64,000 nt of DNA from a virus (taxonomy: Duplodnaviria > Caudoviricetes). The notes under the pieces were generated by a model. The model saw only the letters and a list, made by a program, of their open reading frames with translations, had not been told where the DNA came from and made no database searches. The stretch covers positions 39,299 through 103,298 of IMG/VR virus record IMGVR_UViG_3300020718_000009; one strand, given 5' to 3'. A program made the translations under genes and the position numbers. Positions 1 through 64,000 of this stretch are shown here, piece after piece (position 1 is the stretch's first letter; each line of letters begins with the position of its first letter).

Positions 1-473
1 ACTATAAGGCATTCGTAAAATTTGGTAGATATTGTGTAAACACAAAAGTTATTAACCCAGCTCGTTTTACTGAATGGGTATTAAAACAAAATAAAAAATT
101 AGACTATTGGTGTAGTGACAAACTGTATGAAGAATATTTAATGTATTATTTGAAAGTAGAAAGAATGGAGGATGCGCTAGCCCGCGGAATAGAACACGCT
201 ATGAAGTGGGCAGAAGAAAAACAAGCTCCATCGCAAGATTTCTTGCGTTACGGAAATCATAATTCTATAACAAGCGCAATAGTTAATGGTCGTATTAGTC
301 CGTGGTTATTATATAATTGTGAGTCAGGTCAAAAGTTTTTATCTGAAATGAATGTTGAACAACAAGCTATGGTATGGCCATATATTGACACAGATATATG
401 GCAAAAGAAATTAAAAGAAGATCCTGCCAATCGTATTGAAGCGCAGGAATTGTTAAAAAAGGCAGGCTGGTGA
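1..473 (+). CDS. Conserved phage hypothetical protein, 5'-truncated by window
   Basis: Frame is open from base 3 (YKAFVKFGRYCV...) through to the stop at 473, so the ORF-track start at 141 is internal. Confidence 0.7.
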   Translation, partial: YKAFVKFGRYCVNTKVINPARFTEWVLKQNKKLDYWCSDKLYEEYLMYYLKVERMEDALARGIEHAMKWAEEKQAPSQDFLRYGNHNSITSAIVNGRISPWLLYNCESGQKFLSEMNVEQQAMVWPYIDTDIWQKKLKEDPANRIEAQELLKKAGW

Positions 474-847
474 TGAAAATTATTTGTATATTATTAGCGT
501 TATTTGGTATCAAACATTTTATATGCGATTTTCTTTTACAAAATGAAAAGATGCTTAAGGATAAGGGAGTATATATGGCCCCGGGTGGTTGCAATCATGC
601 GGCTATACACGCACTCGGAACCTTAATTGTATTATTATTATTTTTCCCGTGGGACCCAGTTGCTCATATTTTTGCCATTGCAATTGGTTTACTAGATGGC
701 GTAATACATTATCATATTGATTGGGCAAAAACAAATTTAAGTCAAGGGTTGACTCCTGCTGATCGTAAATTTTGGGTATGGTTCGGGGCCGACCAAGGTC
801 TACACTATTTGACATATGTTGGAATAATTGCTATACTTGTTCTATGA
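470..847 (+). CDS. DUF3307-family membrane protein
   Basis: KHFICDF, HAAIH, HYHIDW and DQGLH motifs; hydrophobic segments. Confidence 0.75.
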   Translation: MMKIICILLALFGIKHFICDFLLQNEKMLKDKGVYMAPGGCNHAAIHALGTLIVLLLFFPWDPVAHIFAIAIGLLDGVIHYHIDWAKTNLSQGLTPADRKFWVWFGADQGLHYLTYVGIIAILVL

Positions 848-1422
848 GCGCAGATATTGATATTGACTTGGCAGACCGAGAACAAGTACTAAAACTTATT
901 CAAGCTATACCAGCACGGCAACTACATCAAGGTCAAGTCAGACGTCACGCATCGGGAGTTTATATTACTGATATTCCTTATGACCCAATAAATCAATGCG
1001 CGGCTATAGATTATGAAGAAGCAGAAAAACGCGGATATTTTAAAATTGATTTACTTAACATGTCGGTATACCAGTTAATTAAATCTCCTGAACATTATCA
1101 AGAATTATTAGCAAAAGAACCGCCGTGGGAAAGATTGTGGAATGATTTGGAATGGGCAAAACAACTAGTACATATAGGCAACTATACTGATTTATTATTG
1201 AAAATGAAACCAGATTCTATTCCGCGAATGGCAGCTTTTATAGCAATTATTAGACCAGGAAAAGCTCATTTACAAAATAAATCTTGGCCAAAAATCTTTG
1301 AAACTGTATGGGATGGGGATGATTCTAAAGGTTTTGTGTTTAAAAAAAGTCATTCAATTTCTTATGCAGCATTAGTAACCTTACACATGAACCTACTTGA
1401 CGAAGTTACTCCATCTTCCTAA
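844..1422 (+). CDS. Small DnaE-like (DNA polymerase III alpha palm fragment) protein
   Basis: ADIDID, HASGVY, GYFKIDLL, IRPG and FKKSHSISYA motifs of C-family polymerases; likely start ATG 844. Confidence 0.75.
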   Translation: MSADIDIDLADREQVLKLIQAIPARQLHQGQVRRHASGVYITDIPYDPINQCAAIDYEEAEKRGYFKIDLLNMSVYQLIKSPEHYQELLAKEPPWERLWNDLEWAKQLVHIGNYTDLLLKMKPDSIPRMAAFIAIIRPGKAHLQNKSWPKIFETVWDGDDSKGFVFKKSHSISYAALVTLHMNLLDEVTPSS

Positions 1423-1783
1423 CTAAAGTAATAGATTTTCTTTTTGACTTTTTACGGGCTAATTCAGCTAAACTACAGACTGGTCCATGCATAATTTCGA
1501 GATCTTTGTTTATAAAAGTACGCAAATAAACTTTAAACGGATCCCATTCGTTTTTTAAGAAAATATTTATAGGTATAGATCTGTTGCTTTCCCACCACCA
1601 AATGTTGGCTAATTTTAAGAAATCTTTCTTTATATCAAGGTCGCTTATACTTCCAAAGTCATAAATTGTTGTAATTATATCGTCCCGATTTTGTATAATT
1701 CCCACATATTCTTGAGAAGCGTAAACACATAGCGTTATAAACGGGTATTTGTCAGTTAATTTAGTGAATATTTCAGTGCTCAT
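1406..1783 (-). CDS. Conserved phage hypothetical protein
   Basis: 125-aa ORF with WWWESNRSIPIN motif; minus-strand ATAAATA at 1808-1814 upstream. Confidence 0.7.
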   Translation of the reverse strand: MSTEIFTKLTDKYPFITLCVYASQEYVGIIQNRDDIITTIYDFGSISDLDIKKDFLKLANIWWWESNRSIPINIFLKNEWDPFKVYLRTFINKDLEIMHGPVCSLAELARKKSKRKSITLVRKME

Positions 1784-1853
1784 CTATTAGTAGTTATTCG
1801 TATGGGATATTTATGTTCCAAAAGTTTATAGTTAAATATCACTAAATATTAAT

Positions 1854-2375
1854 ATGAGTTTTAACCGACAACAACCGCCCTTAAATTTTTATGTTTACTT
1901 GTATTTGCGAGAAGATGGAACACCTTACTATTGCGGTAAAGGATTAGGATCACGAGCATGGGCAACACACAGAACGCCCATCCCGCACAATGATCGCATA
2001 AAAATAGTTGCACATAATTTAGCAGAAGTTGAGGCACTTTTGTTAGAAAAAAAACTTATCACGTATTATGGCCGCAAAGATTTAGGTACTGGATTATTAC
2101 ATAATATGACAGAAGGGGGCGAGGGATCGTCGGGTAGAATAACTGAAGAAATAACAAAAAATAAAATATCTAAAGTAAAAACTGGAAAACCCAATAAAGG
2201 GGCAGGCTGGAATAGAGGTGTTAAATATACTGAAGAATTCAAACAACGATTAGATATGTCTGGTTTAGAAAAAGGACATGGCTGGAATAAAGGGCTTAAA
2301 TTGTCAGAAACTCACAAAGAAAATCTTAAAAAAGCATGGGAAAAGCGAAAATTAGCTCAGCAAATTAATGTATAA
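1854..2375 (+). CDS. GIY-YIG-type homing endonuclease with NUMOD3-like repeats
   Basis: FYVYLY...PYYCGKG...R; L.NMTEGGEG; WNKG...SETHKENL repeats. Confidence 0.8.
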   Translation: MSFNRQQPPLNFYVYLYLREDGTPYYCGKGLGSRAWATHRTPIPHNDRIKIVAHNLAEVEALLLEKKLITYYGRKDLGTGLLHNMTEGGEGSSGRITEEITKNKISKVKTGKPNKGAGWNRGVKYTEEFKQRLDMSGLEKGHGWNKGLKLSETHKENLKKAWEKRKLAQQINV

Positions 2376-2383
2376 ATATATGA

Positions 2384-3544
2384 ATGTACTCCACAGAAGT
2401 TTTCCTCTATCAGCAACGAACTCAAGTAGTTTTATTGGATTCGAGCGGGCAGTATTTTACAATGAGGTACAATTCGGTGTATTCTAAACGCCTAACTTTA
2501 AATCTCGGAGTTGATAATGTGCTGTTATTTTCATTTGTCAATCAAGACGAAAAACCTGTAAATGTAAACGGATGCACTTTTATATTTCGGGTAACAAATA
2601 CTCAAGGAACTACATTGTTGCTACAAGAGCCAATGACTATTCTTAATGCCGCCGCAGGGCAAGTTAAAGTAACAGTTCCAGCAGAACACACTTTAGAACT
2701 AATAGCACAACCAGCATCCTATTCAATCAGTGTACAAAGTGGTAATTTAAATCAAGCGGTCTTTACCAATGCTCAGTCTGGTGCTCGCGCTCCCATTGAT
2801 CTTGTTAATTCTGTATTTCCACAATTTGTACCATCAGCACCATTAACTATTCCAACTATAAAGTTAAGTGCTCAGTCAAGTTTAGACGGAGCCGGATATG
2901 AAAATTTTCCAGGTTGGGCAGGGGTTGGATATTGGGGATCAGCAGCCAGTGGGTCGCCTTACTGGAACACTTACTCTAATTCCGAATATTATTCTAGTTT
3001 TATAGTACCAAAAAATTATATTACAACTATACAAATGGATTTAATTGGGTATACTGGTACTATAAAAGCTCAATGGGCACAAAATTATCAAAGTATTTGG
3101 TATAACATTACCGAAAGTACTACCTACTATAACGAAACTAGAACCATTTATATGAATGTGGTAGGTTGGTATCCTTTGTTGCGTTTGGGATTTAATAATA
3201 GTATTTTTTCAGTACCAGACCAACCTGGTTATCCAGCTAACGCATTTGCCACATGCGTAGACGGAGTGGTTACTAACATTACTGTTCAAAATCCTGGTTC
3301 TGGATATTTGGCACCGCCACAAGTTAATATTTTAGGTAACGGATCAGGTGCTCGTGCCGAAGCTGTGCTTGGACCAAACGGCTCTGTTACTGGAATTAAT
3401 GTTATAAATGGTGGTTCTGGTTATTGGCCAATTCCTATTGGCGGCCCCGGAAGTAACGGGCAAATAAATCCTATTCCACCAAATAATTCTGGAGCTTTTG
3501 TGGCTATATCAACTGGATACGTTGTAAATTTAATGTATCGATAA
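2384..3544 (+). CDS. Virion structural protein (baseplate-upper-like N-terminus)
   Basis: TATAAATA at 2371-2378 upstream; G/N/S/T-rich beta composition; NPGSGY / NGGSGY repeats. Confidence 0.55.
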   Translation: MYSTEVFLYQQRTQVVLLDSSGQYFTMRYNSVYSKRLTLNLGVDNVLLFSFVNQDEKPVNVNGCTFIFRVTNTQGTTLLLQEPMTILNAAAGQVKVTVPAEHTLELIAQPASYSISVQSGNLNQAVFTNAQSGARAPIDLVNSVFPQFVPSAPLTIPTIKLSAQSSLDGAGYENFPGWAGVGYWGSAASGSPYWNTYSNSEYYSSFIVPKNYITTIQMDLIGYTGTIKAQWAQNYQSIWYNITESTTYYNETRTIYMNVVGWYPLLRLGFNNSIFSVPDQPGYPANAFATCVDGVVTNITVQNPGSGYLAPPQVNILGNGSGARAEAVLGPNGSVTGINVINGGSGYWPIPIGGPGSNGQINPIPPNNSGAFVAISTGYVVNLMYR

Positions 3545-3580
3545 TGTTGTAATCAGCTGGTAATTATGCTATACTGTAGC

Positions 3581-4561
3581 ATGATTGATGTAATTTCTTT
3601 TTTACCCGGTAAGAAAAAACACACAAGTTCTGGTTGGATTTCATTCAATGCTCCTTGTTGTATTCATCGCGGTAACACTCAAGATAAAAGACAACGTGGA
3701 GGAATTAAACCAACGCCGGAAGGTGGATGGAGTTATCATTGTTTTAATTGCGGTCTCACAGCAAGTTTTATACCCGGCAGAAGTTTATCATTTAAAGCAC
3801 GAAAATTATTAGAATGGTTCGGGGTTGATAATGTTACTATCGAACAAATAAATCTCGAAAGTTTACGCCATCGCACAATGCATGGCTTGCTTGAAAATCA
3901 AAAAAATGTAATTAAAGCCGTAGAATTTGAAGAACGAGATTTGCCCGCCGAGCTAGAACTTATAGATGTTAATAATCCTAATCATATTCCATATATAGAA
4001 TATTTAGAAGGACGCAGCGTAGATTGTACAGCGTATCCTTATATGGTAAGTTCTACGGCAGAAGGTAGACAATCCAAACGTATTGTCATACCCTTTACGC
4101 ATAACGGATTAATAGTTGGAAATAGCGCCAGGTATATAGATGGACGACAGCCTAAATTCATATCAGACACACAACAAGGATATGTATTTGGAGTTGATTT
4201 ACAAAAAGATAATTGGGAACATGCCATTGTAGTAGAGGGAGTATTTGACGCACTTGTCATAAATGGATTGGCAGTATTACATAATAATATTAATGACACG
4301 CAATCGCAAGTTATTAAAAGTTTGGGAAAAACTATTACTGTAGTTCCAGATCAAGACCAAGCAGGTATGGCATTAGTAGATAGAGCAATAGAATTGGGGT
4401 GGGCTGTTAGTATACCAGAATGGCCACAAGGTATTAAAGATGTAAATGATGCGGTAAATTGTATGGGTAAGATAGCGACCTTGCTAACTATATTAAAAGC
4501 CAGAGAAACTAACAAATATAAAATTGATATAAAAAGGAAACAACTTGTTAAAAGATTATAG
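3581..4561 (+). CDS. DNA primase (Zn finger + Toprim)
   Basis: N-terminal C/H zinc-binding motif (CIH...HCFNC); Toprim VEGVFDA, PDQD and KDVND; adjacent to helicase. Confidence 0.9.
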   Translation: MIDVISFLPGKKKHTSSGWISFNAPCCIHRGNTQDKRQRGGIKPTPEGGWSYHCFNCGLTASFIPGRSLSFKARKLLEWFGVDNVTIEQINLESLRHRTMHGLLENQKNVIKAVEFEERDLPAELELIDVNNPNHIPYIEYLEGRSVDCTAYPYMVSSTAEGRQSKRIVIPFTHNGLIVGNSARYIDGRQPKFISDTQQGYVFGVDLQKDNWEHAIVVEGVFDALVINGLAVLHNNINDTQSQVIKSLGKTITVVPDQDQAGMALVDRAIELGWAVSIPEWPQGIKDVNDAVNCMGKIATLLTILKARETNKYKIDIKRKQLVKRL

Positions 4562-5948
4562 TATAGAAGTACAAAAATTATTTTTAGAAATGATGCTCAG
4601 CGATGCTGAATCATTTGTTCGCGTTCAAAATATATACAATCCCGAAAATTTCGATCGCAGTATTCGTACTGCCGCTGATTTTATTAAAAAACATTATGAA
4701 GAACATGGATCACTTCCGGTATTACAACAAGTTAATGCTACATCAGGGATTAAATTAAACGAATTGCCAGATTTACCAGATGGTAATATGGAATGGTTTA
4801 TGGAAGAATTTGAAGGTTTTACTAAAAAAGAAGAACTTAGCAGAGCTATTCTTAAATCATATGACATGTTGGATAAAGGCGATTTTGACCCGGTTGAAAA
4901 ATTAATTAAAGATGCCGTACAAATTAGTTTACAAAAAGACATGGGCACAGATTATTTTGCTGATCCTAGAGCCCGTAATGACAAATATTTTAATTCTGGC
5001 GGTCAAGTAAGCACTGGCTGGCCATCTTTGGATAAAATATTATATGGTGGATTTAGTCGTGGCGAACTGAATATTTTTGCTGGCGGATCTGGATCGGGTA
5101 AATCTTTGGTAATGATGAATATTGCTATCAGCTGGCTTGAACAAGGACTAAGTGGAGCATATATAAGTTTAGAGCTTAGTGAAGAATTGGTTGGATTGCG
5201 TACTGATGCAATGCTATCAAGCATGTCAACTAAAGACATCAGAAAAGATTTAGAAACAGCCGAATTAAAAGTTAAAATGTTTGGTAAAAAAGCCGGGCAA
5301 TATCGTGTCAAAGCACTACCAGCACAAAGTAATATCAATGATGTACGCTCCTATTTAAAAGAAGTACAAGTACAAACAGATATTAAAATTGACTTTGTAA
5401 TGGTTGATTATTTAGATTTATTAATGCCAGTTAGTGCCAAAGTTAGTCCCAACGATTTGTTTGTCAAAGACAAATATGTGTCGGAAGAATTGCGAAATTT
5501 AGCCAAAGAATTGGGAGTATTACTAGTAACCGCTAGTCAGTTAAATCGTGCGGCAGTGGAAGAAATTGAATTTGACCATAGTCATATTTCGGGTGGTATT
5601 AGTAAAATTAATACCGCTGATAATGTGTTTGGTATTTTTACAAGTCGTGCTATGAAAGAACGTGGGCGTTATCAATTACAATGTATGAAAACTCGTACAA
5701 GTAATGGAACTGGGCAAAAAGTAGAATTAGAATATAATATTGAAACTATGAGAATTACGGATTTACCTGAGGAAACAACCCCTATAAATTCATTTAAAAA
5801 AGCTAATATTTACGATAGCATAAAAACACAAAGCAAAGTAATTAATTCAGAACCTATAGATGATGAATTAGGTGAAACTGGAAAAATTACTGCGGATGTA
5901 CAAAGTGCTAAATTAAAGCAATTATTAGGACAAATTAAGCAGAATTAA
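4545..5948 (+). CDS. Replicative DnaB/gp41-like DNA helicase
   Basis: Walker A GGSGSGKS, SLE, VDYLDL and TASQLNR motifs. Confidence 0.92.
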   Translation: MLKDYSIEVQKLFLEMMLSDAESFVRVQNIYNPENFDRSIRTAADFIKKHYEEHGSLPVLQQVNATSGIKLNELPDLPDGNMEWFMEEFEGFTKKEELSRAILKSYDMLDKGDFDPVEKLIKDAVQISLQKDMGTDYFADPRARNDKYFNSGGQVSTGWPSLDKILYGGFSRGELNIFAGGSGSGKSLVMMNIAISWLEQGLSGAYISLELSEELVGLRTDAMLSSMSTKDIRKDLETAELKVKMFGKKAGQYRVKALPAQSNINDVRSYLKEVQVQTDIKIDFVMVDYLDLLMPVSAKVSPNDLFVKDKYVSEELRNLAKELGVLLVTASQLNRAAVEEIEFDHSHISGGISKINTADNVFGIFTSRAMKERGRYQLQCMKTRTSNGTGQKVELEYNIETMRITDLPEETTPINSFKKANIYDSIKTQSKVINSEPIDDELGETGKITADVQSAKLKQLLGQIKQN

Positions 5949-6000
5949 ACCAGACTACATAATTTAAAATGTAATAAATAATAAAAAGGTTCTGGCAAAA

Positions 6001-6249
6001 ATGCAAAAGAAAACTCGTAGTATTCTAGAAGAATTAGACAGTTTATATACAGAGCGCGATAATCGTCATATTATTGAAAATCGTGCTAATAATATTATTA
6101 CTAGTGCTATACGCTTACTAGAACAGATTGATGAGTCTTACAGTCCTGAACAAGCAGATAATCTTACACGAAAATTAATTAATGCTATTAAACTTCGTGA
6201 TCCAGGCAAGTTTACTCGCACCGTGAGGAAAACGGATGAAAATTTATAA
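6001..6249 (+). CDS. Late hypothetical protein
   Basis: ATAAATA at 5974-5980 and AAGG upstream. Confidence 0.7.
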   Translation: MQKKTRSILEELDSLYTERDNRHIIENRANNIITSAIRLLEQIDESYSPEQADNLTRKLINAIKLRDPGKFTRTVRKTDENL

Positions 6250-6271
6250 AATAACTGAACGTCAGCGATAA
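6236..6271 (+). pseudogene. 11-codon remnant ORF (MKIYKITERQR)
   Basis: GAGGA RBS at 6225-6229, ATG 6236, tandem TAA TAA; the N-terminus resembles neighbouring head-protein leaders. Confidence 0.35.
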
Positions 6272-6276
6272 TAACT

Positions 6277-8181
6277 ATGATATTAAAAGAAGGTGGTAAT
6301 GTATTTAAAAATTCCGATGGGCAAATACAGACACAACGTATTAATCAAATAGATGTTAAACCAACACTAGATTGGCTTGAACAAATGGTTGACCTTGATT
6401 TGCAAAATAATACTTTAGGATCAACTGGACTTAAACCTACATCCGGTGATCTTGATGTAGCAGTTGATAGCAGTAAAATAACCCCCGAGCAGTTAATCGC
6501 CGAACTTACACAGTGGTGTAATAGTCATCAACTTAATCCCAGAGATTACGTTAAAAAAGGTGGCGGACAAATACATTTTAAAACACCCATTGCTGGTAAT
6601 CCTGATAAAGGATATGTACAAACAGATTTTATGTTTATGAAAAATTTGGGAGTAGGTAAATTCTTTTTATCGGCTCCGGCAAATTCAGAGTATTCAGGTC
6701 GAGATCGGCATATTATGTTTAACAGTATTGGGAAACCCTTGGGATATAAAATTGTCCCTCGTGAAGGTCTTGTAAGTCGGGATAGTAACCAAGTAGTAGA
6801 AACTGATCCGGACAAAATTGCAAAACTTTTATTAGGCAAATCTGCTACCAAAGAAGATTTATATAGCGTAGAAACCATGGTACAGGCCTTGCAAAATGAT
6901 TCACAGCGAGATTTAAAGTTGGCCGATGCTAGAGCATTCTTTAGTAAAGAAGGTGTACCATTTTTTGAAACTCGCGGCGAAAGCGATGTTAACTTTTTGG
7001 CAAGACTACGAGACCGCATTGTCAATCAAAAAATGACACAGCTAATTGAAGATACCCAAGTACAAGGTGGAAAAGCCAAAGGTATAGAACACATAGAAGA
7101 TTTGGTATTCAGGCGTGGTACAGCTGGGATAAAAGATGCCTTGGCTGTAATTGATCATCTTAAAGATAATACCAAAACATCAACTTCAGTTAAATGGGAC
7201 GGTAAACCTGCAGTTATATTTGGTCGCCAACCTGACGGTGCTTTTGTATTAACTGATGTGGCCGGATTTACTGCTGTTGGATATAGCGGATTGTTTACTA
7301 GCCCTCGCCAACTTACGCAGCAATTAGCACATCGTGACGCCGAAGCACGATCTAAGGGTAATCAAGCCACTCGAGTAGACGAGCTCGCACCAATTTATCA
7401 AAAATTATGGCCCATGTTAGAAGCAGCCACTCCAGAAAACTTTAAAGGATTTATTCAAGGAGATTTACTTTATACGCAAACTCCTACCGAACAAACAGGA
7501 GCTTATGTGTTTAAACCTAACACTATAGCATACAGTATTCCCGCCGCCAGTGATTTAGGACAACAAATTGGAGCAAGTGAAGTGGGTATTGCCATTCATA
7601 CTCAGTACAACGAGCCAGGTGCTCCTAAACAAGCAATTGGAAAATTAAATTTAAATCCTGTTCCTGGGTTACTGTTAATTGAACCCATAAGACCTACAGA
7701 AAATGTTAAGCCCAAAGATAGTGGGAAAGTTAAACAATTAAAACAACTGATAAGCATTCATGGTAACAGTATTAATACTTTGTTTGATCCAACAGAGCTT
7801 AGAACTTTAAAAATTACAGATTTACCTAAACTTTGTATTGATTATATCAATAGTTTAGTAAAGAATGTTAATATTACTAATTTTGATCCTAATCAACTAT
7901 TACCAGAATTTGGTAAATGGCTACAGCAAAAAGTTACTCCTAGCAAGTATAATAATATTGTAGAATATTTACAAAGCCCCCGCTCAAATATGAATGGTAT
8001 TTCTGCCGCATTTTCGGCGTTTGTATTGTTACACGATATAAAAACTGATTTATTGCATCAACTGGACCTGCAGCACCCAGGGCAAGAGGGTTGGGTTATA
8101 GCAATTCCCGGCGGAACTGTTAAATTTGTTAATAGATTTGACTTTAGTCGCGCCAATCGCCAGCAAAATAATCCTGTATAA
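6277..8181 (+). CDS. Fusion of Pol-beta-like nucleotidyltransferase and KxDG ligase-like domain
   Basis: GSTG...SGDLDVAVD in the N-half; HIEDL...VKWDGKP, QGDLL and EGWV...KFVNR in the C-half. Confidence 0.6.
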   Translation: MILKEGGNVFKNSDGQIQTQRINQIDVKPTLDWLEQMVDLDLQNNTLGSTGLKPTSGDLDVAVDSSKITPEQLIAELTQWCNSHQLNPRDYVKKGGGQIHFKTPIAGNPDKGYVQTDFMFMKNLGVGKFFLSAPANSEYSGRDRHIMFNSIGKPLGYKIVPREGLVSRDSNQVVETDPDKIAKLLLGKSATKEDLYSVETMVQALQNDSQRDLKLADARAFFSKEGVPFFETRGESDVNFLARLRDRIVNQKMTQLIEDTQVQGGKAKGIEHIEDLVFRRGTAGIKDALAVIDHLKDNTKTSTSVKWDGKPAVIFGRQPDGAFVLTDVAGFTAVGYSGLFTSPRQLTQQLAHRDAEARSKGNQATRVDELAPIYQKLWPMLEAATPENFKGFIQGDLLYTQTPTEQTGAYVFKPNTIAYSIPAASDLGQQIGASEVGIAIHTQYNEPGAPKQAIGKLNLNPVPGLLLIEPIRPTENVKPKDSGKVKQLKQLISIHGNSINTLFDPTELRTLKITDLPKLCIDYINSLVKNVNITNFDPNQLLPEFGKWLQQKVTPSKYNNIVEYLQSPRSNMNGISAAFSAFVLLHDIKTDLLHQLDLQHPGQEGWVIAIPGGTVKFVNRFDFSRANRQQNNPV

Positions 8182-8263
8182 TCTACACCAAAGATGCCAT
8201 TTTTAGTCATTTGACTAAATACTTGTAGGACTTTCGGGTCCACATACATAAGGAGATTTAAAA

Positions 8264-8734
8264 ATGGCACAAATTCCATTAGTATCAGGTGGTTCACAAC
8301 CAGTATTCGCTATTGACACACTCAATGGCCCACAGTTAGCAGCAAACACAGCATATGCCCCAGCTGGCGTACCAGTAATGATTCAAGGTCCAAAACTAGA
8401 CTTTTTTGGTGTTGGTCTTGGCAATTCAGGTTTTAATCAAGCTGGTGTTAACGGCGCAATTCAGCAAATTATCCAAGCTATTCAACAAACTTGTACAGTT
8501 GCTTTTTATCAAGTAGACAATACAAATAACGCAGTTGATTTTAGTTTGGCCGTTTATCCAACAGGCGCTTTTGGTAACATTGCTAACGCCCAAGCAGCAA
8601 CAAACTTTGCCGCTACAATTACAGCATTGGGAAATATTTACAATTCCACAGCTAATACATATTGTAACGTAGCAGCTGCAACTGTAACAACAGTTGGTTT
8701 CCGTTTGGCTTCTACAGCAACTTCAGCCAGCTAA
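8264..8734 (+). CDS. Probable abundant virion structural protein
   Basis: CTAAATA 8215-8221, AGGAG RBS, Ala/Thr/Asn-rich, followed by a terminator. Confidence 0.6.
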   Translation: MAQIPLVSGGSQPVFAIDTLNGPQLAANTAYAPAGVPVMIQGPKLDFFGVGLGNSGFNQAGVNGAIQQIIQAIQQTCTVAFYQVDNTNNAVDFSLAVYPTGAFGNIANAQAATNFAATITALGNIYNSTANTYCNVAAATVTTVGFRLASTATSAS

Positions 8735-8761
8735 TTTTAAAGGCAACTTTAAAATATCAGG

Positions 8762-8784
8762 AAAGCACCGCAAGGTGCTTTTTT
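8762..8784 (+). terminator. Rho-independent terminator
   Basis: AAAGCACC-GCAA-GGTGCTTT followed by T run. Confidence 0.85.
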
Positions 8785-8785
8785 G

Positions 8786-8824
8786 TTGACATTAGTTTAC
8801 GTCCTTGCTAAAATGAGTTAAATA
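8786..8824 (+). promoter_or_regulatory. sigma70 promoter plus late box
   Basis: TTGACA-17-TAAAAT; TTAAATA at 8818. Confidence 0.65.
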
Positions 8825-8832
8825 CATCTATT

Positions 8833-9087
8833 ATGACAGTTAGTAAGATTACCGAAGTTACCATTTTTGAATCTTTAGAAGGCGGCCGCACGGTTTATGC
8901 TCGGCATCCTGGTTCAAACATTAGGAAATTGCATTCACAAGATCCAGCTTTGGAAAAGGATTTAGCAGATTTACGGGAGCAAGAACGCTGGCAATTTATA
9001 TTAGCCGCCAGAAAAGATAACCCGGTAATTAATGAATTGTGTGAGCAAGTCGAGATTTTATATGAATTGTCAAAAAACTCACAATGA
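8833..9087 (+). CDS. Hypothetical protein
   Basis: ORF behind promoter; overlaps next start. Confidence 0.7.
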   Translation: MTVSKITEVTIFESLEGGRTVYARHPGSNIRKLHSQDPALEKDLADLREQERWQFILAARKDNPVINELCEQVEILYELSKNSQ

Positions 9088-9497
9088 AATTTTCATGTAA
9101 AACTTTTTTTGATATTACTGCCACTGGTATTACTGGGCACTACAAATCATCGCGAATACCATTTAAAGATAAAGCCGATCAATCTATTGAAAATGAAATA
9201 TTATGGAATCGTTCTAGAAATCAACAGAGGAATTGGGAAACTATTACCCAACTATTATCTATGCGTACCCAAATATTTGATTTAACAATACCAAAAAAGA
9301 TAAAAAACGTTTGGGAATTTGAGTTTGAAGTTGAGGCTGTAGGAGTTTTTGAATCACAAGACAACCCAGTGGGAATACTATTAATAGATGCTGATGGTGT
9401 TCCCATGCTTACGGGGTTGACTGAAAAGCAAGGAATTGGGCCTGTTCTTGTGCCAAAAGGCGAAAATCAAAACATCTGGTTTAGCAAATTATTATAA
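9084..9497 (+). CDS. Hypothetical protein
   Basis: ATGA-coupled ORF; FDITATG and RNQQRNWET motifs. Confidence 0.7.
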   Translation: MKFSCKTFFDITATGITGHYKSSRIPFKDKADQSIENEILWNRSRNQQRNWETITQLLSMRTQIFDLTIPKKIKNVWEFEFEVEAVGVFESQDNPVGILLIDADGVPMLTGLTEKQGIGPVLVPKGENQNIWFSKLL

Positions 9498-9530
9498 ATA
9501 ATGCAAAGAATTATAATAGAGGATTTAAAA

Positions 9531-9794
9531 ATGATTGAAGCTACCGATATCGAAAAGAAAAGCCTTGAGGCTCATGTAGAACTCTGCGCAGAAAGATACA
9601 ACGCACTAGAAAATAGATTAGACATATTAGACGAAAAAATTGAAGATAATAATTCTATGATTCGTGAAATTCGAGATATGGTCGTTGCAATGTCTTCTAA
9701 ACGCAATGATCAAATTATTGCTTGGGGAACCGCATTAATAGGTGTTTTTGCTGGCACCACAGCTTGGTTAGTAATTCACTACGGTTTTAAATGA
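9531..9794 (+). CDS. Coiled-coil protein with C-terminal transmembrane helix
   Basis: TATAAATA 9493-9500, GAGG RBS, heptad pattern then IIAWGTALIGVFAGTTAWLVI. Confidence 0.65.
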   Translation: MIEATDIEKKSLEAHVELCAERYNALENRLDILDEKIEDNNSMIREIRDMVVAMSSKRNDQIIAWGTALIGVFAGTTAWLVIHYGFK

Positions 9795-10288
9795 ACTATA
9801 CAGCCGAATTTAAACATATACTTCGCGAAGAATTTGGTACGCTAACAAATAATCTTATTTGGAAAAACGACAATGGCGATTATGAAGTATTTGATCACTA
9901 TTTAATTGTCATTGAAAAAAAAGGCTACCGCGTATATTGTTCGGCCACTGACGTAGGACTTTTTAACAGCACTAAATCAGCTCTTAGTTGGTGTATTGCA
10001 GACAAATATAAACACTTTAATTTAGCAAGAGATATATTAACATTAGATAACAAATTAACTTCATTAATTAATGATATAGCAATTCGTGCTAATTTAGCAG
10101 ACAGCAGTAAAAATCCTGTATTTCGCGAAACTATAGAAATCAAGCTAGAAACCAAGATTATACGCAAAAAACAAGTAGAACAGGAATTAACCAAATGTGT
10201 CAATTACGCTAAATACTGTCAACAACGAGGATTTAATAATGAAACTATTCGAACTGGCCGCCCAACAGCCGTCAAAAAAAGCCGCTAA
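9791..10288 (+). CDS. Hypothetical protein
   Basis: 165-aa ATGA-coupled ORF. Confidence 0.65.
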   Translation: MNYTAEFKHILREEFGTLTNNLIWKNDNGDYEVFDHYLIVIEKKGYRVYCSATDVGLFNSTKSALSWCIADKYKHFNLARDILTLDNKLTSLINDIAIRANLADSSKNPVFRETIEIKLETKIIRKKQVEQELTKCVNYAKYCQQRGFNNETIRTGRPTAVKKSR

Positions 10289-11174
10289 GGTATTCGAGAG
10301 CTATTTCGGTGATAGCATCAATGTTGATGTAATTTCACCAAAACAAGCCCGTATAATGTTGAGTAAAATAAACAAACTAGTAAACGAGCATCGTCAAACT
10401 ATAGAATTTCATCACAGTGAAAAGAATCCAACTTATCTTAAATTAATGATGATGGAACGTGTTTTATCCGCTAAAGTTAAAGAAACAGCCAGTGTTCCCG
10501 TTGGTGTAGCAGTAGGCGCTCCCGCCACGGCTGCCCAACAAAATGCACAAATTGCTCCGGTTAATCCTACAGTAGCAGCAGGAAATGCAGAAAAAGACCA
10601 ACAACGTCAAGCACAAGTTAATAATATTTCTGATCCTAAATTAAAAGATGCTATGCAAAAAGCCACACAAGGTACTGGATCACCAGACGATCAAAAAATG
10701 ATTGCTCAGGCTGCGCTTCAAACAACAAATGAATCTTTACGTCGACAATTATATAATATTCTTCGTGAATCAGAAGTACAGCAAGCACAAGTTATTCTTG
10801 CGGCACAGGATATGGTAGATAACATACAAAAAATGTTAGAAGAAGTTACAAGTATGCAATTTAAAGATTTGCCAGCACTAGTAGATCAAATTAAAAATCA
10901 AGTAGGTGTTGATCAAGCAATGCAATTTAACACAGATTCAACTAATGCTCTTTCTAGTTTAGTTCAAAGTATTCAAGGCACTAAACAACAAATGGATCAA
11001 GCACTTGGTGTTGTTACAGGTCAAGGAGCTCCCGTTGTACCAGGACAAGATCAAATGGCACCTCAATCGGCGCCTGCTCCCGATGTAGGAGCTCCGGCAC
11101 CTGCTCCACAAGAACCAGAAGCCCCAGAAGCCCCAGAAGGTAGTGGTGCTAATTTAGGTCGTGCTAAGAGATAA
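10239..11174 (+). CDS. Probable prohead core/scaffold-like protein
   Basis: CTAAATA 10209-10215, GAGGA RBS, MKLFEL start, Q/A-rich helices, internal L-x-E sites, Pro/Ala/Glu tail. Confidence 0.45.
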   Translation: MKLFELAAQQPSKKAAKVFESYFGDSINVDVISPKQARIMLSKINKLVNEHRQTIEFHHSEKNPTYLKLMMMERVLSAKVKETASVPVGVAVGAPATAAQQNAQIAPVNPTVAAGNAEKDQQRQAQVNNISDPKLKDAMQKATQGTGSPDDQKMIAQAALQTTNESLRRQLYNILRESEVQQAQVILAAQDMVDNIQKMLEEVTSMQFKDLPALVDQIKNQVGVDQAMQFNTDSTNALSSLVQSIQGTKQQMDQALGVVTGQGAPVVPGQDQMAPQSAPAPDVGAPAPAPQEPEAPEAPEGSGANLGRAKR

Positions 11175-11527
11175 TGTTAATCTTTGAAGTAATAGATTCT
11201 GGTAAAGTTGATTCTACCAAATTATTAGCATTAACTCAGTTTCTTGCTGGCCGTGCCAACGATACTAGTGCCAAAAAACAAATATCAACTTCTGCATTTA
11301 TAACTTTGGCACAAGATTTAGGGGTTAATGTTACCGCAGATTCATTAGGTGATTTAATTGCTAAAGAACCACTAAAAAATGTATTACTACCATACGAACC
11401 AAATTCTGGAGTAGTCAAATTTAAAGGTAATGAGGAGCCAGGCGAAGAACCAATGGATACAGACCAAGCCGAAAAAATAGTAAGTCAAAATGCCAAATCT
11501 GCTTTGAATCGCGGATTATCTAAATAA
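11174..11527 (+). CDS. Late hypothetical protein
   Basis: TAATG-coupled; MLIFEV leader. Confidence 0.65.
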   Translation: MLIFEVIDSGKVDSTKLLALTQFLAGRANDTSAKKQISTSAFITLAQDLGVNVTADSLGDLIAKEPLKNVLLPYEPNSGVVKFKGNEEPGEEPMDTDQAEKIVSQNAKSALNRGLSK

Positions 11528-11550
11528 ATCAATAAACTACAGTATGGCGG

Positions 11551-11579
11551 TTGACAATCAATTCGAAACTAAGTACTAT
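11551..11579 (+). promoter_or_regulatory. sigma70 promoter
   Basis: TTGACA-17-TACTAT. Confidence 0.7.
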
Positions 11580-11608
11580 TAACATAGTAACATAAAAGGA
11601 GTTTCAAA

Positions 11609-11908
11609 ATGAAAAAGATTATTTTATCGTTGTTATTAGTAACATCTGTATTTGGCACCACTCAAGCTAACGCATGGTGTTGTTATCGCGGTGGATATTA
11701 TCATGGTGGATATAATAGTTGGGTAGCCCCGGCAATTGTTGGCGGAGTTGTTGGATACTCATTAGCTCGCCCTTATTATGCCCCGCCCCCAGTTTATGTT
11801 CAACAGCCAGTTTATGTTCAACAACCTGCTCCAGCTGGGTATCATCAAGAAAACATTCTTGATGCTAACTGTAATTGTTATAGAACTGTATGGGTACAAA
11901 ACAATTAA
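11609..11908 (+). CDS. Exported Gly/Tyr/Pro-rich small protein
   Basis: AGGAG RBS; signal peptide MKKIILSLLL...ANA; PVYVQQ tandem repeat. Confidence 0.7.
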   Translation: MKKIILSLLLVTSVFGTTQANAWCCYRGGYYHGGYNSWVAPAIVGGVVGYSLARPYYAPPPVYVQQPVYVQQPAPAGYHQENILDANCNCYRTVWVQNN

Positions 11909-12069
11909 TTTTTGTCAGTTTATTGTTAATTTCAACTTTATCTAATGCCGCGGGCATTGCTAATCTTTTTAATGATTTAATGAAAAAACCAGTGCCAGCA
12001 AATCAAAATACACAACGGCCACAGGCGCCAACTACGCCAAAATCTATACCAACACCGGTGAAAAAATAA
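11890..12069 (+). CDS. Small exported Pro-rich peptide (59 aa, not in ORF track)
   Basis: MGTKQLIFVSLLLISTLSNA signal-like start, then P/Q/T-rich tail. Confidence 0.55.
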   Translation: MGTKQLIFVSLLLISTLSNAAGIANLFNDLMKKPVPANQNTQRPQAPTTPKSIPTPVKK

Positions 12070-12070
12070 T

Positions 12071-12373
12071 ATGCCATATTCAGAAAAAGTATTAGAACCT
12101 TTTTTGCCTGAATACAAAACAAACAGTAAAGTTGGTAAATACAAACCTGATTATTTAAATGAAGAAACAAAGCATATTATCGAGGTTTACGGAGATTATT
12201 GGCATTGTAATCCTACTTTAATGGAGGAACATTCTTATCATCCTCAGTTAAAAATGACAGCGAAAGAAAAACGAGAGTTAGACAAACAACGAATAGATTA
12301 TTTAAAATCACAAGGATATGATGTAACTATTGTGTGGGAAAGTGATTTAAAAAAATTTATAAAAACATTATGA
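12071..12373 (+). CDS. Vsr/DUF559-like endonuclease domain with IscU-like first residues
   Basis: YKPDY...IIEVYGDYWHC...D..R...GY.V..VWESD; starts MPYSEKVL. Confidence 0.7.
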   Translation: MPYSEKVLEPFLPEYKTNSKVGKYKPDYLNEETKHIIEVYGDYWHCNPTLMEEHSYHPQLKMTAKEKRELDKQRIDYLKSQGYDVTIVWESDLKKFIKTL

Positions 12374-12690
12374 TTACAGTAACAGACACTGCCGCTAATA
12401 AAATTAAAAATAATCTTGAACGTCGTGGCAAGGGTATTGCTATTCGCATAGGTGTAAAAACTACAGGCTGTTCAGGGTATGCTTATTTCATGGAATATGT
12501 TGACCAGCTTGATATCGAAGATATATTACTGTCTGATAATAATACTGTAATAGTAACTGATCCAAAATCTATCCCTTTAGTTGCAGGCATTACTGTAGAC
12601 TATGTCCGACAGGGTCTTAATGAAGGTTTTGAATTTAATAATCCCCAGGAAAAAGATCGTTGCGGATGCGGTGAATCATTTCGGATATAG
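12370..12690 (+). CDS. iscA: A-type iron-sulfur cluster carrier IscA/HesB
   Basis: MITVTDTAA, TTGCSGYAY and CGCGESF. Confidence 0.92.
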   Translation: MITVTDTAANKIKNNLERRGKGIAIRIGVKTTGCSGYAYFMEYVDQLDIEDILLSDNNTVIVTDPKSIPLVAGITVDYVRQGLNEGFEFNNPQEKDRCGCGESFRI

Positions 12691-12731
12691 TTAGGTTGCG
12701 GCAATGTTATTGATGTGTTATAATTAATTTA

Positions 12732-13451
12732 ATGTACATTCCAAAATTTGACTATAAAGATTTATCACGAACCACTGATGAAAACGGTAAAAGACTTTAT
12801 CAAACCCCGGATGGTCGCCGAGTTCCATCAGTAACTACAATTCTTTCCGCCACACAACCCGAAGAAAAAAAACAAGCACTGCAAAACTGGCGCAAAGCAG
12901 TTGGGGTAGAGCGAGCACAAGCTATTACTACCGATGCCGCAAATCGTGGTACTCGAATGCACAAATATTTAGAAGATTATATTAAAAATAATATTTTAAG
13001 CGAGCGCGGATCTAACCCTTATAGTTTTGCCTCCCATGCCATGGCACAAACCGTTATTGAAGACGGGCTCAAAAATGTCAACGAAATATGGGGAGTGGAA
13101 ATTCCTTTATATTTCCCTCAAATGTATGCTGGAACAACTGACGGATGCGGATTGCATTTAAATGATGAAAGTATTTTAGATTACAAACAAACAAATAAAC
13201 CCAAACGCGAAGAGTGGATTGAGGATTATTATTTGCAACTAGTAGCATACGCACTAGCACACAATGAGGTTTACGGAACTAAAATCCGTAAAGGTGTAGT
13301 TTTAATGTGCGTAAAACCCCCAGTTGATCCCGTTACCATGGAACCACTAGAGCGCCCTAAATATCAAGAATTTATATTAAAACCTGAAGATTTTGACTAC
13401 TGGGAACAGCAGTGGTGGAAACGATTAGAGCTCTACTATACAATTAGCTAA
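12732..13451 (+). CDS. PD-(D/E)XK exonuclease (MGME1/exonuclease-like)
   Basis: PSVTTIL, RGTRMH, YAGTTD, DYKQ and QLVAY. Confidence 0.8.
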   Translation: MYIPKFDYKDLSRTTDENGKRLYQTPDGRRVPSVTTILSATQPEEKKQALQNWRKAVGVERAQAITTDAANRGTRMHKYLEDYIKNNILSERGSNPYSFASHAMAQTVIEDGLKNVNEIWGVEIPLYFPQMYAGTTDGCGLHLNDESILDYKQTNKPKREEWIEDYYLQLVAYALAHNEVYGTKIRKGVVLMCVKPPVDPVTMEPLERPKYQEFILKPEDFDYWEQQWWKRLELYYTIS

Positions 13452-13475
13452 ATACTAGATAAAAGGAATATCAAA

Positions 13476-15077
13476 ATGGCAATAGTGCAAATTAGTCAAA
13501 TTAGTAACCGTTTAGGGTTAAACATAGATTTGCCCCAACTAGCGGGCGGAGAATTAGGCTGGTCAACAGATACACGTCAACTTTACATTGGTAACGGCAC
13601 ACTAGAGGAAGGCGCTCCGGTTATTGGAAATACTGAAATTTTAACAGAATTTTCAGATATATTAAATTTAGCCGCAGCCTATACCTACAAAGGTACGGCC
13701 GCTGGTTACACCGTACAAACTGGTCCTACCCCTGGATCCCCAGTAGTATTAAGTTTACAATCTTGGTTGGACCAATTTGCCACGGTCAAAGATTTTGGAG
13801 CAACAGGTAATGGGTTGACTGACGATACAGCCGCCATCAACAGAGCACTTAACCAACTATATTGTCAACAATCAAACCCACAAATCCGCCGTTCATTATT
13901 TTTTCCAGCAGGGGTATATCGTATCAGTGGACCAATTAATATTCCACCTTATGCTACTTTATATGGAGAAGGTCCAGACAATTCTATTATACAAATGGTT
14001 GCCAGCGGTGGATCTGGATCGTATGTAGCACAAACAGCGGATAGCTTACAGCAAACTGGTATTAATATAGGTAACAACGGAGCTACACCTCCAACTGATA
14101 TTAATATAATTAATATGGCTTTTCAAAGTCTTGATAATAGTAAAAATATTTTCCTAGTACAGTCAGCTACCGATTGCGAATTCCACGGTGTGAGTTTTAT
14201 TGGAGCCGGCACTACAAGTACATTAACTGTGGATACTTTGGGCACTAGCGGTGTTAATTTTGGTAGTTTTGGAATTTCATTGGTCACTACTAATATTTTA
14301 TTTGATGGTTGTAGATTTGGCGGAACTGTTTACGGAATTAATACAAGCCAACAAATCAAAGGTGTGGCAGTTAATAATTCTAGTTTTAATATTTTATATC
14401 AAGGCATAGCATTGGGAACCGGATCAATCGTTAATGGCGGTCCGACTGGCACACGCATTACAAATAATGTTTTTGATAACATTTATAGTTATGGAATTAT
14501 ATTTGGTGCGATTAGTCTTAACGCAACTGGTTATAATATTTTTTATGATGTAGCAGATCACTTCCAAGGTGTTTCTAATCCAGCATTGCCAATAATTTCA
14601 TTCGGCGGAGACAACAATGCTAGTATCGGTGATATGTTCCAACGCTCAGATAGTTATGCGGTTGGTCATCCTAGAATTTATATCGGTGAAACTCTTAGTA
14701 TTGCTACAACTAACGGTAGTCAATTGCAATTAGGAACAAAAACCGTACAATCTGGATCAAGTGTTATATTACTTGACGGCGAAGCCAGCCCAACAACAGC
14801 ATTTACAGTACCTATCAATGCTACCGCCACAAGTTTTAAAATTGATTACTCAATAACACGCAGTGGCGATTTTCGAACTGGGACATTTTGGGTAGCCAGT
14901 ACCGGTGGAGAAATTTTTAATTACATGGATGATTATACTGAAAACATACCAAACGGCGGCAATAATATTACATTGAGTGCTAGTCAGTCTGGAACAAATG
15001 TGTTTATTCAATATACATCAACCCCATCTACAAGCGTAGATGCTCAAATGAGTTATTCTATTTCTTATCTTAATTAA
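13476..15077 (+). CDS. Tail/baseplate protein with Mtd-N-like start and pectate-lyase-3 beta helix
   Basis: LAGGELGWSTDTRQLYIGNG; VKDFGATGNGLTDDTAAINRAL; FFPAGVY; late box 13448-13454. Confidence 0.75.
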   Translation: MAIVQISQISNRLGLNIDLPQLAGGELGWSTDTRQLYIGNGTLEEGAPVIGNTEILTEFSDILNLAAAYTYKGTAAGYTVQTGPTPGSPVVLSLQSWLDQFATVKDFGATGNGLTDDTAAINRALNQLYCQQSNPQIRRSLFFPAGVYRISGPINIPPYATLYGEGPDNSIIQMVASGGSGSYVAQTADSLQQTGINIGNNGATPPTDINIINMAFQSLDNSKNIFLVQSATDCEFHGVSFIGAGTTSTLTVDTLGTSGVNFGSFGISLVTTNILFDGCRFGGTVYGINTSQQIKGVAVNNSSFNILYQGIALGTGSIVNGGPTGTRITNNVFDNIYSYGIIFGAISLNATGYNIFYDVADHFQGVSNPALPIISFGGDNNASIGDMFQRSDSYAVGHPRIYIGETLSIATTNGSQLQLGTKTVQSGSSVILLDGEASPTTAFTVPINATATSFKIDYSITRSGDFRTGTFWVASTGGEIFNYMDDYTENIPNGGNNITLSASQSGTNVFIQYTSTPSTSVDAQMSYSISYLN

Positions 15078-15490
15078 TGTGGCATACTGATTTTGCTGAT
15101 AGGTTAGAAGCCTGGGCAATATTACGGGAAAAGGCACAATCTTTACCTTTGGACGAGGCTCTCCAAATAATCAATGATTGGTGGTTTAATTCTCCCTGGA
15201 AATCTTATTATTTGCACTGGGATGACAAACCCACTTGGCCTGATCCCTGGCAACTTTTGAATGATAATATTTTTTGTGAACTTGCTCGCGGGCTCGGAAT
15301 CCTGTATACTATAACTTTATTGGAACATAAAGATTTGAAGTCAGCAAAGCTGGTTTTGACTGAGGACGATCGTAATTTAGTCTTAGTTAACAAAGAAAAA
15401 TATACACTTAATTGGGATCACAAAGTTATAGTAAATACTCCACTAAGCAGTAAAATTAAAAGAAGTTTTATCCACGAACAAATAAAATAG
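15077..15490 (+). CDS. Hypothetical protein (weak transglutaminase-like resemblance)
   Basis: Coupled ORF; WPDPWQLL...FCELA. Confidence 0.6.
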   Translation: MWHTDFADRLEAWAILREKAQSLPLDEALQIINDWWFNSPWKSYYLHWDDKPTWPDPWQLLNDNIFCELARGLGILYTITLLEHKDLKSAKLVLTEDDRNLVLVNKEKYTLNWDHKVIVNTPLSSKIKRSFIHEQIK

Positions 15491-15526
15491 TAGCATAAGT
15501 AGTATACACAATTAAATGAGAGTTGA

Positions 15527-17851
15527 ATGACGCAAATTACAGTTGTAAAAAGAAGCGGAGCAAAAGAACCGCTCCACATTGAAAAGTGGCAAACACAGGT
15601 AGCTAAAATTTGTCAAGGTATTGCCGATGTTAGCCAGTCAATGGTGGAAATCAAAGCACAATTACATTTTTATGATGGTATTACTACGCAAGAAATTGAC
15701 GGTATTACTTTAAGAGCTATTGTTGATCTTATTGATATAGAGTCTAATCCGGATGTAGGGCATACCAATTATCAATATGTTGCTGGAAAACAACGTCTAT
15801 CGATGTTGCGTAAAGATGTATATGGAAGTTACGAAGTACCGCACCTATATGAAATTGTAAAGAAAAATGTAGACACAGGTCTTTACACCGCAGAGCTTCT
15901 TGAGTGGTACTCAGAAGACGACTGGAACCGCATGAATGACATGCTGGATCATGATAAAGATGAAGGATATAGTTATGCCGCAATTGAACAACTTATTGAG
16001 AAATATCTCGTACGCAATCGCGCCACGAAAGAGATCTATGAGACGCCACAGATTAGATATATTATTGCGGCCGCCACTGTGTTCCATAAAGAAGAACCTA
16101 ACTCGGTCCGTATGCGTCTTATTAAAGAATATTATAACTGTGCATCCGATGGCTTGTTCACTCTTGCTACCCCTGTCCTTGCTGGGCTTGGGACTCCTAC
16201 TAAACAGTTCAGTAGTTGTGTGCTTATCCGTAGCGATGACAACCTTGATAGTATTTTCGCATCTGGAGAGATGATGGCCAAGTATGCCGCAAAACGAGCC
16301 GGTATCGGATTAGAAATTGGTCGATTGAGGCCGTTAGGAGCACCTATACGTGGCGGGGAAGTTATGCATACTGGCATGATACCTTTCCTTAAAAAATGGT
16401 TTGGTGACTTGCGTAGTTGCTCACAAGGAGGAATTAGAAATGCTTCTGCTACTGTGTTTTATCCAATTTGGCATTATCAGTTTGACGATCTTATTGTTCT
16501 CAAGAACAATCAAGGGACCGAAGAAACACGAGTTCGCTTCATGGATTACGGAGTGGTTCTATCCGCCTTCTTCTGGCGTCGCTTCAAAAACAAAGAACAA
16601 ATAACATTCTTTGATCCCAACGAAGTGCCTGATTTGTATGAAGCGTTTTATAAAAATACTGTTTTGTTTGAAGAACTATATGTTAAATACGAAAAACGTA
16701 AAGACTTACGTAAGAAGCAAATGGCCGCCGAAGATGTATTCAAAGGTGGAATACTAAAGGAGAGAACTGATACCGGCAGAATTTATCTTGTGTTCATTGA
16801 TAATGTTATGAACCAAGGTCCATTTGACCCAGCAGTTCATACCATTTATCAGTCAAACCTCTGTATGGAAATTCTTTTGCCGACTAAGAGCTTCAAACGT
16901 CTGGATGACGAAGAAGGCCGAATCAGTTTATGTACGCTCGGCTCAATGAATTGGGGTGCGTTCCGCAATCCGGAAGATATGCGTAGAGCAAGCAAACTAT
17001 TATTAAGGTCACTTAATAACATTCTTGATTATCAAGACTTCTTGAGTATTCAAAGTAAGTTAAGCAATGACGAGATTTGTCCTATTGGTATTGGTATTAC
17101 TAACTTGGCATATTGGCACGCTAAACGCGGAATGAAATACGGAACTCCAGAAGCGTTAGCTGAAGTTAAGTCTTGGATGGAGCATCAAGCGTTCTATCTC
17201 ACCGAAGCAACTGTAGAATTGGCTAAAGAGCGTGGTGCCTGCTTACATTCAGAAAAAACACGATATGGTCAAGGAATATTCCCGTGGGAATTAAGAGCCG
17301 CTGGGGTAAACGAACTTACAAACTTTGCTCCTGAATTAGACTGGGAAACCTTGCGTGAGCAAATGAAACAGTACGGCGTCCGTAATGCTACAGTAATGGC
17401 TGTAGCACCTGTAGAATCAAGTAGTGTAGTAATTAACTCAACTAACGGCATTGAAATGCCTATGAGCCTTATTACAGTTAAAGAGTCAAAAGCAGGATCG
17501 CTCATCCAAGTAGCACCGGAATACAATAAGTTAAAAGCAAAATATCAACTTATGTGGGATCAAAAAGACTGTATCGAATACCTTAAGACAGCCGCTGTTA
17601 TCGCGGCATACACCGATCAAAGCATAAGTACTAATACATTCTATTCGCCGCGACACTTTGCTGATCGTAAAGTACCATCAACACTTATTGCTAAGAATTT
17701 AATGTTAGCTCATAAGTTCGGGTTAAAATCGATATACTATAGCTTAATCGAAAAAACTGGAAGTAAAGGGCAAGATGAACCAGCTGACACAAAGTTAGAA
17801 GTAATAGACTTTGATGATGACGAAGAAGGCTGCGAAAGTTGTAAACTTTAA
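15527..17851 (+). CDS. nrdA: Ribonucleotide reductase class Ia alpha subunit
   Basis: ATP-cone VVKRSG; QFSSC; SQGGIR; SNLCME; APVESSS; C-terminal CESCKL. Confidence 0.97.
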   Translation: MTQITVVKRSGAKEPLHIEKWQTQVAKICQGIADVSQSMVEIKAQLHFYDGITTQEIDGITLRAIVDLIDIESNPDVGHTNYQYVAGKQRLSMLRKDVYGSYEVPHLYEIVKKNVDTGLYTAELLEWYSEDDWNRMNDMLDHDKDEGYSYAAIEQLIEKYLVRNRATKEIYETPQIRYIIAAATVFHKEEPNSVRMRLIKEYYNCASDGLFTLATPVLAGLGTPTKQFSSCVLIRSDDNLDSIFASGEMMAKYAAKRAGIGLEIGRLRPLGAPIRGGEVMHTGMIPFLKKWFGDLRSCSQGGIRNASATVFYPIWHYQFDDLIVLKNNQGTEETRVRFMDYGVVLSAFFWRRFKNKEQITFFDPNEVPDLYEAFYKNTVLFEELYVKYEKRKDLRKKQMAAEDVFKGGILKERTDTGRIYLVFIDNVMNQGPFDPAVHTIYQSNLCMEILLPTKSFKRLDDEEGRISLCTLGSMNWGAFRNPEDMRRASKLLLRSLNNILDYQDFLSIQSKLSNDEICPIGIGITNLAYWHAKRGMKYGTPEALAEVKSWMEHQAFYLTEATVELAKERGACLHSEKTRYGQGIFPWELRAAGVNELTNFAPELDWETLREQMKQYGVRNATVMAVAPVESSSVVINSTNGIEMPMSLITVKESKAGSLIQVAPEYNKLKAKYQLMWDQKDCIEYLKTAAVIAAYTDQSISTNTFYSPRHFADRKVPSTLIAKNLMLAHKFGLKSIYYSLIEKTGSKGQDEPADTKLEVIDFDDDEEGCESCKL

Positions 17852-17872
17852 GAAAGTATGTTACAATAGAGT

Positions 17873-18568
17873 ATGGATTATCAACAGATTTACAATAACT
17901 TAATAGATCGTGCTACACGCAGGGTTAGTGAAGGCTATGTTGAAAAACATCACATAGTTCCTCGCTGTCTTGGCGGAACTGACGCTAAAGAAAACATTGT
18001 AAATCTTTATCCTGAAGAACATTACCTTGCTCACTTGCTGTTATGTAAAATAAACAAAGGTAACTCAAAATTATTGTATGCCGCAATGAATATGACTTCG
18101 GGATCTATGATTAATAACGGCAAGCGAAATAATAAAGCATACGGCTGGCTTCGTAGACAATACGCAGAATCTATGTCAGGAGATAACAATCCTAACAGAC
18201 GCACCCCCGAAATACAAAAGAAAGCTGCACTAAAACGAGTAGGACAAAAACGCACGGAAGAAACTAAAGCAAGAATGTCAGCGGCACAAAAAGGTAGAAG
18301 TGTTAGCGAAGAGACAAAACAAAAAATGTCTATATCAGCAAAGAATAAACCTCCCGTTAGTAAAGAGACTCGAGAAAAACTGTCAGCAAAATCTAAAGGG
18401 CGTGTTGGTCCGTGGGCTGGTAAGAAACAGCCAGCTGATGTTGTTGCTAAACGAGCCGATTCTAACCGCGGTAGAAAAGATAGCGACGAAGTTCGATTAA
18501 AAAAATCCGCCGCGGCAAAAATGAGAGAATCCATTAAAAGACAACAGAGAGAATTACTCGAGTCATAG
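17873..18568 (+). CDS. HNH homing endonuclease with NUMOD3 repeats
   Basis: EKHHIVPRCLGG...NIVNLYPEEHYLAHLLL; SEETK.KMS repeats. Confidence 0.88.
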   Translation: MDYQQIYNNLIDRATRRVSEGYVEKHHIVPRCLGGTDAKENIVNLYPEEHYLAHLLLCKINKGNSKLLYAAMNMTSGSMINNGKRNNKAYGWLRRQYAESMSGDNNPNRRTPEIQKKAALKRVGQKRTEETKARMSAAQKGRSVSEETKQKMSISAKNKPPVSKETREKLSAKSKGRVGPWAGKKQPADVVAKRADSNRGRKDSDEVRLKKSAAAKMRESIKRQQRELLES

Positions 18569-18674
18569 ATGGGCAACAGACGGTGTTAAGAATGTTAAAC
18601 TTAATGCTGAAGATTTAGATAAGTTCTTGAAAGAGAACAGAACATACAAACAAGGAAGAACAATATAAAGGAAA

Positions 18675-19901
18675 ATGATGAAGAAGCGTAATTACACAAA
18701 GGAAGATGTAACAAAGTTACAAGGTAGTCTAAAAATTGAATACACATTGGCTCGTCGTGGGGCAACCAAACTCCGCGAATTATTGGCAACAGAACCATTT
18801 GTGCCTACCTTAGGCGCATACAATGGACAGCAAGCGGTACAACACGCTAAAGCAGGATTAAAAGCAATTTACTTGTCAGGTTGGCAAGTAGCGGCAGCTG
18901 CGAACGTATCGGGTCGTGTTTACCCTGACCAATCATTGTATCCAGTAAACTCAGTGCCAGAAGTTGTTCGAGCAATTAACAACGCACTTCGTCGTGCTGA
19001 TCAAATTCAAACACTAGAAAGAACCAGTGACGATGAACCACAGATGGATTACTACTTGCCAATTATCGCTGATTGTGAAGCAGGCTTTGGCGGTGCTCTC
19101 AACGCCTACGAATTAACATTGAGTTGTATTGAGGCCGGTGCGGCTGCTGTTCACTTTGAAGATCAACTGAGCTCGGAAAAGAAGTGTGGACACCTGGGTG
19201 GCAAGGTACTGATTCCAATCCGGCAAGCCATTCGCAACCTAAATGCCGCTCGTCTTGCTGCGGATGTAGCAGAAGTAGATACAGTTATTCTCGCTCGTAC
19301 AGATGCAGAGAGTGGAACACTTATTACTACAGATATAGATCCTTTGGATCAACCATTTATTGATTATTCCAAGGAACGTACACCCGAAGGTTTTTATCAC
19401 TTTAAAAATGGATTAGGTGCGTGCATTGCTCGTGGCCTTGCTTATGCCGAGTACGCAGACTTACTATGGTTTGAAACATCAACTCCGGATCTGGCACAGG
19501 CACAGGCATTTGCTGATGCTATTCACGAAAAGTTTCCTGATCAACAGTTAGCATACAACTGCTCACCCAGCTTTAACTGGCGCAAGTATTTGACAGAAGA
19601 ACAATGTGAAAGTTTCCAATCAGAGATTGGTAAAATGGGTTACAAATATCAATTCATCACCCTTGCTGGTTTCCATTGCAACAACCTTGCTACGTTTGAA
19701 ATGGCCGAAGCATATCAGAAAACAGGCATGCGTGGTTATTCAGATATGCAACAGCGTGAGTTCGCCGCACAAGAGCGTGGCTTTACTACAGTTAAACATC
19801 AGCGTGAAGCAGGTGTTCCATACTTTGATGCTATTGCTACAGCAGTTGGCGCCACAAGCACCACGGCCTTAGAACACTCAACAGAAGCGGACCAGTTCTA
19901 A
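18675..19901 (+). CDS. aceA: Isocitrate lyase
   Basis: [22 protein letters not shown], catalytic [29 protein letters not shown]-terminal HSTEADQF. Confidence 0.97.
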
Positions 19902-21001
19902 TGGGTCAAGCACAATACAATCTTAATACTAAGACTGACTACTTACATCGCAAGATGTTCTTAGATCCAGCGGGCCCAGTTACTATTCAACGTTTCGAAG
20001 AAGTTAAGTATAACAAACTCACAAAGTTTGAACAAGAAGCTCGTGGATTCTTTTGGGTGCCAGAAGAAATCTCTCTTACTAAAGATGCTAACGATTTTAA
20101 AGAAGCGTCAGATACAGTTCGTCATATCTTTACTAGTAACCTGCTTAGACAAACAGCATTAGACAGTATCCAAGGCCGTGGCCCAAGTCAAATTTTTACT
20201 CCAGTATGTTCTATTCCTGAACTAGAAGCATTAATGTATGCTTGGACTTTCTTTGAAACAAATATTCACAGTCGTAGTTACAGTCATATCATTCGTAATA
20301 TCTATAATGTACCTAAAGATATTTTTAACACTATTCACGACACACAACAAATTATTGACATGGCAAGTAGCATTGGCCTTTACTATGACAAACTACATAT
20401 GATTAATTGTCGTAAAGAGTTGTTGGAAAAGTTTGACGAACAATTACACATCAATGCTATCTGGTTGGCACTCAACGCAAGTTACGGACTAGAAGCATTT
20501 CGCTTTATGGTATCGTTTGCCACAAGTTTAGCCATGGTAGAGAATCGTATCTTTATTGGCAACGGTAATATTATTAGTCTGATCCTTCAAGATGAAATCC
20601 TACACAAGGATTGGACCGCTTGGTTAATCAATCAAGTGGTCAAAGAAGATCCACGCTTTGCTCGCGCCAAGATAGAATGTGAAGCGGAAGTCTATCAAAT
20701 GTATTTAGATGTCATACGCGAAGAAAAACAATGGGCTGATTATTTGTTTAATCGAGGACCGGTTATCGGTCTAAACGCAAACATTCTTAAAGAGTTTGTT
20801 GACTACACAGCCGCCGGTGCATTAAAAGAGATTGGTATTAAATATCAAACTCCGGCGCCAAAAACAACACCCATTCCTTGGTTTAACAAACATGTGAATG
20901 TTAGTAATAAACAGACGGCACTACAAGAATCGGAATCAACAAACTATGTCATCGGAGTAATGGGCGACACCTTAGACTACGATGCATTACCGAACTTATA
21001 A
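19901..21001 (+). CDS. nrdB: Ribonucleotide reductase class Ia beta subunit
   Basis: FFWVPEEI, QTALDSIQGR, ETNIHSRSY, LEAFRFMVSFA and DEILH. Confidence 0.96.
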   Translation: MGQAQYNLNTKTDYLHRKMFLDPAGPVTIQRFEEVKYNKLTKFEQEARGFFWVPEEISLTKDANDFKEASDTVRHIFTSNLLRQTALDSIQGRGPSQIFTPVCSIPELEALMYAWTFFETNIHSRSYSHIIRNIYNVPKDIFNTIHDTQQIIDMASSIGLYYDKLHMINCRKELLEKFDEQLHINAIWLALNASYGLEAFRFMVSFATSLAMVENRIFIGNGNIISLILQDEILHKDWTAWLINQVVKEDPRFARAKIECEAEVYQMYLDVIREEKQWADYLFNRGPVIGLNANILKEFVDYTAAGALKEIGIKYQTPAPKTTPIPWFNKHVNVSNKQTALQESESTNYVIGVMGDTLDYDALPNL

Positions 21002-21020
21002 TAATAAGGAGAATAATAAT

Positions 21021-21245
21021 ATGAAAGCAATAGTATGGTCAAAAAACTCGTGTACTTTTTGTTTACAAGCAAAAAGTCTATTATCGGCTAAAGGTATTGA
21101 ATTTGAAGAACGTAACATACAAAAAGATTGGACTCGAGAACAGTTATTGGAAGCAATACCTACTGCAAAAACTTTACCCCAGATCTTCTTAGACGATAAC
21201 TATATTGGCGGGTTTACAGAACTTCGCAAACATTTTCAAGGATAA
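21021..21245 (+). CDS. Glutaredoxin
   Basis: CTFC active site, TLPQIF and IGGF; AGGAG RBS. Confidence 0.92.
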   Translation: MKAIVWSKNSCTFCLQAKSLLSAKGIEFEERNIQKDWTREQLLEAIPTAKTLPQIFLDDNYIGGFTELRKHFQG

Positions 21246-21246
21246 T

Positions 21247-21549
21247 ATGAAACTAGAAACAGGTAAAGTATATACATTAAAACTACACAACGCCGATGAA
21301 GTTGTTGCCAAAATTATTGAAGATAACGAGGATAATATTGTAGTTACACAACCATTATCAGCGGTCCCTACTGAAAAAGGTGTACAGTTAATTTTTACAG
21401 TATTTACAGCAGACCCCAAGGAAAACATCACTATAAATAAGTCAGCAATCACAATGATTTGTAGTACTGCTGAACAAGTTAGTGATCATTACTTAGAAGC
21501 AACTACAGGAATTAAGGCAATTAGAAATAATAAAATATTAATGGGGTAG
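21247..21549 (+). CDS. Hypothetical protein (Sm-like fold possible)
   Basis: TLKLHNADEVVAKI pattern; in operon. Confidence 0.6.
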   Translation: MKLETGKVYTLKLHNADEVVAKIIEDNEDNIVVTQPLSAVPTEKGVQLIFTVFTADPKENITINKSAITMICSTAEQVSDHYLEATTGIKAIRNNKILMG

Positions 21550-21550
21550 T

Positions 21551-21823
21551 ATGGGAAGACAAATAGTCAGAGTTGGAGATGTAAATAGTGCCGGCGGAGC
21601 AGTAATATCTGGAACACAAACAGTTACCATGAATGGTCTAGCCATAGCACTCGACGGTTCTCCAGTTACTTGTCATACTCCTAACAAAGGAGAGCATGTT
21701 CATGCTCATTGTGTGGCCTCTGAATACAGTATTAAAATTGAAGGCAAAAGAGTAATTTATGTCGGAGATGTTGACAGCTGCGGACACGTTCGCATTCAAG
21801 GAAGTCCAACCATAGGTTCTTAA
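21551..21823 (+). CDS. PAAR-like baseplate spike tip protein
   Basis: RVGD...GG.V..G..TV.MNG; YVGDVDSCGH. Confidence 0.8.
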   Translation: MGRQIVRVGDVNSAGGAVISGTQTVTMNGLAIALDGSPVTCHTPNKGEHVHAHCVASEYSIKIEGKRVIYVGDVDSCGHVRIQGSPTIGS

Positions 21824-21824
21824 A

Positions 21825-22301
21825 ATGGCAAGTACACCAAGTTTATATACCCCCTTACAAATTAATGTTGTTTCCAGTTTATTGCAAAATCAAGGATTAG
21901 CAGCAAATTCTGTTTTTACGGCTGCGGTTAATTCATACACTTCATCCTTAATTGCTCCACTTATACAAACTGTAGCTATAGTTGGTTCTGGTGGATCAGT
22001 TCAAGCAGGATCTCCTCCCGGAGCATCGCCAGCAATAATGACGCCTGAAATTGCGAGCCAGCTATTGACATTGGGTGCTACCACTTGTCCAGCATTAGGC
22101 GATAGTATCCCCGCCGCCAATGCCGCCAGTTGGCCATCTGAATTAATGTCTACTTTGATTGGCACTACTGCTAATTCATACATAGGTAACGGGGATTTAA
22201 GTAAATTTTGTCAGGCAGTGTCGTCAGCACAAGCCTATGCCAGCATAACAAATCAAACTATTAATACCGCTCTTAATAGTCAAACATATTTAGGACAATA
22301 A
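21825..22301 (+). CDS. Virion (tail/baseplate) protein
   Basis: Ser/Ala/Thr-rich; CPALGDSIP; follows PAAR gene. Confidence 0.55.
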   Translation: MASTPSLYTPLQINVVSSLLQNQGLAANSVFTAAVNSYTSSLIAPLIQTVAIVGSGGSVQAGSPPGASPAIMTPEIASQLLTLGATTCPALGDSIPAANAASWPSELMSTLIGTTANSYIGNGDLSKFCQAVSSAQAYASITNQTINTALNSQTYLGQ

Positions 22302-22303
22302 TA

Positions 22304-22855
22304 ATGACTAGCACTTTTACTAATATGAATGATATGGTAAGCGGCGGAATTACCGGCGTTAATATTTGTACAACACAATGGGGCGAAGATTTAAAAAATC
22401 TTGGATCATTAATCAATTTAGCTAATCTTGGCAGTTTAGGTACACCGTTAGCATTAATACAACAACTTGCATCTGTTGGTGGAATTATTTCAGAAATTTC
22501 ATTGGCATTTGACACTGCCGGGGTTTTTCCTGACACTATTATCAAATTAAGTAATTCAAATAATTCAAATGTTACAGTAACTACAGCCGAACAAGCTGCT
22601 ATGTATCAAGCCATGACAACAATTACAGGAACAACCCTTGCACAAATATTACAATTACTAGGTGTTACAACAGCCAATATTAATACTATGGCTGATTTGC
22701 TCAACCCGTACAAAATATTTCCTAACAGTTTTCAAACATTAACTGTAACCGGAGTTAATGGTGTAAGTCAAAATATTTATCTTAATTCTAACGGAACTGT
22801 AAACGCTACAATAAAAAATACTTTACCTAAAATATCATTGAGTTCCTTAACATGA
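22304..22855 (+). CDS. Virion (tail/baseplate) protein
   Basis: TFTNMND, LGTPLALIQQ and LLNPYKIFPNSFQTL. Confidence 0.55.
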   Translation: MTSTFTNMNDMVSGGITGVNICTTQWGEDLKNLGSLINLANLGSLGTPLALIQQLASVGGIISEISLAFDTAGVFPDTIIKLSNSNNSNVTVTTAEQAAMYQAMTTITGTTLAQILQLLGVTTANINTMADLLNPYKIFPNSFQTLTVTGVNGVSQNIYLNSNGTVNATIKNTLPKISLSSLT

Positions 22856-24096
22856 CATCAGTTTTTGTAACAACTCCTTTGGACCAATTAACTCAGATGA
22901 TACCGCCAGATCAAGCTCTGGCTAATAAAGCATTGGCGGTATCAATGTTACAAATAACTAATATCAGTACTTTATCATTACCTGTGTTTGCAGCCGCAGT
23001 GGCAAATGTACAAACAATGTATGGGTTATCTTTAGTTAATGCTCAAACATCGGCGGTAAATCCAGCAACTGTAAATAATCTTGTGGCTAGCGCAGGAAGT
23101 GGAACTGGTGCTAATGGTACCGTATATATAAACAATCTTTTAGGCACAGTTGCTGGTACTGTGGTGGCTAATGCTTTATCAAATACAGTAACTATAATTA
23201 ATTCGTTATCAACTGCCGGATTAACACAAGTATATCAAGATATGTTGAATACTGTTACTGGGGCTTATGGCAACCCTATTGCTGGGCCCATTGTAATTCC
23301 AAGCGGACCAGCAGCTGGCACATATCCAGCGGCTAGAGCTGCTAGTTTAGCATTCGGGACAGCCGCATCGGGCACTACAGCCGCTACAGGCAGAATAATA
23401 TTTTTAGCCAACACGGTAACTACACAAGGTATCCTTCCAGGAGCATTGGTAACATTTAATACTAATCTTCCGGCTAATGTTCAAACTACGCAATCAGTAC
23501 TAAGTCTTGACACATCAAACCCATCACTGATAGGTTTAGTGTTTAGCCCTAACTTAAATAAAACTCCGGGATTTCCTATTAAGATTACAAATGTACCAGC
23601 TACGAGTATTCTTTTGGCCACAGCAGCATCTGTGGCATTTAGTGGAGAAAACGTTTCACAAAGCTCTACGTCACCGTCAGGACCAGGATTGATTCCGGCC
23701 GCACAAACTGCTATTGCCAGCTTAGTAAATACCAATTTAAATTCCAATTGGGCAAACATTATGACAGAGTTAACTTTAGAACAAACCAATCAAAAAAAAG
23801 CTGGTTTAGATTTTACACAGTTACAAAGCAATAATACTCCTGCGATTTACGGATTTGTTTCATCATTGCCACAGTATGGACAAGATACTGCCGTAGGTGG
23901 TATGAATCAATTTATTCAATCACTGGTGACTAACAATTTAGGTGGGCAATCTATTACCGCTGTAATGCGACAAGGACAAACAAATTTAGGAAGCACTGGT
24001 ATTGCATCCGATGCGCAGATTCCGGTAGCGCCAAGCACACCTCCTCCGACAGCAACAAACGTACCTCCCGCAGAATATCCTTACCCACAAGTTTAA
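22852..24096 (+). CDS. Virion (tail/baseplate) protein
   Basis: IPPDQALANKAL, GSGTGANGT and IPSGPAAGTY; very few charged residues. Confidence 0.55.
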   Translation: MTSVFVTTPLDQLTQMIPPDQALANKALAVSMLQITNISTLSLPVFAAAVANVQTMYGLSLVNAQTSAVNPATVNNLVASAGSGTGANGTVYINNLLGTVAGTVVANALSNTVTIINSLSTAGLTQVYQDMLNTVTGAYGNPIAGPIVIPSGPAAGTYPAARAASLAFGTAASGTTAATGRIIFLANTVTTQGILPGALVTFNTNLPANVQTTQSVLSLDTSNPSLIGLVFSPNLNKTPGFPIKITNVPATSILLATAASVAFSGENVSQSSTSPSGPGLIPAAQTAIASLVNTNLNSNWANIMTELTLEQTNQKKAGLDFTQLQSNNTPAIYGFVSSLPQYGQDTAVGGMNQFIQSLVTNNLGGQSITAVMRQGQTNLGSTGIASDAQIPVAPSTPPPTATNVPPAEYPYPQV

Positions 24097-24117
24097 CTTT
24101 CCCACTAAAATAACTTC

Positions 24118-24133
24118 GTTGTTTTAAAACAAC
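24118..24133. promoter_or_regulatory. Palindromic operator GTTGT-N6-ACAAC
   Basis: One of six copies, each upstream of a sigma70 promoter. Confidence 0.6.
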
Positions 24134-24137
24134 ATTA

Positions 24138-24166
24138 AAGCTCTAATAATCAATAGAGCTTTTTTT
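24138..24166 (+). terminator. Probable terminator
   Basis: AAGCTCTA...TAGAGCTT plus T run. Confidence 0.6.
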
Positions 24167-24168
24167 GG

Positions 24169-24197
24169 TTGACGATAAATTCCAAATGCCATACAAT
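24169..24197 (+). promoter_or_regulatory. sigma70 promoter
   Basis: TTGACG-17-TACAAT. Confidence 0.75.
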
Positions 24198-24226
24198 AGC
24201 ATTATTGTAACTATTTTAGGGTAGTA

Positions 24227-24754
24227 ATGAATAATCGCATTTTATCAATTATAGCATTTATTTTTCTTGCTATTATATTAATTCGATCAGAAATGCGTAT
24301 GGACCGCATCGAAGAAAAATTAGATGACATTGTTCAAACTAAAGAAACTATCAAATATACACCAAAGGATGTTGAGTGTCTAACTAAAAATATCTACTAC
24401 GAAGCAGGTATAGAAGACCGTATTGGAAAATACGCAGTTGCTAATATCACTATTAATCGTATAAAATCTGGGTACTGGGGTAAAGATGTTTGTAGAGTAG
24501 TGTATGCCAAAAAACAATTTTCGTGGACGTTAAAAAAACAATTGCCAAAACCTAATCAAAAATTATGGCAAGAATCTCAAAACATTGCCCTTGACGTATT
24601 ATCTGGAGCAAGAGTTAGAGGCTTGGCACGCAGCCTATATTATCATGCCAATTATATACGCCAACCTTATTGGGTTGATACTACTGAACACGTCTTAACT
24701 ATTGGACGACATATATTTTATAATCGAGCTAAAAACTCTAATGTCTACATATAA
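24227..24754 (+). CDS. SleB-like cell wall hydrolase (Hydrolase_2)
   Basis: N-terminal TM; CLTKNIYYEA, AVANITINR, QFSW, YYHA and IGRHIFY. Confidence 0.88.
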   Translation: MNNRILSIIAFIFLAIILIRSEMRMDRIEEKLDDIVQTKETIKYTPKDVECLTKNIYYEAGIEDRIGKYAVANITINRIKSGYWGKDVCRVVYAKKQFSWTLKKQLPKPNQKLWQESQNIALDVLSGARVRGLARSLYYHANYIRQPYWVDTTEHVLTIGRHIFYNRAKNSNVYI

Positions 24755-24761
24755 AATGAAT

Positions 24762-24840
24762 GTTGTATTTTTACAACACTATTTTGATTGACATTTAATT
24801 CCAATTAACGTATAATAGTTGTATAGTTAATAAAAAGGAG
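24762..24840 (+). promoter_or_regulatory. Operator + consensus sigma70 promoter + RBS
   Basis: GTTGT-N6-ACAAC 24762-24777; TTGACA-17-TATAAT 24788-24816; AAGGAG. Confidence 0.85.
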
Positions 24841-24846
24841 CCGCAA

Positions 24847-25197
24847 ATGACACAAAAAATCAACAACATTATTCAAGTTAATACAATCGTGAACGAAGCC
24901 AAACAGGCCGCTCGCGAAGCTGCCGAAAAGTTCTTCCAAGAAAAATTGGGCGGTGTGGATCAGTACTCGTGTGGTTTTGCTTGGGTAGATATTTTTGGTA
25001 TCAAAGGCAACACTAAGTTGGGCAAGGCTTTTAAAGCCGCCGGTGTACGCAAGAGCTACACAGGTTCATACCAAATTTGGAATCCAGCAGGTTTGGGTGT
25101 ACAGAATATCGATACCTTAGAAGCTGGGGCCGAAGCGGCTGCCAAAGTTTTTGAAAAATACGGTTTCCAGGCCTATGCTGGCTCGAGGTTGGATTGA
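24847..25197 (+). CDS. Early hypothetical protein
   Basis: Strong promoter and RBS; CGFAWV motif. Confidence 0.8.
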   Translation: MTQKINNIIQVNTIVNEAKQAAREAAEKFFQEKLGGVDQYSCGFAWVDIFGIKGNTKLGKAFKAAGVRKSYTGSYQIWNPAGLGVQNIDTLEAGAEAAAKVFEKYGFQAYAGSRLD

Positions 25198-25201
25198 TAG
25201 G

Positions 25202-25254
25202 TTGACCATTAATTCCAGAACTGTTAAACTGTATTCATAGTTAATAAAAAGGAG
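25202..25254 (+). promoter_or_regulatory. sigma70 promoter + RBS
   Basis: TTGACC-17-TAAACT; ATAGTTAATAAAAAGGAG leader shared with the 24788 promoter. Confidence 0.75.
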
Positions 25255-25260
25255 CTCAAA

Positions 25261-25638
25261 ATGATGCTAGTTATTCGTACACAATTTATGGAAAACTACG
25301 GTGCTCATGATTGGGACGGTAAAGGCGAATGTCCTCAATATTGGAAATTCAAAGGTGGTAGCGAGTACAAAATTACTGGCGTAGACGTTACAGCCGATCC
25401 AGAAGATTTTATCAATCTTGCCGATGTTGAGTTTAGCTCTGAAGGTGCTCGCGAATATATTCTGGGCTACTCCTTTGAAGAAGATGACTATTTGTCAGAC
25501 TTTGAAAAGTCACAGTTAGAATATGATGGTCATATTGCTTACCCGGAGCCACATTTAAGTTGGGAAGAAATGGAAGCACAGGTTATGTCTTCAAGTACCG
25601 AGATGGTATTCAATCGCGAAGCTAAGGAGTTGGCATAA
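25261..25638 (+). CDS. Early acidic hypothetical protein
   Basis: ENYGAHDWDG..CPQYWKFKGG; RBS. Confidence 0.8.
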   Translation: MMLVIRTQFMENYGAHDWDGKGECPQYWKFKGGSEYKITGVDVTADPEDFINLADVEFSSEGAREYILGYSFEEDDYLSDFEKSQLEYDGHIAYPEPHLSWEEMEAQVMSSSTEMVFNREAKELA

Positions 25639-25949
25639 TGGATTACAAAAATGACAAAGACTGGGATAAGTTCATACGTAAGGCTATGAACGATGTTCCG
25701 TCTAACGATGACAAATATACGACTCCTAAATTTGTTTGGCGCGACGCACTCAAAAAAGAAGTTGAACAAGCTCAGTTGCAAAAAGAATATAAAATTTCTT
25801 ACAAAATGAAACCAGAAGATATTATGTCTTTTGTATCTGGATTACACAATATACAATTGGATATGATTGAAACTGTTGTAATGAGAAAAGAACGTGAAGG
25901 TTTTCCTGAAGCTAGCGCCGTAATTAAACACATTATGGAGAAAAAATGA
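25638..25949 (+). CDS. Hypothetical protein
   Basis: AAGGAG RBS; TAATG coupling. Confidence 0.7.
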   Translation: MDYKNDKDWDKFIRKAMNDVPSNDDKYTTPKFVWRDALKKEVEQAQLQKEYKISYKMKPEDIMSFVSGLHNIQLDMIETVVMRKEREGFPEASAVIKHIMEKK

Positions 25950-26233
25950 ACTATACTTTTATCGGTTGGTGTAAGGAAGAAAACCACGATAAAGTGTGGG
26001 GAGCCATTGAACTCGGCAAAGTCCATTATGTTACATTTTGGGGTCGTCGAGGTAAAAAATTACAAACTAAATCGATTGTCATTAGTCCGTACCACATGAC
26101 AAAAATGATTAATGAAAAAACAAAAAAAGGCTATGTTAGAGTTGATAAAGATAATTTGGATAAAGTATATCCTGAGTTTGAAAAAGATTTAGAGCAAACG
26201 GCTATGTGGTCAATGTTAAAAGGAACAATATGA
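25946..26233 (+). CDS. WGR-domain-like protein
   Basis: KVWG...FWGRRG...EKTKKGY. Confidence 0.65.
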   Translation: MNYTFIGWCKEENHDKVWGAIELGKVHYVTFWGRRGKKLQTKSIVISPYHMTKMINEKTKKGYVRVDKDNLDKVYPEFEKDLEQTAMWSMLKGTI

Positions 26234-26400
26234 AACAAGGATCCTTCCGACATTGGTGTACTGAAAAATGGTACGAGCATCTAGATGAAATGTTATCCTA
26301 TGGACAAAAATCAGATATAGCAAATAGCGCAGAATATTTTAGAAAATATAAATTTTGGTTAAAGCGGGAATATAAACACCAAGAGGGACAAAGTAAATAA
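26230..26400 (+). CDS. Small hypothetical protein
   Basis: AAGGA RBS; ATGA coupling. Confidence 0.65.
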   Translation: MKQGSFRHWCTEKWYEHLDEMLSYGQKSDIANSAEYFRKYKFWLKREYKHQEGQSK

Positions 26401-26401
26401 T

Positions 26402-27784
26402 ATGAGTAATACAATAGACTTTGAGTCTACACAATTCGAAGGAATCAAATTGGCGGCAGATTGGATACGCGATCTTGAAAGTAGCGATAGCAGATTGCAC
26501 AAGGAAGCAGTAATTGAAAAAGCATTGATGGCGGCCAAACTTGGTTCTTCAAATGCTCAATGTTTCTTGTTTAATTGTTATCAAGCATACAACCCTTATT
26601 ACGTTTTTGGCGTTAAGAAGGTGCCTGAAACTGAAGGTTTAGATCATAAACCAAATCCATGGCCTAAGTTTTGGGGATTATGTGAAGCCCTACGCACTCG
26701 TAGCGTTACTGGACATAATGCTCGCGATGCTATTCAAGAAATAGCAGAACAATTTGATTCTGAAGAATGGAATAATCTAGCACGTCGTGTTCTTATTAAA
26801 GATTTACGATGTGGAATCACAGAACGTACACTTAATAAAGTGTTAGGTAAAACTGAGTGGGCCATTCCTGTATTTGAATGCCAGCTTGCCACAGATTCAA
26901 ACAAACACGTCGCTAAAATGACAGGAGTTAAGCGCCTTGAGCAAAAGTTAGATGGTGTTCGTGTACTGGCAATGTGTACTAAAAATACCACAATACTGTA
27001 TAGTCGCAATGGAAAATCATTTCAAAATTTTCCACATATTGTTGATGCCATTGATGATATTAAAAATAAGTTTGCTAAACTATTTCAAAAATATCCTAAG
27101 GGATTTGTATTTGACGGAGAAGTTATTGGTGCCAGTTTTCAAGCACTAATGAAACAAGCTCAACGTAAAACAGATGTTGACTCTAGTGATTTAGTTTATA
27201 GTATATTTGATTTTATTCCGTTAGAAGATTTTGAACGCGGTTATTGGAATAGTCAACAGCGCAAACGGATGGTTATATTAGATGGCTGTCGCGATGCCGT
27301 TGACTCTACCAACTGTATTCGCATTATGGATGGCATAGAAGTTGATTTGAGTATTTCCGAAGGACACGATATATTACGTCGCTATGCTAACGATGCCGTA
27401 GTTGCGGGGTTTGAAGGCATTATGATTAAAGATTTAGAAGCTCCGTACGAATGCAAACGGTCAACTTTTTGGATGAAATGGAAACCAGTCATTACAGTTG
27501 ACTTAAATATCATTGGGTTTGAAGAAGGCACTGGCCGTAATGCGGGCAGACTTGGCGCATTTATTTGTGAAGGTGTAGATGATAATAGAAACATTAGGGT
27601 CAATGTTGGTAGTGGGCTTACTGATGACGATAGGGTTAGTTACTGGGACAATGCTGATCAGCTTATTGGTGATGTCGTTGAAGTGGCTGCTGATGCGGTT
27701 ACACAAAACCAAGACGGCACCTACAGTTTAAGGTTCCCACGGTTTGTACGATTCCGCGGATTCGAACCTGGTGAAAAATTATAA
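26402..27784 (+). CDS. ATP-dependent DNA ligase
   Basis: EQKLDGVR, FDGEV, FD, EGIMIK, WMKWK and LRFPRF. Confidence 0.95.
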   Translation: MSNTIDFESTQFEGIKLAADWIRDLESSDSRLHKEAVIEKALMAAKLGSSNAQCFLFNCYQAYNPYYVFGVKKVPETEGLDHKPNPWPKFWGLCEALRTRSVTGHNARDAIQEIAEQFDSEEWNNLARRVLIKDLRCGITERTLNKVLGKTEWAIPVFECQLATDSNKHVAKMTGVKRLEQKLDGVRVLAMCTKNTTILYSRNGKSFQNFPHIVDAIDDIKNKFAKLFQKYPKGFVFDGEVIGASFQALMKQAQRKTDVDSSDLVYSIFDFIPLEDFERGYWNSQQRKRMVILDGCRDAVDSTNCIRIMDGIEVDLSISEGHDILRRYANDAVVAGFEGIMIKDLEAPYECKRSTFWMKWKPVITVDLNIIGFEEGTGRNAGRLGAFICEGVDDNRNIRVNVGSGLTDDDRVSYWDNADQLIGDVVEVAADAVTQNQDGTYSLRFPRFVRFRGFEPGEKL

Positions 27785-27796
27785 AAGGAAAATAAT

Positions 27797-27964
27797 ATGG
27801 CAGTGAAATCGTGGTATTTAAGCGTAGTAGATTCAGCAACACATAAGCCAGTATTCAATAAAATGTTTTTCACTGCACCAGTAATGAATGCATTTATTAA
27901 GAGTGAAGAGATTTTGGAGAAGTATCCAAAACCGCAATACTATATTGTAAAGGAGAATTACTAA
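27797..27964 (+). CDS. 55-aa hypothetical protein (not in ORF track)
   Basis: AAGGA RBS; MAVKSWY...EKYPKPQYYIVKENY. Confidence 0.7.
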   Translation: MAVKSWYLSVVDSATHKPVFNKMFFTAPVMNAFIKSEEILEKYPKPQYYIVKENY

Positions 27965-28074
27965 TGTCACAAGATAAGAATGGAGTGGATTTCCCAGAGC
28001 AACAACTATATGGACGAATCTTCTTAATAGTATTAGTAATCGTGTTGGGTGTGCTTTGGTTTATATCTAACTGA
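27964..28074 (+). CDS. 36-aa single-TM peptide
   Basis: AGGAG RBS; MSQDK...IFLIVLVIVLGVLWFI. Confidence 0.6.
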   Translation: MSQDKNGVDFPEQQLYGRIFLIVLVIVLGVLWFISN

Positions 28075-28175
28075 TGAACGAAAAAATTCAATACCTTAAA
28101 CAAGTGGATGAAGAAAGCGGTATTGTAGAAAAGTATCCTAAGCCACAATACTATATTGTTAAAGAGAATTATTAA
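28074..28175 (+). CDS. 33-aa peptide sharing its C-terminus with 27797-27964
   Basis: Ends EKYPKPQYYIVKENY; TGATG and TAATG coupling. Confidence 0.45.
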   Translation: MNEKIQYLKQVDEESGIVEKYPKPQYYIVKENY

Positions 28176-28390
28176 TGGCTGAAGAAATACAACAAGAGTA
28201 TATGTTTCGCAATGATGTGCCTAGTTCAATTACTTGTATGGCAGCCGGCGAAGAAATGCTTAAAGTAGGACCTAACGGATTTTGGGTTAGGGGTGTAAAA
28301 GTAGAGCAAGATGCCGACGAAGCATTGAAAGTCTACGAAGGATTTAAAGCCTGGATGATGTGGGCACAAATGACAAGGGATTATCAATGA
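28175..28390 (+). CDS. Hypothetical protein
   Basis: EMLKVGPNGFWVRGVKVEQD; coupled. Confidence 0.7.
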   Translation: MAEEIQQEYMFRNDVPSSITCMAAGEEMLKVGPNGFWVRGVKVEQDADEALKVYEGFKAWMMWAQMTRDYQ

Positions 28391-28635
28391 AAGTAAAACG
28401 AAGAAAATTTAATATTTTTGAACTACTCGAAATCGAATGTTTAAAAAACGCAGAGTTAGGTCCAGTTGAGGAATTTATACTTACTCCTACAGAATTTAAA
28501 GAATTTGTAATCGATGCCAAAAATCGTCCACATACATCCTTTAAAAAAATAGAAGGCAGGCCAAACGATGAAGTTGGTGGAGATTGGACATATCGAGGCG
28601 CATTAATCAAGGTAAGTGGCAAACTTTTAGATTGA
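28387..28635 (+). CDS. Hypothetical protein
   Basis: ATGA-coupled start MKVKRR. Confidence 0.65.
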   Translation: MKVKRRKFNIFELLEIECLKNAELGPVEEFILTPTEFKEFVIDAKNRPHTSFKKIEGRPNDEVGGDWTYRGALIKVSGKLLD

Positions 28636-28660
28636 CCTTAGAGCTATTTGAGTATATAAT
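28632..28660 (+). promoter_or_regulatory. sigma70 promoter
   Basis: TTGACC-17-TATAAT. Confidence 0.7.
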
Positions 28661-28789
28661 TTATATTCGTTAGGGAGAAGTAGATGGTACTTGAAAATTG
28701 GTTAATCGAAGCTCTGCTTGTTATGGCTGGCGCACTTTCGATAATTTATATAGTATGCTGGTTTGTAACAAAATTCAAAGGGGATTAAA

Positions 28790-28999
28790 GTGGCAAAAAA
28801 ACAAATACAAAAAGTTGGCGATAAACTTACTAAAGTAAATGAAAATTTTACTATTAATATGTATGATAATGGTTTTATGATCGAAGTTGGCGGTCGCGAT
28901 AGTGACGAGGAATATCGCAATGCTAAAATTATGGTTCCTACCGTAGAGCAACTTCTTGAGCTAGTTAGAGAAGCAACTGAACTTCCAAGAGATGAATAA
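28790..28999 (+). CDS. Hypothetical protein
   Basis: GTG start with AGGGG RBS; YDNGFMIEVGG. Confidence 0.7.
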   Translation: MAKKQIQKVGDKLTKVNENFTINMYDNGFMIEVGGRDSDEEYRNAKIMVPTVEQLLELVREATELPRDE

Positions 29000-29029
29000 T
29001 GTTTAGAATTAGTTTTAGGTGAGTTAGAT

Positions 29030-29242
29030 ATGCTACACCCGGCTGTCGTAAAAATTATGAAAAACATATTGAAAACTAATTGGTATCCGGTTACTACTAA
29101 TCCTATACGGGCGGGATTATATGAGGTAAATATAAAATGTTGGCCGTGGCCTATTTTAGTAAAATGGTCTCGCAATAAAGGATGGAAAAATAATGCCGTT
29201 AATATTATACAATGGCGTGGATTAAAGGAAAAATTGAAATGA
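29030..29242 (+). CDS. Hypothetical protein
   Basis: WYP...P.R.G.YEV...WRGL pattern. Confidence 0.6.
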   Translation: MLHPAVVKIMKNILKTNWYPVTTNPIRAGLYEVNIKCWPWPILVKWSRNKGWKNNAVNIIQWRGLKEKLK

Positions 29243-29457
29243 TGGCGAAACCAGAAGTAGCAGGATTATGCGGATGTGGTCGTAGCCCTACAGGAAAATG
29301 TTGTGGGTGGCATGCCCTCACAGAAGAAATGTATGCACATCAAAAGATGCTTTGGATGGAAGATGACATGCGTAAAGATGCTGAGCTTGAGGATTATAAA
29401 AAACAAGCACAGGAACTTTGGTCAGACAGTTGCACAGCCCCAAGAGCAAAAAAATGA
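29239..29457 (+). CDS. CDGSH-like Fe-S/Zn-binding small protein
   Basis: CGCGRSPTGKCCGWH resembles C-x-C-x2-S-x4-C-D-G-S-H. Confidence 0.55.
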   Translation: MMAKPEVAGLCGCGRSPTGKCCGWHALTEEMYAHQKMLWMEDDMRKDAELEDYKKQAQELWSDSCTAPRAKK

Positions 29458-29473
29458 TTAATAAGGATACGTA

Positions 29474-29680
29474 ATGGATTATATTTCTTGGCTGGCGGCA
29501 ATTTTAATCGGATTTCTTCTTGGTAGATTTACTGCCCCAAGAGAAGTATCTAAGCAAGAAGAACATTTACAAAAAGAAGTTGACAAATTAAATGGTGATG
29601 TACAATATTATAAAAAACTTACACAAACGCTAATTGCAGAAAATTCAAAACTAAGAAAACAATTAAATGAATCCAATTAA
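29474..29680 (+). CDS. TM + coiled-coil small protein
   Basis: AAGGA RBS; N-terminal hydrophobic helix. Confidence 0.65.
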   Translation: MDYISWLAAILIGFLLGRFTAPREVSKQEEHLQKEVDKLNGDVQYYKKLTQTLIAENSKLRKQLNESN

Positions 29681-29888
29681 ATTATTAACACAAACTATTG
29701 ACACTTTATGGATATGGACCTATAGCCTGGTGGCTGGGTGGGGGATTACATTCACTTTATTAGTGGCCATAGTAATTTGGTTATTTGTAAGACAAATTCG
29801 TCTGGAACATAAATTGTCCAAATTAGAAAATAGAGTAGTTATCAACGAGCGAGAACTTAATTTAACTCTTAATAAATGGCAGAAATAA
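29667..29888 (+). CDS. Small membrane protein
   Basis: Hydrophobic central helix. Confidence 0.6.
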   Translation: MNPIKLLTQTIDTLWIWTYSLVAGWGITFTLLVAIVIWLFVRQIRLEHKLSKLENRVVINERELNLTLNKWQK

Positions 29889-30280
29889 ATCCAGAACATG
29901 AAGAATTGTTCAAACATTTACAAGGCATTCAATACATTGTAATTAATACTTGCTACGGTGGATTTAGTCTTAGCCGACAGGCGCAAGAATTATATTTAGA
30001 ACGCGCCGGTATTGAGTATGGATACCAGCCACAGCAAGACAGAGATACCCAAAATCGATTGGGCCCTAAAATCATTGTTGATAATAAAACATGGTGCGAC
30101 GGCCGTGATATTAAAAGAGATGACCCCATATTAGTAGGGGTAATTCGCCAGTTAGGTAGCAATGCCGATGGAGAAAATGCTAAACTTAAAGTTATAGAAG
30201 TTCCGGCTAAAGTTGAATGGGATATAGCAGAATATGATGGCAAGGAATGGGTTGAAGAAAAACATAGGCGTTGGCGCTAA
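29876..30280 (+). CDS. Conserved phage hypothetical protein
   Basis: IVINTCYGGFSLS...RDDP.LV...EYDGKEWV.EKHR.W. Confidence 0.75.
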   Translation: MAEINPEHEELFKHLQGIQYIVINTCYGGFSLSRQAQELYLERAGIEYGYQPQQDRDTQNRLGPKIIVDNKTWCDGRDIKRDDPILVGVIRQLGSNADGENAKLKVIEVPAKVEWDIAEYDGKEWVEEKHRRWR

Positions 30281-30288
30281 ATATTAAT

Positions 30289-32025
30289 ATGATCTTTGGA
30301 TATATAACGCTGTTTACAGCATTATCAATTAGTTTATCGGCAGCAATATATTCTATATTGGGATTAACTGCGATATTTGCTGCTGCCTTTTGGCCCATTG
30401 TTATTATGGGTAGTTCGTTAGAAGTGGGTAAAATTGTTACTACTTTATGGCTACACAAATACTGGGATAAGGCAGAATTACAATATAAATTATATCTATG
30501 TACAGCAGTAGCAGTTCTTATGTTTTTGACCTCAATGGGTGTGTTTGGTTTCTTGTCAAAAGCACATAGCGATCAAGCATTAGTATCAGGTGACTCGGGC
30601 GCTAAGATTGCTGTGTACGATGAAAAGATCAAGATTGAAAAGGATAACATAAATGCTAATCGCAAGGCGCTACAACAAATGGATGCGGCAGTCGATCAGG
30701 TTATGGGTCGGTCTACGGATGAAAAGGGGGCGGACAAAGCAGTGGCTATCCGTCGCTCCCAGGCGAAAGAACGCAGTCGTTTGCTTGCGGAAATTACAGA
30801 TTCGCAGAAAAAAGTCACAGCTCTTAATGAGGAGCGGTTGCCGCTTGCCGCAGAGAATCGTAAAGTGGAGGCTGAGGTTGGGCCAATCAAATACATTGCC
30901 GCATTAATTTATGGTGATAATCCAGATGCCAACTTACTTGAACATGCTGTTCGGTGGGTTATTATTCTTATCGTTTCTGTATTTGACCCTCTTGCACTTA
31001 CTTTACTTTTAGCCGCTACTAAGTCTATTGAATGGGAACACGGAATTAATTTGTTTAATTTAGAAAAGAAAAAACGCGAAGACCAAGACGAAAATGAAAA
31101 CAAAGATGAAGAAGATAACAAACTTAAAGAATGGTTTACCAATGCCAAAAAACGTGCCAAATTTTGGGATAATAATAATAAAGATGTTAATGAAATAAAT
31201 CAGGCTATTCAAGATTTAGAAACTACTCAAAAATTAGAAGAAGCTGAGTTAGAAAAGTTACAAAAAAATTATTATGAACCTGATGATGGCGCATTAACCG
31301 ATGAGCAAATTGAACTAATTCGCGCGGCTGCTCAAGAAGATTTGCCAAAGGGTGAATTACTCGGCAGAACAGAACTATTTCCAAAAAAAACTAATATTGA
31401 CCCACACCCACCAGGATGGATGTTTAGTCAACCAGTTAAAGTACAAAACAAAGAAGACTTACTTGAACGTGGATATTATGTTGGACTTGATTTAGCACCA
31501 ATCCAAAATCCTGCAGTAAAACCAGATGTTGAAACGTTTGGCAACGAATTACAAAAAAGAGCTATGCAAGTTTGGAAAATATCAAATCCAACTAAAACTT
31601 TTCAAGAGTATCTTGACAAATTAAATCAAGGCGAAATTTCAAAACTACCATGGCTAGAAGAAGAAAATATAAATCGCCTTAATTTAAATGGCAGAGATTT
31701 AGCTAATTTAAAATTATCTCTAGATGCCGATAATGTTCCTGCTCCTGTTTCTGGCGAAGTCAAAGGTTTTGGTGTAGCGTTTCCTGCCACCGCCAATAAA
31801 GGAGATATGTTTTTACGAGTTGACGATTTGCCTAGTCAGCTTTATAAGTTTAATGGCGTACAATGGATTCGTGTTAATAAAAATTTAAGTGACAGTTATA
31901 TATACGATGACGCTTATATTGATCATCTAATTGAAAAAATAGGATCAGGCGAATATGATCCTGAGTTGTTAAGTGATATTGAACGTGAACGTATTGCCGA
32001 AAAACTTAAAACTAACTTAGGATAA
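30289..32025 (+). CDS. Multi-TM coiled-coil membrane protein
   Basis: CTAAATA at 30277; N-terminal TMs, coiled coil, EVGPIKY, FDPLA; C-terminal KGDMFLRVD. Confidence 0.75.
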
Positions 32026-32026
32026 C

Positions 32027-33217
32027 ATGCCAGAAAAAATTAATCATTGCTCTTTTTGTGCCAAACATAAAGGCGTTGTGGAAAAATTAATTGTAGGACA
32101 TAACGTTGCTATATGTAATGAATGCATTGATTTGTGTGGTAGCTTGCTTAAAGACAAGAAAAAAATTGTTAATAAAATTTCTTTATTAGAGATCCCGGAT
32201 CCTAAAGATATCAAAGAGTATTTGGACCAATATGTTGTAGGGCAACCCGAAGCTAAAATTGTATTGTCGGTAGCTATTACTAATCATTATAAACGAATTA
32301 ATAATACCGACAATGAAATTACCAAATCAAATATACTAATGATTGGACCAACCGGAACTGGAAAAACATTATTAGCTCGTACAGTAGCACAATATTTAAA
32401 TGTTCCTTTCGTAGTGGCGGACGCCACTACACTGACTGAAGCAGGGTATGTTGGGGACGATGTTGATTCAGTAATTTTAAGATTATATCAAAATTCTAAC
32501 AATGATGTTGAGCGAACACAAAGAGGAATTATTTTTTTAGATGAAATTGATAAAATTGCTAGAAAAAGTGAAAGCGCCACTGTTAGTCGAGACGTATCGG
32601 GAGAAGGCGTACAACAAGCTCTATTAAAATTAGTAGAAGGAACCAAAGTTAAAATTAATCCTACTGGCGGCAGAAAATCAGAAGCTACCGTAGAAATTGA
32701 TACTACTAATATTTTGTTTATTGCCGGAGGAGCATTTGTTGGGCTTGATAAAATTGTAAAAAATCGAATTCAAGGCACCTCGATGGGGTTTGGGGCAAAG
32801 TTAACTACAACAGAAATAGTAGACTATGAAATAGTTACCCCTGATGATCTAGTTAAATACGGAATGATTCCTGAATTCGTAGGTAGATTTGGATCATCGG
32901 TATCATTACACGAATTAACCAAAGAACAATTAATTAACATTTTAACAGATATAAAACATAATTTTATAGAACAATATCAATGGTTATTTGACCAAGATGG
33001 TGTTAAACTAGAATTTGAGTCAGAATCGCTAGAGTTAATAGCAGAGCTTACACTTAAGACTAAAACAGGAGCTCGCGGGCTACATTCTGAATTAGAACGC
33101 ATATTATTACCGCATATGTTTGATTTACCACGTTATCGTAAACAAAGCATATTAAATGTGGCAATTAACACAACTTTAGTAAATACTCCTATGACACTAG
33201 CACAGGAAAACGAATGA
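32027..33217 (+). CDS. clpX: ATP-dependent Clp protease ATP-binding subunit ClpX
   Basis: CSFC...CNEC Zn finger; GPTGTGKT; TEAGYVG; DEIDK; [14 protein letters not shown]; TGARGL. Confidence 0.95.
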
Positions 33218-33435
33218 AATTTTACGGAAATTCGGTATTGATTCCTGACGGCAACGTAGAAAAAGCCCTTAGAAAGTTTAAGAAAAAAGTTCAAGAATCT
33301 GGATTACTTGATGAACTCCGCGCCCGCGAAACTTACGAAAAACCTACCACTGAACGCAAACGTAAAAAAGGTGCTGCCAAAGCTCGTTGGCGCAAGAAGC
33401 TTAGAGATCAACAATTACCTAAAAAGTTATTCTAA
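33214..33435 (+). CDS. rpsU: Ribosomal protein bS21
   Basis: [11 protein letters not shown]...G.L.E.R.RE.YEKPT.ERKRKK. Confidence 0.9.
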
Positions 33436-33797
33436 TGAAAATAAACAAACCCTGGGGATACCACCTAATGCTAGATTGTCAAGGTATGAACGACAACATC
33501 ACTAGCAAAGCCTGTTTAAAAGAGTTCATAGCAGATTTGATTAAACAAATTAAAATGGAAGCCGTGGGCAAGCCTGTAATTAAATATTTGCTCGAAGGAC
33601 ATCAAAATAGCGGATACAGTTTAGTTCAATTAATTCAAACTAGTAATATTACTGGACATTTTATGGATCAAGACAGAACAGCTTACATTGATGTATTCAG
33701 CTGTAAAAAGTTTAATCCAAAAATAGTAGAAAAGATAGTGAAAAAACATTTTGGAACTACTAAAATTAAATCCAAGATAGTTACCAGAACTGCTTAA
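33435..33797 (+). CDS. S-adenosylmethionine decarboxylase-family proenzyme
   Basis: GYHLMLDC; GYSLVQLIQTSNITGHF; YIDVFSCK.F. Confidence 0.8.
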   Translation: MKINKPWGYHLMLDCQGMNDNITSKACLKEFIADLIKQIKMEAVGKPVIKYLLEGHQNSGYSLVQLIQTSNITGHFMDQDRTAYIDVFSCKKFNPKIVEKIVKKHFGTTKIKSKIVTRTA

Positions 33798-33850
33798 ATT
33801 TAACCGAATTATATTTGTATATAATGATTGTGTAGTATAATAAATAGTAT

Positions 33851-33907
33851 TGTAAATGCCCAGGTGGGGTTTACATTTAATTCTTGCTTAACTAAAGGAG
33901 AAACAAC
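33851..33907 (+). promoter_or_regulatory. ROSE-like RNA thermometer upstream of dnaK
   Basis: Bulged hairpin TGTAAAtGCCC...GGGgTTTACA, then CTTGCT-TAACTA-AAGGAG. Confidence 0.6.
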
Positions 33908-35809
33908 ATGAGCAAAATCATAGGCATTGACCTAGGCACAACCAATTCGTGCGTTTCAGTAATTGAAAATAACATTCCTAAAGTAATTGAAAACAGTGAA
34001 GGTGCTAGAACTACACCATCCATTGTAGCTTACACCGCTAATGAAATATTAGTAGGAGCAACAGCCAAACGACAATCTGTTACTAACCCAACAAACACAA
34101 TCTACGCTGCCAAAAGATTAATTGGTCGTAAATTTAAAGAAGAAGCTGTCCAAAAAGACATCGACTTAATGCCTTACAAAATTATTGAAGCTGATAATGG
34201 CGATGCTTGGATTCAAACAAATGGCCAAGACTTAGCACCGCCACAAGTATCAGCGGAAGTATTGCGCAAGATGAAAAAGACCGCAGAGGACTATTTAGGT
34301 GAAACAGTTACTCAAGCAGTCATTACAGTACCAGCATACTTCAATGATAGTCAAAGACAAGCAACTAAAGACGCTGGTAAAATCGCCGGTTTAGAAGTAC
34401 TTCGCATTATTAACGAACCAACTGCGGCAGCTCTTGCTTATGGTGTTGATAAAGCTAGTACTAAAGACCGAAAAATCGCTGTTTACGATCTTGGTGGTGG
34501 TACATTTGATGTTTCAATTATTGAAATCGCCAATGTAGACGGTGATAAACAAATTGAAGTATTGTCAACAAACGGTGATACATTTTTAGGTGGCGAAGAC
34601 TTTGACCAACGCATCATGGATTATCTATGCGACGAGTTTAAGAAAGAGTCTGGTATTGATCTTAAGAAAGATATGTTAGCACTACAGCGTTTGAAAGACG
34701 CTGCTGAAAAAGCTAAAATTGAATTATCTTCAACCCAACAGACTACAGTCAACTTGCCATACGTAACAGCAGACGCAACTGGTCCTAAACATTTGAATGT
34801 TACCATTTCTCGTTCTAAACTTGAAAGTTTAGTTGACGAATTAATTCAACGTTCAGTTGGGCCATGTAAAACTGCTATGGCAGACGCCGGTGTAAGCACA
34901 AGCGATATTGACGAAGTTATTCTTGTTGGTGGTATGACACGTATGCCTAAAGTTCAAGAAACAGTTGAAAAACTATTCGGCAAAGCTCCTCGTAAAGATG
35001 TCAATCCAGACGAAGCAGTAGCAGCTGGTGCGGCTATTCAAGGCGCAGTATTAGGCGGCGATCGCAATGATGTGCTATTACTTGATGTAACACCATTAAG
35101 CCTTGGTATTGAAACTATGGGCGGAGTAATGACCAAACTGATTCAAAAGAATACAACTATTCCGACTAAAGCCAACCAAGTGTTTAGTACTGCTGAAGAC
35201 AATCAACCAGCGGTTACAATTAAAGTTTACCAAGGCGAACGTGAGCTATGCTCCTATAATAAACTCTTAGGTGAATTTAATTTAGAAGGAATTCAGCCAC
35301 AACGCCGCGGTCACCCACAAATTGATGTCGAACTTGACATTGACGCCAATGGTATTTTAAGTGTTAAAGCCAAAGATAAAACAACTGGCAAAGAAAATAA
35401 AATTACGATTAAAGCCAACAGTGGATTATCTGATGAAGAAATTCAAAAAATGATCAAAGAAGCGGAAGCAAACGAAGCTGACGATAAAAAACAAGTAGAA
35501 CTTATCCAAGCTCGCAATCAAGCTGATGCTATGATACACGAAATTCGCAAGGATTTAGAAGAAACTAGTAATGTATTAAGTACCACACAAATTGATGATA
35601 TTAATACAGCTATTAAAGATGTCGAAGAAGCAGTAAAAGGCAATGACAAAGATGCTATTCAAACAAAAGTATCTGCGTTACTAACTGCCGCGGCAACAAT
35701 TCAAGAAGCAAAGGCAAAAGCAGCTCAACCAGCCGCCGAGCCACAAGAGTCAGCTAAGCCAGCCGATGACGACAACGTCGTAGACGCTGACTTTACTGAA
35801 AAGCAGTAA
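33908..35809 (+). CDS. dnaK: Chaperone DnaK (Hsp70)
   Basis: [38 protein letters not shown]; DADF tail. Confidence 0.98.
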
Positions 35810-35819
35810 AAGGAAATTG

Positions 35820-35874
35820 CGTGGGTGCCTAACTGGGCCCACGTTAGTCACTTGCTTAATTAAAGGAGAATAAA
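35820..35874 (+). promoter_or_regulatory. ROSE-like RNA thermometer upstream of sHSP
   Basis: CGTGGGtGCC...GGgCCCACG hairpin, then CTTGCT-TAATTA-AAGGAG. Confidence 0.65.
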
Positions 35875-36315
35875 ATGACTAAACTTACAGCATTAGATTT
35901 AAACCCATTCTATCGTAACTCTATTGGAGTCGATAAACTATTTGATCGTATTATCAGTCAAATCGATACGGCTAGTACCCAAAACTATCCGCCATATAAC
36001 ATTTTGAAAACTGGCGAAAATACTTTTGAAGTTCAAGTAGCTGTAGCTGGATTTACTCAAGGTGAAATTGAAGTTTCAGTTCGAGAAGGTAATTTAATTA
36101 TCACTGGAGATAAAATACCGGAAGAGTTAATAGCAGGTACTGAATACACCTATAAAGGTATTTCAGATCGCCGCTTTATTCGTACATTCAGTTTAGCTGA
36201 TTATGTTGAAGTAAGCACCGCATCCGTTAAAAACGGCATTTTAATAGTTAAATTAGAGCGTCATATTCCGGAAGCACTTCAACCTAAAAGTATTGCTATT
36301 ACATACGAATCGTAA
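35875..36315 (+). CDS. Small heat-shock protein (IbpA/Hsp20)
   Basis: NYPPYNI, AVAGF, YKGIS.R.F.R.F.L, NGIL and PKSIAI. Confidence 0.93.
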   Translation: MTKLTALDLNPFYRNSIGVDKLFDRIISQIDTASTQNYPPYNILKTGENTFEVQVAVAGFTQGEIEVSVREGNLIITGDKIPEELIAGTEYTYKGISDRRFIRTFSLADYVEVSTASVKNGILIVKLERHIPEALQPKSIAITYES

Positions 36316-36373
36316 TACAATAGTAAATACAGTAAAGGGGCAAGGTGTCCCTTTACTAAAAAAAGGAACTGGT

Positions 36374-36682
36374 ATGTCACACGTAGATGTAATTACTCAA
36401 ATACAAACTAATAATCAACTTAAAGAGCCTCCAATGTTCAAAGTTATCTATTTAAATGATAGTGGAACAACTATGCAATTTGTCATTGAATCGTTAGTAA
36501 ATTTCTTTGATTATGCTGTAGATACCGCAGTAAAAATTACACAAGATATACACGAAGCCGGGTCGGCAGTCGTGGCAGTATTGCCTTACGAAATTGCTGA
36601 ACAAAAGGGCATTGAAGTTACGATGTCAGCACGAACATCAAATATGCCGTTACAAATTAAATTAGAACCAGAAACAGCTTAA
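36374..36682 (+). CDS. clpS: Clp protease adaptor ClpS
   Basis: PPMFKVIYLND..T.M.FV; IHEAGSAVV...YEIAEQK. Confidence 0.88.
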   Translation: MSHVDVITQIQTNNQLKEPPMFKVIYLNDSGTTMQFVIESLVNFFDYAVDTAVKITQDIHEAGSAVVAVLPYEIAEQKGIEVTMSARTSNMPLQIKLEPETA

Positions 36683-37467
36683 ACTTTTACGCTAATTCTT
36701 TTGGGATAATAAGCAACTTGCGAATATGGTGTATTTCCTCTACCACGAGGATTACTTACATAGCGAACGCCGTCTATGGTAACATCTACGGGTTTATGAT
36801 AATGCCCAAAACACCAAGTTTTAATTTTATGTTCGGTGTCTTGGGTTAATGCCAATTGAAGATGACTATTGCCCATAGCATTGAATCTCCAAGTATCTAT
36901 TAACTCTAAATCGTGCTGTATGATTTTTGGTGTAGGCACGGTATGAGAAATTATAATAATTGATTTAACATCATTATGTGTTTGTAACTTATGTACGCTA
37001 TTTGCCAAATATGCCGAATCGTGATATGCCAAGCCATTCATACTTAACGCCGCTGATTCACTAATGCCATCTCTTTCTTGCACCCATTTTACAGATTGAT
37101 CCACTTCTAAGTTTGGATCAAAATCATAACTCCACCAACCATTAGTAGCCAAAATAGCAACGCCATTTATGATTACAACGTTATCTTGCATATAAACAAC
37201 TTTTGGAATAGACTCCACAAGAGCGCTGAGTTCAGAATAACTTTGAGATAAATCTTCGGCATAATCTTTATGTTCGTCATTCCCATCTATATAAAAAACT
37301 CCTTGATAAACCTCGCTCAATTGCTCTAAGGTATCAATAACCAACGCTCGATCTCTGGCAATATCCCCTGCTACTATACAAAATGAAGCAGTTGGTTGTC
37401 CGCTCCAATCAAAATGATTCCAGGTTTCTCTATGAATATCACTAATAAGGTCAAAATTAAATAACAT
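36679..37467 (-). CDS. Calcineurin-like metallophosphoesterase
   Basis: SDIH, AGD, GNDEH, SHTVP and FGHYH; SNPRG. Confidence 0.85.
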   Translation of the reverse strand: MLFNFDLISDIHRETWNHFDWSGQPTASFCIVAGDIARDRALVIDTLEQLSEVYQGVFYIDGNDEHKDYAEDLSQSYSELSALVESIPKVVYMQDNVVIINGVAILATNGWWSYDFDPNLEVDQSVKWVQERDGISESAALSMNGLAYHDSAYLANSVHKLQTHNDVKSIIIISHTVPTPKIIQHDLELIDTWRFNAMGNSHLQLALTQDTEHKIKTWCFGHYHKPVDVTIDGVRYVSNPRGRGNTPYSQVAYYPKRISVKV

Positions 37468-37520
37468 ATAAATTTTTAGCAGTCTGTAAAGTAAGATAAT
37501 TATTTAACTAGGAGCGCACA

Positions 37521-37871
37521 TTGAATATTATTTTTGGAACCAAAGAAGCAGAAAAATTAAAAGAAAAATATATAGTGATAGAATTAGACACTATTACTAT
37601 CAAATCTAGCACACCCATAACAGTTTACTGCGTAATAGAAAATATGCCGCTTGATCAAATGCCAAAAGTTGAATTTCATCAAGAACTTCACACCGAGTTA
37701 ATGAAAAATTATAGAAATCGACAATGGAAGTTTTGTGAACAGGCAATTGAACAATTATTGGGTTTTTGGGGACAGCAAATAGATTCATTTTATGCTATAT
37801 TACATTCTCGAATATTAGATTATCAAAGAAACGAACCAGACGAAAGTTGGACTGGTATCATATCAAAATAA
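37521..37871 (+). CDS. Protein resembling the C-terminal tail of class III adenylate/guanylate cyclases
   Basis: ELDTI...VY...YRNRQW...Y...RI..Y...PDESWTG; no catalytic core. Confidence 0.5.
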   Translation: MNIIFGTKEAEKLKEKYIVIELDTITIKSSTPITVYCVIENMPLDQMPKVEFHQELHTELMKNYRNRQWKFCEQAIEQLLGFWGQQIDSFYAILHSRILDYQRNEPDESWTGIISK

Positions 37872-37949
37872 CTTATTTTTATAATAATTAACAATATTTA
37901 CTTGATTTTAAGTCAAAGCTAAGTACTATGATAGATTTAAGGAGAAAAT

Positions 37950-39194
37950 ATGTCCAATACATCATTTGTATTAGATTCGGCAACCATAGAAGCTTTAGTA
38001 CATCAAACGGTACAATCTAATATTATATCTACTATAGAGAATATGGTTCAGGATGTAAATTGGTTAGCACGAATAGAAAAACTGATTGAGCAAAATACTC
38101 AAGAAAAAACACTTGCCAGAATTAATTCAGTTGATGTAGAAAAATTAATCACAGAAGAAATTGATAAAAAATTAATAAATGTTTCTTTAAGTGAGGAAGT
38201 AATTTCAAAATTAATAAATCAAATAGTACAAGATAAAATCTTAAAAACGGTTGAAAATATGAATCAAGATTCTTCTTGGCTTACTCGAATTGAAAATATA
38301 ATAAGTCAGACAATAGCTTTAGAAACTATTGCTCGTGTGGGGTCAATAGACATCAACAGCACGATTAATCAAAGAATAGACAAAAATTATAAAAAATTCC
38401 GCGAGGGTTTTAATGGCATTAATGATGAATCATCTCAAGTTCAATTGACTATTATGGATGATGTTACAGTAGTAGAAAATATTTTAACTGCTCGAGAAAT
38501 AAACATTATAGATGGCGCGACTATTAACAATTTATCAGTTAAAGGATCTATTAATACCGATAACGAATCTTGGAATGTTTTAGCAAAAAATATAAGCGAA
38601 AAAACCTTAGAACAATTAAGCGATAAATGGAAAGAACAATTAATAGAACAAACAGTACAACAAATTAAAAATAATGGTATCGCTATTGATGATGTAAAAG
38701 TTGGCGGTGAATCATTTATTATTGGAAATACGTTAGGGGCTGGGATTACAGAAAGTCATTTACAAACTGTGGGAACTTTACAAAAATTATCTGTAGCAGG
38801 CGAAGCAAATTTTAATAATACACTAGCAGTTACAAATAAACGTATAGGAGTTAATACTGATAACCCTGAAATGTCACTTAGTGTTTGGGACGAAGAAGTT
38901 TCCGTTAGTATTGGAAAATTCAAATTAAATCAAGCGTATATAGGCACCACACGTCAGCAAGGATTGTCATTAGGTGTTAATCGTATTCCGCAATTAGATA
39001 TTTCAATTGATGGTATAACCACTGTTAAAAAATTACGTATAGGTGTACATATGATTTCCCATGCCACGGAAGTTCCTGGATGGGCTGGAACTCGTGGCGA
39101 TATAGTATTCAATGCTAACCCCAAAGAAGATTTGGTATTTGCTTGGGTATGTTTAGGCGGGTTTAAATGGCAGGTGTTAAAGAGTGCAGTATGA
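37950..39194 (+). CDS. Hypothetical (probably virion-associated) protein
   Basis: AGGAG RBS; internal repeat; SHLQTVGTL, RIGVNT and GDIVFN...WVC. Confidence 0.7.
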   Translation: MSNTSFVLDSATIEALVHQTVQSNIISTIENMVQDVNWLARIEKLIEQNTQEKTLARINSVDVEKLITEEIDKKLINVSLSEEVISKLINQIVQDKILKTVENMNQDSSWLTRIENIISQTIALETIARVGSIDINSTINQRIDKNYKKFREGFNGINDESSQVQLTIMDDVTVVENILTAREINIIDGATINNLSVKGSINTDNESWNVLAKNISEKTLEQLSDKWKEQLIEQTVQQIKNNGIAIDDVKVGGESFIIGNTLGAGITESHLQTVGTLQKLSVAGEANFNNTLAVTNKRIGVNTDNPEMSLSVWDEEVSVSIGKFKLNQAYIGTTRQQGLSLGVNRIPQLDISIDGITTVKKLRIGVHMISHATEVPGWAGTRGDIVFNANPKEDLVFAWVCLGGFKWQVLKSAV

Positions 39195-39751
39195 ACATTC
39201 AATGGGTATTAAGTGACAATTTAATATTAGATCCCGCTATTGATATAATGCGTATGAAGCGCAGTGGCGCTTTTTGGGGCTCTTGGAAAACCTGGCGAGC
39301 ATACAATACCGATAATGTTATTTGTCATGACAGCAATAAAGCAAAAGAACTTATTAAGCAAGCATTTCAAGCAACTTGCAATTTATACATACCAAATTCA
39401 GTTTATAAAGAATTAAGTCAACCTAAAGGTGTAAGATTGTATGAAGGTGATTTTATGGGTCACAATGTTAACAATCAAGATGAAATAGTAGCAATGAATT
39501 TGGCGGCGTCGATATGTGATGTTGTTTTGCTTGTTGGATTTGATTGGTCAGATTCCCCCAAATCTAAAGATAAACCAGAGGATATAACAATTCAAAACTA
39601 TAAAGGATTAGTGGCTCAGGCAATCAAATCTACTCCGCATGTACAATGGATTTTAGTAGATCATCCAAAAAAAATACGCAAAGATTTAAAAAAATTATCA
39701 AATATTGATAAAGACTCTTTTGATAACGTACTATCCATTCTAAACGGTTGA
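39191..39751 (+). CDS. Hypothetical protein (Rossmann-like)
   Basis: ATGA-coupled; VLLVGFD. Confidence 0.65.
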   Translation: MNIQWVLSDNLILDPAIDIMRMKRSGAFWGSWKTWRAYNTDNVICHDSNKAKELIKQAFQATCNLYIPNSVYKELSQPKGVRLYEGDFMGHNVNNQDEIVAMNLAASICDVVLLVGFDWSDSPKSKDKPEDITIQNYKGLVAQAIKSTPHVQWILVDHPKKIRKDLKKLSNIDKDSFDNVLSILNG

Positions 39752-39776
39752 CATTTAATTTGTGTTATAGTATTAT
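39748..39776 (+). promoter_or_regulatory. sigma70 promoter
   Basis: TTGACA-17-TATTAT. Confidence 0.7.
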
Positions 39777-39782
39777 TATAAC

Positions 39783-40823
39783 ATGACTAGTCCTATACCT
39801 CGAATTGGTTTCTCATGCAAATGGATTGATAATCCCGAACAGGTAAATGGAATTAGCGTCAAAGATGATGCCAAAAAGTACAATACTGGTGGCACAACTA
39901 TGACCTGGCTAAGTAGGCAAAATCGTGAAGTAGCAGAACAAAAACTATGGGACTTAATGGTAGGTAACATAGAAGCAACAAGAAAGTTGGTGGAACGAGT
40001 TGGAAATTTACCTGAGTCCCTTCGCATGGTGCGTCTTAGCAGTGACATCCTTGGCGGTTATACTCACCGTGATTGGTCGTCCTTTTGGCAAAGGCGCGAT
40101 GTCCAGACGTACGCTGAAAGACACTTCGAACAAGTGGGAAATATTGCTAGGGCTACTAATGTTCGCCTCAGCTTTCATCCTGGTCAGTTTACAGTTTTGG
40201 CAAGTAGCAATCCAGGCATTGTTGAAAACAGCATAAAGGAGTTTGAATATCATGCAGATATGGCGCGTTGGATGGGTTACGGAAAAAAATTCCAAGATTT
40301 CAAGATTAACGTACACATCAGTGGCCGCGAAGGGCCTGAAGGGATTCGAAGAGCGTATAGCAAACTCTCATCTGAAGCCCGCAACTGTATTACAATTGAA
40401 AACGAAGAAAACGCATGGGGGTTAAATGATTGTCTTACCATTTCTGATATTGTTCCTATTGTGCTCGATATTCATCATCACTGGATCCGCGAAGGAGAAT
40501 ATATCCTACCTGGAGACGACCGTGTTAAAAGAGTTGTTGATAGTTGGCGCGGTGTTCGTCCTACTATGCATTATAGTATCAGCAGGGAAGATATATTGGT
40601 CAGACATGATACCGCAATCGCACCAGCATATCAGACACTTCTTTTAGAGGGTTACAAAAAACAAAAACTTAGAGCGCACTCAGATTTTTATTGGAATACT
40701 GCTTGCAACAAATGGGCACTATCCTTTAATGACCAGTTTGATATCATGTGCGAAAGTAAGGGAAAGAATTTAGCAAGTCAATTATTACACAATGAAAAAG
40801 ATAGAATGCTGGCCGCCACCTGA
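39783..40823 (+). CDS. uvsE: UV-damage endonuclease UvsE/UVDE
   Basis: RIGFSC, RLSS, RLSFHPGQFTVL, IENEE, VLDIHHH, AHSDF and MCESKGKN. Confidence 0.92.
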   Translation: MTSPIPRIGFSCKWIDNPEQVNGISVKDDAKKYNTGGTTMTWLSRQNREVAEQKLWDLMVGNIEATRKLVERVGNLPESLRMVRLSSDILGGYTHRDWSSFWQRRDVQTYAERHFEQVGNIARATNVRLSFHPGQFTVLASSNPGIVENSIKEFEYHADMARWMGYGKKFQDFKINVHISGREGPEGIRRAYSKLSSEARNCITIENEENAWGLNDCLTISDIVPIVLDIHHHWIREGEYILPGDDRVKRVVDSWRGVRPTMHYSISREDILVRHDTAIAPAYQTLLLEGYKKQKLRAHSDFYWNTACNKWALSFNDQFDIMCESKGKNLASQLLHNEKDRMLAAT

Positions 40824-41028
40824 GTGGACTGAAGTTGTAATAACATGGAATGATATACTACACCGCCGCCCGACATTTTTTCATGGCCGGATTAGATATA
40901 TTTTAGATTGGGTAGACCGGGTGCCCGGCGGCAAATACCACTTACACGGGCACAATAGTACAGAAGGGTTTGCTTTTAGATTTGAAGACCCAAAAGACGC
41001 AACATATTTTAAATTGAAATGGTTATAG
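40792..41028 (+). CDS. Small protein of the F-x-F...DA-x2-F-x-LK-W family
   Basis: C-terminus FAFRFEDPKDATYFKLKWL. Confidence 0.7.
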   Translation: MKKIECWPPPEWTEVVITWNDILHRRPTFFHGRIRYILDWVDRVPGGKYHLHGHNSTEGFAFRFEDPKDATYFKLKWL

Positions 41029-41029
41029 C

Positions 41030-41317
41030 ATGGAATGGATTACCGTAAGTTGGGCTTACATAAAACAAGACTGGAAAAGTAATCGCGTTAGATTTTGTGC
41101 TGAATTATTTGCTTGGGCATGTAGTGTTACCAGCGCCTGTATTTTTGCGGCAACAGTTCCAAACATTCCAGTCATACCGCTTTATACTATTTTTATCAGC
41201 GGGTGCATATCTTCTGGATGGGCTTGTTGGAGCAGACGGAGTTTTGGATTACTCGCTAACTCCGTCTTTTTAGTTACTATTGATTCTATTGGTTTAATTA
41301 GAATGCTACTTCAATAA
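41030..41317 (+). CDS. Small multi-TM membrane protein
   Basis: Three hydrophobic segments. Confidence 0.7.
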   Translation: MEWITVSWAYIKQDWKSNRVRFCAELFAWACSVTSACIFAATVPNIPVIPLYTIFISGCISSGWACWSRRSFGLLANSVFLVTIDSIGLIRMLLQ

Positions 41318-41326
41318 CATTTAAAA

Positions 41327-41548
41327 TTATTTTGTATCAGCTTTTTTACTTTTAGCACGACTTTTAGAAGCAGCTTTAACTACAGGTTTATCATCTTTTT
41401 TAACTGCCGTTGTCTTAGCAGATTTTTTAGGTGCCGGAAAATCCCACGCTTTATCATTGGCTGCGACTTCAACCTTATAAGGTGCTTTGGGAGCAGGTGC
41501 TGATTCTTTTGATTTTGCTTTAAAAAAGCTGGTTAGAAATTTTAACAT
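41327..41548 (-). CDS. Small Lys/Ala-rich basic protein
   Basis: AGGAG RBS and TTAAATA on minus strand; APYKVE. Confidence 0.7.
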   Translation of the reverse strand: MLKFLTSFFKAKSKESAPAPKAPYKVEVAANDKAWDFPAPKKSAKTTAVKKDDKPVVKAASKSRAKSKKADTK

Positions 41549-41594
41549 TGTAATTCTCCTTGTAGTGTATTTAATCCATTATTGCCAGACGGGC

Positions 41595-41623
41595 TTGATT
41601 TAAATGTTGCGATCGCATATAAT
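41595..41623 (+). promoter_or_regulatory. sigma70 promoter with PhaR-type palindrome in spacer
   Basis: TTGATT-17-TATAAT; TGCGATCGCA at 41608-41617. Confidence 0.65.
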
Positions 41624-41675
41624 AACTAAATACAATATCAGTATTTCTACTGATATAAAGAAAAGGAGTCACAAA

Positions 41676-41816
41676 ATGACAAAATTATTAAAACAATTTA
41701 CCCAATTGTTTGCAACAAAGACAACAAGATTAGAAGAATTTTTAGCATCAAAGTCAATCAAAACTCATGCAGATGTAGAGTACTGGTCCAAATACTTTGA
41801 ATCAAGAGGATTTTAA
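41676..41816 (+). CDS. 46-aa protein (DUF3563-like)
   Basis: AAGGAG RBS; LEEFLASKS...ADVEYW. Confidence 0.6.
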   Translation: MTKLLKQFTQLFATKTTRLEEFLASKSIKTHADVEYWSKYFESRGF

Positions 41817-41817
41817 T

Positions 41818-41934
41818 ATGAAAACAATACTAAAGTCTATTTCCAATTTTATTATGGCCTGCACAGAAGCTTGTTATGCAGCACACCTGACCCGTAATGG
41901 TCAGCACACTAGAGCCAAAGACATATACAAATAA
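41818..41934 (+). CDS. 38-aa hypothetical peptide (not in ORF track)
   Basis: GAGG RBS; MKTILKSISNF...AAHLTRNGQH. Confidence 0.6.
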   Translation: MKTILKSISNFIMACTEACYAAHLTRNGQHTRAKDIYK

Positions 41935-41935
41935 A

Positions 41936-42493
41936 ATGTTTACTACAGAGTTTCTGGATACAAAAGACCATTACCTTTACGGGGATTGGTTAAACAACCA
42001 GGATGCCGAAACTCAACAACTATATTTTGGTATAGCCAGCAGTTCTGGCCTAATTGAGCGCCTAGTAGATCGAATTAAAGCTGAATCAAATCAACATGAA
42101 ATTTTAGTGGCACAAAATTGCAACGGTTGGGTAGGAACTCTCCACATTGCTAAAATTAACAACAGCGCAGTGGAGTTTGGCATAATTGTTCATAAAGATT
42201 ACCGTGGCAACGGTATTGGCAATAGTATGTTAGAAGAAGCCATAGTCTGGGCCCGGAATCGTAATTACAGTGAATTGTTTATGCATTGCCTGGGTTATAA
42301 TAAACCCATACAACATTTGTGTCACAAGCATGGCCTATTACCACGTAGCATAATGGGTGATAGCGAGGTAAACATACGGTTAAATCCGCCAAGTTGGGCG
42401 ACTATTGTTCAAGAAGCAGGAATAAGACAGCGCAATGTTTATCACACATTTTTACAAAACAGCAAGTTTTTATACCAAGAAATTTACGGATAA
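41936..42493 (+). CDS. GNAT acetyltransferase
   Basis: EFGIIVHKDYRGNGIG acetyl-CoA-binding motif; N..IQHL..KHG. Confidence 0.85.
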   Translation: MFTTEFLDTKDHYLYGDWLNNQDAETQQLYFGIASSSGLIERLVDRIKAESNQHEILVAQNCNGWVGTLHIAKINNSAVEFGIIVHKDYRGNGIGNSMLEEAIVWARNRNYSELFMHCLGYNKPIQHLCHKHGLLPRSIMGDSEVNIRLNPPSWATIVQEAGIRQRNVYHTFLQNSKFLYQEIYG

Positions 42494-42500
42494 GTACTTA

Positions 42501-43205
42501 ATGATTACAATAATAGCAACCTTGGTAATGGTTCAAATTACCATAGCATGTGTCACTGTTTATTTACACCGCGGTCAAGCTCACAAAGGATTGACATTTA
42601 ATCCAGTATTAGAGCATTTTATGAGATTCCAGTTATGGTTGACCACCGGTATGGTTACTAAGCAATGGGTCGCTATACATCGCAAACATCATAGATTTGA
42701 TGACGCCGAAGGAGACCCACATAGTCCACATGTTTTTGGAATATGGACGGTATTCTTCAAAGGCGCGCTACTTTATACTAAAGCTGCCAAAGATAAGCAA
42801 ATGATTCAACAATATGGGGTAGGAACACCTGATGATTGGATTGAACATAATTTGTATACCAAGTACAATTTCCTAGGTATATTTCTTATGTTAATACTAG
42901 ACCTTTATCTTTTCCAGCTATGGGGTTTTATAGTTTGGGGAATACAGATGATTTGGATTCCTTTATGGGCCGCGGGAGTTGTAAATGGATTTGGACATTG
43001 GTGGGGATATCGTAATAAAGACACCCAGGACTTTAGTCGTAATTTAACTCCTTGGGCTGTATGGATCGGCGGCGAAGAATTGCACAATAATCATCACGCA
43101 GAACCAGGCAATCCTAAATTAAGTCGAAAGTCATTTGAATTTGATATTGGCTGGTTATATATCAAAGTGCTCGAAAAACTACGTCTGGTAACTCTCCGCA
43201 ATTAA
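42501..43205 (+). CDS. Acyl-CoA/fatty-acid delta-9-type desaturase (DesA-like)
   Basis: His boxes HRGQAH, HRKHH and HNNHH; DPHSP; EFDIGW. Confidence 0.92.
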   Translation: MITIIATLVMVQITIACVTVYLHRGQAHKGLTFNPVLEHFMRFQLWLTTGMVTKQWVAIHRKHHRFDDAEGDPHSPHVFGIWTVFFKGALLYTKAAKDKQMIQQYGVGTPDDWIEHNLYTKYNFLGIFLMLILDLYLFQLWGFIVWGIQMIWIPLWAAGVVNGFGHWWGYRNKDTQDFSRNLTPWAVWIGGEELHNNHHAEPGNPKLSRKSFEFDIGWLYIKVLEKLRLVTLRN

Positions 43206-43220
43206 TTTTGCCAAAAGGAC

Positions 43221-43279
43221 TTGAAAAAAATGTGCGGTCGCAATATAATATAAGTATATTATATGTTGCGAAGCAACAT
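43221..43279 (+). promoter_or_regulatory. sigma70 promoter with two PhaR-type palindromes
   Basis: TTGAAA-17-TATAAT; TGCGGTCGCA 43233-43242; TGTTGCGAAGCAACA 43264-43278. Confidence 0.65.
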
Positions 43280-43297
43280 AAGTAATAGTGAGAACAG

Positions 43298-43355
43298 TTA
43301 GTGCCGAATGGTTCGGGCTAATAAAAAACCTCGCTTAATTTTAAGGAGATTTACC
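43298..43355 (+). promoter_or_regulatory. ROSE-like RNA thermometer
   Basis: TTAGtGCCGAA-tgg-TTCGGgCTAA hairpin, then CTCGCT-TAATTTT-AAGGAG. Confidence 0.55.
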
Positions 43356-43613
43356 ATGGAATTATTTAATATTGATACAATCAAAGAAGCATTAAACCCA
43401 GCTAAGTTTATTGACCAAGCTGAAAAAAATACCCAAGCTGTTTTATCCTATGTACAACCTAAAGAACTCAGCAAGACTTTGGTTGCGTTCACATCTGATG
43501 TTACTGATTTTGCTCGCGCACAAATAGCCGCATTTGAATCGATTACAGCTATTGCCAAGTCTTCAGCAGAAGAATTTACCAAAAGTTTAGAAAAATCTGT
43601 AAAATCTAAGTAA
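43356..43613 (+). CDS. Amphipathic helical protein, phasin-like
   Basis: 85 aa, Ala/Lys/Ser-rich helices; own promoter, RBS and terminator; upstream TGC-N3/4-GCA boxes. Confidence 0.4.
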   Translation: MELFNIDTIKEALNPAKFIDQAEKNTQAVLSYVQPKELSKTLVAFTSDVTDFARAQIAAFESITAIAKSSAEEFTKSLEKSVKSK

Positions 43614-43664
43614 TAGAACACATCCTGTATGCCTATTGTAGTGGCACACTTTATAGGATCTTTT

Positions 43665-43689
43665 AAGCCCTGGTAACAGGGCTTTTTTT
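43665..43689 (+). terminator. Rho-independent terminator
   Basis: AAGCCCTG-GTAA-CAGGGCTT plus T run. Confidence 0.85.
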
Positions 43690-43794
43690 ACCTCCAAACT
43701 TTATAATTTTGGATTCGTCCAGTTATTACCATAAATACTAGCTATTCCGATGTACCTGTAGTATAATATACATATATTAAACAAGTTAAAGATT

Positions 43795-44376
43795 ATGGCC
43801 CTGCAACCACACGAAACCGATAATTCCGAAAAAGACCCGTCAAAGTTATTACAAGACCATGGCATGTATGTCTTTATGGGCGAAGTTAGCGATGAGACTA
43901 TCAAACCAATTATTGAGTGGATCCTAGTTGAAAATCATGTAACCAAGAAAAAGAAAAAAGAATTACTATTAATGATTTGTTCAGAGGGTGGTAGTGTCGA
44001 AGATGCTTTTGCTTTAATTGATGTAATGTTCTCGTCAAGCATTCCGATTAAAACTGTAGGATTGGGCTGTATTGCTAGTTCAGGTTTATTAATATTTTTA
44101 GCTGGTTATCCTGGGCGTCGAATACTAACTCCTAACACTAGTATATTATCTCACCAATATTCTAATTTCCATGAAGGCAAAGCACACGAATTATTTGCTA
44201 TTGCTAAAGAACATAATTTAATACAAGCTCGTATGTTGGCACATTATCATAAAACAACTGGATTGCCACAAGATGTTATATTGTCAAAACTATTGCCGCC
44301 ATCTGATATATACCTTACTGCCGAAGAAGCAGTAGGACTTGGCATTTGCGATTTTATTTCTGATCTTAAAAAATAA
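43795..44376 (+). CDS. Divergent ClpP-family protease
   Basis: ICSEGGSV, GCIASSG, R..TPN..ILSHQ and D.YLTAEEAV.LG.CD. Confidence 0.82.
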   Translation: MALQPHETDNSEKDPSKLLQDHGMYVFMGEVSDETIKPIIEWILVENHVTKKKKKELLLMICSEGGSVEDAFALIDVMFSSSIPIKTVGLGCIASSGLLIFLAGYPGRRILTPNTSILSHQYSNFHEGKAHELFAIAKEHNLIQARMLAHYHKTTGLPQDVILSKLLPPSDIYLTAEEAVGLGICDFISDLKK

Positions 44377-45738
44377 TTAACGCTGAAACTTACGTCCGTA
44401 AACTTTAATATTGTCTTTTTTAGGTTCAACAACGTCAGGTTGAATGATTGGGCTGACAATGTGTCCTGGTTGTGGCTGGGATTCTTTAATTTTACTGCCG
44501 CCGATTTGTGTTAATTTTTCAAGCATTGGTCCTGACTCAAAATAATTACGATAAGCATCACCCATTTTTTGTGTACGGAATTGACAAAGTTTATTGGCTT
44601 TTTTTAATCCATTAGTATCGTCTGGTTTGACCCAAATTTGAATAGTTCGATTTTTGTCCCCGCTATTCATTGTAGCATCTAAATCTAACTTAGTCATAGC
44701 ATCTGCTAGGTTATCACTAAATCTTAAAATTTTGTAATTGCCTTCTTTGATTTTATCGTCAAGTTTAACAATTTCAACATCTTCACCGCTAGCACCCCGA
44801 GCATGAAAATTAGCTGCTTTGGCCAAGTGTCTAACAATTTCAGCATCTTGTCCTGGAGTTTGTTTATCTAAAAGATATTTAATTTGAGGGAAGTAAACGT
44901 CATATAATTTTAACAGCATCTTAAATCCGTCTTCGGGAGTTTTAGCTGATTCAATTTGTGTCTTGTGTTTACTAATATCAATATTAAAACTAGTTTGAAA
45001 CCATCTACTAACTTGATCAAATGTAACTCCGGAAATTTGACCCAGTGTATCTGAACTATAAGTTTTTAAACTAAACAAGTTAACTTTTTTGCCGTCAATT
45101 GTTAATATTAGATCAGCTTTGGTCATTTTAGAATCACTAGTGCCATCTGAGGTTATATGAATTTGATTAGTGTTAGGATCATTTTGAGTTTTTTTAATGC
45201 TCTCCGCAACACTGGGCGCTTCGTTGACATATAAAACTGAAGATGCCATAACAGATTGTATATCGGCTGTAAATTGTCGAGTGTTAACTTGTGCCATAAA
45301 TGCTTCGGCTGACTTCCCAGGTATTACTCCGCGGAACGTTAAATGGTCTGGTTTGCCTTTAATAGTGACTGGGTATGTAATATCACGACTAATGGTAAAG
45401 ACAATGTTTGAAGTTATTTTACCAGTTTTTGGATTAGTGTGGGAATTAACTTGACTAAACGTAAACATGTCAACCATTTGAGATACCGAAATAGGATTAC
45501 CAAGATTAAAAAATTTAGCAGTTACAGCCAGTCCCATGAATAATTCTGCGAGGTGACCAGTGTTATATGGTTTTGTTATATGGGCTGTAGGAGTTGTTTT
45601 TTGTGGTACTATTGGAACATTGTTAGATACTGTATCAGCATCTGGGGCATTTGTGTCCGGTACTTCTGGATTCAAATCGTCTAATTCGATTGGTTCCGTC
45701 GAACCCTTTTCCATGATGATATTGAGTAATTCACGCAT
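44377..45738 (-). CDS. Hypothetical protein with PD-(D/E)XK-like nuclease motif
   Basis: MRELLNIIME leader; GHLAE...TKADLIL...FSLKT. Confidence 0.55.
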   Translation of the reverse strand: MRELLNIIMEKGSTEPIELDDLNPEVPDTNAPDADTVSNNVPIVPQKTTPTAHITKPYNTGHLAELFMGLAVTAKFFNLGNPISVSQMVDMFTFSQVNSHTNPKTGKITSNIVFTISRDITYPVTIKGKPDHLTFRGVIPGKSAEAFMAQVNTRQFTADIQSVMASSVLYVNEAPSVAESIKKTQNDPNTNQIHITSDGTSDSKMTKADLILTIDGKKVNLFSLKTYSSDTLGQISGVTFDQVSRWFQTSFNIDISKHKTQIESAKTPEDGFKMLLKLYDVYFPQIKYLLDKQTPGQDAEIVRHLAKAANFHARGASGEDVEIVKLDDKIKEGNYKILRFSDNLADAMTKLDLDATMNSGDKNRTIQIWVKPDDTNGLKKANKLCQFRTQKMGDAYRNYFESGPMLEKLTQIGGSKIKESQPQPGHIVSPIIQPDVVEPKKDNIKVYGRKFQR

Positions 45739-45792
45739 TTGACTATTTCCATTTAATATGTTATACTATTACTTATTACAAAAAGGATCAAT

Positions 45793-46386
45793 ATGCCAAG
45801 TTTAATTCCCATGGTTGTAGAGCAAACAGAAAAGGGTGAACGCTCGTACGATATTTACTCTCGACTGCTCAAAGACCGCATTGTTATGCTGGATACAGAT
45901 GTCAACGAACATACTGCCAGTTTAATTGTAGCGCAAATACTATTTCTAGAAAGTGAGGATCCCGATGCCGACATTCTTTTTTATATTAATAGCCCTGGTG
46001 GAAGTGTTACTGCTGGTATGGCTATTTACGATACTTTACAATTTGTTCGTCCTGATATAAGCACTATTGTAATGGGGCAGGCTTGTTCGATGGGAAGTTT
46101 ATTAGCCCAATCCGGAACCCCGGGAAAACGATTGATACTACCCAATGCTCGCCACATGATTCATCAGCCATCAGGCGGCGCACAAGGACAAGCAACTGAT
46201 ATACAAATCCAAGCACAAGAAATACTTAAAATGAAACAGTACTTGACTGAAATTTATGTCAAACATAATTCTGTGGGCAAATCCTTTGAAATACTATCTG
46301 CTGATATGGAACGTGATTTATTCATGTCGGCCCAAGAAGCAGTGGATTACGGCCTAGCAGATCGTATAGTAACAGCCCGGGAATAA
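45793..46386 (+). CDS. clpP: ATP-dependent Clp protease proteolytic subunit
   Basis: [26 protein letters not shown]; YINSPGG; ACSMG; MIHQP; ERD.FM. Confidence 0.96.
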
Positions 46387-46388
46387 TC

Positions 46389-46468
46389 GTTGTTTTTATA
46401 CAACAGATGTTTTGGTTGACATTTAATCCTTTTGATACTATAATAGTTGTATAGTTAATAACAAGGAG
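46389..46468 (+). promoter_or_regulatory. Operator + consensus sigma70 promoter + RBS
   Basis: GTTGT-N6-ACAAC 46389-46404; TTGACA-17-TATAAT 46416-46444; leader nearly identical to 24811-24840. Confidence 0.85.
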
Positions 46469-46473
46469 TTGAA

Positions 46474-46872
46474 ATGGAAACATTTAAAGTAGCTGGTGTA
46501 AGTAGACAAAACGGTGTAGTTAAGGCACGTTTTGCACGAGATTTGAATCGTGTAAAAGTACTTCAACGTGCTGGACATACTGACATTGGCCTCGTTGAAT
46601 TGCCCACAGCCTTAACTAAAATTGAAGCCGCAAAATATTTGTTGGCAAACAATTTTGATCGCGGTGACGCAGAAATTCAACGTGCTCTTAGTCATGTTGT
46701 TCCTGGTGCTAAATTATCGGGTCGTACTGTAAAAATTAAAGTACCGCCTAAGTTTATGGTAGAATTAGTGGGTGCTAAGGTTGAAGTTGAAGAAGTACTA
46801 ACAGCCAAAGAAGCCGCTAAAATACGTGCAGAATTTAACTGCCGTGTGAAAGAAGCATACGAAGCTAATTAA
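46474..46872 (+). CDS. Early hypothetical protein
   Basis: F.VAGVS..NG..K.RFA.D..RVK.L...GHTDI. Confidence 0.8.
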   Translation: METFKVAGVSRQNGVVKARFARDLNRVKVLQRAGHTDIGLVELPTALTKIEAAKYLLANNFDRGDAEIQRALSHVVPGAKLSGRTVKIKVPPKFMVELVGAKVEVEEVLTAKEAAKIRAEFNCRVKEAYEAN

Positions 46873-46989
46873 TGAGTCAAAAGTCAATTTGGTGGGTGTG
46901 GGTTATTTTATTAGTACTGGGGTCAGCCGAAGCATACATCATTTGGGCAATTAAAAATATACTTTGAACAACACAACCCAGCTAAAGAC

Positions 46990-47018
46990 TTGACAATTAA
47001 TTCGATTGGTATTATAAT
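46990..47018 (+). promoter_or_regulatory. Consensus sigma70 promoter
   Basis: TTGACA-17-TATAAT. Confidence 0.85.
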
Positions 47019-47079
47019 TTTTATAGTAGTAAATTTTTACAATTTAAAGCAGTAACTCATATCGCCAAGAAAGGAACAA

Positions 47080-48081
47080 ATGAGTAAGAAAAATATGCGT
47101 GTAGAAGCATTCGATCCAAGCGCAGGATCTAGCAGTAAGAAAATCAATATCGTGTCAGTAGCTCGAGCCGTAGCAGACGCCAACGGTGAAACGGTTACCG
47201 CAGCGCACGACGAATCATACAAAGATAAAATCAAATTTGCTTGGGTCCCACCTGCAAAAGCATTTATTAACTATGAACGTCAACGTTGGCCCGAACCTCC
47301 CCATATTAAAAAATTAACGGGCAAATGGAACATCATTTGTGTGACCCCATTACAAGCTCGTTATAGCCGATCAGAAGACCGTTATTATATTGCCGACGGA
47401 CAGCAACACGGTATCGCTTGGATACTTAAATATGGTCCTGACGCACTATTGCCAGTAGCATATATTGAGTCCGAAGATGAAAACGACGAATCAACAATGT
47501 TGATCGAACTTAACACTGGTAATGAGCCAATGAAGCCTTATTTTATTCACAAACAACATGTGGTAATGGGTTTTCCAGAAGCAGTGGATCTTGAAAATAC
47601 GGTTACTGCCGCGGCATGTCAAGTGTCTTATCGCAAGCGTTCAGCAGGATGTATTACTAATATTGGTCACTTGCACATAGCTCGCGACAGCTTTGGATTA
47701 CGTGAGCTGGAAACGGGATTAATTAAAATGAAACAGCACTGGCCCACCAAGTATATTCAAACAGATACACTACGTGGTCTATTGCAAATTCGCAAACTGC
47801 TCAAGGACAAAAAAATCAACACATACACAGATGACCTTTTTGACGACATCATTCGCACAGTTAAAGTACGTTTCTTAGATGAGTCGGGTGTTGTGGATGC
47901 CAAGGTCCTGTTTAATGCTGTACAAGAACAATGCCGTGTGGATTTAGAAACTACAGCTATAGATGCTGAAAGTAAAATGGCTTCGGGTATTTTATCCATC
48001 TACGAGCAAGTAAAAGGTGTGGATGTGGTCAAAGGTCGTCGTCCATTTAAAGACTTGACAATGCCAGTTATTAAGGTCTAA
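47080..48081 (+). CDS. ParB/Srx-fold protein (DGQxH motif)
   Basis: ERQR...YYIADGQQH...E...LIELN. Confidence 0.65.
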   Translation: MSKKNMRVEAFDPSAGSSSKKINIVSVARAVADANGETVTAAHDESYKDKIKFAWVPPAKAFINYERQRWPEPPHIKKLTGKWNIICVTPLQARYSRSEDRYYIADGQQHGIAWILKYGPDALLPVAYIESEDENDESTMLIELNTGNEPMKPYFIHKQHVVMGFPEAVDLENTVTAAACQVSYRKRSAGCITNIGHLHIARDSFGLRELETGLIKMKQHWPTKYIQTDTLRGLLQIRKLLKDKKINTYTDDLFDDIIRTVKVRFLDESGVVDAKVLFNAVQEQCRVDLETTAIDAESKMASGILSIYEQVKGVDVVKGRRPFKDLTMPVIKV

Positions 48082-48082
48082 T

Positions 48083-48520
48083 ATGAATATTCAATTGGGA
48101 TATAACAAAAAGACCTATGGCTCACATGCCACTTACGCTAGGTTCGTACAAGCAGTTAATGATGGTGAAGCCATTCCTGTTGCCATGCGCCATGTTTGGG
48201 TGGGTAAGAACCATAGAACTGGGCGAGCAGGACACGATGCCATGCTGGCCATCTGTGGGGAAAAGTGTGCCAATCCTCGTTGCGGTCGTGTACTAGATTA
48301 TAGCTTAGGTGGCAATATCAAAGGCAAGAAAAAAGCCCCCGATACACAACCCTCCCTGGATCATATTATGCCCACAACACGTGGCGGGGCAGACTCCATT
48401 GAGAACTATCAAGTATTATGTACCCCCTGTAATACTGCCAAGAATGCTATGTGGGGACAAGAAGACGCAGAACGTTTACGTGGCTTAGCAGATATGATTC
48501 AAGGAGGCCAAAATGTCTAG
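48083..48520 (+). CDS. HNH endonuclease
   Basis: C..RC; SLDHIMPTTRGGADSIENYQVLCTPCN.AK. Confidence 0.85.
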   Translation: MNIQLGYNKKTYGSHATYARFVQAVNDGEAIPVAMRHVWVGKNHRTGRAGHDAMLAICGEKCANPRCGRVLDYSLGGNIKGKKKAPDTQPSLDHIMPTTRGGADSIENYQVLCTPCNTAKNAMWGQEDAERLRGLADMIQGGQNV

Positions 48521-48932
48521 AATTAGTTTAGCAAAACAGTACGCTCCTGTTTGTGCCCACCCTCATTGTAACAATAAGGTAAGTTATCACTCTAAATATA
48601 TTAAAACTGATGGCACCCCGGGCTGGCATTGGAAAACGTTTTGCGATCAACATCGTACTGTAAAGAGCGCAGACAGAGCGATCTTTATGCGGTCTAAAAA
48701 TGGATGTGAAAATAGATATGGTGATTTAGGGCTTACGTGGGTTTGTCGGGATCCTGATACTCCTAGTCTTACTACTGATCATTGGGACGGCAATAAGCAT
48801 AATAATGATCAAGATAATATAGTAATACTTTGTGCCAATTGTCATAATCGCAAAACAAAGTTGTTTGGCGATACTAGCACACGTTATAAGAACTATACAG
48901 AAAAGTTTGACGACTTCTTTGAATATACTTAA
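48513..48932 (+). CDS. HNH endonuclease with N-terminal Cys/His cluster
   Basis: CAHPHC...CDQH; DHWDGNKHNNDQDNIVILCANCHNRKT. Confidence 0.85.
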   Translation: MSRISLAKQYAPVCAHPHCNNKVSYHSKYIKTDGTPGWHWKTFCDQHRTVKSADRAIFMRSKNGCENRYGDLGLTWVCRDPDTPSLTTDHWDGNKHNNDQDNIVILCANCHNRKTKLFGDTSTRYKNYTEKFDDFFEYT

Positions 48933-49009
48933 TACACACAGTCCCGCACTATTGAACCCGACGACAATGGCGCGAAGCGCCTCCGCTCCAGACTACTGAA
49001 AGTACATAA

Positions 49010-49285
49010 ATGAAGACTCGTGAACACACTGACTCGCTGGGCAACGCCATACTTGTAGGACAACCCATAGCATTTACTCACTCTTATCTCAAAGGAGTTA
49101 AAATTGGAGTTGTGGTTAAACTAACTAAAGAGCGTGTTAAAATCCGCTATCGCTACGTTTGGCGAGATAAAGATGGTACAAACCATAAGGGTGAATATGA
49201 CACACTAATACAACCTAAGCGCACATTGGTATTGGCAGCGGCATTAGCACCCGCAGTTACCATGTATATGCTAAAGATGTCATAG
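49010..49285 (+). CDS. Hypothetical protein (SH3-like)
   Basis: DSLGN.I.VGQ.IAF. Confidence 0.65.
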   Translation: MKTREHTDSLGNAILVGQPIAFTHSYLKGVKIGVVVKLTKERVKIRYRYVWRDKDGTNHKGEYDTLIQPKRTLVLAAALAPAVTMYMLKMS

Positions 49286-49395
49286 TGTGACGCGTGTACT
49301 GATAACAGTCTTTTGGATACTAATAGTAATGTGTGTACCCTGGGGATTAGTATACTTTTTCATAGTGAGATCAATTCAAGTAACAGCAAAAAGAC

Positions 49396-49635
49396 ATGAT
49401 AACAATTGAATTAAACACTCGTCACAACCGTGTGGATATAGCTGAATACTGCCACGCTAATATTGGACCAAGACAGTACTGGCTACACAATCAAATAGGA
49501 GGGGAAAAGTGGCGTATATCAAGTGAAGTAAAACCCATAAACCCCGAGGTTAATTGGAAAATACAAAAGACTTATTGGTACTTGGAATTAAGCAATGAGC
49601 AAGATGCTGTTGGGTATATCCTAAAGTATATGTGA
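49396..49635 (+). CDS. Small DA-x2-(F/Y)-x-LK family protein
   Basis: C-terminus LSNEQDAVGYILKYM. Confidence 0.65.
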   Translation: MITIELNTRHNRVDIAEYCHANIGPRQYWLHNQIGGEKWRISSEVKPINPEVNWKIQKTYWYLELSNEQDAVGYILKYM

Positions 49636-50142
49636 AGTCTATATGCACAGGATTTAAAAAAATATGATCAAAAAAAAATTTGATCAGCCCTGTTTTATAT
49701 TAGTGAAAGTTTGAAACCCTGGGGGGTGTGGGGTAAAAAGCATTTTGCGGAGATTGACTTCGATACGTGGTCCGCTAAACCCCTAGGGTATTGTAGCTTT
49801 TCTTACCTACCCCCCGTCCTGAAAGTTTTCAACCCCTCCCCCCTGACTGCTACCGATTCGAGCTTCGACGTCTGCTCTAGCCCCTAAAAGATGTTAGTAA
49901 GCACTTACTTACACAGGGGGTTTTTACCCCTCGTCTAGCCCCCGGCAGAGTGTTGTATTTCCACAACGATAGTACACGGTTTGGCGCCTGGTCCCGGTTG
50001 ACTCTTTATTCTCGATGTGTTATACTGTAAGGTTCTCCTGGACGAGCCGCCCTGCCGCCTGGGTACCAATCCTGGATGTTTTGGTTGACTAGATAATCAC
50101 TAGGTTGTATACTGTATGTATATTAATTAACAAGGAGCCGTA
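49636..50142. other. Non-coding structured region with G/C tracts, palindromes and two promoters
   Basis: No ORF in the track; G6/C6 runs; AGTAAG-CA-CTTACT; operator 49952-49967; promoters 49998-50026 and 50085-50113. Confidence 0.6.
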
Positions 50143-50472
50143 ATGAAACTACAACAACAAGACCGCATTACATGGCATTCAGCCGCTGGCGTGCTGACCG
50201 GCACCATTGAGGCTATTGTATTAGCTGACAACGCCGCCGGACAAACTACACCCTGGATTGATGTGCGTGTAGAAGGCCGCGCTAACACCGTGCGCATTTG
50301 TGCTAATGACGGCTACTTACGGCAGATGCGTGTTGAGCTAGTGACTACTCGAGAAGACGGTTACGAAGACCTAGTAGAGCGTGTAAACATCATGACCGGC
50401 CTTAAGTATCAAGAGCCCCGCAACACTCCCGTGTTTATGTCGCCAGCTTGTGAATCTTACTGGAGTATGTAA
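50143..50472 (+). CDS. Early hypothetical protein
   Basis: Promoter + AAGGAG; C-terminal NTP.F.SP..ESYWSM. Confidence 0.8.
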   Translation: MKLQQQDRITWHSAAGVLTGTIEAIVLADNAAGQTTPWIDVRVEGRANTVRICANDGYLRQMRVELVTTREDGYEDLVERVNIMTGLKYQEPRNTPVFMSPACESYWSM

Positions 50473-50473
50473 T

Positions 50474-50638
50474 ATGATACTAGAACGTGTACGCTTAGAT
50501 TTAACCCCGGCTCAAGCAGAGTTAGTGCTAGCGAGCTTACGTGACGCACTAATGGCTCGTTACCAAGAGAACCGGGCGGACTCATCCGACAACTATCGAA
50601 TCCGCGCTGTAATCACTGATATCAAGGAGCAACTATAA
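50474..50638 (+). CDS. Small hypothetical protein
   Basis: GGAG RBS; MILERV. Confidence 0.65.
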   Translation: MILERVRLDLTPAQAELVLASLRDALMARYQENRADSSDNYRIRAVITDIKEQL

Positions 50639-50643
50639 TGGAT

Positions 50644-50711
50644 GTTGCAGAAATACAACAATATCAAACCCGGACCAAACGGTTGACATTTAATCCCGAA
50701 ACTGTTATACT
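50644..50711 (+). promoter_or_regulatory. Operator variant + sigma70 promoter
   Basis: GTTGC-N6-ACAAC 50644-50659; TTGACA-17-TATACT 50683-50711. Confidence 0.8.
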
Positions 50712-50735
50712 ATTAACATAGTAAAGGATAAAGAA

Positions 50736-50903
50736 ATGACAAAGACAACACTAACACTAACCCCTGAACAATCAAAGCTGTTAACCGCCGCGGTTAACGC
50801 TGAAATCATCAAGGGCGCAGGTACATTTTTAACCCCAATAGAAGTTATTGAATTGGGCCGTATATTAACGGTACTCAAATATAGTAATAAGGAGACTGTA
50901 TAA
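50736..50903 (+). CDS. 55-aa hypothetical protein (not in ORF track)
   Basis: AAGGA RBS behind promoter; MTKTTLTLTPEQ. Confidence 0.6.
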   Translation: MTKTTLTLTPEQSKLLTAAVNAEIIKGAGTFLTPIEVIELGRILTVLKYSNKETV

Positions 50904-51064
50904 TGAAACTAGAAACCGCCATTAAAACACTAATTAAAGAAGTTAACTTTCTAGGATACAAAAACCTGGGCGAGTTAGTGGAAGATATCGAGAAGTATCC
51001 ACTAGCTTATCCCCTGGCAGTAATGACAGCATTCCGTGTATACCGCGACGCGGCTTACATATAA
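50903..51064 (+). CDS. 53-aa hypothetical protein (not in ORF track)
   Basis: AAGGAG RBS; MKLETAIK. Confidence 0.65.
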   Translation: MKLETAIKTLIKEVNFLGYKNLGELVEDIEKYPLAYPLAVMTAFRVYRDAAYI

Positions 51065-51078
51065 AAAGGAGCACATTT

Positions 51079-51279
51079 ATGAACGCAAATGAACTATCTG
51101 ATGAATTAGCAAAAGTAATTGATGTCAGGCACTACGCTTCTGAAGTGTTGCGTAAAGAAATTATTACCATGCTACGCCAGCAACAGGTTGAAATAGAAGA
51201 ACTAAAAGAAAAAGATTTGAGAAAATCTATGGCTATTCGGTCTTTAAACACACAACTTAAAAAGGCTAATAAGAAATGA
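51079..51279 (+). CDS. Small coiled-coil protein (MNANEL...MLRQQQ family)
   Basis: AAGGAG RBS; paralogous to 51584. Confidence 0.7.
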   Translation: MNANELSDELAKVIDVRHYASEVLRKEIITMLRQQQVEIEELKEKDLRKSMAIRSLNTQLKKANKK

Positions 51280-51587
51280 GCTACCACGGAAAATTACAAG
51301 TATTAAAAAACGGTACAGCCGATGCAGAAATTCAATTGTGGGCTTATCAGCAAATAGAAACAATAGAATATTTGTACAAAAGGCATGACGAGCAACAAGC
51401 TGACCTTAAAGATGCTGATAAGTATGCGCTTGAACTTGAAAGACTTTACGAAGATGCCAAAGCTGAAATAGAAGCGTTGAAACAGGTACTACAGTCTATT
51501 GCCAACGAGCATGTTGAGCTTAGCCATGACAAGATTAAGTGGCAGTGCGATGACCATATTAGGTGGGCTAAGGAGGCGCTGAAATGA
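51276..51587 (+). CDS. Small coiled-coil protein
   Basis: ATGA-coupled; shares AEIEALK module. Confidence 0.7.
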   Translation: MSYHGKLQVLKNGTADAEIQLWAYQQIETIEYLYKRHDEQQADLKDADKYALELERLYEDAKAEIEALKQVLQSIANEHVELSHDKIKWQCDDHIRWAKEALK

Positions 51588-51784
51588 ACGCATATGAACT
51601 AGCAGACATAGTAGATCATTGGGCTTGGAGCGAAAGCGCAGAGTATTTAACTGATGCAGCCACCATGCTACGCCAGCAACAAGCTGAAATAGAAGCGTTG
51701 AAAGCCAAGCTAAAGCAATATCACTTAAAAGAAGATTTAGATAGAAACCTAAATTTAATTTATGGCAAGGAGTTTATTAAATGA
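51584..51784 (+). CDS. Small coiled-coil protein (MNAYEL...MLRQQQAEIEALK)
   Basis: ATGA-coupled; AGGAGG RBS. Confidence 0.7.
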   Translation: MNAYELADIVDHWAWSESAEYLTDAATMLRQQQAEIEALKAKLKQYHLKEDLDRNLNLIYGKEFIK

Positions 51785-52017
51785 ACAATGAACCAGTAGC
51801 GTGGATGTGTAAAGATGATGATGTTATTACAGATAAATTTAAGAAATCAGGTAAAGGTGGTGATTGTTCTGATTACAACATTCCACTCTACACCCACCCA
51901 GCAGACCGCATAGCTGAATTGGAACAAGCGTTAGAAAACATCATAGCTATTTCTGACAGAAAACATGACGCATGGGACAAGGCTAAAGAATTACTAAAGA
52001 AAGCGAGTGAGAAATGA
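51781..52017 (+). CDS. Small protein (EPVAW...PLYTHP family)
   Basis: ATGA-coupled; ends KKASEK. Confidence 0.7.
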   Translation: MNNEPVAWMCKDDDVITDKFKKSGKGGDCSDYNIPLYTHPADRIAELEQALENIIAISDRKHDAWDKAKELLKKASEK

Positions 52018-52103
52018 ACTTTATAAACTGGGTATTTGATGGCAGTTTTAAATGGTGGTTACTTGGTGCAGTTATTGTTTATATCATTGCTAGATTTAGT
52101 TAA
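52014..52103 (+). CDS. 29-aa single-TM peptide
   Basis: Starts at junction ATG; WWLLGAVIVYIIA. Confidence 0.55.
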   Translation: MNFINWVFDGSFKWWLLGAVIVYIIARFS

Positions 52104-52119
52104 GAAAGGCACAAGAGAA

Positions 52120-52281
52120 ATGAGTTCAATTATTCCAGCAAAAGAAGTAGCCAACAAAATTATGGAATGTTTAGAAGAATCTGTAGCAGATTTTCCTGAA
52201 GAAGAAAGGGAAGAAGCAAAGTGCAGAATATTAAATGCTTTTAGCGAGCAAATGTTTTGTGGAAAGGCACAAGAGAAATGA
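52120..52281 (+). CDS. 53-aa peptide
   Basis: Starts at junction ATG; ends GKAQEK. Confidence 0.6.
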   Translation: MSSIIPAKEVANKIMECLEESVADFPEEEREEAKCRILNAFSEQMFCGKAQEK

Positions 52282-52484
52282 GCCAAGAACCATGTAAAAA
52301 ATGCGGTGAATATCACAATAATTGCTATGAGTTAGCTGAACTAACAGATGAGGAAATACTACAAGCAAACCTAGAATTTGGTAAAGAGAATGGCGAAGAT
52401 TATTCAATGCTCACAATCGAAGATATAGAGCCTTTAATTGGTTTAGTTAAATTTATACTAAAGAAAGCGAGTGAGAAATCATGA
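52278..52484 (+). CDS. 68-aa peptide (CxxC; LTDEEI)
   Basis: Starts at junction ATG; ends KKASEKS. Confidence 0.6.
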   Translation: MSQEPCKKCGEYHNNCYELAELTDEEILQANLEFGKENGEDYSMLTIEDIEPLIGLVKFILKKASEKS

Positions 52485-52603
52485 AATTTATTGTTTGTTT
52501 AATCAGTTGGGTTTTAATTCCAGTAGCAATAGTTACTGTTGCCTATGAAGTGTCTAAGTGTTGGGTGGAATCAAGGCTTGATGGAAAGGCTAGTGAGAAA
52601 TGA
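52481..52603 (+). CDS. 40-aa single-TM peptide
   Basis: MKFIVCLISWVLIPVAIVTVAY; ends GKASEK. Confidence 0.55.
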   Translation: MKFIVCLISWVLIPVAIVTVAYEVSKCWVESRLDGKASEK

Positions 52604-52704
52604 ACAGCACATTTGTAGATTATTGTTTTGGGGCATGTTTGCTTATGGTTGGAATGGCTATGTTGATTATTTCTGTTAGTTTGGTCTGCGGTTTTGTTAA
52701 ATAA
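52600..52704 (+). CDS. 34-aa single-TM peptide
   Basis: MNSTFVDYCFGACLLMVGMAMLIISVSLVCGFVK. Confidence 0.55.
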   Translation: MNSTFVDYCFGACLLMVGMAMLIISVSLVCGFVK

Positions 52705-52719
52705 AAAGGCACAAGAGAA

Positions 52720-52821
52720 ATGAGCTTTATTGAATATTTACTTATTGTTATTTTGGTCATAGCCGCATTGCCAGTAATCGGAATGATTATTGCTAAATTT
52801 ATTGAAATGTTTGGTTATTAA
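52720..52821 (+). CDS. 33-aa single-TM peptide
   Basis: MSFIEYLLIVILVIAALPVIGMIIAKFIEMFGY. Confidence 0.55.
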   Translation: MSFIEYLLIVILVIAALPVIGMIIAKFIEMFGY

Positions 52822-52837
52822 GAAAGGCACAAGAGAA

Positions 52838-53053
52838 ATGAAAGAAGTTAAAATGCTATTAATGTCAATTATACTGTTAATGCCAATGGCGTTTGTCATA
52901 GCAGTATTTGTGCACATGGACAGAGAAATCCCTCAGCCAGCGGCGCAAGCGCAACCCCCAAGCGAGCGTGCCCCAGAATGGATAGTAAATGAACGTGGCC
53001 AACGCTGTATTCGTCAGCAAACGGGAGCAGACACAGTAGTTACTTGCGGGTAA
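52838..53053 (+). CDS. 71-aa membrane-anchored protein
   Basis: Starts at junction ATG; N-terminal TM; two C-terminal Cys. Confidence 0.6.
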   Translation: MKEVKMLLMSIILLMPMAFVIAVFVHMDREIPQPAAQAQPPSERAPEWIVNERGQRCIRQQTGADTVVTCG

Positions 53054-53434
53054 GCGGCGGCTAGTACAAGAAGTCGAGACGCTGCATGCACGAGGTTCGA
53101 CTCCGGCTGACAACGGTTAGACAACCCCTGAAGGCTGCTCTACGGTGGTAGAATGGTGGTGTGATCAAGATTTTTTGAAACGGAAGTGGACTCAAGGCTA
53201 TACTGCATGACTATGATTGCTATTTTTGAAGCCTTTCACCCCAACCCTGCCCAATCAAAATTCTACCCCATTTTACAAGCTTCGATTTCAACCATTTTGA
53301 CATTTTCTCCACACGAAAACATAATTCTGCCGGAATTATACTAACACCGGGGCCTTACAGTATAAAACACACCGAAATTCAACCCTATTTTTAACCAGTC
53401 AAAAATGCGTGTCCGGTCTGGTAACTCAAAGGCA

Positions 53435-53463
53435 TTGCGTGTCTCGCATAACGGTGTTATACT
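53435..53463 (+). promoter_or_regulatory. Probable sigma70 promoter
   Basis: TTGCGT-17-TATACT just before ATG 53470. Confidence 0.55.
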
Positions 53464-53469
53464 AGCACT

Positions 53470-53667
53470 ATGACAACTTTTGACTACTGTGTTAAATTTT
53501 CCCACTTTGATGTCCCCCAATGGACTAAGGCTGTAGCATATTGTCAAGAGTTAATCAGCAGCCGTCAATGTCGTATATACAGCAGTCGTACCAGTGTCAG
53601 TGAGGGATATCAACGAGAGTATTGTTTTGAGTTTCAGCACGGCCGTCATGCGCTAAAGTTCATGTAA
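53470..53667 (+). CDS. Small F-x-F...A-LK-F family protein
   Basis: YCFEFQHGRHALKFM. Confidence 0.6.
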   Translation: MTTFDYCVKFSHFDVPQWTKAVAYCQELISSRQCRIYSSRTSVSEGYQREYCFEFQHGRHALKFM

Positions 53668-53669
53668 CT

Positions 53670-53882
53670 ATGTCAATGAGTCAAGAACGTGTGCCAGTAG
53701 CTGTTCCAAAAGGCTCTAAGTCTTTGGCAGCTCGTGATTGGTGTTCGAGTAACTTGCGTTTATCTCAATGGCATCAATCTCGTAATAGTTATCACGGTAG
53801 TTTTACCCACGTTATATTTGAGTTTTATGATCCACATTATGATCCACACTTAGCCGCAGAGTTTGCGCTGAGATTTTGTTAA
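53670..53882 (+). CDS. Small F-x-F...A-x2-F-x-LR-F family protein
   Basis: WC...FEFYDPHYDPHLAAEFALRFC; 12-bp tandem duplication 53825-53848. Confidence 0.6.
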   Translation: MSMSQERVPVAVPKGSKSLAARDWCSSNLRLSQWHQSRNSYHGSFTHVIFEFYDPHYDPHLAAEFALRFC

Positions 53883-53886
53883 GGCT

Positions 53887-54078
53887 ATGATTTTTATGAA
53901 CCATTCAATTATTATACACAATGTCACTAACATGGATAAAAGTTATCGTGATATGAATTTATGGTGTGAAAAAAATATTAAAGGTTTACACGAAGTTTGG
54001 CAAGGTGTCAACAATGAAATGCATGTATACTTTAGCTCCAGTAAAGATGCTGCGTTTTTTGCCTTGAAATTTATGTGA
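53887..54078 (+). CDS. Small DA-x2-F-x-LK family protein
   Basis: WCEKNI...YFSSSKDAAFFALKFM. Confidence 0.65.
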   Translation: MIFMNHSIIIHNVTNMDKSYRDMNLWCEKNIKGLHEVWQGVNNEMHVYFSSSKDAAFFALKFM

Positions 54079-54086
54079 TGTCTGGT

Positions 54087-54430
54087 GCGTTGCACTTCGT
54101 GCTTAGTCTCTTATTCTATAGGCCAGTATGACTCTTATCAGTATAACGGAACGATTGGGTAGTTTTTATCAGGATGAGTTATATCGTAGTGATTTAGCTT
54201 GTATACTGCGAGAATTGGTAGAGTTAGTGGGACCTATAGATTATTCGACGCCACAAGTGTATCCCTTACTGGCTCGAGGGCAGGGATGGCGTGTTAAGTT
54301 TGGTGTTCCCCAGGATCGACAGCAGCATTATGTGGAGATTGATTCAGATCGGATGGCGGTGTTTTATATGTTAAAATACGGTGGTGTAAGGATAGTGGAA
54401 TAATGCGTCATGAGCGTTGCACTTCGTGCT
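54087..54430. repeat. 17-bp intergenic direct repeat GCGTTGCACTTCGTGCT (54087-54103, 54414-54430)
   Basis: Exact copies flanking ORF 54128-54403, each followed by ATTCTAT. Confidence 0.85.
54128..54403 (+). CDS. Small family protein
   Basis: G.GW...VEIDSDRMAVFYMLKYG. Confidence 0.65.
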   Translation: MTLISITERLGSFYQDELYRSDLACILRELVELVGPIDYSTPQVYPLLARGQGWRVKFGVPQDRQQHYVEIDSDRMAVFYMLKYGGVRIVE

Positions 54431-54457
54431 GTTTCTTTAATTCTATGGGGATGATTT

Positions 54458-54721
54458 GTGGATAATCAGCGTGAATATTGGCGGCAGGATAATCGTCGGG
54501 TCGAGCAAGAAATCGCGTGGGGAATACACTTAGAATCACTGGTCAGTCAGGGCGCATGGCACAAATATACACTATCACGCTATATGGATAACCACCATGC
54601 TATAGATATTCGTTCTTGGGTTGAAGCTAATTGTCGGGGTCGTACTGAGCAAAATTATCGTTCTTGGTACTTTGAGCTGGCGGAAGACGCTGTATTGTTT
54701 ACGTTAAAATGGGCGGGTTAG
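54458..54721 (+). CDS. Small DA-x2-F-x-LK-W family protein
   Basis: WVEANC...WYFELAEDAVLFTLKW. Confidence 0.65.
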   Translation: MDNQREYWRQDNRRVEQEIAWGIHLESLVSQGAWHKYTLSRYMDNHHAIDIRSWVEANCRGRTEQNYRSWYFELAEDAVLFTLKWAG

Positions 54722-54733
54722 ATAAGTAATAGT

Positions 54734-54970
54734 ATGGATGAAACTTGGGAAGATTATTCGCTTAGTGTTATGAGGATGGAGTTGGGTCGTGCGCTGATTA
54801 AATTAAGTCGTAGCAACGATGTCAAGCAGGAGTTGGCAGTAATGAGTCAGCGTATAGTAAATAAATTAAATAATCGTGTATTTTCAGCTATTAAATCAGT
54901 TGAAAACACATATAACAGCCAAGAATCTCAAGCATCATATCGTCATAACTATCAGGATCGTTGGAAATGA
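54734..54970 (+). CDS. Hypothetical protein
   Basis: ATAAGTA box at 54722; overlaps next start. Confidence 0.55.
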   Translation: MDETWEDYSLSVMRMELGRALIKLSRSNDVKQELAVMSQRIVNKLNNRVFSAIKSVENTYNSQESQASYRHNYQDRWK

Positions 54971-55491
54971 GTTTACGAGAATTAACTGGGGCGCAACACA
55001 AGCTGGCGGAATCTACACCATTTATGACAGCAGTATTTCGTGGTAATTTACCCTTGAAAGCATGGTCGAATTTTGTCTATGATAAATCATTATTTTATCC
55101 TGTAATAGAAGCCAAAGCTCGTACACTGGGCATATTGGAAGATTTACAGGGAATTGAACGCAGTCGAGAATTGCTGGTAGATTTCCAAGAATTATCCAAC
55201 ACAGAATATTCATATAATTATAGTTCAGCGGCCCAGGCCTATTACGAATACTTATTGGGATTAACATATCACGATGACGTGCTGGCTCACTTGTATGTTT
55301 GGCACATGGGCGATTTATATGGTGGGCAAATGATTAAAAAATTAATTCCCGGCAGACATTATAGTTTAGAATTTGCCAATCCCGAAGAATTAAAAACTAA
55401 TTTACGCAATAAATTGAGTGACAGCATGGCCAGTGAAGCTAATTTAGCATTTAGTTGGGCAATTCGTATATTAAATGAATATTCAGTATGA
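54967..55491 (+). CDS. Heme oxygenase
   Basis: LRELT...H..AE (proximal His); LAHLYVWHMGDLYGGQMI; EANLAF. Confidence 0.88.
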   Translation: MSLRELTGAQHKLAESTPFMTAVFRGNLPLKAWSNFVYDKSLFYPVIEAKARTLGILEDLQGIERSRELLVDFQELSNTEYSYNYSSAAQAYYEYLLGLTYHDDVLAHLYVWHMGDLYGGQMIKKLIPGRHYSLEFANPEELKTNLRNKLSDSMASEANLAFSWAIRILNEYSV

Positions 55492-55919
55492 AAATAAAAG
55501 AATTAAAAGACGTAATTTATTTTGCTTATGGGCATAATTCAAATTCTCATGTAATGATGGATCGTTGTCCCACAGCTGAATATATGGGTTTGGGAATATT
55601 AAAGAATTTTGAATTGCGTATCCATCATTATGCTGACATTGAATATCATTTGGGCTCAGAAGTCGTGGGAGTATTATGGCGTATTGACCACGATGATTTA
55701 TCGGTATTAGATTATGATGAGGGTTTACATAAAGATTACGATAGAATTCGTGTGGAAGTTGTAAATGAATCTGGAAAAATTGTTCCTTGTTATGCTTATA
55801 TTATGGATCCCGAACATGAGGTTTTTAAACACAAAGAAAAATCATATATTCTCAGCGTTGCTAGGGGATATCTGGAACACGGAATTCCCATTGAGCAATT
55901 AAAATCCGCATTAAATTAA
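55488..55919 (+). CDS. Gamma-glutamylcyclotransferase (AIG2-like)
   Basis: YFAYG.N; V.GVLW.I; LD.DEG; Y.R. Confidence 0.8.
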   Translation: MKIKELKDVIYFAYGHNSNSHVMMDRCPTAEYMGLGILKNFELRIHHYADIEYHLGSEVVGVLWRIDHDDLSVLDYDEGLHKDYDRIRVEVVNESGKIVPCYAYIMDPEHEVFKHKEKSYILSVARGYLEHGIPIEQLKSALN

Positions 55920-55923
55920 ATTG

Positions 55924-55952
55924 TTGACTAATACCATTTAATTTAGTATAAT
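55924..55952 (+). promoter_or_regulatory. sigma70 promoter
   Basis: TTGACT-17-TATAAT. Confidence 0.75.
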
Positions 55953-55957
55953 TTAAT

Positions 55958-56899
55958 ATGGATAAAATCAAACGAGTTAACGACGATTTGGAATTAATTA
56001 CCATTGATGACATCGTTAATCATAAAAGAATTACCGACCAAGAATTAAATATTGAATTAAATCAATTAAATCGTTTTAAAGGTACAGAAAACGAAAATAA
56101 TTTCTGGGGAAATAGATTTCTTTATCATTTCCAATTTGCGAATTTATTACATTGTACTAGATTACGTTCAGGCGCGCCCCGTGAAACAATATATGAAATA
56201 TGGGCAGATCCCGTAAAAAGAGCTCATTTAATTGACCAAACTCGTAAACGCAATCGCGGGGGTCGAGTTCCTGCTAATAATGTATTTGAAGCATATAGAA
56301 TTAATACTGGTTCTATTGTTATGTTTAAATCAACTACAGCAAAATACTTATATAAGAAATATAATGCCAAAAGTGTGCTAGATCCCACAGCTGGTTGGGG
56401 CGGCCGTATGTTGGGTGCTTGGTCGCTGGGCATAGATTATACGGGAATTGATACTAATATAGAAATGAAGCCAGCTTACGATGAAATGCTGGATTTTCTC
56501 GAGAATAAAACATATTATGGCAATGAATTATTCGCCATGGTTAATACATCACGATTGAATATGATATGGGATTCCTGTTTAAATGTAGATTTCAGTAAAA
56601 TTGATTATGATTTTGTACTAACTTCTCCACCTTATATCAATATGGAATTATATCGTAAAATGGAATTTTGGTCTTCGGATAAACAATTTTATTTGGAATT
56701 CTTTATTCCATTATGGGCAAAATGTGTCAAACACATTAAACGGGGTGGGCATGTGGCTTTTAATATAAGTCCCAAAATGTATGATGATGCCGTTAAATGG
56801 GGATTAACTCCCTGTGACACAGAAGAGGAATTATTACAGCAATTGGGCCAAGCAAAGGGTCGTAAACGCAAAGATAAAATATATATTTGGAATTGTTAA
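55958..56899 (+). CDS. Amino (N4-C/N6-A) DNA methyltransferase
   Basis: VLDPTAGWGGR (motif I), YTGID and TSPPY (motif IV). Confidence 0.85.
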   Translation: MDKIKRVNDDLELITIDDIVNHKRITDQELNIELNQLNRFKGTENENNFWGNRFLYHFQFANLLHCTRLRSGAPRETIYEIWADPVKRAHLIDQTRKRNRGGRVPANNVFEAYRINTGSIVMFKSTTAKYLYKKYNAKSVLDPTAGWGGRMLGAWSLGIDYTGIDTNIEMKPAYDEMLDFLENKTYYGNELFAMVNTSRLNMIWDSCLNVDFSKIDYDFVLTSPPYINMELYRKMEFWSSDKQFYLEFFIPLWAKCVKHIKRGGHVAFNISPKMYDDAVKWGLTPCDTEEELLQQLGQAKGRKRKDKIYIWNC

Positions 56900-57966
56900 T
56901 GAAATTACGATTAATTGGACAAGCAAATGATTCGGGAATTGGTACCCATTTTTATAATTATGTTACAGCCCTGCGACAAATTAAAGGCGTTGACGACATA
57001 ATTGAATTAGTTAATTTTCAGGATTACGATGCCATAAAGCATGCCGCACAAATTAGTCAGCCCAACGATGTTAATATATCTTTTGTTTGTAATAATTTAA
57101 ATGATTTATTTAAAGGCGTTAATATTAATTGGGCAGTTAGTGAATCAACAGTAATTCCTGAAACATTAATGACGGTATTACGCACACACGATTTATGGAT
57201 CCCGTCCGAGTGGGGTCGTAAAATTGCCATTGAAAATGGCATCGATTCCAATAAAATAGAAGTAGTTCCCGAAGGAGTTGACGGCGGATTATTTCATCCA
57301 TATTTACAATTAAAAGAAAATAGACCATTTAGATTTTTATTAATTGGAAAATATGAACGGCGTAAAAGTTTTAATGAAACGATTGAAGCATTTAATAGTG
57401 AATTCAATAATAATTCGTCAGTTGAATTAATAATTAAAACGGATTTCTTTCGTAATCAAGAAGAAAAATACGCTGAATTACAGGCAAAAATCGCACTATA
57501 CAATACCAATAATATTAAATTAATTTGGGGTTATCAAACCACTGAACAATTAGCAGAATTATATCGTACAGCAGATGTTTTTGTCATGCCTACCAAAGCA
57601 GAAGGTTGGGGATTGCCATTAATTGAAGCAGCCGCTTCAGGACTGCCCATAATTACTACCTATTATTCAGCACAAACAGAATTCCTACAAGATATTAAAT
57701 CTTCTTGTGTATTTGTCAATTATGAATTACAACCAATTGACTGTCTTGAATATCAAGAATTTTATCATACTCCCAATGGCAATTACGGCAAGTGGGCTGT
57801 TACTACTGTAGATGAAGTTGCTAAAGCAATGCGTCATGCCTACACTAATTATTCGGCATTAAATGCTCAAGCCATTAAAAATAGCGAAATAATTAGAACT
57901 CGCTGGTCTTGGGCTAATTGCGCTATAAAATCCTTAGAAATCCTCAAAAAACGCGGTTTGTTGTAA
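56899..57966 (+). CDS. GT-B glycosyltransferase (GT4-like)
   Basis: PSEW, VPEGVD, RK, and EGWGLPLIEAAASGLPII. Confidence 0.88.
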   Translation: MKLRLIGQANDSGIGTHFYNYVTALRQIKGVDDIIELVNFQDYDAIKHAAQISQPNDVNISFVCNNLNDLFKGVNINWAVSESTVIPETLMTVLRTHDLWIPSEWGRKIAIENGIDSNKIEVVPEGVDGGLFHPYLQLKENRPFRFLLIGKYERRKSFNETIEAFNSEFNNNSSVELIIKTDFFRNQEEKYAELQAKIALYNTNNIKLIWGYQTTEQLAELYRTADVFVMPTKAEGWGLPLIEAAASGLPIITTYYSAQTEFLQDIKSSCVFVNYELQPIDCLEYQEFYHTPNGNYGKWAVTTVDEVAKAMRHAYTNYSALNAQAIKNSEIIRTRWSWANCAIKSLEILKKRGLL

Positions 57967-58069
57967 GAAAACAACGAACTTAGGGCGTGTGAGTCAATGT
58001 CTACAAGGCTCAAAAATCATAACCGTAGCCGATATTTTGGTTGACGCTAAATTCAGCCGAGCTTATACT
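57960..58069 (+). promoter_or_regulatory. Operator + sigma70 promoter
   Basis: GTTGT-N6-ACAAC 57960-57975; TTGACG-17-TATACT 58041-58069. Confidence 0.75.
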
Positions 58070-58098
58070 TGCATTATAGTAAACAAACAGGAGCAAAA

Positions 58099-58374
58099 AT
58101 GTTAAAATTTGAAAACGTAGCTACAGTTGGTGACTACATTCGTGCTTATGATTTTAAACCCATGCGTGGTCGTATGGATAGTTATGTAGAAGGTGTTGTG
58201 TTAGAAGTTACTAACTCACAAGGCTACAAGGCTTTTAAAATCAAAGTAAAAAATGATGTGTTCGGTGGCGAAATGGATGAAAGCGACGCTAGCCGCAACG
58301 GTAAAGAAGTGTTTGTTCCGATGGAAGTAAGTTTTATGGAATATGACGCTCGCATTATGAATTTATCGGAATAA
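58099..58374 (+). CDS. Early hypothetical protein (SH3-like)
   Basis: AGGAG RBS; VGDYIRAYDF. Confidence 0.75.
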   Translation: MLKFENVATVGDYIRAYDFKPMRGRMDSYVEGVVLEVTNSQGYKAFKIKVKNDVFGGEMDESDASRNGKEVFVPMEVSFMEYDARIMNLSE

Positions 58375-58492
58375 GGCTGTAATGGGGTCGTGCGATCCTT
58401 GGGGAGCCTTGATACCCCAGAAACTTGCAGTCGCTTTTTGCTGGTTTTTGACTTAAAATAAAAACTAGCATTTATTAATAAAAGGAGTTGAT

Positions 58493-58687
58493 ATGAAATA
58501 CAATAGACAAAAACATGTATTACAAGTAGCTGACGCAATCTGTGAAGATCTTGGTTATGACAATTACACAGACCTCGATGCTGAAGACATTGATTATATT
58601 GCTATGGAAGTTCAGTGTAACTACGTAGGTGTTTGTGAAATACTGAACATCCCATTACCCGCATCACTTGGTCCAGTTGCAGCTTAA
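58493..58687 (+). CDS. Small acidic hypothetical protein
   Basis: AAGGAG RBS. Confidence 0.7.
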   Translation: MKYNRQKHVLQVADAICEDLGYDNYTDLDAEDIDYIAMEVQCNYVGVCEILNIPLPASLGPVAA

Positions 58688-58698
58688 TAAGGAAAATT

Positions 58699-58875
58699 AT
58701 GAATAACACAGAATTTAAACAAAGCCTAAGAGCTTTGCCGTTAAAAGAAATTACTAGCAAAATTGATTACTATAAAGGTTTTGAACCTCGTGGTGTAAAC
58801 TATGAAAATATGTTAAATCTTTATGAAGCTGAATTAGAACGTAGATTTTTATCTTGGGAGGCTTGTACAGTATGA
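58699..58875 (+). CDS. 58-aa hypothetical protein (not in ORF track)
   Basis: AAGGA RBS; MNNTEFKQSL. Confidence 0.6.
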   Translation: MNNTEFKQSLRALPLKEITSKIDYYKGFEPRGVNYENMLNLYEAELERRFLSWEACTV

Positions 58876-59273
58876 TGAAAGCTGGCACTTATTATATCGG
58901 GGATCTTTGCTATGTTATGCATGATCGTTGGGACGAGTTTTGCTCGTTAACTTGTAGCGACAATAATGTATTAGATGGTGAGTTTAATCTCAAAGATGGT
59001 ACTCGCTTTGCTACATTTACTACCAAATATGGTGATGGTGTTTATAGGGATGAACAAGGAAACAAGTATCCTGTAGATGCTGGCTTAATTGGCTGTGTCA
59101 ATGTCAAAGATATTGCGCCCGATGAGTTACAAAATCTAAGCAGTGGTCGTGTGATTGAATTCGTACAAGACTTCAGTACATTTTCAGCAGGCGGTGTTAT
59201 TAGAATTGGTAGTGTAGTTATTGATACCAGTGACGAGAATATTGAAGAAGAGGAAGAAGATGAAATTTACTAA
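58872..59273 (+). CDS. Hypothetical protein
   Basis: GTYYIGDLCYV; TKYGDG; VDAGLIG. Confidence 0.75.
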   Translation: MMKAGTYYIGDLCYVMHDRWDEFCSLTCSDNNVLDGEFNLKDGTRFATFTTKYGDGVYRDEQGNKYPVDAGLIGCVNVKDIAPDELQNLSSGRVIEFVQDFSTFSAGGVIRIGSVVIDTSDENIEEEEEDEIY

Positions 59274-59604
59274 TGATGCCAATGTTAATATGACCAGCTC
59301 TAAAGGCGAGTTTCCTATTACATACTCTGAGCTTGTAGAGATTTTTGGTCGACCTAAATACGGTCCAAATGACCATAACTTAGATAAAACTACCTGTGAA
59401 TGGGCTCTTACTTTTGAAGACGAAACTATTGCTACCATTTATGATTATAAAGTAGGATATACACCGATGGGAGAATATGAATGGCATATTGGTGGGCACG
59501 ACGCTAAAGCATACACTCATATAGTGGATTGTATTATCCAACACAGAGACCGACTGGTTAAAATGGTTCGTGATTACAAACCCAGTGAGCGTGTAACAGG
59601 ATGA
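59260..59604 (+). CDS. Hypothetical protein
   Basis: FG.P...DKT.CEW...ATIYDYK...WHIGG. Confidence 0.75.
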   Translation: MKFTNDANVNMTSSKGEFPITYSELVEIFGRPKYGPNDHNLDKTTCEWALTFEDETIATIYDYKVGYTPMGEYEWHIGGHDAKAYTHIVDCIIQHRDRLVKMVRDYKPSERVTG

Positions 59605-59969
59605 AAATCTTACAAGAAACTACTGATTGGGAAGTACCAAATCACACTTACTTTGTAACAGATGGCAAAGATAAAATGTTTGCTTATGTTAAAGCAAGTG
59701 GAGACGAAGTTCAAGAGTTTACCAAACCAATTCCGTTTAGCACTAGCCATCGCAAGTTTAAAGAAATAGATAATACTTGGAATTTTAAACCTCGAGAAGA
59801 AGTTGTAGAAGCTAAACCTGGAAAAGAATATCGTGTTCCTGGATCAGCAGGCAATATCTATACTGTAACAGATGATGCGGGAGCATGGTCGTGTAATTGT
59901 CCTGCTTCCAAGTGGCAGAAGGGTGATTGCAAGCATATTAAAGAACTCAAACTAAGTCAAACAGTATAA
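59601..59969 (+). CDS. SWIM zinc-finger protein
   Basis: GS.G..Y.V...WSCNCP...CKHI. Confidence 0.8.
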   Translation: MKILQETTDWEVPNHTYFVTDGKDKMFAYVKASGDEVQEFTKPIPFSTSHRKFKEIDNTWNFKPREEVVEAKPGKEYRVPGSAGNIYTVTDDAGAWSCNCPASKWQKGDCKHIKELKLSQTV

Positions 59970-60618
59970 TTTCTGATTCAACGGGATTTGTTATCTCGAG
60001 AAAAGTTTCTTGTTCAAAACTTAATCCATCTCCTTCTACAACATCAATACCGTTTATCTGTGCTTGACCGGTGACAACGTACAAGTAATAGTGTCTTTCT
60101 GTTTGTAAGAATTGCATAAAATAATCAGTGAAGATACCTGCTAGTAGTTTAGCGTCTTGTTTGATAGGCAATCGTTCAGTAATATCACAAAAGCGATTTA
60201 ATTTATCTTCTCGGGTAAACTGATACCAGTCATGTGTTGGTTCAGTATCTAGTATGTTAGGTCGAATCCATAACTGTAAGTAACGGTTAGGAGTATCGGC
60301 AGTATTGCCTTCTGTGTGCCATATGCCGGTGCCAGCACTCATACGCTGAACGGCGCCAGCCGGAACTTCTACATCGTTGCCTAAACTGTCCACATGATGG
60401 GAGGAGCCTTCTACCACATAGCCAAAGATTTCCATGTTCTTGTGTTCATGCCAAGGTACTTGCCAAGCATATTGAACCCGATCATCATTGATAGTTTGTA
60501 AATGGCTATAGTTCATATATCGACTATCGTAATATGCGGGAAAGCTAAATGTTCGGTAGCTGGTGATAAAGCTGGCTCGAACATTGCCTCTGGTATTAGC
60601 GGGCCTTAACGTAATCAT
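59947..60618 (-). CDS. Pirin-family (YhhW-like) cupin
   Basis: INDD.V, H.H.NMEI.GYV, H.DSLGN, MSAGTGI.H.E and LQLWI. Confidence 0.9.
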   Translation of the reverse strand: MITLRPANTRGNVRASFITSYRTFSFPAYYDSRYMNYSHLQTINDDRVQYAWQVPWHEHKNMEIFGYVVEGSSHHVDSLGNDVEVPAGAVQRMSAGTGIWHTEGNTADTPNRYLQLWIRPNILDTEPTHDWYQFTREDKLNRFCDITERLPIKQDAKLLAGIFTDYFMQFLQTERHYYLYVVTGQAQINGIDVVEGDGLSFEQETFLEITNPVESEIILFDLV

Positions 60619-60628
60619 CGGTTACAAT

Positions 60629-61117
60629 TTAACACCAGTTGTTGGCATAGATTAATGTTGTAAGTGGATAGTATGGTGTAAAGGTAGCTGGGAATGTAAA
60701 TGCGCCTGTCTGTGTTGGTCCATTAATACCACCAGTTTGCCACTGTGTATCAGCTTGATCAATTAGTGAAAAGGCCAAAGTGTTGACTCCATTGGCGTCA
60801 AGCCCCACTCGTGCTATACTGGTACCACCTGTGGTCCAGGTAACATTCCAAGCATACGCATAAATTGGATCCATGCTGGCCAAAGTCATTGCGGCTGTAA
60901 TCTGATCATGAAGTGCTGGTGATATAGTATAACAAATACCATTGTATACTTGTGTGCCGTCAGAAGTAAATCCTGCTGAACTGTAAGAACTATATCCACT
61001 ATAGAGTAATGTATTAAATGTAATATCCCCTGGATTTACTCTAAATGACGTAGTTGCGCCAATGCCAATGCCACCGCCTATTTGTATTCCTGGTCCTATT
61101 TGTATTGGTGCTGTCAT
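60629..61117 (-). CDS. Virion accessory protein with IGxGIxIG leader
   Basis: IGPGIQIGGGI N-terminus; beta-rich. Confidence 0.6.
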   Translation of the reverse strand: MTAPIQIGPGIQIGGGIGIGATTSFRVNPGDITFNTLLYSGYSSYSSAGFTSDGTQVYNGICYTISPALHDQITAAMTLASMDPIYAYAWNVTWTTGGTSIARVGLDANGVNTLAFSLIDQADTQWQTGGINGPTQTGAFTFPATFTPYYPLTTLIYANNWC

Positions 61118-62172
61118 GATATTGTTTCCTTTATTATCTGCTGATTAGCGTCTGTGTACTTTAGTCGCTGTGTGTATCGTTTAATAGCCGCTAATGGTAT
61201 TGTTTGTTCTGTTAATCGTAAACCATGAATCCAACGCTGATCTATACCAACAAACTCATTATGGTTGCGTAGCTGACGAGAGTCTTTAACAAACTTCATA
61301 TTATCAATAGGATAAATGTTATTATAACGCATACTGGTTAAAATACCATCAGCGTATAGATTTAAGTGATACTCGGTAATTATATTGTAATAGTTGACAG
61401 TATCAATCATAATACACTTGTCAACCAATGTTACCTCATTGCCTAGCACATTAACAGTTGTAGTGCCAATAGGAGTATCATCAGTCATTGGGTAAGTAAA
61501 TGCTCCGGTTTCTTTATTAAAGATTCTGTGCTGTTCAATAGTTTTAAGTGTAGATCCATCACTAAACGTCAGTAAGTTATACTGTGTGGTGGTTTCTTTT
61601 TGTTTGATCCATAACGGTTTGGCTGAAGCAAATACACCGTTATCAAAATCCCAAACTTTAATCAAGTCTGACATTAGAATGTTTTCAATAGGTTTTGTAC
61701 TTTGATCCGCTAGTGTAATCAATGTTCCTTCAGCTAAACAAATAGTAGGAACCCAAGTCAGTACTGTAGGACTATACGATATGCCTGCTGAATTGATGGC
61801 ATATGCTACAGCATTGATAGATTCATATAGAAATTCACTGGCGTTAAAACCAACTGTTTGTGATCCGGTTATTCCAGTAAGTATTGGATTGGCACAATTA
61901 TCCCCGCTTCGTACAGCTTTTCTTTCTGCAGTAGTGCTAGTAGTCACACAACTATCCACGCTGATAGCGTAAGTTGTCTGCCCAGGCAATCCCCAAATGA
62001 CTCCAGCTTCAATTATGGGGCTACCACCATCACTGGTTATGTTAAATGTAACGGAAGCAAATGGTTGACCAAATGTATGTCCCGTGATATCTAATTGGGG
62101 AATAGTTGCCTGTTCATTTGTAATTGAAATATTACCACCTATTGTGATTCCTTGCCCTATTGTCATTGTCAT
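61114..62172 (-). CDS. Virion accessory protein with Ig/FN3-like and Hint domains
   Basis: IGQGITIGGNI leader; SDGGSPI...AYAINSAG.SY; CLAEGTLITLAD...YNI...LYADGILT. Confidence 0.75.
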   Translation of the reverse strand: MTMTIGQGITIGGNISITNEQATIPQLDITGHTFGQPFASVTFNITSDGGSPIIEAGVIWGLPGQTTYAISVDSCVTTSTTAERKAVRSGDNCANPILTGITGSQTVGFNASEFLYESINAVAYAINSAGISYSPTVLTWVPTICLAEGTLITLADQSTKPIENILMSDLIKVWDFDNGVFASAKPLWIKQKETTTQYNLLTFSDGSTLKTIEQHRIFNKETGAFTYPMTDDTPIGTTTVNVLGNEVTLVDKCIMIDTVNYYNIITEYHLNLYADGILTSMRYNNIYPIDNMKFVKDSRQLRNHNEFVGIDQRWIHGLRLTEQTIPLAAIKRYTQRLKYTDANQQIIKETIS

Positions 62173-62184
62173 AATTTATTTTCC

Positions 62185-62907
62185 CTATAGTCCAAAGCGT
62201 GCCTTGTAGTGTTTGAAGTTTTGATTGGCTTCTGCGTCAGTTAAGGCACGGTTGTATACATTGACCACAGCCATTTTGGCATTTACTGTATCACTGCCGT
62301 CCCAGCGTTTACCAATATAAAATTGTTGTAAAGCACTACTACCGTTAGGAGCAGAGCCACCTCCAAAATTGCCCGGAGCATAACTTACTGCTCCGTTAAT
62401 GTAGTCTTTGTATTCGCCTGCGCCCACGGCCATGATGATGTTATACCAAGTAGATCCATCATGTGTTAGTGCTGTTGGCACATTGTTGGTGGCATATTGC
62501 CCTTGCCAGTTGGTAGTGTACCAGCCAGTTTGTAGATAATTACCGGCGGCATTTATTGTAAAGTTAAAGTTGCCAGAAAAGTCATCGGATATCAAGCAAG
62601 GAGATGTATATATCTGACTAGCAGTAAAGTTAAACCATATGTCCAAGGTATATGTAGGTTGGAATGTGGGCCAAGGCACAGTAAAGTATTGAACAGACAG
62701 AGCATCCAACACAAAGGTTCCGCCATTGGTTGAACTCCAAGCTGGTGCGTTTGAAGGAACAGCATTGACCCCGCTTACCGTATCGATCCAGTTGCCTGAA
62801 CCAGAATAGGTAGCCGCATCAAAATTCAACAACAATCCACTGGTCACCAACGGCGGTGTTGTGTATATTCCTGATCCGACGGTTATGCCTGCTCCTATTT
62901 GTGGCAT
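62185..62907 (-). CDS. LamG/concanavalin-A-like lectin virion protein
   Basis: SGLLLNFDA..YSGSG.W.D; YING; FYIG; YNRALT.AE..QNF....RFGL. Confidence 0.8.
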   Translation of the reverse strand: MPQIGAGITVGSGIYTTPPLVTSGLLLNFDAATYSGSGNWIDTVSGVNAVPSNAPAWSSTNGGTFVLDALSVQYFTVPWPTFQPTYTLDIWFNFTASQIYTSPCLISDDFSGNFNFTINAAGNYLQTGWYTTNWQGQYATNNVPTALTHDGSTWYNIIMAVGAGEYKDYINGAVSYAPGNFGGGSAPNGSSALQQFYIGKRWDGSDTVNAKMAVVNVYNRALTDAEANQNFKHYKARFGL

Positions 62908-62910
62908 GGT

Positions 62911-64000
62911 TTAACCTATATACCAGTTAGCGCCATCCGACCACACAGGTACGACGTTTGATCCGCCTGTGCCAATTTGTGATCCAAAGTTACCTATAGC
63001 TACTAAGTTGCCATCGTTGACAAATGCTCGTCCGCCTGCTACGGCAGTTAAGTTAGCTAGAGCAGTTGGAGTTGTAACGATTCTACTAGCACCAGTAACA
63101 TTACCACCACTCATAATAAGATCGCCACCTGCGCCCGCTGTATTGAAACTGGCACCAGTGATGTCACCGGTAGCACTTAAATTAGCACCTATTATATTGC
63201 CTTCCGCGCTAATGCTACCACCCATACCAGTAATGGAAGACATTGTAAGATTTCCACCTTCCATTGTAAGGCCATTAACACTATAAATGTTAGCGCCATA
63301 TGCAAAGATGTTACCACTTAAACTGATATTGCCTGCGGATATATTGGCAGCATTTACATTACCGCTTATGTTGGCATCACTAATAATATTACCTGATAAA
63401 CTTAGATTAGCGGCATTAATATTGCCTGATAAGTTAGCACCAATAGCATTAAGATATCCACCAAGGCCAGTAATTTGATTAATATTAATATTACCAGCAT
63501 TAGAAGTAATGCCTGTTACTGTGTTAATTAATAGTCCAGAGGCTGTAATGTTACCAACGGCACTAATATTGCCAGGAGTAGTTAAATTACCAGTATTATC
63601 AAATGACCAAGTATTTGAGCCAGCAGTAATTTGTGTTGTACCCGGACTAGTGATAAGTGCCCCAACATTTCCTTGAACAACAATATCAGTATCTACGTAG
63701 ATCTGTGAAGCGTCAGGCCAAGCAATACTTTGTGACATATTAACAGCATACAGATTTGCACTGCCGGAAGCTGATAGTGTTACAGCACTAATAACATTGG
63801 CCCCAGTGATATTACCTGTTGATCCAGTAGTTGTTATATTACCAGCAGTAATATTACCAGTGGCACTAACATTACCAAAGATTTCAACGCCATCTGATGC
63901 TATTTGTTGTATGACATTGGCTTGCGCTGTATTACCAACAAACATTTTAATTAGGCCGTCAGTACTTCCTAGTATTAAATTACCTGGACCAAAACTAGTA
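62911..64000 (-). CDS. Tail fibre-like protein, 5' end beyond window
   Basis: Frame open to base 64000; GNI(T/S)A repeats; C-terminal GGRAFVND...VPVWSDG.NWYIG. Confidence 0.7.
   Translation of the reverse strand, partial: TSFGPGNLILGSTDGLIKMFVGNTAQANVIQQIASDGVEIFGNVSATGNITAGNITTTGSTGNITGANVISAVTLSASGSANLYAVNMSQSIAWPDASQIYVDTDIVVQGNVGALITSPGTTQITAGSNTWSFDNTGNLTTPGNISAVGNITASGLLINTVTGITSNAGNININQITGLGGYLNAIGANLSGNINAANLSLSGNIISDANISGNVNAANISAGNISLSGNIFAYGANIYSVNGLTMEGGNLTMSSITGMGGSISAEGNIIGANLSATGDITGASFNTAGAGGDLIMSGGNVTGASRIVTTPTALANLTAVAGGRAFVNDGNLVAIGNFGSQIGTGGSNVVPVWSDGANWYIG

Follow-up and report, generated by a model that had tools for sequence, protein, structure and literature searches.

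A virus-lineage isocitrate lyase carried in the nrdA-nrdB interval of a freshwater jumbo phage

We found that an uncultured freshwater (lake) jumbo phage of ~350 kb carries, between the two genes of its class Ia ribonucleotide reductase (RNR), an intact isocitrate lyase (ICL) gene whose clade has members on viral contigs only. The reading that we consider probable as a whole is that the gene encodes a competent enzyme of a viral lineage, that it is cargo of the nrdA-nrdB slot and would be expressed with the RNR, that its glyoxylate would be handled by the host, and that the neighboring HNH endonuclease is a separate element. The window analyzed is a stretch of 64,000 nucleotides within the phage's own contig of 103,298 bases, which represents ~29% of the genome.

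The locus and its enzyme

On the + strand the genes run nrdA, HNH/NUMOD3 endonuclease, ICL, nrdB and glutaredoxin (grx), an order proposed in a first-pass annotation of the letters and confirmed here by the open reading frames (ORFs) and their Pfam, NCBIfam and PHROG matches (Table 1); the glutaredoxin is likely the electron donor of the RNR. The run belongs to a phage replication module; genes for a primase, a DnaB helicase, a ligase and a head protease stand near the ICL, and 68 syntenic orthologues are common to the contig and a 343,632-base, 99%-complete relative. The ICL is thus an auxiliary metabolic gene, being a gene of host type with viral genes on both sides in a genuine viral genome. 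No GenBank phage matched the locus by megablast, an Rfam search of positions 15000-22000 gave no riboswitch or other RNA family, and no tRNAs, sought as a clue to the host, were found.

Table 1. Features of the nrdA-grx region (positions in the window)
Feature	Position	Strand	Basis
nrdA, class Ia RNR large subunit, 774 aa, ATP-cone plus barrel	15527..17851	+	PF02867 6e-107, PF00317, PF03477; NCBIfam NF006578 811.8 bits
Sigma-70-like promoter match, TTGTAA-17-TACAAT with upstream TG, ending 5 nt before HNH start	17839..17867	+	consensus scan (chance level)
Free-standing HNH/NUMOD3 homing endonuclease, 231 aa, apparently 3'-truncated	17873..18568	+	phrog_655 2.3e-53; NUMOD3 1.7e-10
47-codon open tail, +1 frame relative to HNH ORF, ending …HRWATDGVKNVKLNAEDLDKFLKENRTYKQGRTI then stop	18525..18668	+	three-frame translation
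Isocitrate lyase (ICL), 408 aa	18675..19901	+	Pfam ICL 7e-104; NCBIfam NF011645 656 bits
TAATG, ICL stop overlapping nrdB start by one base	TAA 19899-19901, ATG 19901-19903	+	sequence ...cagttcTAATGggtcaa
nrdB, class Ia RNR small subunit, 366 aa	19901..21001	+	PF00268 7e-40; NCBIfam NF006576 291 bits
Glutaredoxin, 87 aa	20982..21245	+	PF00462 2.6e-13

The product of the ICL ORF clears the NCBIfam equivalog cut-off (656 bits against 562 for NF011645) and the Pfam threshold (348.6 bits against 26 for PF00463), and it is 58-65% identical to bacterial ICLs by tblastn. Residues 5-408 of 408 align with solved bacterial ICLs (E 2.9e-158 to 1.8e-141), the full-length alignment with 7CMX (E 2.9e-158) placing them on residues 24-423. 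The catalytic loop KKCGH, with the active-site cysteine, occupies residues 169-173 and aligns with the loops of 7CMX and 6LRP; SGWQ, DxEAGFGG, FEDQ and TLAGFH are present as well, and the metal- and substrate-binding motifs, at residues 68, 133, 161, 207, 295 and 329, are kept across the viral clade. Among 79 viral and 80 cellular ICLs the catalytic and substrate-binding motifs are invariant, and the dN/dS of the ICL (0.04-0.08) indicates strong purifying selection, so that the earlier description of an intact AceA with a complete KKCGH loop can be upheld. We conclude that the product is predicted to be catalytically competent, cleaving isocitrate to succinate and glyoxylate. Because relatives begin with MKKRNY, the true start is probably the second ATG (18678), which gives the same residues; AAGGA stands just 5' of the ICL start.

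Phylogeny against cellular ICLs, a check named in advance, placed the phage enzyme in a virus-only clade: 46 of the 48 viral ICLs form one group (support 99) to which none of the 76 nearest cellular ICLs belongs, and the top cellular match in a search of 185,579 species genomes is 65% identical. Viral ORFs hold 3-7 residues before the conserved R-x-Y, where cellular ones mostly hold 20-30, and at 402-413 aa they are shorter than the complete bacterial short form, which has about 425-435 aa; viral ICLs also have arginine for tryptophan at residue 34. The barrel and C-terminal region of the phage ICL are complete, and the N-terminal shortening, judged from the alignments, is a variant of architecture and not a loss of the catalytic core. 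A shortened, virus-only lineage of ICL thus appears to circulate among T4-like aquatic phages.

At 0.45, the GC content of the ICL exceeds the 0.37-0.40 of its flanks, as would fit a chimeric assembly or contamination from a host, or else an ICL that is a decaying passenger without function. However, 7 viral contigs, independent of one another and from different samples, have the identical gene order, viral genes flank the ICL on both sides, no cellular ICL exceeds 65% identity, and the ORF is intact with every motif kept and a dN/dS of about 0.05. The recurrence in 7 contigs and the distance from all cellular ICLs dispose of the chimerism with host DNA against which the first-pass annotation had cautioned, and the synteny and selection data together effectively refute both readings, which we regard as scarcely conceivable.

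Cargo of the nrdA-nrdB slot and the junction with nrdB

The one-base overlap between the ICL stop and the nrdB start had been noticed earlier and is exactly as described; the identical junction occurs in two other contigs (L010 and L013). With overlapping stop and start codons, ICL and nrdB are a putative translationally coupled pair; only a weak purine-rich stretch (GAAGCGGA) stands 5' of the nrdB start. No terminator-like site was found in the intergenic gaps on either side of the ICL (in a scan at chance level), the only + strand matches being inside the HNH and nrdB ORFs. Since the genes from nrdA to grx form a same-strand run whose intergenic gaps have no such site, the ICL is likely co-expressed with the RNR; given also the one-base overlap, it would most likely be made in the replication and nucleotide-synthesis phase.

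A stronger claim had been attached to this arrangement, namely that the phage co-expresses carbon rerouting with dNTP synthesis. Likely co-expression survives our analysis, but the placement does not show a designed link, because the cargo of the slot varies and overlaps of this type are common. Of the nrdA-nrdB intervals of 78 close relatives, 31 have nothing in the slot and 32 have a class II aldolase; a further 10 carry other cargo (IscS, an aminotransferase, YHYH and endonucleases), and only 2 an ICL; one empty-slot relative, 75% complete, has no ICL. The slot is therefore a polymorphic, fast-turning cargo site. Other phage lineages carry an identical kind of ICL after nrdB or in ordinary metabolic-gene islands.

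Under an adaptive account of the placement, the ICL would be kept joined to nrdB so that both are made together, tying carbon rerouting to the synthesis of dNTPs. The gap between the two genes is indeed 0 or -1 nt in both orders, with the ICL before nrdB in the window, L010 and L013 and after it in L005, L007, L008, L014 and L017, and in other lineages the ICL adjoins a nucleotidase-like gene or ThyX. However, besides the scarcity of ICL in the slot relative to empty and aldolase-bearing intervals, the same tight TAATG junction is found whichever gene comes after the ICL (aldolase, orf84 or grx at other loci), and most viral ICLs are located away from nrd genes. Nor is the overlap special to ICL and nrdB, since -1 or -4 overlaps occur at 22 of the 110 same-strand junctions of the contig (~20%). 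We consider the adaptive account unlikely. Because the slot is polymorphic and overlaps are common in the genome, the position of the ICL points to likely co-expression and not to a functional partnership, which corrects a tempting reading: a place in the reductase operon is no proof of a tie to DNA-precursor synthesis. The operon is better seen as a landing pad with a changing set of homing endonucleases and metabolic genes (ICL, class II aldolase, IscS, aminotransferase), and this turnover suggests a concrete route by which phage metabolic genes could spread.

History of the ICL and the HNH endonuclease

The ICL is better conserved than any other of the 68 proteins common to the contig and the diverged 99%-complete relative, with 93% identity against a median of 57% for orthologues of the two phages. 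Its synonymous sites are unsaturated (dS 1.16), whereas other genes compared have a dS of at least 2.2 or are saturated, and its GC3 is 0.34 in both genomes and follows neither (compared genes, about 0.2-0.3 in one and 0.4-0.55 in the other). ICL-positive loci are also dispersed over the NrdA tree. By the AU test, vertical inheritance of the ICL within each synteny type is not rejected (p 0.21 and 0.27), the DNA tree of the ICL being star-like, so the case for horizontal spread rests on the contrasts in synonymous sites and GC3, for which unusual codon constraint could be an alternative cause. A repeat search at the locus returned short repeats at chance level and no cassette boundaries, and a comparison of ICL flanks between synteny types found no common sequence outside the ORF.

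The neighbor of the ICL has the makings of a MobE-like endonuclease: an HNH domain (HH...N...H at residues 26-53) plus DNA-binding repeats, free-standing between conserved genes. Its ORF matches only positions 27-202 of the 343 in phrog_655, and the open tail in the +1 frame, in which Pfam found no match, is possibly the frameshifted C-terminal part of the endonuclease. The promoter-like site before it comes from a scan in which the region held as many matches as shuffled sequence, that is, chance level. Presence of the endonuclease is polymorphic: the window, L013, L188 and L215 have a gene in the slot, L006, L009, L010 and L011 have remnants, and L004 and most of the 78 relatives have none.

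Phage RNR genes are habitual targets of homing endonucleases (PMC2790892, PMC3045599, PMC2988022), and the mobE gene of T4, which encodes a free-standing HNH endonuclease of the nrd region, has neighboring DNA mobilized in trans by co-conversion (PMC2790892). The suggestion that HNH and ICL were co-mobilized finds a footing in this precedent and in the slot itself, where an HNH gene or its 3' remnant adjoins the ICL in 6 of the 7 slot-type ICL contigs (4 of 5 independent lineages), as against 2 of 76 ICL-less relatives. Because of this association, hitchhiking of the ICL on the endonuclease is plausible. As an obligate unit the two do not hold together, each occurring alone: the HNH gene is without ICL in L188 and L215, and the ICL is without HNH in L004 and all other synteny types. 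A mobile pair in the stricter sense, in which empty nrdA-nrdB slots are cut and repair from the donor copies both genes (MobE-like trans-homing), would agree with the scatter on the NrdA tree, with a dS of the ICL below that of most flanking genes, and with the reach of MobE, which mobilizes up to about 2 kb of flanking DNA (PMC2790892). The association could also be what is left of a single nrdA-HNH-ICL-nrdB ancestor whose endonuclease gene later decayed; moreover, the window's HNH resembles that at the same position in L013 in its N-terminal 110 aa only (51% identity), and its 3' end looks frameshifted. We thus treat the mobile pair as a tentative possibility and favor an HNH that would be a selfish element independent of the metabolic function, one of a kind with nrd genes as its habitual targets; it may nonetheless have brought the ICL into and between genomes by co-conversion.

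Fate of glyoxylate and comparison with known systems

The first-pass annotation had seen no malate synthase in the window. That observation extends to the whole 103,298-base contig, where a search for PF01274 found none, and the family is likewise absent from every one of five ICL-bearing viral records (among them some that are 99%, 91% and 89% complete), as it is from the 343,632-base relative, which has the other synteny type. The locus is therefore not an aceBA glyoxylate-shunt operon, in which malate synthase accompanies ICL; since the contig covers only ~29% of the genome, the remainder could still encode a malate synthase or aldolase. The ICL-bearing genomes yielded no class V (AGXT-type) aminotransferase. 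One candidate glyoxylate aminotransferase, a 421-aa class V protein in the slot of a relative, was rejected, being the cysteine desulfurase IscS. With no phage malate synthase or class V aminotransferase, use of glyoxylate would be left to host enzymes: malate synthase could put it into a carbon-sparing bypass that would feed C4 acids and aspartate, or it could be transaminated to glycine.

Alternatively, the ICL and a class II aldolase encoded by the next gene could form a virus-specific, two-step glyoxylate-consuming route that replaces malate synthase (one example is aldol addition to DHAP), the window's phage having lost the aldolase or keeping it elsewhere. The order ICL then aldolase recurs in four genomic contexts (L006; L014-17; L018; L022-28), often with a TAATG overlap, both genes use the nrd slot, and the aldolase retains its metal ligands (E94, H117, H119 and H189) in what is confidently modeled as a DHAP-type class II fold. 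However, the aldolase is absent from the 103-kb contig and from the 99%-complete ICL-bearing relative, it occurs without ICL in the 32 relatives counted above, and its substrate is not inferable, the fold matches being generic (DrdA, FucA, RhaD, AraD) and the NCBIfam scores far below every cut-off. We judge this route improbable. Its bolder form, in which ICL and a divergent zinc-type class II aldolase would make up a module that uses or disposes of glyoxylate without malate synthase and is shuttled whole or in halves among giant phages by RNR-targeting homing endonucleases, is a long shot. Host handling of glyoxylate remains our preferred reading; the recurrent pair is nonetheless a testable lead on glyoxylate use in phages without malate synthase.

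The phage joins a known set of phage ICLs as a well-documented addition. ICLs are reported in 98 huge phages, those of freshwater having ICL without malate synthase (bioRxiv 10.1101/2025.02.27.640493); ICL in Pacific Ocean viromes (PMC4053976) and an aceBA operon in a 179-kb marine viral genome (PMC5332604) are likewise on record, and GenBank CAB4129343.1 is an "AceA" of an uncultured Caudovirales phage. Like those freshwater huge phages, this phage has an ICL with no malate synthase found, and it differs from the marine genome, whose malate synthase adjoins the ICL. The accessible parts of these accounts contain no description of the nrdA-nrdB slot, of association with homing endonucleases, of a shortened virus-only clade or of the ICL-aldolase pair. 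New here are the adjacency of ICL to an HNH gene or remnant in the slot, the recurring ICL-aldolase pair, and an ICL with top conservation, unsaturated synonymous sites and a GC3 unlike that of either genome.

As in T4 mobE, the HNH gene is free-standing between reductase genes, but its neighbor is a 1.2-kb metabolic gene where that of mobE is a defunct intron, it has a promoter-like site of its own (from the chance-level scan) where mobE is promoterless, and its C-terminus looks frameshifted, homing being putative here. Compared with bacterial short-form AceA/ICL1 (7CMX, 6LRP, Mycobacterium tuberculosis 1F61/1F8I, Escherichia coli 1IGW), the phage enzyme has the same KKCGH, Mg-binding acidic residues and substrate motifs; it differs in lacking ~20 N-terminal residues and in the W to R change at 34, both fixed in the viral clade, and in being embedded in an nrd operon without an aceB or aceK partner. 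Phage ICLs are thus a shortened lineage of their own, here better conserved than any other protein common to two diverged giant phages.

The reductase locus and its isocitrate lyase

The ORFs and the sequence agree with the first-pass annotation on the gene order nrdA, HNH, aceA, nrdB, grx, in which the stop codon of the isocitrate lyase (ICL) gene overlaps the nrdB start codon. The window forms the terminal 64 kb of a 103,298-base IMG/VR viral contig whose CheckV completeness, ∼29%, implies a genome near 350 kb. The locus lies among genes for a primase, a DnaB-type helicase, a PD-(D/E)XK nuclease, a tail-fibre-like protein, a DNA ligase and a head maturation protease, in what is a genuine phage's replication and nucleotide module.

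Features of the nrd locus in the window and of related loci (L-numbers denote loci on related contigs, with their own coordinates)
Feature	Coordinates	Strand	Remarks
NrdA	15527-17851	+	compared with L010:2791-5115
HNH/NUMOD3 protein	17873-18568	+	231 aa
A-runs	about 18498-18520		just upstream of the +1-frame tail
Open +1-frame tail	18525-18668		47 codons
ICL	18675-19901	+	408 aa; second ATG, at 18678, probably the true start
TAATG	19899-19903		ICL stop/nrdB start
NrdB	19901-21001	+	compared with L010:7230-8330
Glutaredoxin	20982-21245	+	
Fatty-acid-desaturase-like gene	42501-43202		
Aldolase following ICL	L006:8374-9045; L015:7212-7874; L017:7212-7877; L018:7420-8118; L022:7212-7865		
Slot cargo in relatives, listed jointly	L185:9279-10544; L224:9337-10476; L199:9316-10257; L004:2167-3417 and L006:7289-8374		IscS cysteine desulfurase; AGXT/PhnW-like class V aminotransferase; unannotated 313-aa protein; YHYH-domain protein

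Phage ICLs are already known as a kind: aceA has been reported in Pacific viromes (PMC4053976) and an aceBA operon in a complete marine viral genome (PMC5332604), and a preprint counts 98 huge phages with ICL, only 22 of them with malate synthase and none of those 22 a freshwater phage (bioRxiv 10.1101/2025.02.27.640493). Against the NCBIfam isocitrate lyase equivalog the present protein reaches 656 bits (cut-off 562), its residues 5–408 align to solved bacterial ICLs (E 2.9e-158 to 1.8e-141), and the complete KKCGH loop noticed at first pass lies at residues 169–173, with SGWQ, DxEAGFGG and TLAGFH likewise found. Across 79 viral and 80 cellular sequences the motifs are invariant, bar variable positions within three of them: residue 134 of DxEAGFGG varies, and single substitutions occur in TLAGFH and in one further motif. 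Translation probably begins at the second ATG, because the ICLs of relatives open with MKKRNY. Close viral orthologues, compared in pairs, have dN/dS of 0.04–0.08. To judge from its sequence, the phage ICL is genuine, intact and strongly conserved, and it occupies a changeable cargo slot in the reductase operon.

From a database of 5.8 billion proteins, the best 120 matches are without exception 89–100% identical to this ICL and sit on metagenomic contigs as long as 370 kb, one close match being the entry AceA of an uncultured Caudovirales phage. Among 185,579 prokaryote species, with one genome each, no cellular ICL exceeded 65% identity, and the best cellular matches were from Alphaproteobacteria. 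A tree of 124 sequences placed 46 of 48 viral ICLs, including those of the window and of Kyanoviridae phage C48C1, in a single clade (support 99) with all 76 cellular sequences outside it. Fixed in that clade are the loss of ∼20 N-terminal residues and an Arg at residue 34, where 96% of cellular ICLs have Trp. The more distant viral ICLs have neighbours such as T4 gp15, the gp45 clamp, alternative oxidase, ThyX, 2OG oxygenases and a nucleotidase-like protein; metabolic-gene islands of this sort are usual in T4-like phages. In two IMG/VR contigs classed as viral (L046 and L051) the ICL falls among cellular sequences, outside the viral clade; these contigs are probably host-derived or misclassified.

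Turnover and history of the nrdA–nrdB slot

Loci anchored on ICL show several arrangements: nrdA-[insert]-ICL-[insert]-nrdB-grx in the window and six other contigs, nrdA-nrdB-ICL-grx in seven, and ICL divergent from a nucleotidase-like gene in two further lineages. We also surveyed the nrdA–nrdB interval (the slot) from the NrdA side, in 80 relatives at 83–92% identity, 78 of which had nrdA and nrdB together on the locus. In these 78 the slot was empty in 31 and held a class II aldolase, unaccompanied, in 32 (e.g., L196, L201 and L208); ten had other cargo, including IscS cysteine desulfurase (737 bits, over its cut-off) and an AGXT/PhnW-like aminotransferase, two an HNH gene alone, one a YHYH protein, and only two ICL. 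ICL-positive loci fall at three separate places in the NrdA tree amid ICL-less relatives, and one relative whose slot is empty (262 kb, 75% complete) has no ICL elsewhere either. Nor is the TAATG junction peculiar to nrdB: in other loci it links the 3′ end of ICL to an aldolase, to an 84-aa ORF or to grx, and −1 or −4 overlaps occur at 22 of 110 same-strand junctions of the window's contig. The proposal that the phage ties carbon rerouting to dNTP synthesis thus stands only in part: ICL is likely to be expressed together with the reductase, but with a polymorphic slot and such common overlaps the position of ICL is an insertion hot spot and not evidence for a functional partnership.

The history of ICL may also differ from that of its genome. 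Between the window's phage and a 99%-complete, 343-kb relative, the median identity of 68 syntenic orthologues is 57%, and ICL tops them all at 93% (NrdA 46%, NrdB 39%). ICL has an unsaturated dS of 1.16 (pS 0.59), whereas the other compared genes have a dS of at least 2.2 or are saturated (pS 0.71–0.94); the contrast recurs against close relatives, except for nrdA against L010 (dS 0.76). Genome GC is 37.9% in the window's phage and 45.2% in the relative, with GC3 of ∼0.2–0.3 and 0.4–0.55 in other compared genes, but ICL GC3 is 0.34 in both. These comparisons are suggestive, though not proof, of a spread of ICL among these phages later than genome divergence; the tree built from ICL DNA is star-like, and an AU test did not reject vertical descent per gene order (p 0.21 and 0.27).

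The window's phage and this relative (record G001; L165–L182), two syntenic giant phages, are 7 points apart in GC, with a GC3 gap of roughly 0.2 in compared genes, ICL excepted. Against L010, dS differs along the operon (nrdA 0.76, ICL 1.13, nrdB 3.8), which suggests a mosaic locus with recombination breakpoints within it.

Fate of glyoxylate and companion genes

The absence of malate synthase from the window, noted at first pass, extends to the whole contig and to five ICL-bearing viral records (some 99%, 91% and 89% complete), and class V aminotransferase was likewise not found in the ICL-bearing viral genomes searched. Glyoxylate would therefore have to go to host enzymes. Host malate synthase would provide a carbon-sparing bypass to C4 acids and aspartate; alternatively, glyoxylate would be transaminated to glycine, and either route could supply nucleotide synthesis.

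In four contexts a class II aldolase family protein of 220 aa lies directly 3′ of ICL. Its metal ligands are conserved, and its AlphaFold model (pLDDT 90.8), with fold matches to DrdA (6BTG), FucA, RhaD and AraD, suggests a divergent family member generally resembling DHAP-type aldolases. Because no class II aldolase was found in the window's contig or in the 99%-complete ICL-bearing relative, a joint ICL-aldolase pathway is optional at best, and we treat it as a lead.

In four loci with ICL divergent from the nucleotidase-like gene (phrog_420; L012, L018, L019 and L022), a conserved CATAAATACT motif resembling the T4 late promoter, together with AAGGAG, lies 20–45 nt 5′ of the ICL start, and these phages seem to express ICL from a promoter of its own. 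A fatty-acid-desaturase-like gene comes after ICL in lineages with this divergent arrangement; the window's copy is 62% identical to that companion (in L012, L018 and L019–L029). The two genes travel jointly elsewhere but are 23 kb apart here.

The HNH gene and T4 MobE

The HNH protein matches a homing endonuclease family (2e-53) over the first 200 of 343 profile positions only. Past its ORF, the open +1-frame tail, ending in HRWATDGVKNVKLNAEDLDKFLKENRTYKQGRTI before a stop, reaches the ICL ribosome-binding site; possible causes are a frameshift or decay in the endonuclease gene, a slip in sequencing, or programmed frameshifting. The HNH gene is preceded, at a distance of 5 nt, by a promoter-like site, for which the evidence is weak.

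An HNH gene or a 3′ remnant of one abuts the ICL start in six of seven slot-type contigs, those with ICL between nrdA and nrdB (four of five independent lineages), as against an HNH gene in 2 of 76 ICL-less relatives. Co-mobilisation of the two, as first proposed, thus gains some comparative support, although the association could also have been inherited from a single ancestor, and HNH and ICL each also occur without the other. That ICL hitchhikes on the endonuclease is nonetheless plausible, given this adjacency and the precedent of T4 MobE, likewise an HNH endonuclease of the nrd region, which nicks the nrdB of a rival phage and mobilises adjoining DNA by co-conversion up to about 2 kb (PMC2790892).

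Follow-up and report, generated by a model that had tools for sequence, protein, structure and literature searches.

Several short sequences that recur at gene borders have been described in phages. PeSLs of T4-type phages are intergenic and combine an early promoter with a terminator stem-loop (Arbiol et al. 2010, PMC2839356; Comeau et al. 2014, PMC4122927). The SAS of cluster K mycobacteriophages is a 13-bp sequence, GGGATAGGAGCCC, which lies 3–7 bp from the start and occurs 11–19 times per genome over the whole right arm (Pope et al. 2011, PMC3203893). The modular theory of phage evolution proposed conserved linkers at the borders of modules; these were later considered scarce, and the default view became one of illegitimate recombination with subsequent selection (PMC3029335). 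In Island3, gp67 and gp68 have their last 18 codons in common, the C-terminal ~50 bp of the inserted gene being the same as those of the upstream gene (PMC3029335).

We analysed a window of 64,000 nucleotides from a 103-kb viral contig, in which an array of small genes is joined by a junction of 19–40 bases that closes one small gene and opens the next. PeSLs are short conserved sequences that separate the small, non-essential genes of hyperplastic regions, serve as homologous exchange points for otherwise unrelated genes, and give rise to mini-circles when neighbouring repeats recombine; the junction would be an exchange point of this kind. Also as with PeSLs, the repeats here are points of insertion, deletion, and replacement between relatives, and the array sits in a 7.4-kb region, the whole of which is missing from more distant relatives. 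The junction differs from PeSLs in that it has neither a sigma70-like promoter nor a stem-loop terminator, is mostly coding, exerts its effect in translation (stop/SD/start), and occurs in different phage lineages. It resembles the SAS in being asymmetric, in having one orientation, in lying directly 5' of the ATG of non-structural genes of different families, and in overlapping the RBS position, often with the upstream stop inside. However, its sequence is not GGGATAGGAGCCC, and it forms one to eight clustered copies of 17–40 bases, mostly as a translated tail, in unrelated phages and at recombination breakpoints. The resemblance to boundary sequences or linkers of the modular theory is that short homology at module borders would steer general recombination; the same sequence lies here between non-homologous modules, and homology breaks there more than elsewhere. 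The difference is that here a single linker, which carries expression signals as well, has hundreds of occurrences in different lineages. Integrons (IntI, attI/attC, Pc) likewise have promoterless, one-directional cassettes of variable content after a common promoter (here a consensus match only), whereas neither an integrase in the 103-kb contig nor an attC fold at the window junctions was found here, and the junction is coding. T-even tail-fibre adhesins reportedly swap segments at conserved motifs (His boxes and glycine-rich motifs), and there too in-gene conserved blocks flank unrelated, independently assorting variable segments. Those are large structural host-range proteins of one phage group, whereas the genes described here are small and their terminal block doubles as the junction. 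We judge the junction to be a variant of PeSL/boundary-sequence shuffling and not an integron.

A conserved junction closes one small gene and opens the next

The junction core, TAAGAAAGGCACAAGAGAAATGA, was read directly as containing TAA in one frame, TGA in the second, and the ATG of the next gene in the third. AAGG lies 10 nt 5' of this ATG, which is the spacing of the AAGGAG sites of the neighbouring genes. The full unit, TTTGCTAGAGCAATACTAAGAAAGGCACAAGAGAAATGA, is the 3' end of a modular gene family fused through ATGA to the next start. The window contains four exact and four variant copies, all eight within 1.6 kb (Table 1). The exact copies (allele A, AAAGGCACAAGAGAAATGA) were found at 52105, 52263, 52705, and 52823, and four matches were reached in 0 of 100 shuffles. 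Allele B (AAAGCGAGTGAGAAAT) was found at 52000 and 52464. Outside the array, the 103-kb contig contains no site with three or fewer mismatches, and the closest one, at window position 29224, has four. The first-pass annotation of the window had described seven consecutive starts at spacings of 106–203 bp, four exact copies of a 19-mer, and a weaker copy at 51261. All of these were recovered, and the pattern proved to be much larger than noted.

Four upstream genes read through the junction and end in ..KKASEK-stop, ..GKAQEK-stop, ..KKASEKS-stop, or ..GKASEK-stop. Three others end just 5' of it (TAA at 52101, 52702, and 52819), and all three copies that follow these stops are exact. This division agrees with the earlier description, and so do conservation at the DNA level, which is borne out by frozen codons and exact non-coding copies, and the supply of a coupled start by the junction. 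Allele B has retained the peptide KKASEK and lost AAGG, which suggests some constraint at the protein level and argues against a strict Shine-Dalgarno role.

When seven junction contexts were subjected to RNA folding, no shared hairpin was detected, and five of the seven gave z values of +1.2 to +1.7, indicating weaker folding than that of shuffled sequences. Inverted repeats and attC-like folds were absent from the window junctions, and no promoter-like or terminator-like site was found at any window copy. The extended block was also considered as a promoter (sigma70 or MotA-box-like TTTGCT), and this was rejected upon inspection of the spacing. The attC core site (GTTRRRY) fits a single junction copy, by chance.

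Table 1. Features of the small-gene array and its junctions (positions in the window)
Feature	Position	Strand	Remarks
Sigma70-like promoter (TTGACA-17-TATACT, TG extended)	50683..50711	+	11/12 match; consensus match only; heads the array
Array of 13 small genes (29-103 aa), one direction	50736..53053	+	Mostly ATGA stop/start overlaps
Insert, 1764 bp, 11 small genes	51072..52835	+	Absent from relatives L145 and L146
Weak junction variant AAAGGCTAATAAGAAATGA	51261..51279	+	Read ..KKANKK-stop; ATGA start of g51276
Homology block ..ATGCTACGCCAGCAACAAGCTGAAATAGAAG.. (MLRQQQAEIE)	51662..51704	+	Second copy at 51166-51208; in 31 other loci; phage record MW202753
Homology block AAATGAACAATGAACCAGTAGCGTGGATG (MNNEPVAWM)	51779..51807	+	In 50 other loci, codons fixed
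g51781, 78 aa, PVAW..LYTHP..tail family member	51781..52017	+	
Junction allele B TACTAAAGAAAGCGAGTGAGAAATGA	51992..52017	+	Read ..LLKKASEK-stop; start of g52014
g52014, 29-aa hydrophobic micro-gene	52014..52103	+	L161 copy 100% identical in aa, 97.7% in nt
Junction allele A, exact, non-coding	52099..52123	+	3' of g52014 TAA stop; start of g52120
Junction allele A, exact	52263..52281	+	Read ..GKAQEK-stop; start of g52278
Junction allele B with ATCATGA	52456..52484	+	Read ..ILKKASEKS-stop; start of g52481
g52481, 40-aa single-TM micro-gene	52481..52603	+	L183 homologue, 62% aa
Junction variant AAAGGCTAGTGAGAAATGA	52585..52603	+	Read ..GKASEK-stop; start of g52600
g52600, 34-aa single-TM micro-gene	52600..52704	+	Five homologues, 47-73% aa (F.DYCFG..LIISV.LV.G.IK)
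Junction allele A, exact, non-coding	52702..52723	+	3' of g52600 TAA stop; start of g52720
Junction allele A, exact, non-coding	52817..52841	+	3' of g52720 TAA stop; start of g52838
g52838, resident 71-aa TM protein 3' of insert	52838..53053	+	Homologues in relatives, 77-88% aa

Cargo of the array and an empty site in relatives

The next + strand promoters comparable to the one heading the array were found at 53175 and 53297, and none lies between. Five cargo peptides have a hydrophobic segment (Kyte-Doolittle 17-residue maxima of 1.6 for g52014 and 2.6–3.2 for g52481, g52600, g52720, and g52838), in line with the five single-TM peptides annotated before. The description of the cargo as unrelated peptides needs an exception for g51781 and g52278, which belong to the same modular family. 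The evidence on the peptides concerns their conservation, and the earlier label of micro-effectors is a guess. Since no stop interrupts the junction in the frame of the ATG that follows it (..KKGTREM..), longest-ORF calls extend back to upstream TTG starts and yield 81, 75, and 87 aa, as expected from the mis-started ORFs already pointed out; homologues of g52838 are called as ORFs of 67–73 aa. Scans for tRNA and Rfam families returned nothing in the window, nor in 52950–53600 at E up to 1. Searches of 10 array proteins and 30 family members against Pfam and PHROGs gave no match above the curated cut-offs. The Pfam models of the T4 capsid and portal had zero matches, as had the controls for both models.

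Homology to the relatives L145 and L146 ends at 51071 and restarts at 52836. These two join the homologues of g50903 and g52838 directly, reading TAAAAAGGAGTCAAAATGAAAG between them. At its right end, the insert closes with the last junction copy, which runs into the resident ATG of g52838, and this gene is preceded by an ordinary SD in L145 and L146 and by the junction copy in its place here. The left edge is an ordinary AAAGGAG site, not a junction copy, and a search for a donor carrying the left joint GGAGCACATTTATGAACGC found none. As judged from these alignments, it is an 11-gene cassette block (51072–52835) that appears to have been put in ahead of the resident gene. In L033, a further relative, junction copies lie elsewhere in the genome.

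A modular gene family ends in the junction

The junction coincides with the 3' end (..FARAILRKAQEK-stop) of an uncharacterised, modular family of small phage genes, MNNEPVAW..PLYTHPAKTLTDEEI..FARAILRKAQEK, which comprises at least 4453 clusters. Within the blocks of this family synonymous sites are frozen, and the segments between them are unrelated in sequence and length. Its N- and C-segments (PVAW/LTDEEI) assort independently between blocks, so the genes are intragenic mosaics. The tail varies conservatively as a protein (RKASEK, KKASEK, KKAQEK). Public phage genomes gave one match only, of 140 bp, to the MLRQQQAEIE block. An AF2 model of one family member (pLDDT 77) predicted a three-strand sheet and two helices, with the tail in the C-terminal helix. 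No PDB entry matched this model at E up to 0.001, and the ESM Atlas returned unnamed viral clusters only, PF26207 at 0.75 being a lead.

Frozen junctions are widespread in otherwise unrelated phages

A virome search for the junction, which had been suggested earlier, detected the 17-mer core in at least 120 IMG/VR contigs, a lower bound, with one to six clustered copies each. Scans with a peptide pattern for the junction tail detected at least 598 stretches. Only 14 of the 120 carrier loci had any tblastx match to this contig, nearly all of them at window 51.0–52.2 kb; the remaining genes of the carriers differ, and the carriers are otherwise unrelated to this phage. Complete carriers (DTR genomes) contain one to four junction copies within about 1 kb, and the same arrangements turn up in independent samples. 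When 185,579 species genomes were searched for the 23-mer, it was present in only 10 MAG contigs, of which 5 had been assigned to betaproteobacterial/Polynucleobacter bins. Mis-binned phage DNA is the most likely source of these contigs, and the host is a guess.

Conservation is 84–100% from TAAGA through ATGA and drops to background one base beyond. Every copy lies on the coding strand and runs directly into an ATG, which takes the form ATGA in 96% of cases. The junction is read as ..RKAQEK-stop in 173 of 203 copies and follows a TAA stop, and is thus non-coding, in 18; the 203 copies join 146 distinct pairs of upstream and downstream families. Each codon was 93–100% fixed in 71 tails selected by a degenerate peptide, with ATA in 71/71 tails versus 25% background use and AGA in 71/71 versus 28%. 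Blocks that had been left out of the searches showed equally frozen codons. Discrete nucleotide alleles of the junction recur, allele B nine times in other loci. Unrelated genes, including the membrane micro-peptides of the window, carry just the last 17–23 bases of the block.

Gene order breaks at the junction

The internal right ends of blastn matches fell at +15 to +24 of the motif in 1883 of 6713 cases. When one flank was at least 92% identical, motif junctions were concordant in 3 cases and discordant in 38 (the other flank was unrelated in 38/41), versus 96 concordant and 25 discordant ordinary gene junctions (25/121). Called gene junctions were used as the controls for breakpoints, replacing all-open-frames controls that were too noisy, and discordance at control junctions was 21–37%. 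After dereplication, 13 of the 15 clusters of left flanks at motif junctions had more than one right partner, versus 21 of 70 at ordinary ones; these dereplicated numbers are small. In all of these comparisons the loci had been collected via the motif, and the flank pairs are not independent. Selection by itself concentrates the breakpoints that persist at gene borders, and survivorship could account for some of the enrichment. In the array itself, g52014, g52481, and g52600 have other neighbours in other contigs, the five homologues of g52600 each lying in a different context. Reshuffling of cassettes at the junction, as proposed in the first-pass annotation, is thus supported by the changed neighbours, the enriched breakpoints, and the empty site in relatives; a fixed order in relatives was looked for, and the outcome favours shuffling. 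Because gene order breaks exactly at the junction, it looks like a natural linker for the swapping of small genes.

Recombination genes near the junction arrays

The commonest neighbours in the 120 carrier loci were general recombination and replication genes, and integrases were not among them. In 22 loci a Sak-like SSAP is encoded upstream of the array, at a distance of 0.5–5.8 kb, and 16 loci have an exonuclease gene. SSAPs reportedly recombine diverged DNA substrates (PMC3945230, PMC5499656). The contig analysed here carries a UvsX-like gene (G000:30752–31741). Nothing in the 103-kb contig matched the tyrosine recombinase model PF00589, which detected the controls in 14/14 genomes; since this contig is only about 29% of the genome, the absence of an integrase is not proven. 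The UvsX-like gene, the Sak-like neighbours, the hundreds of carrier contigs, and the identity of the junction as a family 3' end had been missed at first reading.

Discussion

On the comparative sequence evidence, we consider it rather probable that the junction is a short homology block, or linker, for the exchange, insertion, and deletion of small early genes, which serves at the same time as a ready-made stop/start joint. Co-infecting phages would pair at the junction and at the other blocks of the family (MNNEPVAW, PLYTHPAKTLTDEEI, MLRQQQAEIE). Exchange would occur by homologous or short-homology recombination, and the DNA between two blocks would move as a cassette. Since the block ends the upstream gene and starts the downstream gene, a moved cassette would be expressed at once. 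Repeated exchange would hold the blocks identical (concerted evolution). The likely enzymes would be the phages' own general recombination proteins, namely the Sak-like annealing protein with an exonuclease encoded near many arrays and the UvsX-like recombinase of this contig; a site-specific integrase is not indicated. A length of 17–23 bases is short for exchange of the RecA/UvsX type, which counts against the linker reading, as do the ordinary site at the left edge of the insert and the low copy number, one to four, in complete carriers.

The frozen synonymous sites could alternatively be due to a role that the RNA or DNA itself plays in cis. The block would then be mainly an expression signal, with shuffling as a by-product of sequence identity, acting either through start-associated termination-reinitiation or through binding of a phage or host factor, such as a translational repressor, a nuclease, or a small RNA, by which a set of small early genes is co-regulated. 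The invariable orientation, the position abutting ATG, and the prevalence of ATGA are consistent with such a signal, as are the canonical spacing of AAGG, the unstructured junction contexts, and the exactness of the non-coding copies, and the SAS of cluster K mycobacteriophages is a precedent (PMC3203893). We nevertheless regard it as unlikely, since complete genomes hold so few, clustered copies, since the same gene families, like g52838 in its relatives, occur behind an ordinary SD too, and since allele B has lost AAGG. Moreover, the codons of mid-gene blocks distant from starts are equally frozen, for which a start signal cannot account. It is less likely still that the DNA has no special role and the junction simply encodes a conserved helix at the C terminus of a single protein family, with identical codons that reflect the recent common descent of a young, fast-spreading family. 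The predominance of ..RKAQEK-stop, the conservative variation of the tail, and its predicted location in the C-terminal helix of the AF2 model would fit this explanation. On the other hand, unrelated proteins, TM peptides among them, share only the last five to six residues, encoded by the same bases, and non-coding copies are exact. In addition, the segments between blocks are unrelated while the block codons are 93–100% fixed, and point divergence from a recent ancestor is therefore insufficient without recombination.

The integron-like system put forward in the first-pass annotation, in which a site-specific recombinase captures cassettes and the junction is its att site, appears very improbable. 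A one-directional promoterless array after a single promoter, with varying cassette content, would be in keeping with it, and integrons are reported to occur in phage genomes (PMC9892861). However, no tyrosine recombinase was found in the portion of the genome represented by the contig, the junctions are mostly coding and lack an inverted repeat or hairpin, and the arrays of carriers most often have genes for general recombination and replication, rather than integrases, as neighbours. Hardly credible is an assembly artefact, whereby assemblers mis-join metagenome contigs at a shared repeat of 20–40 bases, although all of the data come from assembled metagenomes and a large number of contigs terminate at the motif or close to it (e.g. 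L011, L022, L028, L018, L026). Assemblers usually break contigs at repeats rather than mis-join them, arrangements are repeated in independent samples, arrays are present in complete DTR genomes, and assembly cannot create blocks with frozen codons. The final k-mers of assemblers are usually longer than these blocks.

Extending the linker reading to a community-wide "exchange code", in which a few invariant blocks of 25–50 bases (the junction and at least three in-gene blocks) are held identical among unrelated co-occurring phages, is conceivable and remains doubtful. The blocks would be preserved because they enable annealing-type recombinases to swap whole small genes as well as protein segments, in frame and already expressed. 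Such a code would be a recombinase-light functional analogue of the integron with a pool of >4000 gene variants, whose role would probably be host takeover or defence evasion. Selection would act on evolvability, by keeping the blocks recombinogenic, rather than on translation or the peptide that they encode.

What distinguishes the present case is one linker with hundreds of recurrences across lineages that share nothing else, and a measurable enrichment of breakpoints; owing to the built-in stop/start, any swapped gene would be expressed. The old question of linkers thus becomes testable on a defined sequence. The junction also explains the micro-genes mis-started by ORF callers, and the block is a practical handle with which the accessory-gene pool of these phages may be fished from metagenomes. 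A very large and wholly uncharacterised family of small phage proteins, whose segments assort independently, is defined as well.

Anatomy and spread of the junction block

Re-reading of the sequence gave the same layout as the first-pass annotation had described for the one-directional array of small genes (window 50736-53053, plus strand), namely the starts, four exact junction copies, variants and a weaker copy. Four matches to the exact junction were reached by 0 of 100 dinucleotide shuffles, and outside the array the 103-kb contig contained no junction-like site at ≤3 mismatches, the nearest having four. Also as described, four upstream genes read across the junction, ending with ..KA(Q/S)EK(S)-stop, and three end at a TAA just 5' of it; all three non-coding copies are exact. 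A hydrophobic helix was seen in five cargo peptides, the number annotated as single-TM. Because the junction contains no stop codon in the reading frame of the gene that follows (KKGTREM), longest-ORF calls extend back to upstream TTG codons, which accounts for the mis-starts already suspected; relatives of g52838, the gene starting at 52838, are called at 67-73 aa against 87.

Positions of the junctions and neighbouring features (window coordinates unless marked G000, the whole viral contig)
Feature	Position	Sequence
Junction, exact copies	52105, 52263, 52705, 52823	AAAGGCACAAGAGAAATGA
Junction, allele B	52000, 52464	AAAGCGAGTGAGAAAT
Junction, two more variants	52585, 51261	
Second junction type	51565-51600	TGGGCTAAGGAGGCGCTGAAATGA
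Consensus-like promoter	50683-50711	
Insert of 11 small genes (1764 bp)	51072-52835	
Hyperplastic region (7.4 kb)	48500-55960	
Non-coding stretch 3' of the array	53054-53470	
tRNA T-arm-like sequence	about 53100	GGTTCGACTCC
Consensus-like sigma70 promoters	53175-53204, 53297-53325	
Three tandem paralogous small ORFs	53470-54078	
UvsX-like recombinase gene	G000:30752-31741	

A virome search, which the first-pass annotation had proposed, found the junction 17-mer AAGGCACAAGAGAAATG in at least 120 IMG/VR contigs, many with 2-6 copies 100-500 bp apart. The full consensus, taken over 203 copies, reads TTTGCTAGAGCAATACTAAGA followed by AAGGCACAAGAGAAATGA; conservation is 84-96% across TAAGA and 96% for the A following ATG, and falls to the background level one base beyond the A of ATGA. 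The upstream gene is translated through the block in 173 of these copies, ending with ..RKAQEK-stop, and terminates at the TAA of TAAGA in 18. Thus, the block provides stops in two frames and a start in the third. The AAGG of the block is placed 10 nt 5' of the ATG, and the neighbouring genes at 50903, 51584, and 51781 have their AAGGAG sites at an identical distance. The variants are recurring nucleotide alleles, and allele B of the window was found nine times elsewhere. At one contig locus (L161:~560-600), the junction 3' of the homologue of g52014 is reduced to TAAGGAAGAGAAATGA, as if an internal part of the block had been deleted with TAA and ATGA retained. Since the second junction type (..WAKEALK-stop plus ATGA start) is common to the window and another locus (L100, 94% match), the 17-mer block is not the sole recurring joint.

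The window's contig is a fragment (29% complete by CheckV) encoding RNR, DNA ligase, and a DnaB-like helicase, as well as a UvsX-like RecA-family recombinase 8.5 kb before the window (phrog_97, E 2.7e-56). By tblastx, similarity to this contig was detected in just 14 of the 120 listed carrier loci, nearly all of it confined to window 51.0-52.2 kb. Complete genomes of 37 kb and 65 kb, with terminal repeats and 1-4 clustered copies, are among the carriers. Carrier genes include those for family A polymerases and helicases; the most prominent encode a Sak-like single-strand annealing protein (22 loci, 0.5-5.8 kb upstream of the array) and an exonuclease (16 loci, 1-3 kb upstream). In many carriers, annealing protein, exonuclease, and small-gene array with junctions follow in this order on one strand (e.g. 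L034:4055-4756 and L064:6356-7153 among the 22 loci), often with a family A DNA polymerase within 0-5 kb. A search of species genomes recovered the 23-mer from only 10 MAG contigs, five of which had been binned as betaproteobacterial.

Breakpoints and history of the insert

Among 6713 internal right ends of inter-locus blastn matches, 1883 fell at motif +15 to +24, that is, at ATGA. We then took called gene junctions in contig pairs with one 200-nt flank ≥92% identical. At motif junctions the other flank was related in 3 pairs and unrelated in 38, whereas at ordinary junctions of the same loci it was related in 96 and unrelated in 25, in line with the variable cassette order envisaged by the annotation. 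After flanks were clustered at 90% identity, left-flank clusters had two or more right partners in 13 of 15 cases at motif junctions versus 21 of 70 at ordinary ones. The evidence that breakpoints are enriched at the motif is strong, though short of formal proof because the pairs are non-independent and the loci were found via the motif.

In two loci reached via g52838 homologues (L145, L146), this homologue directly follows that of g50903, joined by an ordinary site, TAAAAAGGAGTCAAAATGAAAG. Homology with the window ends at 51071 and restarts at 52836, which defines the insert against this empty site. At its right end the last junction copy is fused to the resident ATG, and the Shine-Dalgarno site of g52838 itself is replaced; the left end lies within an ordinary AAAGGAG site, for which joint no donor was found. 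The insert has a mosaic make-up of its own: g52014 recurs in L161 at 97.7% nucleotide identity, flanked by other genes, and homologues of g52481 and g52600 (47-73% aa) occur in five contigs with different neighbours in each and the junction mostly at their boundaries, which agrees with the reshuffling of cassettes proposed earlier. Peptide conservation is so far the sole basis for regarding the 29-40-aa peptides as probably translated.

The hyperplastic region as a whole is absent, as is the motif, from more distant relatives (L138-L140), where homologues of 48499 and 55964 are joined directly; L136 and L143 retain only the 50063-50273 homologue. In a further relative, L033, two junction copies are present at a different genomic location. 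The non-coding stretch 3' of the array is 75-84% conserved at the nucleotide level in L145 and L146 and contains the T-arm-like sequence and both sigma70 promoters. Neither ARAGORN nor Rfam (E up to 1) gave a match to it; a degenerate tRNA is one possibility, and an uncharacterised small RNA or regulatory region another. The tandem ORFs (65, 70, and 63 aa) end with ..HALKFM, ..FALRFC, and ..FFALKFM, and a homologue of the first is also present in L145.

Frozen blocks in a modular gene family

Most genes upstream of the block belong to one modular family with the layout MNNEPVAW - variable - PLYTHPAKTLTDEEI - variable - (D/E)FARAILRKAQEK. The protein collection, clustered at 90% identity, contains 4453 or more clusters of this family, every one metagenomic and unnamed, and no Pfam, PHROG or structural match to the family was found. 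An AF2 model of one member shows a three-strand sheet and two helices, and some members contain a zinc-ribbon-like insert, C..CG....H.C. The N- and C-segments of the family assort independently between invariant blocks (alignment A1: L005-L124, P0001-P0120). Unrelated proteins, including TM peptides, share only (G/R/E/W)KAQEK, with identical bases encoding this tail.

Among 71 tails retrieved with a degenerate peptide pattern, the prevailing codon at each position accounted for 93-100%, compared with 18-67% in background usage; together with the exact non-coding copies, this bears out conservation at the DNA level. Blocks outside the searched pattern were equally frozen (FARAILR, with six of seven codons 80/80, LYTHPAKTLTDEEI, MNNEPVAW, and MNANELA). 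Such blocks between unrelated, length-variable segments cannot be obtained by point divergence; recombination at or near the blocks is required.

Mechanism and comparison with known systems

We consider it probable that the block is a linker for homologous recombination: general recombination proteins of the phages would exchange genes at it, the block would also act as a coupled stop/start for the exchanged genes, and ongoing exchange would keep the blocks identical. The data establish the anatomy of the block, its spread, the frozen codons, the breakpoint enrichment and the empty site; the enzyme, like the exchange itself, is inferred. That the block is primarily a cis-acting expression or regulatory signal is unlikely, since mid-gene blocks are frozen too and ordinary Shine-Dalgarno sites precede the same genes elsewhere. 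Still less likely is a conserved protein tail combined with recent descent, which fails on the non-coding copies and on the unrelated carriers.

The integron-like system suggested by the first-pass annotation is very improbable and was rejected: the window's contig, as the 29% fragment available, contains no tyrosine recombinase, and the junctions contain neither inverted repeats nor a shared hairpin; 5 of 7 junction contexts fold less strongly than shuffled sequences. An assembly artefact is scarcely credible. The junctions are not PeSLs, as they lack a promoter or terminator; the single consensus-like promoter heads the entire array. They resemble the mycobacteriophage SAS in lying before ATG starts, but sequence, copy number, and spread are all different, and membership was rejected.

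Boundary sequences at phage modules (PMC3029335), PeSLs (PMC2839356, PMC4122927), and relaxed recombination by Rad52-like proteins (PMC3945230) are known concepts, and a literature search of limited extent found no description of the block or the family. What is new is the form, a translated stop/start joint common to unrelated phage lineages. Together with a few other invariant blocks, it serves a pool of thousands of gene variants.
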